Source: a virus (lineage: Duplodnaviria > Heunggongvirae > Uroviricota > Caudoviricetes). From it: a stretch of DNA of 9,883 nt. The DNA is taken from positions 1 to 9,883 of the IMG/VR virus record IMGVR_UViG_2529292735_000024. The stretch is one strand, 5' to 3'. Positions 1 to 9,883 of this stretch are shown here, piece after piece; within the stretch, counting starts at the first letter, position 1, and every line of letters begins with the position of its first letter. The position numbers were made by a program, and so were the translations under genes. The notes below the pieces were generated by a model. The model had not been told where the DNA came from. It saw only the letters and a program-made list of their open reading frames with translations, and did no database searches.

Positions 1-761
1 CTTTTCACGAATAACCGCCATCAGGCTGGCGTAATGCGCGTCATTGTGGATGTGCTGGCGCAGCCAGGCTTCATCATGGCGATGTTCGATAATGGTATTG
101 GCGATGTGGTGACTGGTACGCATACCGTTAGTGGCCATCACCGACAGTACGGCATCGGCCATCAGGGAAACGCCTACGTGTGGATCGCAAAACACCTGGC
201 TGATACCTGCCAGTTGCCCCTGAACCTTTGCCACATCCAGCGTGGTTCCGCCCAAATCCACAATCAGCAGGATTCAAACGGACTCATGTCAGCCAGTGCC
301 TTAAAGCCAGCCGGAATGGATTCAGGCATAACCCGCACGTTACGGATAGTGAATGCTTCGCCGTTCTGGTACTCCACCGGGCGCATAACGTTCGCTTTTT
401 TGCGGCTGATGTTGGCCATGTCCGGCTGTGCGTTTGTGTCGAAATACTCGCTCAGTGGCAGGGTGACAACCACATCCACCTCCTGTGGCGTGATGCCTGA
501 TTTGACCAGCGCGTGATGAATGGCAATGACATTCACATCGCTGTACTGGTATTGCGTGTCGGTCGTCTGGACAAAGCGATCGCTGACCGGATCAAAACCA
601 TAGCGCACGCCATCAAGCATGTAGTTCGCGGGCTGCGTGCCACCGAACGGCGCAGACCATTCCGACTTGAAGCTGTTCGGGCTGATGGCGTTGCGGCGTT
701 CGCCGTTCTCAGTCCATGCCAGCTTGATGTTGGTGGAGCCGTCGTCGATACAAATTTTCAT
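1..761 (-). pseudogene. ParM/StbA-family actin-like ATPase, apparently frameshifted, 3' end beyond window start
   Basis: ORF 264..761 (-) begins MKICIDDGSTNIKLAW and continues ...VMPESIPAGF, matching the N-terminal half of plasmid R1 ParM as I remember it. That frame stops at 264..266, but a different minus-strand frame over 1..263 translates as LLIVDLGGTTLDVAKVQGQLAGISQVFCDPHVGVSLMADAV...IIEHRHDEAWLRQHIHN with no stop, matching the next part of ParM (IIDLGGTTLDISQV...GVSL...IIIHRKD). The junction is consistent with a 1-nt loss in a short C/G run near 268..271. RBS AGGAA 7 nt upstream of the ATG at 761. Confidence 0.6.
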
Positions 762-792
762 GTCGCTTTTCCTTATGTTGATTAATTAATCG

Positions 793-828
793 TTTACGGG
801 ATTCTGAAATCCCGTTTTTGCCTGTTTT
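793..828 (+). repeat. Hairpin-containing repeat unit 1 (stem 796..803 / 808..815, then T5), terminator-like on + strand
   Basis: acgggatt-ctga-aatcccgt followed by ttttt, lying between the gene A stop (838) and the parM-like start (761). Imperfect direct repeat of 866..900. Confidence 0.5.
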
Positions 829-837
829 GTGCGCGCT

Positions 838-3678
838 TCATATATCGCTGCGCGTTTTTTGGTCATTTACGGGATTCGTGAGTCCCGTTTCTGTCTGTTT
901 TTTGTTTCCGCTGGTCAGGCCACCCCGCAGCAGGTCTGCTTTGCGGCGGGCGCGTTCAGTGGTTTCACTGATTCTCTGTGCGTGCTCTGCGTCGCGGATG
1001 GCGCGCAGCATGTCAGAAAGCACGGTAACGGGTGTTTTCATGGTGTTCTGGTCTTGCTGAAGTGTGGATGCCAGGCGTGCGGCGGCTTCAGGGTCTGATG
1101 CCCCCAGCTGTGCCAGATAGCTGGCGACTGGGTTATGGCGGATCTCCGTGCTGCTTACGCCATGATTACGGCTCAGGCGCTGCCAGAGCTGCGTGATTCG
1201 GCTGTCCGGGCGGGTATCCGGTTTGCGTACAATTTCAAATCCCTGCGGTGCAATGATGCTGCCGTCAACGTACAGACTGCCGCCCCGTAACAGGTGCTGC
1301 ATCTGTTGTTCACCGATATGCAGGCCGAGAGATTCAGCAGACTCCCGCCATTCTTTAGCGAGTAATTCGTGGTTATCAGGCAAAGGCCGCTGCTGTTTGC
1401 GGCTCTGTGTCCAGCTCTGCATTTCATCACTGCTGTTTTTTGCCTGTTTGTCACGCAGCGAACGCATCAGCGCCCGGCGTTCGTGCCGTTTCAGTGAGCG
1501 CATCCATTCGTTCACTTCAACGCCGTCAGGGAGCTGCGGCCACGGTGCTGGCCGTTCTTCCGGCTGTTCTGTCCCGTTGTTGTCCGTTTCCTGTACACGG
1601 GGACAGTTATTGCCACGAGTCCAAGGGGCGGCAGGGCCGCCCTGAAGGTCAAAACCATTTTCGCGGGCGCTGTCTTCCGCTTCCGGTTTGCGTCTTACCA
1701 GCTTCCAGTTATCCGGATGCGTGCACACACGGGAGGATTCCCCGATGAGTGGTGACCAGATCCCGTAAATCTGTACGCTCTGTTCGCCGTAATCGTTCAG
1801 CTCATCGGCGAGGTCGTAGGCGGTGCGAATCAGGTAGTCCTTGCGTGGAACAAGTACGCCGCCCTGTTTCTCTATGTAGGTGGCAAAACATCCGGCATCA
1901 GCGGCAGCGAGTACCGCATCCATTGCGTCATCCTTCAGCCGTTGCGGGCCTTCCGGGTTGCGTGCCATCTGGCTGGCAAGGCGGCGGAGTTCACGCCACA
2001 CCTGACGGGAGGGGATGCCAAAGAACTGGAACTGGCGGACCCGGTGAAGGCGCGCCCAGCCGATGGCGCGCTCCACGCTCTCGGCCATTGATTTTCCGGT
2101 TTCGTGGTCAACGCGTGGTTTGCCCGTTTTTGGGTCGATGCCATCCACGGCGCGGCTGTCCAGGTTCTTTCCGATGTAGGTGGCGATGTAGCTGGTTGGC
2201 GTGCCTTTTGAGCCGTCTACATACTCCGCCTTAAAGCGCGGAGTAATATCATCGCCCAGCTCGTGACGATCTTCCTGAATGGCAATATCGCGGGTGTGGG
2301 ACACAATGGTGTCGATTTCTTCCGGATGGGCAAAGACCATCATATGCCAGTGTACGGTGCCGTCATGGTGAGGCTCCACCGTGCGGATGCCATACCAGCG
2401 CAGGCCGTCGCGGTTCAGTTTTTTGCGGACCGCCGCAAAAAACGTGTTAACCAGATAATCGCTGGAGTCGCGCATGGTGGCCCCGTTCCATTTGGGGTTC
2501 GGATGACCGTTCTCCGTTGTTGCGTGGTATTTTGACGGGCAGGTGACAGTCAGAAACACCGCTTTGTCACCACGGGCTTCGGCCAGAAGTTCCAGCCCCT
2601 TCATGGTGGCCATCATTTCTGCCTTACGGTGAACCGGGTTACTTACTCCCGCGTAATACACTGTCTCGAGATCAATCGTGAACCCGTCTTCGTTTTCCAG
2701 CATGAAACTTTTCAGGAAATCGCGTGTTTTCTCGCGCTGTGCGCGAAACTCGCTTAACGCGTCCTGGCTCAGATAGGGTGATGTTTTTCTGGAAACCAGA
2801 CAGGCGGCGCGGAGTTGTTCTTCTCTCCACTCGCAACGTAACAGCCACAGTTTGCGTTTCCACCATTCCGCACAGGTCAGGCGAAGGATTGCGCCCGGCA
2901 GCAGCTCCGTGTCCGGTTCGTTCCTCCGGTCTTTGTCTGTTGTCAGTGCGTCATAATGTGGAGGCATGGCGTGCAGGTGTAACGCCATGCGGGCCAGCAT
3001 CTGATACGCCTTCAGCGTTACATCCATGGTCAGTTCGCCATCAGTCGCGCCAAAGCCATCGCAGAGTTTTTCGAAGGTGCTGCTGAACATCGCCGCCGTC
3101 ATGGTGGCCAGCGTCTGTATCTGGTGTTTGTTGAGCTGCGGCAGGTAAAGCAAATCGTCCAGGCGTTCGCGTCCGGCAAGGGAGCGATAACCCGGTGTCA
3201 GCCAGCGGCTGTCGGTGCGGTCCAGACGTTCGAATATTTTGCGCAGGGTTCCGCGTGCATAGCGTTCCGCCTGCCAGCTCTTTTTGCCTTTCTGACGATC
3301 GGCTTCCTGCTTCTTGCGCAGGAAAGAGAGGTGGCGGCTCAGAGGCTCTCGCAGATAAACGGGAAGCGCCTTCAGTGTGGCAAAGGCACGGGCTACCGGG
3401 TCTTGTTCTGTTGCCCGGCGCTTACTGATGATGCTCTGTGCCAGCTTTTCACGCTGTCCGGCTTCCTCAAGGGATGCCATGAGTTTTTTACCCACGGTGG
3501 ATTGTGCGAAAAAGGCTTCTTCCTTCGCTTCCTGTTCTTCCTGTGCCCTTTTGTCCGCCTCAAGGTAGTAACGGATGGCGCGTTGCAGGTCGGTTTCAGT
3601 TTCCTGCCTGCGCTCCGTAAATCTGGCCGGATCAATGGCTGGCCGTGGTTCATTCCAGCTCCATGCAAACTCACTCAT
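838..3678 (-). CDS. A: Replication initiation endonuclease, phage P2 gpA family (HUH rolling-circle initiator), about 946 aa
   Basis: Long minus-strand ORF with motifs LTVTCPSKYH, VEPHHDGTVHWHMMVF (HUH-type metal motif) and TSYIATYIGKNLD (paired catalytic Tyr), as I remember for P2 gpA. Start placed at ATG 3678 (MSEFAWSWNEPRP) because it overlaps the upstream gene's stop as ATGA; the track's start at 3705 is an in-frame alternative. Confidence 0.85.
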   Translation of the reverse strand: MSEFAWSWNEPRPAIDPARFTERRQETETDLQRAIRYYLEADKRAQEEQEAKEEAFFAQSTVGKKLMASLEEAGQREKLAQSIISKRRATEQDPVARAFATLKALPVYLREPLSRHLSFLRKKQEADRQKGKKSWQAERYARGTLRKIFERLDRTDSRWLTPGYRSLAGRERLDDLLYLPQLNKHQIQTLATMTAAMFSSTFEKLCDGFGATDGELTMDVTLKAYQMLARMALHLHAMPPHYDALTTDKDRRNEPDTELLPGAILRLTCAEWWKRKLWLLRCEWREEQLRAACLVSRKTSPYLSQDALSEFRAQREKTRDFLKSFMLENEDGFTIDLETVYYAGVSNPVHRKAEMMATMKGLELLAEARGDKAVFLTVTCPSKYHATTENGHPNPKWNGATMRDSSDYLVNTFFAAVRKKLNRDGLRWYGIRTVEPHHDGTVHWHMMVFAHPEEIDTIVSHTRDIAIQEDRHELGDDITPRFKAEYVDGSKGTPTSYIATYIGKNLDSRAVDGIDPKTGKPRVDHETGKSMAESVERAIGWARLHRVRQFQFFGIPSRQVWRELRRLASQMARNPEGPQRLKDDAMDAVLAAADAGCFATYIEKQGGVLVPRKDYLIRTAYDLADELNDYGEQSVQIYGIWSPLIGESSRVCTHPDNWKLVRRKPEAEDSARENGFDLQGGPAAPWTRGNNCPRVQETDNNGTEQPEERPAPWPQLPDGVEVNEWMRSLKRHERRALMRSLRDKQAKNSSDEMQSWTQSRKQQRPLPDNHELLAKEWRESAESLGLHIGEQQMQHLLRGGSLYVDGSIIAPQGFEIVRKPDTRPDSRITQLWQRLSRNHGVSSTEIRHNPVASYLAQLGASDPEAAARLASTLQQDQNTMKTPVTVLSDMLRAIRDAEHAQRISETTERARRKADLLRGGLTSGNKKQTETGLTNPVNDQKTRSDI
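866..900 (+). repeat. Hairpin-containing repeat unit 2 (stem 869..876 / 881..888, then T-rich tract), inside the 3' end of gene A
   Basis: tttacgggattcgtgagtcccgtttctgtctgtttt aligns to unit 1 at roughly 85% identity, about 73 bp away. Confidence 0.45.
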
Positions 3679-4064
3679 GGCTGGTATCCCATCACGCGCT
3701 GCCACTCCTGCGAGAAGAGGGTGGAAAGGCGGTTAAATTCAGCGGTGTATTCACTCAGCGAGGCACACCCGCCAGCAGTGCGATGCGCCAGCATTGCCGC
3801 GAATACGGAGGCCGGGGAGTCGTAATACGCCAGCAGTGATTCGCCGTGTGGTGTCAGGCAGTGCAACGCCAGCCCGTGTGGTGTGAAGTCCACGCGGTAG
3901 CAGTCGTCTACTGTGAAATAAAGGGTGTCCGCATTCTCCGGTTTTGTAGTGCGTGCTCTGTTGTCACGACCACGGATGTAAAGATCAAATAATCCCTGAA
4001 GAACGGGAGCCAGACGGGTGTCCTGTGTGCGCACCCATCTTGTGAAGTCATGAGCGTCAATCAT
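3675..4064 (-). CDS. Hypothetical early-operon protein (129 aa), translationally coupled to gene A
   Basis: ORF with protein-like composition; its stop overlaps the gene A start (ATGA at 3675..3678). Contains a duplicated TPHG motif encoded by an 11-bp direct repeat. No family recognised. Confidence 0.55.
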   Translation of the reverse strand: MIDAHDFTRWVRTQDTRLAPVLQGLFDLYIRGRDNRARTTKPENADTLYFTVDDCYRVDFTPHGLALHCLTPHGESLLAYYDSPASVFAAMLAHRTAGGCASLSEYTAEFNRLSTLFSQEWQRVMGYQP

Positions 4065-4136
4065 GCTGCAATTCTCTTTACTACAGATGTGCGAAGGCCT
4101 CCCGCCGCAAGGTGCAGGAAAGGCCCGGAACAGGAA

Positions 4137-4367
4137 TTAATGGAGTTTGTTTTGCTGCTGGATGAGCTGCTGAAGCTCGCGCAGATCATCCGCCAGATAG
4201 CTGAAAACAGCGGATGAGTAGAGGTTTGAAAGTTCGCAGCTACGCTCATGCAGCATATTGATGTGCATGATTTTAGCGACGCGGAATGCGCGGGAAAGTC
4301 TGCGGTTGATTTCAGTCTGGATGTGACGACGCTCCGCGATAGCGCGGTGCTGTTTGCGGTTTGCCAT
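4137..4367 (-). CDS. Hypothetical small basic protein (76 aa)
   Basis: MANRKQHRAIAERRHIQTEINRRLSRAF... is charged and helical in character. SD AGAGG sits 9 nt upstream of the ATG at 4367. Function unknown. Confidence 0.55.
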   Translation of the reverse strand: MANRKQHRAIAERRHIQTEINRRLSRAFRVAKIMHINMLHERSCELSNLYSSAVFSYLADDLRELQQLIQQQNKLH

Positions 4368-4375
4368 GATATGTG

Positions 4376-4700
4376 GCCTCTTGTAGTAAGTTGTGAAAAC
4401 TCACCATCCAGAGGTTCCAAGCTCGGGGTGGTGAGACGTACAGGGTTGGAACTACCGGCTACAAGAGATCCCGGCCCGACCGAAATCGGCCCCGTACGCC
4501 CCACCATAATTCGTGTGCGAAAAAGACGTGGCAATACAGTACGCACAAAAAAACCGCTGGCGCGGTTGTGCGCTCTTGTAGTCTGCGGGGTTCCAATCCC
4601 GGCACCCGTTTTATGAGGTGCAGCGGAAATGTAACCTGACTGATTGCGGCATGGCAAGCGGTTTTTTTGTGAGAACGGCATACTAAAAAATCCTGATGCT
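4376..4700 (-). other. Structured non-coding region between the SPFH cassette and the 76-aa gene (candidate leader or regulatory RNA)
   Basis: About 330 bp without a convincing ORF. The 9-mer ctcttgtag occurs at 4378..4386 and 4573..4581 and its complement ctacaagag at 4459..4467; ggttccaa at 4413..4420 and 4589..4596 with ttggaac at 4446..4452; A7 at 4547..4553, T7 at 4662..4668, A6 at 4685..4690. Confidence 0.4.
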
Positions 4701-4703
4701 GCT

Positions 4704-4728
4704 CCGGCCAGCGGTTTCCACTGGCCGG
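4704..4728 (-). terminator. GC-rich hairpin just downstream of the SPFH gene stop (possible terminator or RNA-stability element)
   Basis: ccggccag (4704..4711) pairs with ctggccgg (4721..4728), 9-nt loop with two more possible G-C pairs. On the sense (minus) strand a U6 tract follows only after about 14 nt, so it is not a canonical intrinsic terminator. Confidence 0.4.
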
Positions 4729-4734
4729 GTTTAA

Positions 4735-5565
4735 TTACTTCACCGGAACAAACGGAACAGCGGTATTACTGGTCATGTATTGCGGCAGCGTGCCGTTCCA
4801 TTTGTTGATAGCTTCCAGCTCCATAACGCCGGGGTTCTGGCGCAGAGCTTCACCGCGCAAACGAATGGCGTCGGCTTCAGCCTGGGCTTTTGTGCGAATG
4901 GCATCAGCCTGTCCGGCTGCTTCTGCGCGTAGCATGTTGGCTTCTGCTTCGCGCTGCTTGACTTCCTGTTCGCGTTGCAGAGTTTTCTGGTTTGCCGTGA
5001 CTTTGGCATTAATGCTGTCGATAACGGTTGGTGGGTATTCCGGTTTACCGACATAAGAGAGGCTCATTACCTGAATGCCGATAGGTGTCATTTCTGCCTG
5101 AATGTCTTTAAGTGCTGAATCCAGCAGTTCAGACTTGCCACCGTCGATAAACTTATCGGTGGTCATTTTGCTGGCCAGTCGGTTGAGTGCATCGGCGATC
5201 TTTTGGCGCAGGTCAGTGTCGGTAATGTCATCCACGCCTTTGCGGTAGGTCTGAAACACTGTGGTAACTTTGGATGGATCAACCTTGTAGGCCACACCGA
5301 TGTGATAGCCGATGGTTGTGCCGTCACTCATCTGAAAGCTGAATGGCTCATCGTAGGTCTTCATTTGTTTGAAGGTCGGGAAGATGTAAACCTCGGTATT
5401 CCAGCCTGTCCAGTAGCGGCCAACGCCAACCACTTCACCGACGCCTTTATCGTCGCCCAGTTTGTTGACTTTGATGCCCACATTACCTGGCTCAACGCGA
5501 TCGCAACCAACCAGCAGGATGGCGGCAAAAAGCGGGATAATCTGAAAGAGTTTGAATTTCTTCAT
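4735..5565 (-). CDS. SPFH/Band-7 (stomatin/prohibitin/HflC-like) domain lipoprotein, 276 aa
   Basis: N-terminus MKKFKLFQIIPLFAAILLVGC is a signal peptide with lipobox LVGC. The body has an SPFH-like core followed by an A/E/Q/R-rich coiled-coil tail (REQEVKQREAEANMLRAEAAGQADAIRTKAQAEADAIRLRGEAL). SD AGGAA 8 nt upstream; start overlaps the upstream stop as ATGA. Confidence 0.8.
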   Translation of the reverse strand: MKKFKLFQIIPLFAAILLVGCDRVEPGNVGIKVNKLGDDKGVGEVVGVGRYWTGWNTEVYIFPTFKQMKTYDEPFSFQMSDGTTIGYHIGVAYKVDPSKVTTVFQTYRKGVDDITDTDLRQKIADALNRLASKMTTDKFIDGGKSELLDSALKDIQAEMTPIGIQVMSLSYVGKPEYPPTVIDSINAKVTANQKTLQREQEVKQREAEANMLRAEAAGQADAIRTKAQAEADAIRLRGEALRQNPGVMELEAINKWNGTLPQYMTSNTAVPFVPVK

Positions 5566-5765
5566 TGTTTGATTTCCTTGATGTACTTACTGAAAAGGCG
5601 AACAACGCCTGCCGGGTACAGCATGGCAATGAAAATGCCCAGCAATACCAGGAAGGAGCTGTCTGATGAAATCATTCGGGGGAGTAGTCCTGCATACAGA
5701 ATGAGAGAAAAGAGGACGCATACCAGCGCCCACATGTATGCGCGAAACCAGGTCCTTTCGTTCAT
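5562..5765 (-). CDS. Small two-TM membrane protein (67 aa), partner of the SPFH lipoprotein
   Basis: Two hydrophobic segments (WALVCVLFSLILYAGLL and FLVLLGIFIAMLYPAGVV). ATGA overlap with the upstream gene at 5762..5765 and with the SPFH gene at 5562..5565. Confidence 0.65.
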   Translation of the reverse strand: MNERTWFRAYMWALVCVLFSLILYAGLLPRMISSDSSFLVLLGIFIAMLYPAGVVRLFSKYIKEIKQ

Positions 5766-5980
5766 GTCGGTTGCTCTCTTTTGTTATTCAGGAAAAAGTC
5801 AAAAACGTTATCGATGCGCATCATGAGTTCGCGCTGCATCGCTTCTGGTGTTTCTGGTTCGCCAGGTGATCCAAACCCAGCGAAGAAATCACCGATCTCG
5901 CTTTGAATGAGTTCCTTTAGTGTTGGCGGGGAGCTCAGGCGTGTGCGGCGATGTCTGCGTGTAATTCTCCTTCTGTTCAT
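5762..5980 (-). CDS. Small protein with arginine-rich N-terminus (72 aa), first gene of the SPFH cassette
   Basis: MNRRRITRRHRRTRLS... followed by an acidic/hydrophobic C-terminal part. SD AGGAG 8 nt upstream of the ATG at 5980 but embedded in a hairpin. Coding status less certain than its neighbours. Confidence 0.5.
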   Translation of the reverse strand: MNRRRITRRHRRTRLSSPPTLKELIQSEIGDFFAGFGSPGEPETPEAMQRELMMRIDNVFDFFLNNKREQPT

Positions 5981-6019
5981 CCGTGTGACTCCTGTAACTG
6001 TCGGACAGGGCTCACACGG
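5981..6019 (-). promoter_or_regulatory. Stable hairpin abutting the start codon of the cassette's first gene, occluding its SD
   Basis: Outer stem ccgtgtga (5981..5988) / tcacacgg (6012..6019), inner stem cctgt (5991..5995) / acagg (6005..6009), 9-nt loop. On the minus-sense RNA the SD aggag (complement of 5989..5993) lies within the paired region. Confidence 0.45.
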
Positions 6020-6095
6020 AATGGCAGTGATTTTTGGGTAGACATTCTTTGTACGGCAGTCGTCAGTTCACGTGGTTCCTGGTGGTTGATGGTGC

Positions 6096-6362
6096 TCATG
6101 CTCTGGCTTCCTTCAGTAGCTGGTTAAACATGTGGGTTAGTGGGTTGCCACACCCGAACGGCATCGGGTTTACGTGGTAAGAAGCCTGGCCTCCAGTTTT
6201 GCGAGCGCGACCACCTGTGCTGCGGTTTGTTCTGATGACTAAGCCGCCGCGCCAAAGTTGGCGTAACTCAGCATTAATGGCTGTGGTTGGAGTATTCAGT
6301 GCTGCGGCGATCTCTCCGCCGCTACACCCCGGATGAGTAGCGATGTAGTCCAGAATGGTCAT
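6096..6362 (-). CDS. Hypothetical protein, possible HTH/winged-helix DNA-binding protein (88 aa)
   Basis: MTILDYIATHPGCSGGEIAAALNTPTTAINAELRQLWRGGLV resembles an HTH recognition region. ATGA overlap with the upstream gene at 6359..6362. Confidence 0.55.
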   Translation of the reverse strand: MTILDYIATHPGCSGGEIAAALNTPTTAINAELRQLWRGGLVIRTNRSTGGRARKTGGQASYHVNPMPFGCGNPLTHMFNQLLKEARA

Positions 6363-6562
6363 CTGCGTGGCTCCTGTACCTGTCGGATAAGGTTTACCCG
6401 CGCCACATTAGTGGCGCAGAAGTAAGTGCCGTCAGTGAGGTAGATGTGGTGTGCATCCTTTTCCGAACGATGTTTGTCGATAGTGGTAATCAGGCGTTCG
6501 TCGACCTCGTATTCGCGCCCTCTGGAGGTAAAGCGAACGACGGGAAAATGCTTAATTGCCAT
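6359..6562 (-). CDS. Hypothetical early-operon protein (67 aa)
   Basis: ORF with a G-rich SD (aaggggg) upstream; translationally coupled to the downstream 88-aa gene. Confidence 0.5.
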   Translation of the reverse strand: MAIKHFPVVRFTSRGREYEVDERLITTIDKHRSEKDAHHIYLTDGTYFCATNVARVNLIRQVQEPRR

Positions 6563-6585
6563 TGCGCCCCCTTTGTCCAGTAACT

Positions 6586-6996
6586 CTATGCGTTAAATAC
6601 GGTGCACTGTGCGTCATCAATGAATGCGACTTGAGAGCGCTCTATCAGGCGGAGATTTGTCAGAATTTCTGATTCCCTTATGGGGTGAGGAGTGATCAGG
6701 TATTTATCCTGTAACCCGGCGATAATGGTGTATCGCTGTAGCTCCGAGCCAATTGTGTAAATAAGGCGTCCGGTGTTAGACAAATCCAGTCCGGTGACTG
6801 GTTGTGTTCTGAGAACCGCCAGTTCAGCATCCTGTTTTGCGATAATTTCGGCTGCTTCTGCCGTGACTCTTGCGACTATCAGTGTGTGGGTTGCGACGTC
6901 CATATGTGCATTTGCCACGGCTTTTTTCGCTACTTCGTTTTCTGTCTTTGAAATTTCTTTCAGTGCTCTGATGATACCTTCTTCTTTTGCGTGCAT
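6586..6996 (-). CDS. Hypothetical early-operon protein (136 aa)
   Basis: Strong SD GGAGA 8 nt upstream of the ATG at 6996; protein-like composition; no family recognised. Confidence 0.6.
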   Translation of the reverse strand: MHAKEEGIIRALKEISKTENEVAKKAVANAHMDVATHTLIVARVTAEAAEIIAKQDAELAVLRTQPVTGLDLSNTGRLIYTIGSELQRYTIIAGLQDKYLITPHPIRESEILTNLRLIERSQVAFIDDAQCTVFNA

Positions 6997-7089
6997 TTTT
7001 GTATCTCCGTTATTTGCGTGTGCGAATACCTCCGTTAATACGGAAGGTTTTCACGTTTTCTTATTTAATTTGATGCTTTATTTGTATCG

Positions 7090-7203
7090 TTATTCACCAG
7101 TGAAAAAGCGTTCAATCTTTTTTACTGAATGAATAATTCGCATAATCCCAATGGCGCAGGCCACCGAAATAATCAGAACAAGCCATGAGATAAATATACT
7201 CAT
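7090..7203 (-). CDS. Small hydrophobic membrane peptide (37 aa), absent from the ORF track
   Basis: Hand translation of the minus strand gives MSIFISWLVLIISVACAIGIMRIIHSVKKIERFFTGE then stop: one TM-like helix plus a basic tail. Its ATG (7201..7203) overlaps the stop of the 80-aa gene as ATGA (7200..7203). Confidence 0.4.
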   Translation of the reverse strand: MSIFISWLVLIISVACAIGIMRIIHSVKKIERFFTGE

Positions 7204-7442
7204 GCGATATTCCCCAGCTTATACGGTTCAATATGTTCCCCGCATTCTGCGGCACAGATCAGCTCGGAAAGTTCGTTAAGTGCATCCAGATCATCAGCGT
7301 AAAAAGCGACGTCATACAAACTCCGGATTGCCCTGGTCAATGAGTCACGGGCTGCACGTTCAGCATGAGCGCCTGATGCACTTAAGCGAAAATAAAATCG
7401 TTCAAGTGCTTTGTTAATGAGAGTTTTATATTCTTTGCCCAT
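7200..7442 (-). CDS. Hypothetical early-operon protein (80 aa)
   Basis: ORF with SD AAGGG 7 nt upstream of the ATG at 7442; no family recognised. Confidence 0.5.
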   Translation of the reverse strand: MGKEYKTLINKALERFYFRLSASGAHAERAARDSLTRAIRSLYDVAFYADDLDALNELSELICAAECGEHIEPYKLGNIA

Positions 7443-7453
7443 CGCAACGCCCT

Positions 7454-7732
7454 TTAATCTGCTTTCTGTATTTCAGCTTCTGAATCCATACAAATAATTT
7501 CGATATATGGTTCATCGCCATTAACCTGACGTGCCTTTTCAGCTTCGCTAATGATTTCTCGCACGGTCTGGTACGGAAGCTCCACAGTCAGGCGCGTACC
7601 GTTCAGATAAACGTAAGTAGCTGCGTTTTTTTCGGATGGAACAACTCCGTCAATGGCTGATGCGCGTAATAACAGTTCACCGCGAAAATCAATAAAACGG
7701 ATAAATACACCTTGTGCATGCTCTTTGGTCAT
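7454..7732 (-). CDS. Hypothetical early-operon protein (about 92 aa; start moved to internal ATG 7732)
   Basis: The track ORF 7454..7792 would overlap the upstream gene by about 50 bp. The internal ATG at 7732 (MTKEHAQGVFIRF...) follows the upstream stop by 10 nt and has AGGTG upstream. Confidence 0.5.
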   Translation of the reverse strand: MTKEHAQGVFIRFIDFRGELLLRASAIDGVVPSEKNAATYVYLNGTRLTVELPYQTVREIISEAEKARQVNGDEPYIEIICMDSEAEIQKAD

Positions 7733-7742
7733 AAAGCACCTG

Positions 7743-8084
7743 TTATAAATCAGCCTGTTTAATAAAACTTTGCCCACGAAGCAGACGATCAACCGTGCGA
7801 AGTGCTTCGTATAATGTGAAATCCTGCCCGAATTGATTGTCGCCGCAGCTCAATGCAAAAATGCGGTTTCCGGTAAACGGATTGCGTGGGCATTTATGGA
7901 CCACGATTCCAGCTTTCTCAATCAGCCAGGCATGCTCGCCGATTTGTTTTACTGGGTAGCCATCCGGCGTTGCGTGTGTATCACTCAGGCTGTAGCGGAT
8001 GTTGCTGCGTGATGCACTGGTAGCGAAACGGTTAGCGTGGCGTTCAGCACCATTACGAAAGCGTGAATTACGTTGCTGTTTCAT
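7743..8084 (-). CDS. Hypothetical early-operon protein (113 aa), first gene after the Cox-position regulator
   Basis: SD GGGAG 7 nt upstream of the ATG at 8084; 18-nt gap after the upstream stop; no family recognised. Confidence 0.55.
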   Translation of the reverse strand: MKQQRNSRFRNGAERHANRFATSASRSNIRYSLSDTHATPDGYPVKQIGEHAWLIEKAGIVVHKCPRNPFTGNRIFALSCGDNQFGQDFTLYEALRTVDRLLRGQSFIKQADL

Positions 8085-8102
8085 ATCAAAACTCCCTGCA
8101 TC

Positions 8103-8429
8103 TCATGCAGCAAAATTAAGAAAGCCTAATCCCAAATCTTCCGCCAGCTTCTTGGCTTTCTTAAGCCAGTGATTGCGCCAATCTTTACGCTCAGGAGGAA
8201 GCTGTTTCGTTGCGTCATAGACCATTTCGAGCCACTCATTCCAAAGGATGAGAAGACGGCGCGAACTCCCTTCCTCGCCTAAAACCTCGCGCTCAGTAGT
8301 TAGAGGGATGAGTCGACGCTCTACCAACTTTCTTACGGCTGATTCGGTCTTACCTGTGCGGCGGGAAAACTCATCGACGGTGATGGGGTCTGGGATCTTA
8401 AACAATGCCCTCAATAGTTCTTCATTCAT
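8103..8429 (-). CDS. Cox-position HTH DNA-binding regulator / putative excisionase (about 108 aa)
   Basis: Divergent from the repressor gene, as cox is in P2-like phages. HTH-like segment ITVDEFSRRTGKTESAVRKLVERRLIP. Start set at ATG 8429 (MNEELLRALF) with SD GGGAG 8 nt upstream; the track start at 8498 looks like an upstream extension. By my recollection it does not closely resemble P2 Cox in sequence. Confidence 0.6.
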   Translation of the reverse strand: MNEELLRALFKIPDPITVDEFSRRTGKTESAVRKLVERRLIPLTTEREVLGEEGSSRRLLILWNEWLEMVYDATKQLPPERKDWRNHWLKKAKKLAEDLGLGFLNFAA

Positions 8430-8524
8430 GTGATAATCTCCCTGTTTGGGGTATTTCTTGCGACGGATGCCCCAAATCAAACTCATTTGTATAAACATTA
8501 ATACAGACGTTGGAGAATTGCAAC
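8430..8524. promoter_or_regulatory. Lysis-lysogeny switch region between the divergent regulator and repressor genes (putative early and repressor promoters and operators)
   Basis: A 95-bp AT-rich interval. Minus-strand candidate promoter: TTGCAA (complement of about 8518..8523) then TATTAAT-like -10 about 15 bp downstream. Inverted repeats tttgggg (8443..8449) / ccccaaa (8470..8476) and gtat/atac around 8489..8504. Exact promoters and operators cannot be fixed from sequence alone. Confidence 0.45.
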
Positions 8525-8827
8525 ATGCGTATGACTATTGGAGAGCGCATAAAAATCATGCGTGAAAGCGAGAGACTTACTAGCCTCCCGGATACAGCAA
8601 AAATGCTTGGTTTAAACCGTGATGCTCTGTGGAGATATGAAAGCGGTAAAACTATCCCTAATGCTGAAGTAATTGAGCAAATACTAAACAACCCCAGATT
8701 TGAGAAATATGCGTTGTGGTTTATGACTGGGAAAATTGCGCCTGAATCCGGGCAGATAGCTCCGGCTCTCGCACACTATGGGCAAGAGCCAACGGACTTA
8801 CCCCCATCCGAAAGGAAAATTGGCTAA
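8525..8827 (+). CDS. C: Immunity repressor, P2 C-like (about 100 aa)
   Basis: MRMTIGERIKIMRESERLTSLPDTAKMLGL...ALWFMTGKIAPESGQIAPALAHYGQ closely resembles P2 C as I remember it. Start set at ATG 8525 with GGAG 9 nt upstream; the track's start at 8510 is a TTG. Confidence 0.85.
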   Translation: MRMTIGERIKIMRESERLTSLPDTAKMLGLNRDALWRYESGKTIPNAEVIEQILNNPRFEKYALWFMTGKIAPESGQIAPALAHYGQEPTDLPPSERKIG

Positions 8828-8893
8828 CCCTTTATTATTCTTACGTTTTACAAACTGGAAATGTCTTTCCTCGTTTCACCGGAGGGCTTGCCA

Positions 8894-9883
8894 ATGGCAA
8901 TTAAAGCGCTCGATGGTGGACGGTATAAAGTGGATGTTAGACCGCGTGGCCGAAGTGGACGTCGGATTCAGCGGATTTTTAAGAAAAAGGCAGATGCAGT
9001 GGCCTTTGAGCGTTATGTTCTCAGCCACATGCACGATAAGGAATGGCTTGAAAAGCCAACAGAGCAACGTCATCTCTCAGATCTGCTTCCGTTATGGTGG
9101 GAATTGGGTGGACGCAATAAGCCATATGCTAACGGCGTTCTAACCAGGTTGAAAAAAATCATCAAAGAAATGAATGATCCAAGGGTTAGCCAGATTAATG
9201 CTCGTTTCATGGCCGCTTATCGAAGCTCCCGTTTATCCTTGGGAGTAAAAGAGTCTACTGTTCGGCGTGATGAGTCGGATCTCGGAGGAATGTTTACACT
9301 CCTGGCAAATGCCGGGGAATTTCACGGAGAAAATCCGCTCCGCGCCCTCCCCTCTTTGAAACGAAAATCACCCGAAATGACGTATCTCACCACGGAAGAA
9401 ATCGCCAAATTACTGGATGCAGTAAGCGGTGATGCCCGGCGGATTACGCTACTTTGTCTCAGTACTGGGGCGAGATGGGGAGAAGCGAAAAATCTGCGCG
9501 CGGAACACATCATCAATAATCGCGTGACGTTTAACAAAACTAAAAACGGAAAAGTTCGAATTATTCCTGTCTCTGATGAAGTTGTTAGTGAGATCAAAAC
9601 AAAGAAATCCGGCCTTTTGTTTGACGTCAATTATGAGGAATATCGCAAGGTGCTTCGCAGTGTTAAGCCAGACCTACCAAAAGGACAGGCTGTACATGTT
9701 CTACGCCATACCTTTGCTGCTCACTTTATGATTAATGGAGGAAATATACTTACGCTCCAGCGAATTATGGGGCACGCTACGATCCAGCAAACTATGACCT
9801 ATGCGCACCTCGCTCCTGATTTCCTCCAGGATGCAATTTCACTTAATCCGTTAAAAGGAGGCATCCACATTTCATCCACATAA
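8894..9883 (+). CDS. int: Tyrosine integrase, P2 Int-like (329 aa)
   Basis: From MAIKALDGGRYKVDVRPRGRSGRRIQRIF the protein parallels P2 Int (MAIKKLDDGRYEVDIRP...) and carries the catalytic-region motifs LSTGARWGEA, HVLRHTFAAHFMINGG and LGHATIQQTMTYAHL. SD GGAGGG 7 nt upstream of ATG 8894; the track start at 8861 is an in-frame upstream ATG. The stop is the last codon of the window. Confidence 0.9.
   Translation: MAIKALDGGRYKVDVRPRGRSGRRIQRIFKKKADAVAFERYVLSHMHDKEWLEKPTEQRHLSDLLPLWWELGGRNKPYANGVLTRLKKIIKEMNDPRVSQINARFMAAYRSSRLSLGVKESTVRRDESDLGGMFTLLANAGEFHGENPLRALPSLKRKSPEMTYLTTEEIAKLLDAVSGDARRITLLCLSTGARWGEAKNLRAEHIINNRVTFNKTKNGKVRIIPVSDEVVSEIKTKKSGLLFDVNYEEYRKVLRSVKPDLPKGQAVHVLRHTFAAHFMINGGNILTLQRIMGHATIQQTMTYAHLAPDFLQDAISLNPLKGGIHISST

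Follow-up and report, generated by a model that had tools for sequence, protein, structure and literature searches.

A frameshifted parM gene next to the replication gene A

The window, by which we mean the whole 9,883-nt stretch of DNA that was analysed (IMGVR_UViG_2529292735_000024:1-9883), begins inside an actin-like ATPase gene that is read on the minus strand in two frames. The 5' reading frame occupies positions 264..761. Translation from the ATG at 761-759 gives a 165-aa product (MKICIDDGSTNIKL...ALADMSPFESC*, also given as MKICIDDGSTNIKLAW...), which consists of ParM residues 1-164 followed by one aberrant Cys codon and the TGA at 266-264, and which spans the actin-fold subdomains Ia/Ib including the phosphate-1 motif DDGSTNIK. 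An exact-sequence look-up found this product on record as EHX87127.1, 'stbA family protein [E. coli DEC14C]'. Beyond this ORF, the -1 frame stays open down to window position 1 (ILLIVDLGGTTLDVAKV...AVIREK, also ILLIVDLGGTTLDVAKVQGQ...). The continuation (1..270, minus strand) encodes residues 165-254 of 319, opens with the phosphate-2 motif LLIVDLGGTTLD and is truncated by the contig end.

Both pieces were assigned to ParM by Pfam, as the first-pass annotation had proposed when it described a ParM-like N-terminal half at 264..761 with a ParM-like continuation in another frame. StbA_N (PF06406) matched the first piece over residues 1-157 (6.7e-83), the ParM C-terminal domain PF21523 matched the second piece, 1..270 (5.4e-39), and the joined sequence fits the two domains consecutively, end to end. 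With the missing base restored, the protein is colinear with ParM of plasmid R1 (PDB 1MWK, 5AEY, 4A62) over residues 2-245 (E 3e-78). The nucleotide-binding motifs of the two proteins are identical, with IDDGSTNIKL, VMPESIPAG and LLI(V/I)DLGGTTLD conserved, although about half of the residues differ. Of these motifs, the window encodes phosphate 1 (DDGSTNIK) in one frame and phosphate 2 (DLGGTT) in the other, and the adenosine motif (VVGGGA in relatives) falls past the contig end for the window copy. Judged by its homology to both domains and to R1 ParM, the region is an R1-type ParM/StbA gene, and the alignments gave no reason to move it to another actin-fold family. Two PHROG families, phrog_691 and phrog_2515, each labelled 'partition protein', correspond to ParM and ParR.

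The two frames are separated by the loss of one base. When the window was aligned with E. coli EA2 and phage P88, a single gap appeared, at CAGCAGGGATTC in the relatives and CAGCAGGATTC in the window; the window has GG at 270..271 and all relatives have GGG, which places the single-nucleotide discontinuity that had been noticed near 268..271. According to the gap lists, this is also the only gap against P88 in window positions 1-3357. On the coding strand the change is CCC to CC across codons Ser164/Leu165 of parM, and a stop codon two codons past the deletion ends the protein at 165 aa, whereas the relatives have 319 codons. An uninterrupted frame of ~320 codons is absent from the window copy, so that this ParM gene is, in its deposited form, a ParM pseudogene. 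The deletion lies 4-5 codons ahead of the DLGG Asp (R1 D170). Because the frameshift precedes this residue, the 165-aa product has neither the phosphate-2 motif with the Asp equivalent to R1 ParM D170 nor the adenosine motif, nor anything of the second half of the actin fold, and it cannot work as an ATPase. If the deletion is real, the DEC14C prophage is null for ParM, and the loss of translational coupling in this copy may reduce the expression of parR too.

The early arm of a P88-like prophage

Directly upstream of parM and on the same strand lies an intact P2-type replication endonuclease gene A (838..3678, minus strand; 946 aa, Pfam Phage_GPA). As had been stated from the sequence alone, parM thus stands directly downstream of gene A, in the position where P2 carries orf91/tin/old. 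Rightward from gene A, the source contig carries early genes, cox, C and the integrase gene, followed by pheA, and the Pfam families Phage_GPA, Phage_Cox and Phage_integrase were found on this contig and in its relatives. The window is 97.6% identical to P88 over positions 1-3357; 68% of it is covered at 94% identity, and it becomes mosaic further right. With P2-type int, C, cox and gene A together with this high identity to P88, the window represents the early arm of a prophage of the P88-like group (Xuanwuvirus, Peduoviridae). Its parM is the same gene as that of P88 (YP_009113060.1) and as the one that PGAP names 'plasmid segregation protein ParM' in P88-like prophages (e.g. WP_000686519.1), with 98.8-99.4% DNA identity over window positions 1-900. 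The prophage type is the same and so are the neighbours, namely gene A upstream and, in the relatives, parR downstream. The P88 protein is intact at 319 aa, whereas the window copy is one base short and is cut by the contig end.

Several observations concern the rest of the early region. The last position of the window, 9883, coincides exactly with the integrase stop codon, and pheA follows ~300 nt on along the source contig (L127, 1-879). Two RNA families scored above the Rfam gathering threshold, a C4 antisense RNA at 4424-4511 (minus strand, 79 bits) and an isrK Hfq-binding RNA at 4547-4621 (minus strand, 71 bits), both within a 206-aa 'ash family' gene that the ORF callers and PGAP place at 4061-4681. 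These matches suggest an antisense-RNA immunity or antirepressor switch of the P1/P7 type in the P2-family prophage of the window. A 276-aa SPFH/Band_7 gene (4735-5565, minus strand) belongs to the early operon; some P88-like relatives have it and others lack it. The early region is strongly mosaic, and window positions 3358-4058, 5874-6024 and 8064 onward were unmatched in P88.

parM-parR as a constant module of P88-like prophages

The parM region was found in 1304 of 5426 complete E. coli genomes (24%), and 1442 of its 1444 places there are chromosomal; 14 phage records carry it as well. A partition ATPase had been called unexpected in an integrating phage, a view that does not hold for what proves to be a fixed module of such phages. 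Insertion next to pheL/pheA was seen in all ten loci that share the integrase of the window. The idea that P88 may be a phage-plasmid has been raised earlier on the basis of its partition genes (PMC7969092). An extrachromosomal state in the lysogen was not found here, as the integrase gene runs into pheA and nearly all places are chromosomal. Integration is the rule, and an additional episomal state, in which P88-like phages would be facultative plasmids, is possible. At the same time, seven plasmid records match gene A-parM of the window at >=95%, among them NZ_CP110658.1 (119939-120939), a 272-kb Salmonella enterica 'plasmid' in PLSDB in which gene A-parM is 99.4% identical to the window. 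Either P88-like prophages integrate into large plasmids or those plasmid records are misassigned. A P88-like prophage with 92.6% identity to the window over 4.8 kb also lies on a 226-kb contig of 'Vagococcus sp. WN89Y' (NZ_JBQPOM010000071.1, L123), a GTDB species representative; with its Gram-positive genus label, this looks like a mislabelled or contaminated assembly.

The related prophages were read for an intact version of the locus. In E. coli EA2, P88 and EC21Z-048, an intact 319-aa parM is followed after 4 nt by a 103/104-aa gene of the Plasmid_stab_B (ParR/StbB) family, and the order in all three is gene A, parM, parR, variable genes and the portal gene Q. Among the full-length relatives, at least 108 of 112 encode ParM as a single ORF. 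The order gene A-parM-parR is kept in nine of the ten loci sharing the integrase, and a Plasmid_stab_B gene stands 2-5 nt after parM in every relative that was read. What follows parR differs from one relative to the next and includes Ead/Ea22, a ClpX-zinc-finger protein, RelE/ParE with an HTH protein, HicAB, a KAP NTPase and DUF3800. The cargo hotspot begins past parR, and parMR, in the orf91/tin/old position of P2, is itself constant. In the alignment of ParR proteins (A2; L001, L138-L141), the C-terminal N-x3-LFP tail and an N-terminal R-x2-SFYL-x-P strand are invariant and the middle part diverges; by analogy with ParR of R1, the tail is a likely ParM-binding peptide.

Outside the P88 cluster, the next ParM relatives in the protein collection come from Hafnia and Plesiomonas (62-63% identity), Serratia (58%) and Enterobacter (54%). 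Their P2-like prophages show the order gene A, 0-2 small genes, parM, parR, cargo, (ogr) and portal. Over 85 distinct full-length parM sequences, pN/pS was 0.084, indicating purifying selection. A search of 50,697 phage records gave a single ParM homologue beyond the P88 group, that of the P1-like phage-plasmid D6 (47.8% identity). These comparisons argue that parMR is an old, syntenic and selected module of a P2-family phage clade. P88-like prophages regularly contain the parM-parR(-parC) type II partition module, and it is already annotated in them.

With this, a further suggestion can be weighed, according to which parM was recently captured from a plasmid or is an accessory cargo or defence gene at the hotspot downstream of gene A. 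It agrees with the orf91/tin/old position of the gene and with the variable cargo hotspot that is truly present just past parR, but parM-parR stays invariant while the cargo beyond it changes, and its place beside gene A is kept across five genera, down to 54% identity. The low pN/pS (0.08) also speaks against this reading. The closest plasmid parM genes are only ~66% identical in DNA, on which ground a recent plasmid capture was rejected, and synteny in four other genera at 54-63% ParM identity contradicts the idea of a captured plasmid fragment as well. Defence models in PADLOC gave no match for ParM or ParR, and with the module invariant, a role as anti-phage defence cargo of the gene A-to-Q hotspot was rejected. 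Altogether we regard a captured or cargo gene as very unlikely, and keep to the reading of parMR as a long-standing phage module. Both the gene and the family to which it belongs, as well as its position in P88-like prophages, are known, being annotated in thousands of genomes and having PHROG families of their own. The first-pass annotation was right about the family and overstated its significance.

A candidate operator upstream of parM

The intergenic region between gene A and parM (762..837, minus strand) contains an AAGGA ribosome-binding site at 770-774 and a -10-like element, ATTAATCAA, at 778-786. Direct comparison of the sequences showed that the ATTAATCAA element is conserved in the Plesiomonas and Hafnia relatives. 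A consensus promoter scan found no sigma-70 match in 762..837, so we only infer a promoter role for this region.

The repeat finder detected two 42-nt direct repeats on the minus strand that are 81% identical and 73 nt apart. The proximal repeat (790..831) holds the palindrome ACGGGATT-N4-AATCCCGT at 796-815, 53 nt upstream of the parM ATG, and the distal repeat (863..904) holds its palindrome at 869-888, inside the 3' end of gene A. Searching the window with the relaxed motif YGGG-N10-CCCR gave two sites only, each within a 42-nt repeat, and the stricter palindrome is found only at the two corresponding places in the whole 35.8-kb P88 genome. Relative to the parM ATG, the distal and proximal palindromes lie at -126 and -53 in the window (Escherichia), at -132 and -60 in Plesiomonas (L138, 6337-6426) and at -129 and -56 in Hafnia (L139, 7872-7962). 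The pair is therefore spaced by 72-73 nt in P2-like prophages of all three genera, including Hafnia with its different upstream gene, and in each lineage it is followed by the conserved ATTAATCAA element and a ribosome-binding site. Column conservation among the P88-like copies was too uniform to reveal added constraint on the 42-nt repeats.

We predict that the palindrome pair is a candidate ParR operator or minimal parC-like centromere. The palindromes could instead be RNA hairpins on the sense strand, in line with the folding of the minus-strand RNA (z = -4.7) and with the common CCCG to CCTG variant, which retains G-U pairing. In Plesiomonas, however, only 4 bp of the stem remain around a loop of 10 nt, yet the outer CGGG/CCCG half-sites persist, and so does the 72-nt spacing. 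Because this lineage loses the inner palindrome and keeps the outer half-sites and spacing, a dimeric protein site is favoured over a hairpin. The palindromes also scored as terminator-like on the plus strand in a scan, and were rejected as terminators, since that strand is antisense to every nearby gene.

The motif was not found in the Serratia and Enterobacter relatives, where a different inverted repeat is present. The N-terminal strand of ParR reads NRKISFYL in Serratia and Enterobacter versus TRR(I/V)SFYL in the three motif-bearing lineages, a sequence difference that agrees with ParR as the binder across what are only two phylogenetic groups. R1 ParMRC likewise has repeats upstream of parM, and its centromere consists of ten 11-bp iterons. 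The candidate centromere of the window differs in having two palindromes of ~20 bp, 73 nt apart, one of them inside gene A. An IncI1 plasmid locus was discarded as a parC comparison, as it is not of the R1 type.

Origin of the one-base deletion

The deletion allele was seen in a single assembly. Among 1399 E. coli places in complete genomes, the 70-nt stretch carrying the deletion had no match at >=99%, and a 24-mer with the deletion had 0 matches in the GTDB representative genomes and 0 in IMG/VR, while an intact 25-mer, used as the control, had at least 120 matches in IMG/VR and 2 in the GTDB representatives. The exact 165-aa product is recorded once among 153 billion gene positions, on contig AIHM01000056.1 (34,368 bp) of E. 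coli DEC14C (GCA_000250455.2). The window is the first 9.9 kb of this contig, which starts inside parM ~270 nt from the deletion, and for this reason the last 65 parM codons and parR lie off the contig. The window parM has no private substitutions, and over 3.4 kb of alignment with P88 the deletion is the only indel left uncompensated.

An artefact of the DEC14C draft assembly, with a true gene that is intact and a normal parMR module in the prophage, has in our estimate an even chance of being the explanation. The deletion sits in a homopolymer (CCC to CC) of a draft assembly, ~270 nt from a contig end within parM; the allele is absent from all other sequences searched (E. coli, GTDB representatives and IMG/VR), and the window copy has no other private change in a gene that is under strong purifying selection. 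Draft assemblies often break in parM, leaving hundreds of 'partial' ParM fragments of 101-233 aa (clusters P0017 and P0010), and such breaks would be expected if near-identical prophage copies, in up to 3 places per genome, break assemblies there. Nevertheless, the assembly is not visibly error-prone in the window, because there is no second uncompensated single-base indel in the well-aligned parts of the 9.9 kb, and the reading frames of gene A, the integrase gene and the small early genes are uninterrupted. As a homopolymer, a run of three bases is weak, and most end-of-contig errors fall closer to the end than 270 nt.

To a genuine and very recent loss of function, which would be the first step in the decay of a module dispensable to the resident prophage, we give slightly less than an even chance. 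Here the clean remainder of the window counts in favour, and disrupted copies exist elsewhere: 11 nt are missing from parM in the complete genome CP018770.2; within a set of 102 copies, the gene is interrupted by a nonsense codon in L053 and by single-base indels in L037 and L021; and the record of phage 503458 shows it in four pieces. About 4 of the 112 full-length parM copies examined are disrupted. Some of these lesions may be sequencing errors too, however; the DEC14C allele is limited to one draft assembly, and the absence of accompanying substitutions suits an error just as well as a recent mutation.

A third reading takes the break for programmed -1 ribosomal frameshifting or for a slippery site with phase variation, so that full-length ParM would still be produced; it was rejected, and we give it practically no credence. 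The downstream frame is indeed the -1 frame and the change falls in a short homopolymer, but nothing else points in this direction. Between the downstream-frame TGA and the upstream-frame TGA the two frames share only ~9 nt (GAA TCC TGC TGA; GAATCCTGCTGA), and no slippery X XXY YYZ heptamer was found in this overlap; at least 108 of the 112 full-length relatives encode ParM as a single ORF, and the deletion occurs in 0 of ~1400 E. coli copies. Of the causes that had been offered at the outset, a slippery site is thereby effectively excluded, while decay and sequencing error both stand. The deletion is an isolated, private and non-programmed change, either a very recent inactivation or an error of base calling or assembly, with the balance between them roughly even. 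In the CP018770.2 prophage (L134, 2095-3043), which shares the integrase and the insertion site of the window, no gene is called at the deleted parM, and this copy is probably a genuine, independent pseudogene.

A possible role of ParMR in P88-like phages

For the intact relatives, the following mechanism is proposed. ParR, a small Plasmid_stab_B protein with the conserved N-x3-LFP tail, would bind the repeated sites upstream of parM, and its binding to the two sites is predicted to repress the promoter and to mark the DNA. Filaments of ParM-ATP with ParR-DNA complexes at their ends might then capture copies of the circular, non-integrated phage genome and push or position them. Such action would be timed after excision or infection, during the rolling-circle replication driven by gene A. 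Since parM follows gene A immediately and on the same strand, the two may be expressed together. We infer this DNA-positioning role by homology and analogy, with R1 ParMRC and AlpAC of the Corynebacterium glutamicum prophage CGP3 as the models.

AlpC/AlpA/alpS of CGP3 likewise comprise an actin-like ATPase and a DNA-binding adaptor of an integrated prophage, and the adaptor binds sites in the promoter region of its own operon (PMC4446434, PMC5539076). In that system, AlpC and AlpA connect the circular phage DNA with actin-like filaments, and efficient replication of the phage, in the form of its excised circular DNA, depends on them (PMC4446434); the actin-like protein and its adaptor are induced early (PMC4446434, PMC5539076). 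By these parallels, CGP3 AlpAC is the best functional analogue of P88-like ParMR that the comparison offers, although AlpC belongs to a different actin-like subfamily, the phage is an unrelated one of Gram-positive bacteria and the gene order is reversed (alpA-alpC).

Taken together, a P88-like parM with a private, non-programmed lesion, in a module that probably works in the manner of R1 ParMRC and CGP3 AlpAC, is a reading that we hold with high confidence. The more specific proposal is that in this integrating P2-family clade parMR is a selected part of the life cycle which uses a two-site minimal centromere and positions or segregates the circular genome or allows a facultative plasmid state; this we put forward tentatively, as something that may well be so but that we rate just below an even chance. 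The DEC14C frameshift is a one-off in a single draft assembly and carries little weight for the window itself. The broader point is that an integrating P2-type phage whose ParMR is conserved and under purifying selection is present in a quarter of E. coli genomes, and to this the window contributes a possible natural null allele and a comparative hint of a two-site centromere or operator. If the proposal is true, an actin-like positioning step is missing from the textbook model of P2, and the DEC14C allele, if real, is its natural null.

The known systems closest to this module differ from it in the state of the element. The adaptor encoded downstream of parM in the relatives of the window shares its Pfam family with StbB/ParR of R1, but R1 is a plasmid, whereas the element in the window is an integrating P2-family phage. 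The P1-like D6 has an StbA-type partition protein too and is kept as a plasmid, whereas the P88-like elements are integrated.

Follow-up and report, generated by a model that had tools for sequence, protein, structure and literature searches.

The region at positions 4376–4700 of the window (the whole 9,883-nt stretch of viral DNA analyzed here) raises the question of what is served by a 9-mer that occurs there twice in direct and once in inverted orientation. The 9-mer CTCTTGTAG is located on the plus strand at 4378–4386 and 4573–4581 and its reverse complement at 4459–4467, all three positions as given in a preliminary description of the locus. The description also considered three copies unlikely to arise by chance, which holds in the window, where 0.03 matches are expected against three observed and none of 200 dinucleotide shuffles reaches three. 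The companion motif placed beside the 9-mers (ggttccaa/ttggaac) is likewise present as the 7-mer TTGGAAC, whose sole three copies in the window lie on the minus strand at 4414–4420 and 4590–4596 and on the plus strand at 4446–4452. The window-wide count of this 7-mer is not significant alone (at least three copies in 48 of 200 shuffles), and its meaning therefore comes from its position adjoining the 9-mers and from covariation. A repeat search recovered the same direct and inverted pairs (D3, D4, I7, I8, and I9). The homopolymer runs that had been listed were all found (A7, 4547–4553; T7, 4662–4668; A6, 4685–4690).

The minus strand of the region, which belongs to a P88-like (Xuanwuvirus, P2-like) E. 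coli prophage, encodes with high probability an antisense-RNA immunity module of the IsrK–C4 kind, as in P1/P7 (immI), P4 (seqA–CI–seqC), and N15. The triple 9-mer is the recognition sequence of the IsrK–C4 antisense-RNA switch of phages P1, P7, P4, and N15, and the GTTCCAA/TTGGAAC 7-mers are a second recognition pair (a′, a1, and a2). The kind of mechanism is already known, and this module is a further instance of it rather than a novel one. The locus had been characterized as structured non-coding DNA; it is structured, but two RNA genes are encoded on its minus strand. What the preliminary description missed is that the middle copy of the 9-mer lies inside C4 (RF01695) and the upstream copy inside IsrK (RF01394; seqA of P4). 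Direct support for the module comes from the identities and folds of both RNAs, the covarying complementarity among the three copies, a target that overlaps a Shine-Dalgarno sequence, and the homology of the downstream gene to P4 epsilon.

A covariance-model search, as had been proposed for this locus, returned C4 and isrK above their gathering scores, with the two Rfam matches 35 nt apart, both on the minus strand, and C4 downstream. The C4-type antisense RNA (the CI RNA of P4; 4424–4511, minus strand) matches RF01695 with 79.2 bits against a gathering score of 45, covering model positions 1–87 of 87. Its minimum free energy is −43.8 kcal/mol (z = −4.08), and both the minimum-free-energy and centroid folds match the family consensus structure, with a 17-bp outer stem around two hairpins and an 8-nt junction. 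The middle 9-mer, termed b′ (CUCUUGUAG; 4459–4467, minus strand), occupies the 12-nt loop of the second C4 hairpin, and a′ (GUUCCAA; 4446–4452, minus strand) is in the single-stranded junction. The IsrK-type small RNA, equivalent to the a1/b1 region of P1 and seqA of P4 (4547–4621, minus strand), matches RF01394 over its full length (4621–4547) with 71.3 bits against a gathering score of 50, and folds into two 5′ hairpins, a single-stranded stretch, and a terminator hairpin with a U7 tail. The a1 target (UUGGAAC; 4590–4596, minus strand) is in the loop of hairpin 2, and the b1 target (CUACAAGAG; 4573–4581, minus strand) is unpaired, located past hairpin 2 and before the terminator. The string ggggttccaatcccgg (4587–4602), previously read as a tRNA-like T-loop motif, does exist, but it is IsrK hairpin 2 displaying a1 and no tRNA; ARAGORN identified no tRNA or tmRNA gene in the window. 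A third model, c4-a1b1 (RF03163), scores 20 bits at 4634–4582, below its gathering score of 46.7, and the element that it scores is also covered by the isrK model, which passes. Phage phiKO2 is above threshold for both isrK and c4-a1b1, and P4 passes isrK and falls just short for c4-a1b1 (44.1 bits).

Transcription of the IsrK-type RNA is predicted to start near 4621. A putative promoter (4628–4657, minus strand) consists of a −35 TTGCCA (4657–4652), an 18-nt spacer, and a −10 TACATT (4633–4628), ending 6 nt before the first position of the Rfam isrK match, and a TTGAC-type −35 with a TAnAnT −10 occurs at the equivalent position in 14 of 14 related phage loci. The T7 run likely acts as an A-tract immediately upstream of the −35 hexamer, and the A7 run, read on the minus strand, is likely the IsrK terminator's U7 tail; a consensus scan of that strand places a terminator-like site (4567–4552) followed directly by a T run within the IsrK-type RNA. 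A 28-nt segment upstream of the IsrK start (4654–4681) is complementary to this terminator. The sole promoter-like match between IsrK and C4 (4534–4506) was rejected as a C4 promoter because its start would fall inside the C4 stem, which favors C4 being made from read-through transcripts, as in Gifsy-1. A consensus scan of the window found no intrinsic terminator downstream of C4 on the minus strand, and thus any effect on gene A would need Rho-dependent polarity.

The a′ and b′ elements are complementary to a1/b1 and also to a second set, a2/b2, with 9 + 7 bp for each set in the window. The a2 target (UUGGAAC; 4414–4420, minus strand) is in the leader of a 76-aa gene, 4 nt past the 3′ end of C4, and the b2 target (CUACAAGAG; 4386–4378, minus strand) overlaps the Shine-Dalgarno AAGAGG (4382–4377), which precedes the AUG at 4367 by 9 nt. 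This overlap on the sense strand of the gene had been pointed out before and can be read directly. The 76-aa “derepression protein” gene (4137–4367, minus strand) encodes a homologue of P4 epsilon (E), with 29% identity over 66 aa (pairwise BLASTP E = 1e-8), a match to the Pfam family Derepression protein (PF25738, E = 6e-7), and a full-length match to phrog_3688. No NCBIfam model matched the 76-aa product or the two other products considered here (129 and 206 aa), and the 76-aa protein has no similarity to Icd of the P1-like RCS47. On the basis of this homology, the 76-aa protein may be regarded as an epsilon-type anti-repressor. P4 E binds the P2 C repressor (PMC2995052), and by analogy the 76-aa protein would bind the C-type repressor of its own phage, which we infer to be the HTH protein encoded at 8510–8827. 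The window also encodes Cox and an integrase in addition to this C-type HTH repressor, and the integrase and the likely att region are ~5 kb from the module, at the end of the window. Downstream of the 76-aa gene are a 129-aa ORF (4064–3675, minus strand), which has no homology to P4 orf151, and replication gene A (3678–838, minus strand; annotated by RefSeq in an identical prophage, Pfam Phage_GPA E = 2e-131). The starts of both overlap the preceding stop codons, and by analogy with P1 and P4 the two genes are likely subject to polarity under C4.

The module is conserved in close relatives, as every one of the 83 P88-like loci encoding the 76-aa protein has it, and these formed the comparison set from which the elements were extracted by alignment columns. 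Covariation was computed on 21 distinct leaders (336 cells). Between C4 and a1/b1, 100% of the 336 cells are paired with double changes at 11 of 16 pairs, and between C4 and a2/b2, 98.2% are paired with double changes at 10 of 16 pairs, counts that include inherited changes among the 83 closely related sequences. The covariation scores are 0.712 for a1/b1 (0.135 when shuffled) and 0.668 for a2/b2 (0.130 when shuffled), and none of 500 shuffles scored as high in either case. At the level of single helices, a1:a′ (seven pairs) is 100% paired with double changes at four pairs, and b1:b′ (nine pairs) is 100% paired with double changes at seven. The corresponding values for the second set are 100% and 4 of 7 pairs for a2:a′, and 96.8% and 6 of 9 pairs for b2:b′. 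Slid controls, by comparison, pair in just 26–50%. The compensatory changes sought in aligned relatives were thus present, and the covariation supports the earlier suggestion that the middle element is able to pair with each of the two outer copies; RNAalifold independently predicts the a1:a′ and b1:b′ helices, i.e., the upstream copy with the middle one.

The 83 loci contain 15 distinct (a′, b′) specificity types, in which the three copies change together, and cognate elements pair in 15–16 of 16 bp compared to a mean of 10.6 for non-cognate combinations. The observed types are built from at least five a alleles and at least 12 b alleles. P88 itself carries CAACUACAG / UUUCCAC as recognition elements, compared to CUCUUGUAG / GUUCCAA in the window; Shae_phiSM shares a with the window and differs in b, and L019 shares b and differs in a. 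The reassortment of a and b alleles in many combinations argues for many independent events. All 14 further phage loci retrieved for comparison (P88-like, Stx/lambdoid, phiP27, N15-like phiKO2, a Yersinia phage, and P1-like RCS47) likewise have isrK followed in tandem by C4, and so does P4, where C4 corresponds to CI and isrK to seqA.

A 206-codon “Ash”/eta-like open frame (4061–4681, minus strand) spans both RNA genes, and its status is uncertain. It begins 60 nt before the isrK 5′ end, ahead of the IsrK promoter, and shares DNA with the 76-aa gene in a different frame, and its stop codon overlaps the 129-aa ORF start as ATGA; in P4, the equivalent frame has 217 codons and begins 120 nt before the isrK 5′ end. 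Pfam Phage_ASH (PF10554, E = 2.6e-7) matches residues 17–100, which corresponds to 4633–4382 and so coincides precisely with the RNA genes and the leader; the first 100–120 residues are also matched by several PHROG “transcriptional regulator” families. Of the 83 relatives, 80 keep the frame open, and three P88-like loci break it. The probability of encountering no stop codon is 0.08 by synonymous resampling, and the openness is only mildly unlikely by chance (0.08 × 0.42). Within the overlap with the 76-aa gene, the ratio of synonymous to non-synonymous changes is 61/249 in the 206-codon frame versus 145/171 in the 76-aa frame; the 206-codon frame is without constraint at the amino-acid level. 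It was therefore not adopted as a conventional protein gene. An open frame spanning the module from upstream of isrK is also absent in 6 of 15 phages compared, and the distance from the isrK 5′ end to C4 ranges from 98 to 123 nt between phages with differences that are not multiples of 3, so that no reading frame is conserved across the family.

Among known systems, the module resembles immI of P1/P7 in its order (a1 b1, followed by C4 with b′ and a′ and by a2 b2 where ribosomes bind the first gene downstream), in a C4 fold with recognition elements in a loop and a junction, in having a predicted anti-repressor as output, and in sequence-specific a/b elements that define immunity types. Both Rfam families also match P1-like RCS47. 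On the other hand, neither an Icd homologue nor an Ant1/2-type protein is encoded here, where the epsilon homologue, the 129-aa ORF, and a P2-type gene A are found instead; the a1/b1 copy is inside an IsrK-type small RNA with a predicted terminator; and the host element is an integrated P2-like prophage, whereas P1 and P7 are plasmid prophages. The module of the window would work like immI, yet it is not an icd-ant operon. In the anti-immunity locus of N15/phiKO2 (small processed RNA, icd, antA, and antB), phiKO2 carries isrK, c4-a1b1, and C4 directly upstream of icd-antA-antB, although the cargo genes and the phage type differ, as N15 and phiKO2 are linear plasmid prophages.

The P4 immunity region (PLE, seqA, CI RNA, seqC, eta/kil, epsilon, and alpha) is similar in that CI scores as C4 (74.9 bits) and the seqA region as isrK (60.8 bits), an epsilon homologue is downstream with replication functions further downstream, and a long frame (eta) extends from upstream of the internal promoter across the RNA genes. 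However, epsilon follows CI by ~245 nt at the end of eta in P4, whereas here the epsilon-like gene is 56 nt after C4 with b2 on its Shine-Dalgarno and is overlapped out of frame by the long frame. P4 encodes the alpha primase-helicase in place of gpA (rolling-circle nickase family), its orf151 is unrelated to the 129-aa ORF, and it is a satellite, whereas the phage here is a complete P2-like phage of the helper kind. P4 also has an immunity-specific premature termination site downstream of the targets; no intrinsic terminator was found downstream of C4 on the minus strand here, where a Rho-dependent site is possible. The isrK–orf45(STnc1160)–anrP locus of Gifsy-1 (Salmonella) shares a conserved AUG in AAUUAUGG with the window, as well as features that are predicted here, namely an IsrK small RNA that is transcribed from its own promoter and ends at a leaky terminator, a downstream structured RNA that arises by read-through, and an anti-repressor gene as output. 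It differs in that the anti-repressor is AnrP/Rha-like rather than epsilon-like, while in the window no AntQ-type antiterminator is encoded, b2 is the Shine-Dalgarno region itself, and coupling to an upstream ORF is not obviously required.

The module most likely keeps the small anti-repressor gene silent. Its transcription start and stop sites, the processing of C4, action in trans, and translational block with polarity are modeled here on P1, P4, and Gifsy-1. A constitutive-looking promoter (~4657–4628) would initiate transcription near 4621, and the IsrK terminator (4567–4547) would probably stop most transcripts, yielding a ~75-nt RNA with the targets a1 and b1. Read-through transcripts would contain C4 (4511–4424), which is probably excised from the precursor, as happens by RNase P in the P1-type c4 system, and would present b′ in a hairpin loop and a′ in a single-stranded junction. 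C4 could then pair, in trans or in cis, with a2 (4420–4414) and b2 (4386–4378) in the leader of the 76-aa gene, and since b2 covers the Shine-Dalgarno, this pairing would block translation of the epsilon-like anti-repressor; polarity would probably also turn down the 129-aa ORF and replication gene A. The a1/b1 elements in IsrK may compete for the C4 elements, either as a decoy that tunes free C4 or as a cis partner in an inactive leader fold. Specificity would be determined by the a/b sequences, and different a/b types should not cross-repress, comparable to P1/P7 heteroimmunity. In P1, translation of ant is blocked at its ribosome-binding site by c4 RNA, which also determines the heteroimmunity of P1 and P7 (PMC12197685, PMC8198154), and the equivalences of IsrK with seqA and C4 with CI underlie the name “IsrK-C4 immunity system” (PMC3632133). 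In Gifsy-1, IsrK controls the anti-repressor, and the isrK promoter is needed for the RNA that follows IsrK (PMC4825925). The preliminary description had proposed an attenuator or translational switch, of which the switch layout is broadly right, although the locus is an RNA immunity system and not a classical attenuator.

It is highly improbable that the conservation reflects an “Ash”/Eta-like protein gene (the 206-codon frame, 4681–4061) with the repeats being incidental. The Phage_ASH and PHROG regulator matches in the first 100–120 residues, the “ash family protein” pseudogene annotated at the locus by RefSeq, the open frame in 80 of 83 relatives, and P4 eta, which is at the equivalent position and is a real translated gene, are in its favor. 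However, the Pfam match coincides exactly with the two RNA genes and leader, no frame is conserved family-wide, three P88-like loci break the frame, 6 of 15 phages have no open frame across the module, and purifying selection on the frame is absent in the 76-aa overlap (61 synonymous and 249 non-synonymous changes). Moreover, variation follows complementary triplets of RNA elements and not codons; translation of the frame may still matter, yet it leaves the repeats unexplained. The suggestion that the repeats are terminal inverted repeats of a mobile-element remnant, or a tRNA-derived attachment-site fragment, has next to no probability. An inverted 9-mer pair and the T-loop-resembling string GGTTCCAATCC could be read in this way, but the window contains no tRNA (ARAGORN), and the 9-nt repeats are within structured RNA genes that score well above thresholds and covary as RNA-RNA partners. 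The layout also recurs in unrelated phage backbones, always at the same place ahead of anti-repressor genes, the repeat sequence is hypervariable while always complementary in threes, unlike transposon ends or att cores, and the integrase and likely att region are ~5 kb away at the end of the window.

Two further explanations concern how the IsrK–C4 module operates, as published members of this class work in different ways (P1 by blocking translation, P4 by terminating transcription prematurely, and Gifsy-1 by leader refolding through which IsrK activates), and the choice among them cannot be made from sequence alone. It is possible, though not the favored explanation, that the module is an activation switch of the Gifsy-1 type, in which the read-through leader is silent with a1/b1 paired in cis to a′/b′ and C4 is not primarily a free repressor; this overlaps with the main explanation rather than excluding it. 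The RNAalifold consensus of the 21 leaders is such a cis fold, with IsrK columns 23–52 paired to C4 columns 161–187 and a second hairpin in which the C4 3′ strand pairs with the conserved GGUGAG and a2 is in the loop. Gifsy-1 genetics support two alternative structures (A and B), an activating role of IsrK, and a coupling ORF from the AUG in AAUUAUGG (PMC4825925), and this AUG is conserved here at 4507–4505. In contrast, IsrK and C4 fold separately in the single-sequence minimum-free-energy structure of the window's leader, and a2/b2 covaries as strongly as a1/b1 with b2 on the Shine-Dalgarno, neither of which an upstream cis lock needs. C4/CI RNA is also a processed trans-acting repressor in P1, P7, P4, and N15 (PMC3632133, PMC10111431, PMC12197685). 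Rather unlikely is P4-type control, in which pairing of C4 on the nascent transcript mainly causes premature termination and not masking of the ribosome-binding site. P4 shares both RNA families, the epsilon homologue, an eta-like frame across the module, and downstream replication genes, and a predicted intrinsic terminator is present between b1 and C4. However, the minus strand has no terminator-like site downstream of a2/b2, the epsilon-like gene is 56 nt after C4 compared to ~245 nt after CI in P4, and the position of b2 directly on the Shine-Dalgarno, as in P1, fits a translational block with secondary polarity.

The IsrK–C4 module accounts for the region first seen as structured and non-coding, and it represents two regulatory RNA genes of a very common E. 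coli prophage family that are missing from RefSeq annotation. RefSeq has no RNA annotation at the locus and shows the “ash family protein” pseudogene instead, and several phage records have the region inside over-extended anti-repressor CDSs or under an ORF on the opposite strand. Some match to the region was found in 1,361 of 5,426 complete genomes. A single P2-like phage thereby links P1 immI, P4 CI, and Gifsy-1 IsrK, with a homologue of the P4 anti-repressor under the predicted control of these RNAs.

A more speculative proposal, which we consider doubtful at present, is that P88-like phages of the P2 family, the kind parasitized by P4, own a P4-style cassette (IsrK/seqA, C4/CI, eta-like frame, and epsilon) before gene A, with several consequences. 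If so, the cassettes of P4 and the P88-like phages would be of recent shared origin, with the satellite having captured it from a helper-type phage or the reverse. The a/b elements would be a combinatorial, hypervariable RNA “immunity barcode” among near-identical phages, and the diversity of this barcode would be maintained by conflict between co-resident or superinfecting phages, possibly including satellites. The long frame would be open only so that ribosomes on the early transcript can cross the module and be coupled to translation of the 129-aa ORF and gene A, a run-through that would bypass C4 in lytic growth, and the 28-nt complement of the IsrK terminator would be an antiterminator that depends on the promoter from which the transcript originates.

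For the P88-like prophages, the module predicts gating of prophage induction and of superinfection immunity. The 15 specificity variants in near-identical backbones provide a natural panel for the RNA-RNA orthogonality of two short kissing elements.

The plus strand of the 9,883-bp window carries the 9-mer CTCTTGTAG at 4378-4386 and 4573-4581, and its reverse complement occurs once, at 4459-4467; there are no further copies. This count of three is far above the chance expectation (0.03 expected; 0 of 200 dinucleotide shuffles reached three), as the preliminary description had supposed. The 7-mer TTGGAAC/GTTCCAA is confined in the window to 4414-4420, 4446-4452, and 4590-4596, a number that is unremarkable by itself (48 of 200 shuffles reached three). 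A repeat search recovered the identical direct and inverted pairs.

All elements of the module are read on the minus strand, the sense strand of the 76-aa gene (4367..4137), and two full-length matches exceed the curated Rfam thresholds: isrK RNA at 4621..4547 (RF01394, 71.3 bits vs 50) and C4 antisense RNA at 4511..4424 (RF01695, 79.2 bits vs 45). By those families' own criteria, the module is a member of the isrK and C4 RNA families. C4 is predicted to fold in the manner of its family (-43.8 kcal/mol, z = -4.1), its 17-bp outer stem enclosing two hairpins and a junction of 8 nt. The middle 9-mer is recognition element b' and occupies the 12-nt loop of the second C4 hairpin, while the other recognition element, a' (GUUCCAA), lies in the junction. 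The IsrK-type RNA folds into two 5' hairpins, a single-stranded stretch containing target b1 (CUACAAGAG), and a terminator hairpin whose U7 is the run read earlier as A7 on the opposite strand. Target a1 (UUGGAAC) occupies the loop of the second IsrK hairpin, which had been mistaken for a tRNA-like T-loop; ARAGORN found no tRNA. A second UUGGAAC (a2) lies four nucleotides past C4 and a second CUACAAGAG (b2) 27 nt past a2, where it overlaps the Shine-Dalgarno sequence AAGAGG, with the AUG (4367) 9 nt further on.

Six nucleotides separate a promoter-like site (TTGCCA, 18 nt, TACATT) from nucleotide 1 of the isrK match downstream, and an A7 tract (previously noted as T7) is directly upstream of the site's -35 hexamer. 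A second promoter-like match at 4506-4534 (-) (TTGCCA, 17 nt, AATTAT) takes its -10 from the conserved AAUUAU at the C4 5' end, and a start from it would lie within the C4 stem; two c4 promoters were reported in P1 (PMC8198154). In the longest inverted repeat of the region (4534-4561/4654-4681; 28 nt, 82% complementary), one arm takes in the 3' half of the IsrK terminator and its U tract, and the other lies shortly before the predicted IsrK transcription start. The 4654-4681 arm would be present only in upstream (early operon) transcripts and could act as a promoter-dependent antiterminator. Just past the stop codon of the SPFH gene is a perfect-looking 11-bp hairpin at 4704-4728 (-) (CCGGCCAGUGG...CCGCUGGCCGG) with a U6 run 12 nt off, which may be a weak terminator or RNA-stability element between the early genes and the RNA module.

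Fourteen phage loci chosen by DNA similarity to the region share one layout, in which isrK precedes C4 by 24-44 nt on a common strand and an anti-repressor-type gene comes next; they comprise P88-like phages, Stx and other lambdoid phages, phiP27, N15-like phiKO2, a Yersinia phage, and P1-like RCS47. The module also accompanies the 76-aa protein (88-100% identity) in 80 of 80 IMG/VR loci, where the variable spots of the otherwise near-identical leaders are the a and b elements. Adding the window, P88, and Shae_phiSM to these loci gives 83 sequences with 21 distinct combinations, 15 distinct (a', b') types, and at least 5 a and at least 12 b alleles that are mutually reassorted; the window's b allele, for example, is found in one locus (L019) with another a allele. 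In every case, all three copies change jointly. Between C4 and a1/b1, 100% of 336 cells are paired, with double changes at 11 of 16 pairs and a covariation score of 0.712 (shuffled 0.135); between C4 and a2/b2, the values are 98.2%, 10 of 16, and 0.668 (shuffled 0.130), and in neither comparison did any of 500 shuffles score as high. When the partners were slid by 1-3 columns as a control, pairing was only 26-50%. Base pairing reaches 15-16 of 16 pairs in cognate C4-target sets but averages 10.6 in non-cognate ones. Covariation, proposed in the preliminary description as a check, is thus strongly positive; the switch envisaged there, with the middle copy pairing with either flank, is essentially right, and the mobile-element remnant suggested alongside it is wrong. 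The RNA sequence flanking the a/b elements is almost invariant in the P88-like loci L016-L095, L001 (P88), and L003. The allele diversity looks like the outcome of diversifying selection on immunity specificity together with recombination between both elements.

The window is a P2-like prophage. A query of 4100-4760 is 100% identical to six complete E. coli genomes, including O139:H1 strain W13-16, and has some match in 1,361 of 5,426 complete E. coli genomes. Among named phages, P88 (genus Xuanwuvirus, Peduoviridae) comes closest, at 92.8% identity. The minus strand carries, in order, Cox, several early genes, SPFH/Band-7, the RNA module, the 76-aa gene, a 129-aa ORF, replication gene A, and a ParM-like gene, and the right end of the plus strand carries a C-type HTH repressor and an integrase. 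In the RefSeq annotation, the 129-aa ORF and gene A each have a start that overlaps the stop codon of the gene before it. Two genes are atypical cargo for a P2-like phage: the SPFH/Band-7 gene (4735-5565, -), which belongs to the early operon and immediately precedes the RNA module, and the ParM/StbA-type actin-like segregation gene (264-761, -), which lies downstream of gpA and is adjoined by a RefSeq 'plasmid partitioning/stability' gene. The 76-aa protein matches the Pfam 'Derepression protein' family and shares 29% identity over 66 residues with P4 epsilon (pairwise E = 1e-8), while sequence comparison found it unrelated to P1-type Icd. The anti-repressor P4 E binds the C repressor of P2 (PMC2995052).

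The P1/P7 immI logic is the best-supported model for the module. In immI, a small structured antisense RNA with two short exposed elements binds the leader of an anti-repressor operon at the ribosome-binding site, and the sequences of these elements set immunity specificity (PMC12197685; PMC8198154). Because b2 is on the Shine-Dalgarno sequence, C4 binding there would block translation of the epsilon-like gene, and polarity would reduce the output of the 129-aa ORF and gene A. The IsrK copy (a1/b1) can occupy the same C4 elements. For this model we infer transcription starts, processing, trans action, and anti-repressor activity. Three published outputs can be ranked, and sequence alone cannot settle which dominates. 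Translational block with polarity is ranked first on sequence grounds, since b2 overlaps the Shine-Dalgarno sequence and a scan of the minus strand for terminator-like sites found no intrinsic terminator after b2. The second is an IsrK switch acting as a compatible modulator; in Gifsy-1, short IsrK is a trans activator and the downstream RNA needs the isrK promoter (PMC4825925). RNAalifold, from the alignment alone, predicts an extended cis helix of the IsrK segment with the C4 segment and a hairpin with a2 in its loop, a fold that corresponds to the translationally silent 'structure A' of Gifsy-1. In the minimum-free-energy fold of the single sequence, IsrK and C4 each fold on their own, and therefore both conformations are plausible. 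P4-type termination, in which the same RNAs lead to premature termination (PMC3632133; PMC10111431), is ranked third as a compatible alternative.

Protein coding was also considered as the cause of the repeats. A 206-codon frame (4681..4061, -) opens ahead of the IsrK promoter, spans both RNA genes, covers the entire 76-aa gene in a different frame, and closes with an ATGA shared with the start of the 129-aa ORF; the 129-aa ORF likewise overlaps the gpA start. Its residues 17-100 match Pfam PF10554 (Phage_ASH, 'Ash protein family'), exactly at the RNA module (4633..4382), where RefSeq has an 'ash family protein' pseudogene and no ncRNA. Eighty of the 83 relatives have the frame open, an openness that is mildly improbable (0.08 across the gene, 0.42 across the spacer), and P4 eta, at the equivalent position, is a real gene whose translation from upstream transcripts prevents termination (PMC10111431). 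However, several results speak against conservation as a protein: the spacing between C4 and the isrK 5' end varies among phages by non-multiples of three, the frame is broken in three P88-like loci, and 6 of 15 phages compared have no open frame across the module from upstream of isrK. Moreover, the part overlapping the 76-aa gene has 61 synonymous and 249 non-synonymous changes, compared with 145 and 171 in the 76-aa frame, and shows no purifying selection. The frame thus shows no constraint at the amino-acid level, and the repeats are not accounted for by protein coding. Translation through the module may nevertheless have a role, and the frame may be kept open only for ribosome passage. 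The N-terminal ~100 residues of the PHROG 'transcriptional regulator' families phrog_995, 821, and 6928 match the module stretch, and the Ash/RNA-module overlap is listed for window 4382-4681 (-) and for 5543-5782 of another compared locus (L002). Conservation of the Ash and PHROG families appears to be owed at least partly to the RNA genes.

GenBank CDSs (anti-repressor or 'transcriptional regulator') are drawn over isrK and C4 in Stx2a_1447 (L004 148-1299), mEp460 (L005 148-1299), and phiP27 (L007 314-973), and an opposite-strand hypothetical CDS covers the RNA genes in P88 (L001 5329-5517); the RNAs are unannotated in all four records. Published work identifies IsrK with seqA and C4 with CI and recognises an 'IsrK-C4 immunity system' in P4, P1, P7, N15, and lambdoid prophages (PMC3632133), and in P4 the isrK and C4 matches fall at the seqA and CI positions, respectively. 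The feature is thus a phage RNA regulator of a kind already described, found here in phages where it lacks annotation, and a limited literature search found no published description of the module in P2-like phages. It works like immI, yet it is not in an icd-ant operon. The resemblance to P4 is closer and extends to an epsilon homologue, an eta-like frame, and downstream replication genes. Three features set the window apart from P4: the epsilon-like gene immediately follows C4, gpA takes the place of alpha as the replication gene, and the phage is a complete P2-like one, not a satellite. What is distinctive here is the epsilon-type anti-repressor cargo and the striking natural diversity of specificity alleles.

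Follow-up and report, generated by a model that had tools for sequence, protein, structure and literature searches.

The DNA that we analysed, a stretch of 9,883 nucleotides referred to here as the window, is part of a P88-like (Xuanwuvirus) P2-family prophage. Its cox-like gene ends at 8103 and its gene A starts at 3705, which leaves a gap of 4.4 kb, and it is in this gap that a sequence-only reading had described a cassette of three genes for membrane proteins. The features that are relevant to this description are the following.

4704..4728: 11-bp GC-rich hairpin (z -3.7), 7 nt past the SPFH stop codon
4735..5565, minus strand: 276-aa SPFH/Band 7 lipoprotein (Pfam Band_7, phrog_200, lipobox)
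5562..5765, minus strand: 67-aa two-helix membrane partner (phrog_1130), with an ATGA overlap with the SPFH start
5762..5980, minus strand: 72-aa Arg-rich ORF, aligned to positions 34-99 of the 99 of phrog_4144
5977..6099, minus strand: 40-aa ORF, by alignment an N-terminal remnant of the backbone phrog_4144 gene
5980..6020: 16-bp hairpin (z -4.35)
4672..6016: segment without DNA homology to a cassette-less phage (blastn breakpoints 4671 and 6017)

Genes of the locus

The three minus-strand ORFs of 72, 67 and 276 aa are present as first described, the 72-aa and 67-aa ORFs being joined by an ATGA overlap at 5762-5765 and the 67-aa and SPFH ORFs by another one at 5562-5565. The first description missed a fourth ORF, of 40 aa, which is itself coupled to the 72-aa ORF by an ATGA overlap at 5977-5980.

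The assignment of the largest product to the SPFH/Band-7 lipoproteins with a coiled-coil tail was borne out. It matches the Pfam model Band_7 (PF01145) with an E-value of 7.6e-31 and 107.9 bits (cut-off 23.6) over positions 2-176 of the 176 of the profile, and it matches phrog_200, annotated as "lipoprotein", with an E-value of 8.8e-112. Its signal peptide ends in the lipobox LLVGC, with the cysteine at position 21 and an aspartate at +2, and behind it come the SPFH core and a long coiled-coil helix, while the C-terminal part carries a conserved W-x-G-x-L-P motif. Genes of this family are commonly labelled "serine protease", a name for which we see no support, SPFH being the only domain found. 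In the AF2 model, a monomer of moderate confidence (pLDDT 65) in which the prediction is poor for residues 16-64 and 246-276, strands at 62-95 and 164-176 are followed by a helix at 179-243, which is the succession of an alpha/beta SPFH core and a long coiled-coil helix expected of a cage member. A Foldseek search with this model retrieved subunits of the prohibitin, HflK/C, erlin, stomatin and flotillin cages, with E-values from about 1e-10 to 1e-5, and by sequence the solved structure that matches best is HflK (E 7e-4). By this model, the protein has a cage-type SPFH fold.

The 67-aa protein has the two hydrophobic helices attributed to it, and it matches phrog_1130 with an E-value of 8.1e-23. 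The loop between the helices carries the motif h-h-P-x-[LMF]-[ILVM]-S-x-x-[SD]-[TS] and, among 22 diverse partners, Pro29 is invariant and Ser33 and Gly43 are nearly so. The partners otherwise diverge strongly, with 20-43% identity beside mature SPFH domains that are about 91-93% identical. A search with the single sequence recovered close relatives only, and a profile built from the 22 partners reached further, still within the limits of the word index. Neither this protein nor two distant partners matched any Pfam or NCBIfam model, and its only PADLOC match spans 21 residues (E 0.0076) and is not meaningful. Profile searches for both Band_7/SPFH and NfeD had been advised on the first reading of the locus. 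The former domain was found in the lipoprotein and the latter was not found in its partner, for which an NfeD identity can be rejected: there is no domain match, and the protein is too short for the NfeD OB-fold domain.

The two remaining ORFs lead to the prophage backbone. The phrog_4144 gene, which NCBI names "ead/Ea22-like", encodes 99-104 aa in its full form, and the 72-aa ORF is homologous to this form only over its C-terminal ~45 aa. By these alignments, the 72-aa ORF is a recurrent short hybrid allele of the backbone gene. Among about 56 P88-type loci, some 17 carry the 72-aa allele and some 38 the allele of 99-104 aa. A one-off frameshift was considered and rejected, since the short allele recurs, with substitutions, in those ~17 loci. 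The ORF starts within the second copy of a 28-nt junction that is also seen at the start of the MarR gene, and in E. coli N50 it is annotated as a pseudogene. The phrog_4144 gene is found as well in relatives that lack the SPFH genes. When the locus is compared across phages, the three genes consequently do not travel as the unit that had been supposed: the pair is linked, and the 72-aa gene occurs with or without it, in two allelic forms.

Linkage, distribution and setting of the pair

The conserved unit is made of two genes, the one for the 67-aa two-helix protein and the one for the 276-aa SPFH lipoprotein. In about 78 of 82 close IMG/VR viral loci, the partner gene lies immediately upstream of the SPFH gene. 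A scan of 66 genome loci, for which an alignment of 10 sequences was used because one of 42 was too diverse, found the partner motif upstream of SPFH in 44. A looser ORF scan recovers the partner in two of the misses (L094 and L103), and two close misses (L088 and L089) have an IS1 inserted upstream. Look-ups that started from the partner, with five different partner clusters, found an adjoining Band_7 gene in all 14 places. A single chain that combines the two parts is seen in about 20 of 150 distant cluster representatives (at the 50% identity level), in the order two-helix N-terminus, lipobox and SPFH, except for one fusion in which the two-helix part is C-terminal. In distant bacteria and phages alike, the two genes are thus almost always neighbours, and they are sometimes fused.

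SPFH homologues were found in 379 of 50,697 phage records, and 13% of complete E. coli genomes carry the module. The pair is found in temperate phages, in virulent phages, among them N4-like, rV5-like and jumbo phages, and in chromosomal contexts (Dyella, Saprospirales), where the homologues sit in housekeeping neighbourhoods. Carriers of the SPFH gene also include phages that infect soil, plant and aquatic bacteria. The closest known counterpart is Escherichia phage P88, whose gp11 and gp12 are the same two genes at the same position. Its DNA matches 92% of a 2 kb query from the window at 91% nucleotide identity, the SPFH protein is 99% identical, and only the neighbouring phrog_4144 allele differs. 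In the annotations of P88 gp11/gp12 and PHROG 1130/200, the two products are called "membrane protein" and "lipoprotein" or "SPFH domain protein". We agree with the first reading that no function has been characterised for these genes: none was found in the searchable literature, and phage genome notes call their role unclear.

On the first reading, the gap of 4.4 kb between cox and gene A had been set against that of P2. The gap is indeed larger than its equivalent in P2, which measures 1.75 kb, but most of the surplus consists of a different, P88-type set of early genes and of an isrK/C4 RNA module, and the SPFH cassette accounts for only about 1.1 kb. In the cassette-less P88-like phage PV468777, whose empty site was annotated, 232 bp stand at the position of 4672..6016. 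Many E. coli prophages of the P88-like type also lack the cassette. The SPFH segment is therefore present or absent between otherwise collinear phages, as a moron would be, and it is optional cargo among P88-like prophages.

Strictly speaking, the segment does not qualify as a moron, for which its own promoter and terminator and an atypical base composition would be expected. A crude consensus scan, which a weak internal promoter could escape, found no promoter-like site upstream of the pair on the coding strand (5766-6996). The GC content of the cassette (0.46-0.54) shows no anomaly with respect to its flanks (0.52-0.56). Both hairpins that had been proposed to bound the cassette exist. The downstream one (4704..4728) still belongs to the variable segment and immediately precedes the promoter-like site of the backbone isrK (4657-4628), and it is not a canonical intrinsic terminator, since the U-run on the coding strand begins 13 nt beyond the stem. 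The upstream one (5980..6020) pairs the Shine-Dalgarno sequence of the 72-aa ORF (AGGAG) with upstream sequence inside the 40-aa ORF.

The pair is instead probably read along with the early lytic operon of the prophage. In P2-like phages, it lies within repressor-controlled early operons. In lambdoid prophages, it shares its strand with the repressor gene on one side and xis/int on the other, a position that corresponds to the P2-like early operon. In Pseudomonas and enteric lambdoid prophages, this same-strand site after a CI-like repressor could have been taken as evidence of co-expression in the lysogen, but it has no such value because it is the ordinary layout of the lambda pL operon.

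Comparison with known membrane systems

The closest relatives of the phage SPFH protein, in sequence and in fold, are HflK and HflC, the modulators of FtsH in E. coli (PDB 7VHP/7WI3/9CZ2). The phage protein shares with them the SPFH core with a long coiled-coil helix behind it, and its SPFH domain is predicted to point, like theirs, from the inner membrane into the periplasm. The phage system differs in having a single SPFH gene, with a 67-aa non-SPFH protein as neighbour in place of a K/C pair. It also differs in its attachment, the phage protein being predicted to be lipid-anchored and the membrane helices coming from the separate 67-aa protein. The equivalog models of HflK and HflC (TIGR01933 and TIGR01932) gave 22.7 and 24.8 bits, respectively, against cut-offs of 159.4 and 134.4.

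The arrangement also recalls the SPFH-NfeD operons (stomatin/QmcA-YbbJ and YqiK-YqiJ), in which a co-oriented, adjoining gene encodes a small membrane protein and in which the partnership is likewise kept, with occasional fusion. The phage partner, unlike NfeD, has no OB-fold domain and carries a conserved loop motif of its own, and its gene precedes the SPFH gene, with which it is translationally coupled.

Small proteins that act in superinfection exclusion at the level of the envelope are known from several phages, namely Imm and Sp of T4, Llp of T5 and gp15 of HK97. The pair resembles them in that they are small membrane proteins or lipoproteins of phages and are not needed for growth. No homology to any of these proteins was detected for the module, and none of them is known to have an SPFH domain. 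The PADLOC models of known and candidate defence systems gave no match for the SPFH protein.

Proposed function and alternatives

We favour a reading in which the pair forms an inner-membrane, periplasm-facing scaffold of the HflK/C type, composed of two separate proteins and made early. We give it a probability of about one half, for architecture and expression only. In this scheme, the two genes form an accessory module, which the P88-like P2-family prophage carries as an optional part of its early lytic operon. The 67-aa protein would insert in the inner membrane with both of its ends in the cytoplasm, and the conserved P-x-h-h-S loop would be its only part in the periplasm. Export and lipidation at Cys21 would follow for the SPFH protein, which the aspartate at +2 would keep on the periplasmic side of the inner membrane. 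In combination, the two proteins would reproduce the layout of HflK/C, in which a transmembrane fence is joined to an SPFH cage in the periplasm, and would close off a patch of inner membrane. Production of the module would begin soon after infection or induction, along with that of the genes under the early promoter, and the quiescent lysogen would not make it.

The inner-membrane location is suggested by three observations, which are the Cys-Asp at the lipobox of 102 of 120 close SPFH clusters, the lineages in which the cysteine is replaced, and the fusions that tether SPFH to membrane helices. In several SPFH lineages, Tyr, Trp or Phe stands in place of the lipobox cysteine, a change that, judging from the sequence, would leave an uncleaved signal-anchor. 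Among the distant homologues, however, the majority carry Ser, Thr or Gly at +2, which by the sorting rules of E. coli means the outer membrane, so that the case for this location depends on the partner and on the fusions.

As to what such a scaffold would do, our leading guess, a tentative one, is that a change of the inner membrane in the already-infected cell blocks the entry of secondary phage DNA. A broader and more speculative proposal, which we hold to be rather unlikely as a whole, is that of an ancient split HflK/C-like cage module that was repeatedly captured from bacterial chromosomes by phages of many unrelated families, virulent as well as temperate. It would wall off membrane early, for instance against superinfecting DNA or membrane-acting immunity, and the fast-diverging partner would set the specificity. 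A defence role expressed in the lysogen is the weaker reading, made less likely by the lack of a PADLOC match, the position in a repressor-controlled early operon and the existence of strictly virulent carriers.

SPFH proteins are general membrane scaffolds, and this established role would also suit a function in protecting the membrane, in countering host defence or in the timing of lysis. The scaffold would then steady the inner membrane of the infected cell against premature holin triggering, leakage on DNA injection or membrane-disrupting abortive-infection effectors of the host. The early or accessory placement of the gene in virulent and temperate phages fits with this, and the chromosomal homologues in housekeeping neighbourhoods suggest a generic membrane function that phages later borrowed. 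The loci examined show no linkage to lysis genes, and we consider this explanation unlikely. We regard with the same reserve the possibility that the phage protein mimics HflK/C or competes with it, either by assembling around FtsH or another inner-membrane protease or by displacing the host cage, and thereby adjusts how phage regulators or membrane proteins of the host are degraded early in infection. HflK and HflC, with periplasm-facing SPFH domains that enclose FtsH, are indeed the nearest proteins in sequence and structure, the gene is found among early regulatory genes, and the authors of a Bruynoghevirus paper also raised the idea (PMC8540360). Against it, the equivalog scores remain at 22-25 bits for cut-offs of 134-159, there is one SPFH gene and no K/C pair, and strictly virulent carriers make no lysis-lysogeny decision.

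The original proposal, a self-contained, moron-style defence module of three genes, expressed by the prophage and shielding the lysogen through superinfection exclusion or abortive infection, now seems improbable. It can draw on the presence or absence of the segment among related prophages, on the encoding of envelope proteins, as in many exclusion systems, and on the divergence of the partners (20-43%) beside mature SPFH domains of ~91-93% identity, which could reflect an arms race. The third gene, however, belongs to the backbone and is not co-conserved with the pair, the crude scan found no promoter-like site upstream of the pair, which is coupled to the upstream early genes, there is neither a PADLOC match nor a GC anomaly, and virulent phages carry the pair as well.

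A point against our favoured reading is that a Pasteurella prophage SPFH protein has been reported to be expressed and to be a virulence factor: PM0222 of Pasteurella multocida is a prophage-encoded, HflK/C-like protein of 25-35 kDa found in vesicles, for which release in outer-membrane vesicles, sensing by the host TLR1/2 and attenuation of the deletion mutant were described (PMC9872710). A comparable lysogenic-conversion lipoprotein, released in vesicles and sensed by TLR1/2, is very improbable here, PM0222 being a putative homologue. Export to the surface or to vesicles is at odds with the aspartate at +2 and with the inner-membrane partner, and the early lytic setting and the SPFH genes in phages of soil, plant and aquatic bacteria also speak against such a role.

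For the annotation of these phages, this means that the unit consists of two genes, not three, and that the "serine protease" label is unsupported. The roles of bacterial SPFH proteins are poorly understood outside HflK/C-FtsH, and the pair offers a minimal, two-gene version of such a system, with a partner that is not NfeD. Its fusions and strict adjacency give a clear hypothesis on which proteins work together, one that is genetically testable in P88 and its hosts.

The pair and its genomic setting

The nearest named relative of the window is Escherichia phage P88 (Xuanwuvirus, Peduoviridae), which shares its gene order and matches 92% of the 2 kb around the module at 91% identity. A Salmonella enterica chromosome encodes an SPFH protein identical to that of the window. 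The sequence-only reading had described a moron-style insertion of three genes in this early region. What it observed is largely right, its domain calls included: the three ORFs stand at the coordinates it gave, with both ATGA overlaps, and the cox-to-A distance is indeed 4.4 kb, against 1.75 kb in P2. The true unit, however, is a pair, made of the two-helix gene and the SPFH gene, a partnership that is now well defined.

Features of the window (coordinates, strand, identity)
8861-9883, plus, integrase
8510-8827, plus, HTH repressor
8103-8498, minus, Cox-family gene, divergent from the repressor
minus strand of the window, long run of small genes
5762-5980, minus, 72-aa Arg-rich ORF
5562-5765, minus, 67-aa two-helix protein gene
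4735-5565, minus, 276-aa SPFH lipoprotein gene
4547-4621, minus, isrK sRNA (Rfam-certified, 71 bits)
4424-4511, minus, C4 antisense RNA (Rfam-certified, 79 bits)
4137-4367, minus, 'derepression protein' gene, 76 aa (Pfam PF25738)
838-3705, minus, GPA-family replication gene
264-761, minus, ParM-like gene

The conserved unit does not include the third gene, since this is an allele of a backbone gene (phrog_4144) and is not co-conserved with the pair. In P88, a single 104-aa ORF lies upstream of the two-helix gene; its equivalent in the window diverges in the middle and is broken into a 40-aa ORF (5977-6099) and the 72-aa ORF, and the 72-aa protein covers just positions 34-99 of the 99-residue phrog_4144 profile. 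PV468777, a P88-like phage that lacks the SPFH genes, keeps an intact 99-aa gene that is directly followed by the isrK promoter region, and in E. coli A36 the intact 99-aa gene is found 10 nt from the two-helix gene. Among about 56 P88-type loci, the 99-104 aa form is carried by about 38 and the 72-aa Arg-rich form by about 17. RefSeq calls the short form a pseudogene in E. coli N50. As this form has acquired its own substitutions, it is a persistent allele rather than a one-off error. A 28-nt ribosome-binding junction, CCGACAG[G/T]TACAGGAG[C/T]CAC[G/A]C[A/G]GATGA, occurs twice on the minus strand (5977-6004 and 6359-6386), at the starts of the 72-aa ORF and of a MarR-like gene, giving 2 exact-class matches where 0 are expected by chance. 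The start of the short allele lies inside its copy, and the double occurrence points to recombination between gene junctions. Furthermore, a hairpin at 5980-6020 pairs the Shine-Dalgarno of the 72-aa ORF with sequence within the 40-aa ORF, so that translating the latter would open the ribosome-binding site of the former.

The minus-strand genes between 6996 and 4735 are tightly spaced or overlap, and that strand shows no promoter-like site there; thus, the pair is probably transcribed together with the early genes that precede it, downstream of the Cox-like gene. Lambdoid prophages carry it on the same strand, with the gene for a CI-like repressor on one side and xis/int on the other, in a region that in lambda holds the nonessential genes of the pL operon. 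The hairpins said to bound the cassette do exist, both being more stable than shuffled controls (4704-4728, z -3.7; 5980-6020, z -4.35); no U-run directly follows the downstream one (4704-4728), just past which the backbone resumes with promoter-like sites, isrK and C4. The insertion part of the earlier reading stands in one respect, since the module is optional in P88-like prophages, many of which lack the pair, but the pair has no promoter-like site of its own and its GC content does not differ from that of its flanks. Support is weak for seeing the module as a moron and as a defence of the lysogen.

Several features of the surrounding backbone are worth recording. isrK and C4 stand in tandem (4424-4621, minus), each preceded by a promoter-like site and both just upstream of the derepression gene, and the whole resembles the antisense-controlled derepressor modules of P1/P7, here in a phage of the P2 family. 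A 206-aa ORF (4061-4681, minus) is almost certainly not a gene, as it overlaps both RNAs and the derepression gene; in related records, its position is taken by an annotated 'ash family protein' remnant. The early genes are otherwise tightly packed, but an AT-rich segment (GC 0.37) separates them at 6997-7199; its only ORF is short, includes a hydrophobic stretch and coincides in position with a 37-aa 'membrane protein' annotated in P88. An internal regulatory site may lie in this segment. The replication protein has 955 aa (761 aa for P2 gpA) and is followed, as in P88, by the ParM-type plasmid-segregation gene, which is unusual in a P2-family phage that integrates.

The SPFH lipoprotein and its two-helix partner

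The 276-aa protein is a bona fide member of the SPFH family, with a full-profile match to Pfam Band_7 (E 7.6e-31) and an N-terminal lipoprotein signal (MKKFKLFQIIPLFAAILLVGC-DR, Cys21), as had been proposed. Its predicted AlphaFold structure has an SPFH core and then a 65-residue helix, in agreement with the suggested coiled-coil tail, and Foldseek matches this model to the cage-forming SPFH proteins prohibitin, HflK/C, erlin, stomatin and flotillin. The nearest solved-structure sequences are those of HflK (E 7e-4). HflC and HflK are also the nearest curated families, but because the protein scores far under their cut-offs and there is just one SPFH subunit, it is neither HflK nor HflC. SPFH is the only domain found, so the name 'serine protease', given to this protein in many GenBank phage records, and other names ('transposase', 'transferase' and 'peptidyl-tRNA hydrolase' in single phage records) are unsupported.

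Across 1.84 billion cluster representatives scanned in full with HMMER, 2,894 relatives were found at E<1e-3, including 221 at E<1e-30. A lipobox is present in most of the top 150, and 102 of 120 close clusters carry Asp at +2 of it. In several SSU5-like lineages, the lipobox Cys has become Tyr, Trp or Phe, which would leave the signal uncleaved, so that it anchors the protein in place of a lipid. Such close homologues form several widespread lineages (P0113, P0116-P0120, P0045, P0046, P0052 and P0053), P0116 alone being found in 175 contigs.

The 67-aa partner has the two hydrophobic helices attributed to it, with basic ends; in the short loop between the helices, Pro is invariant among partners, and Ser and Gly nearly so. 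No Pfam or NCBIfam family matches these proteins; the NfeD domain that had been suggested as a check is absent, and the pair is therefore not an SPFH-NfeD operon. Of 82 close IMG/VR loci, about 78 have a two-helix ORF directly 5' of the SPFH gene, with an overlap of 4 or 20 nt. This ORF comes in three very different types, of 67 aa (P88-type), 78 aa (P1-like phage-plasmids) and 62 aa (Stx and phiP27 lambdoid phages), which are 20-43% identical to one another whereas the adjoining whole SPFH proteins are 91-93% identical. DNA homology to the Stx-phage SPFH genes (~92%) ends at position 5505, in the codon of lipobox Cys21 (5503-5505), and homology to the P1-like genes (~87%) a few bases beyond. 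This indicates that partner plus signal peptide and mature SPFH domain are separately exchanged modules; the signal peptide and the upstream partner appear to behave as one block, swapped apart from the mature domain.

Gene fusion is a classic sign of two proteins acting together, and about 20 of the top 150 relatives are single polypeptides that run from two-helix module to lipobox to SPFH domain, while one representative (P0129) has the module fused at the C-terminus of the SPFH domain instead. In one-genome-per-species contigs, the partner motif is found 5' of the SPFH gene at 44 of 66 loci, including Enterobacterales, Sutterella, Dyella, Rhodanobacter, Pseudomonas, Dependentiae, Saprospirales, Bacteroidales and Flavobacterium. 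Two of the misses (L094 and L103) proved to carry a partner in an ORF scan, and 14 of the misses are Cytophagales/Chitinophaga-type and other homologues at 26-38% identity. The two close misses, on Shigella flexneri and E. coli chromosomes (L088 and L089), have IS1 just 5' of the SPFH gene; at ~5200-5950 of these loci, IS1 (InsA and InsB ORFs) replaces the partner. Conversely, exact-sequence look-ups that started from five different partner clusters led to 14 listed places, and in all 14 a Band_7 gene was directly downstream. The rV5-like phages have an extra 54-aa gene between the two (L156, 1133-2367, phage GAP31).

Distribution in phages and bacteria

The P88-type pair is present in 145 of 5,426 complete E. 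coli genomes, and some SPFH homologue is detected at the DNA level in 711 of them, about half of the places being on plasmids. With tblastn, homologues were found in 379 of 50,697 phage records. Their carriers are both temperate (P88, Stx phages, phiP27, P1-like, SSU5, phi1026b) and virulent, the latter including N4-like vB_EamP-S6, rV5-like GAP31, jumbo Munch, Bruynoghevirus, phiCbK-like phages, a crAss-like phage and Lak megaphages. Five of seven sampled phages have a motif-bearing partner (vB_EamP-S6, SSU5, Munch, GAP31 and phi1026b); U47 and CcrSwift do not. In Dyella, Saprospirales, and soil and gut contigs, the module's neighbours are ordinary metabolic genes, which argues for a bacterial membrane module taken up by phages rather than a phage invention.

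A membrane model and a possible role

The following model builds on what was observed: the two genes are adjacent, coupled and sometimes fused, and the SPFH protein has the fold of its family and a lipobox. In the partner, basic residues at both termini suggest that these lie on the cytoplasmic side of the inner membrane, which would leave the conserved loop as its sole periplasmic part. The SPFH protein would be lipidated and retained in the inner membrane, as suggested by Asp +2, the Cys-replaced signal-anchor lineages and the fusions to membrane helices. The lipid, signal-anchor and fusion routes would thereby converge on an SPFH domain at the periplasmic face of the inner membrane. HflK/C has this same topology, and we therefore read the pair as a putative HflK/C-like architecture split over two proteins, which may build a ring or cage above a membrane patch.

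As for its role, no PADLOC defence model matches the pair, and the searchable literature calls the phage occurrence of this SPFH gene unexplained and says nothing further on the pair (PMC13239085, PMC8540360). An HflK/C-like protein encoded by a Pasteurella prophage is reported to be a vesicle-borne virulence factor (PMC9872710). The virulent carriers and the probable early lytic co-expression in temperate phages make a role during infection more likely than protection of the resting lysogen. Such a role may be exclusion of secondary DNA entry, membrane protection or retuning of FtsH, among which we tentatively rank exclusion first, at a probability of roughly 0.3. What remains is a common and conserved two-gene membrane module with a well-defined gene partnership.

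Follow-up and report, generated by a model that had tools for sequence, protein, structure and literature searches.

The window, i.e. the whole stretch of 9,883 nucleotides analysed here (IMG/VR record IMGVR_UViG_2529292735_000024), is the early operon of a P88-like E. coli prophage (Xuanwuvirus, P2-family). Escherichia phages vB_EcoM-569R5 and 705R2 match the region at 97% identity, Citrobacter phage Shae_phiSM matches it at 96%, and phage P88 matches a part of it at 92%. These phage relatives all belong to the Peduoviridae and are mostly assigned to Xuanwuvirus. Besides a MarR-type wHTH protein, a Band 7/SPFH protein and a derepression protein, Pfam domains mark the following genes in the window:

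8861-9883, plus strand: integrase
8510-8827, plus strand: HTH repressor
8103-8429, minus strand: Cox-like protein (Phage_Cox, 25.3 bits, just below the cut-off of 27.5)
7743-8084, minus strand: DUF4761
838-3705, minus strand: replication protein GPA

The minus strand carries, in this order, the cox-like gene, the DUF4761 gene, a gene for a 92-aa protein, the DUF4754 gene, the peptide gene that is the subject of this study, accessory genes and replication gene A. Synteny with P88 and its relatives can be seen in the phage records and, judged by gene order, this layout is that of a P2-type early operon with the peptide gene as its fifth member. By analogy with P2, we infer early timing and repression by C for this gene; note that the promoter scan found three sites where 3.7 were expected, which is not above shuffled sequences and is uninformative on control by an early promoter. 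The peptide gene and its surroundings contain the following features:

7200..7442, minus strand: upstream partner gene DUF4754, 80 aa (PF15946, E = 2.8e-54)
7215-7211, minus strand: GGGGA Shine-Dalgarno-like motif within the 3' end of the DUF4754 gene, 7 nt before the ATG of the peptide gene
7200..7203, minus strand: ATGA start/stop overlap with the DUF4754 gene, a translational coupling signal
7090..7203, minus strand: small protein gene (P88 gp07; 'hypothetical' in RefSeq entries of the WP_000021656.1 type; 'Prophage membrane protein' in UniRef)
7141..7197, minus strand: predicted TM helix IFISWLVLIISVACAIGIM, codons 3-21 (hydropathy, AlphaFold2, conservation)
7093..7140, minus strand: basic juxtamembrane stretch and tail, codons 22-37 (R22, K28, K29, R32, then FFTGE)
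6997..7089, minus strand: 93-nt spacer 3' of the peptide gene (~82% identical to the P88 spacer)
7029..7047, minus strand: stem-loop CCUUCCGU-AUUA-ACGGAGG in the spacer (fold and conservation)
6586..6996, minus strand: gene for a 136-aa protein (phrog_9338, unknown function)

The ORF has an ATG start, 37 codons and a TAA stop (7090..7203, minus strand) and codes for MSIFISWLVLIISVACAIGIMRIIHSVKKIERFFTGE. The start codon (ATG, 7203-7201) and the stop codon of the 80-aa gene (TGA, 7202-7200) overlap to form ATGA, and the position and the overlap given in the earlier note on this DNA are therefore correct. All five other frames of 7090..7203 contain stops, so that the ORF frame is the sole open one of six. 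Nevertheless, an A before TGA followed by 36 open codons is expected from base composition at about 0.05 per gene junction. The observation in the single sequence is thus correct, yet it is weak and by itself not significant, and it is the comparative evidence that takes the ORF beyond chance. An overlapping ORF of 47 aa in an alternative frame (7112..7255, minus strand) was rejected, as pN/pS exceeds 1 in that frame.

The earlier note had called the ORF unannotated, which is true for the gene track used there but not for public data, where the ORF is already known and is carried as a hypothetical or membrane protein. The 'membrane protein' gp07 of P88 (YP_009113050.1) is the same protein by sequence and by the ATGA position after DUF4754 (tblastn, 100% identity over 37 aa). 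The identity is likewise 100% over 37 aa in Shae_phiSM and 82-97% in other Xuanwuvirus phages (tblastn). The record of 569R5 names the product 'putative membrane protein', and 'hypothetical protein' is used in P884B11, PhiR44_2 (45-aa form) and Chuche (30-aa form). RefSeq E. coli genomes list it as WP_000021656.1 or WP_000021655.1, and UniRef sometimes uses 'Prophage membrane protein' (e.g., A0A069FJJ5_ECOLX). All these names are computational annotation only. Many gene-calling pipelines predict the ORF; it is omitted from the records of phages 520873, 503458 and Shae_phiSM. The exact peptide sequence is present on at least 1000 contigs of a public protein collection, in a cluster of 183 members. 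Of 5426 complete E. coli genomes, 1362 contain the locus as detected with a 421-nt query (7040-7460, comprising the ORF, DUF4754 and flanks), O157 and ST131 strains among them. A literature search with the peptide sequence, the accessions and 'DUF4754' retrieved no paper mentioning any of them; the P88 paper does not discuss the gene, and the prophage is not covered in the CFT073 Ribo-seq preprint.

For the comparison of close relatives, the window was combined with 94 related loci from phage records, IMG/VR contigs and genomes (n = 95), most of which are close kin with 85-99% DNA identity. The ORF is 37 aa long in 84 sequences, 45 aa in eight and 30 aa in two, and is disrupted in one, which means that it is intact through codon 30 in 94/95. 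The sole disrupted copy belongs to phage 503458, whose record has several indels here as well as a truncated DUF4754 and is probably an error-prone assembly. In the common 45-aa form, a T5 to T4 homopolymer change swaps FFTGE for an unrelated 12-residue tail. The 30-aa forms result from a stop at codon 31 in Chuche and from an A6 to A7 frameshift in E. coli EC130 (labelled 'frameshifted' by PGAP). The C-terminal end is thus plastic, and the indispensable unit consists of the TM helix and the juxtamembrane basic residues. The ATGA overlap is present in all 94 scorable sequences and in five divergent lineages. In the divergent lineages, purine-rich motifs (GGAG, GGGG or GAGG) stand at an equal distance from the ATG despite differing C-terminal residues of DUF4754. 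The earlier note had proposed to look for stops and frameshifts in relatives and for conservation of the coupling; both comparisons, extended to distant lineages, came out in favour of the gene.

In the first 33 codons, 17 synonymous and 17 non-synonymous changes segregate, with an expected synonymous fraction of only 0.23-0.26 (binomial p = 4e-4 to 3e-3). The non-synonymous replacements are mostly conservative swaps among V, I, A, L and M. Furthermore, pairwise comparison gives a pN/pS of 0.22 for the ORF frame and of 0.97-1.58 for four other frames. One antisense frame is low too (0.26); it has its wobble positions in common with the ORF, and all three antisense frames hold stops. The substitutions in the peptide fit purifying selection.

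HMMER, run exhaustively against 1.84 billion representatives, returned nine proteins only. They include three divergent homologues of 41 aa, with 68, 57 and 54% identity, and one of 59 aa with 47%. Each of these four is encoded in a P2-like prophage with a 4-nt overlap with the end of an 80-aa DUF4754-type gene (gene coordinates at the divergent loci, 3762-4004 for the DUF4754-type gene and from 4001 onwards for the peptide), and the genes on both sides of the pair vary between these loci. The two lineages checked against complete genomes (L095 and L103) are E. coli prophages. Synonymous sites are far diverged between the window and the divergent lineages (uncorrected pS 0.55-0.81), with pN of 0.20-0.36 and pN/pS of 0.33-0.58 for the peptide. 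For DUF4754, pN amounts to 0.46-0.54, except at the mosaic locus L102, which has a window-like DUF4754. By this measure, the peptide is the better-conserved member of the pair. At the divergent loci the frame is open and the TM sequence is kept; the tail is altered in the L100 form only, and the distant 41-aa homologues retain an IExLFTG[DE] tail. The peptide genes of L101 and L102 are identical, yet the DUF4754 alleles next to them differ strongly (pS 0.75), which indicates recombination at the junction or close to it and speaks against a tight co-evolution of the peptide with DUF4754.

These data also bear on the possibility that the frame is not a gene at all, being open by chance and conserved as young DNA or through a nucleic-acid constraint. 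The chance of ~5% per junction in one sequence and the close kinship of most of the 95 sequences would be in line with this reading. However, it has to face the excess of synonymous changes, a frame that stays open and retains its TM sequence at pS values of 0.55-0.81, and the prediction of the ORF by the gene callers of many pipelines. It is largely refuted, and we attach almost no probability to it. These comparisons establish the 37-codon frame as a true coding gene, which always stands behind a DUF4754-type gene with an ATGA overlap.

The DUF4754 protein is acidic (pI 5.3) and is predicted to be a two-helix hairpin (pLDDT 88.8). A Foldseek search of this model against the PDB returned nothing at E <= 0.001, the best hit having E = 1.7 and the matches being generic helical ones; with no structural neighbour, the partner offers no functional clue. 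Note that the database also contains 'DUF4754' proteins of 103-128 aa, which might be taken for fusions with the peptide. We treated them as artefacts: they come mostly from raw assemblies and are mostly frameshifted read-through products into non-coding frames of the peptide region, a few having N-terminal extensions.

As for the peptide, residues 3-21 have a mean Kyte-Doolittle hydropathy of 2.68 and a summed Hessa-scale value of -2.9 kcal/mol, in agreement with one TM segment. AlphaFold2 predicts a single continuous helix for residues 2-34 (pLDDT 91.8). The tail RIIHSVKKIERFFTGE contains four K/R and two D/E residues, and the N-terminus of the peptide is uncharged. The one TM helix and the basic C-terminal tail described in the earlier note were thus found again. 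From the positive-inside rule, the peptide would be a bitopic inner-membrane protein with its N-terminus out and its C-terminus in. M1, S6, W7, L10 and I24 are invariant throughout the family, and F4, I11, A17, G19, I20, M21, R22, I23 and K28 are nearly so. Conservation shows a periodicity peak at 100-110 degrees, a marginal signal for a helical face (permutation p = 0.044). No family match was obtained for the peptide in Pfam, PHROGs, NCBIfam or PADLOC.

An architecture of this kind had suggested a small membrane toxin, a holin-like peptide or a Kil-type peptide in the earlier note, and positive evidence for these classes was found in none of the four collections. Holins and lysis peptides (P2 gpY, lambda S, LysM of levivirus M) are, like the peptide, small membrane peptides with a charged C-terminus, and LysM even has the same length of 37 aa. 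Nevertheless, a holin was rejected on account of the location, since the gene lies between cox and replication gene A and not beside an endolysin in a late lysis cassette. Pfam shows neither a lysozyme nor an endolysin domain in the window, no holin family was matched in Pfam or PHROG, and the N-terminus (MSIF...) has no second start nearby, i.e., no dual-start motif.

Type I toxins (Hok/Gef, LdrD, TisB, ShoB, IbsC, DinQ, ZorO) are also small and hydrophobic with one TM helix. The peptide gene, unlike the genes of these toxins, is coupled in a phage operon and has neither its own promoter nor a structured 5' UTR. A search of 6950-7300 for antitoxin RNA with Rfam gave nothing at the gathering threshold or at E <= 1. 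The only promoter-like site on the plus strand (6948-6975, 9/12 matches) lies within the cassette of the 136-aa gene and is absent from P88-type loci. A type I toxin was consequently rejected, as the gene is devoid of its own promoter, 5' UTR and antisense RNA and has its Shine-Dalgarno motif inside the upstream gene.

The Kil group (lambda Kil, KilR of Rac, Mu Kil) consists of small early-operon products of temperate phages that are repressed in the lysogen. The peptide locus is syntenic with the P2 early operon, and its small product would be similar to the Kil group in location and, if timing and repression are as in P2, in these two respects as well. Lambda Kil is a soluble FtsZ antagonist that has no TM helix. 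No Kil family was matched by the peptide at E <= 0.1 in PHROG, Pfam or NCBIfam, and the Kil-type suggestion of the earlier note found no backing in sequence similarity.

Beyond these defined families, the peptide might still be a membrane-damaging toxin or a 'Kil'-like killer, which would oligomerise in the inner membrane and dissipate the proton-motive force, or arrest growth or division soon after the lytic cycle begins, and would be silent in lysogens through repression of the early promoter Pe. Its size, the single TM helix and the short charged C-terminal extension fit small membrane toxins, for which a short charged extension beside the TM helix is the general architecture (PMC12648545). 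Such a function would accord with the conserved TM core (an oligomerising pore or toxin could also have one), the dispensable tail and the presumed repression of the operon in lysogens. On the other hand, the peptide resembles neither Hok, Ldr, TisB, Ibs and Sho nor any further toxin or Kil family in sequence, its TM segment lacks amphipathicity and charged residues that could line a pore, and neither an antitoxin RNA nor independent control was found. Moreover, about a quarter of the complete E. coli genomes carry the ORF in intact form, one of the loci having an IS1 that disrupts DUF4754 just upstream, so that a sign of counter-selection is absent. We consider this explanation unlikely.

The peptide can also be compared with small single-TM regulators of bacteria and phages (MgrB, which acts on PhoQ; SidA and YneA, which are SOS-induced division inhibitors bound to the membrane; and SPO1 gp56), which likewise consist of one TM helix and short tails. 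In SidA and SPO1 gp56, function resides in the TM helix, and gp56 is encoded in an early host-takeover operon; the peptide gene would likewise be part of an early operon. Members of the MgrB/SidA class mostly have fewer than 50 aa (gp56 and YneA are larger), and none of them has sequence similarity to the peptide. More generally, small single-TM proteins commonly act by binding larger membrane proteins (PMC12648545), with the TM helix as the carrier of their function (PMC12648545, PMC6051672).

Another possibility is that the peptide is a superinfection-exclusion or lysogenic-conversion protein, which would be made in the lysogen and act against other phages, either at the step of DNA entry or by obstructing a receptor or transporter on which they rely. 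In its favour, the gene is very common in E. coli prophages, and the adjoining position holds exchangeable accessory cassettes. HK97 gp15 and T4 Imm, cited as small inner-membrane exclusion proteins of temperate phages, provide a precedent. However, the gene has no promoter of its own, none having been predicted above background, and it overlaps by 4 nt the preceding gene of a presumed early lytic operon. The P2 conversion genes old, tin and fun are separate, independently transcribed units, unlike the peptide gene. In addition, PADLOC gave no match, and peptide and DUF4754 are part of the conserved core of the operon rather than of its variable cassettes. A role in exclusion or conversion is accordingly improbable.

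Behind the peptide gene, the 136-aa gene starts after 93 nt and is preceded by a moderate Shine-Dalgarno motif (GGAG, 8 nt before the ATG). This gene does follow the peptide as the earlier note had described, although that note put the spacer at 90 bp and regarded the motif as strong. The 136-aa cassette (~6576-7015) is inserted between a conserved spacer block and the Shine-Dalgarno motif of a gene for a 67-aa protein; P88 does not have the 136-aa gene, and other loci have a different gene at that site. Being accessory and absent from P88, the 136-aa gene is not a functional or obligate partner of the peptide.

In the spacer itself (6997..7089), no promoter-like or terminator-like site was predicted, and an intrinsic terminator or a promoter was rejected on this basis. 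The stem-loop at 7029-7047 has a conserved stem (UCCGY...RCGGAGG) and a variable loop and is present in all lineages, including the distant ones. Its five core pairs are paired in 94/95 cells of the alignment, with one compensatory C:G to U:A pair and two G-U changes. It has no U-tract and no Rfam match. The structure could be a 3' stabiliser or processing site of the mRNA, a protein-binding site or a recombination linker.

The conserved spacer and hairpin downstream, together with the ATGA overlap and a C-terminal end that tolerates frameshifts, would also fit if translation itself were what matters, and not the peptide. The ORF would then be a coupling or spacer ORF that counteracts Rho-dependent polarity across the spacer or sets the expression of the cassette. 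Against this stand the purifying selection on the amino acids (the pN/pS of 0.22, the conservative nature of the replacements, and S6, W7, L10 and I24 being invariant even at 47-68% identity) and the better conservation of the peptide than of the flanking gene. Note also that ~42 nt separate the stop codon from the hairpin, a distance at which a ribosome that terminates could not open the stem, and that the downstream genes have their own Shine-Dalgarno motifs. We therefore give very little weight to a pure coupling function.

We propose the following course of events for a peptide that acts through its TM helix. The gene would be transcribed from the early promoter Pe, which, by analogy with P2, would be silenced by C in the lysogen and switched on at the onset of the lytic cycle. 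Translation would proceed by coupling (termination-reinitiation assisted by the internal Shine-Dalgarno motif), and the peptide would be made together with DUF4754. It would then take up an N-out/C-in orientation in the inner membrane, where the conserved TM helix (S6, W7, L10, A17, G19, I20, I24) may contact a host or phage membrane protein. Its short tail on the cytoplasmic side may serve as a docking site for the soluble, acidic DUF4754 protein; the case for a specific contact of this kind is weakened by the fact that the tail can be replaced by a frameshift or a truncation. For the whole sequence of a coding gene, coupled early expression, membrane insertion and action of the TM helix on a membrane protein, we see about even chances. 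Its parts differ in this respect: that there is a gene and that it encodes a membrane protein is highly probable, and a specific helix-helix modulator is a tentative assignment with somewhat less than even chances.

A more far-reaching interpretation is that DUF4754 and the TM peptide form an obligatorily coupled two-gene module, which would carry out an early step of host takeover at the inner membrane. The module would have persisted in divergent P2-like prophages of E. coli, with its neighbours being exchanged around it, and it could act, for example, by blocking a component of the divisome, of transport or of a protease. The stem-loop downstream might mark the 3' boundary of the module mRNA. 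We regard this interpretation as conceivable but doubtful.

Annotation tracks often drop small ORFs of this type and, as a finding from a genome scan, the present one is real but ordinary. Still, the peptide is present in about a quarter of the complete E. coli genomes, appears better conserved than its neighbours and is absent from the searchable literature. If its target were found, the peptide would become a small phage effector of the inner membrane and would give the first functional handle on DUF4754. Should the two genes indeed work as a module, they would represent a new family of phage host-interference proteins.

The small membrane-protein gene overlaps the end of its upstream partner, an 80-aa DUF4754 gene, in an ATGA motif. 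In the related loci L101 and L102, where the two genes span 3762-4126, the peptide genes are identical (pS = 0), and the adjoining DUF4754 alleles are strongly diverged (pS 0.75, pN 0.42); this combination indicates that recombination has had a breakpoint at the ATGA junction or close to it. In E. coli E2386 (NZ_CM180505.1), an IS1 insertion disrupts DUF4754 immediately upstream of the small ORF, which is nevertheless intact and annotated (WP_000021655.1).

Length variants of the peptide originate at two homopolymer runs, which lie in codons 28-29 and 33-34 of its gene:

7101-7105, minus strand: T run
7113-7118, minus strand: A run

The widespread 45-aa form results from a T5 to T4 change, and in E. 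coli EC130 an A6 to A7 change truncates the peptide, which PGAP labels "frameshifted". DUF4754 and the same small ORF are also present on a 226-kb contig labelled Vagococcus sp. WN89Y (NZ_JBQPOM010000071.1). Its DUF4754 protein shares 98% identity with the E. coli prophage version and the locus is ~93% identical to the E. coli prophage at the DNA level; the "Vagococcus" assembly is probably contaminated or mislabelled.

Downstream of the peptide gene, a 93-nt spacer (6997-7089, minus strand) leads to a gene for a 136-aa protein:

7029-7047, minus strand: stem-loop CCUUCCGU-AUUA-ACGGAGG, inside the spacer
6586-6996, minus strand: 136-aa gene (phrog_9338, function unknown), in a cassette at ~6576-7015

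The stem-loop is kept across all lineages examined, including loci in which the peptide is only 47-68% identical. Its loop is variable, its stem sequence is conserved, and one compensatory pair (C:G to U:A or the reverse) was found. The structure has neither a U-tract nor a match in Rfam. The 136-aa gene has its own SD, and its cassette is an insertion relative to phage P88, flanked on one side by the conserved spacer block (...cgcacacgc) and on the other by the SD of the 67-aa gene. Because a different gene occupies this position in some loci (L032, L071), the site looks like a hot spot of accessory-gene exchange.

Further elements were found elsewhere in the window:

4137-4367, minus strand: 76-aa "Derepression" family gene
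4424-4511, minus strand: C4 antisense RNA (Rfam, 79 bits)
4547-4621, minus strand: isrK Hfq-binding RNA (Rfam, 71 bits)
4735-5565, minus strand: 276-aa Band 7/SPFH protein
5562-5765, minus strand: 67-aa hydrophobic ORF
within 4735-5980, minus strand: 72-aa ORF

The two RNA matches lie directly upstream of the "Derepression" family gene, and the arrangement looks like a P1/P7-type antirepressor module controlled by antisense RNA within a P2-like prophage. The three genes at 4735-5980 are consecutive and joined by ATGA overlaps. At its start, the Band 7/SPFH protein has a hydrophobic stretch resembling a signal sequence, together with a Cys (MKKFKLFQIIPLFAAILLVGC), and its P88 homologue is annotated as "lipoprotein". 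SPFH proteins, e.g. HflK/C, regulate FtsH. The 72-aa ORF, the 67-aa ORF and the Band 7/SPFH gene give the operon of the peptide gene a second module predicted to be associated with the membrane.
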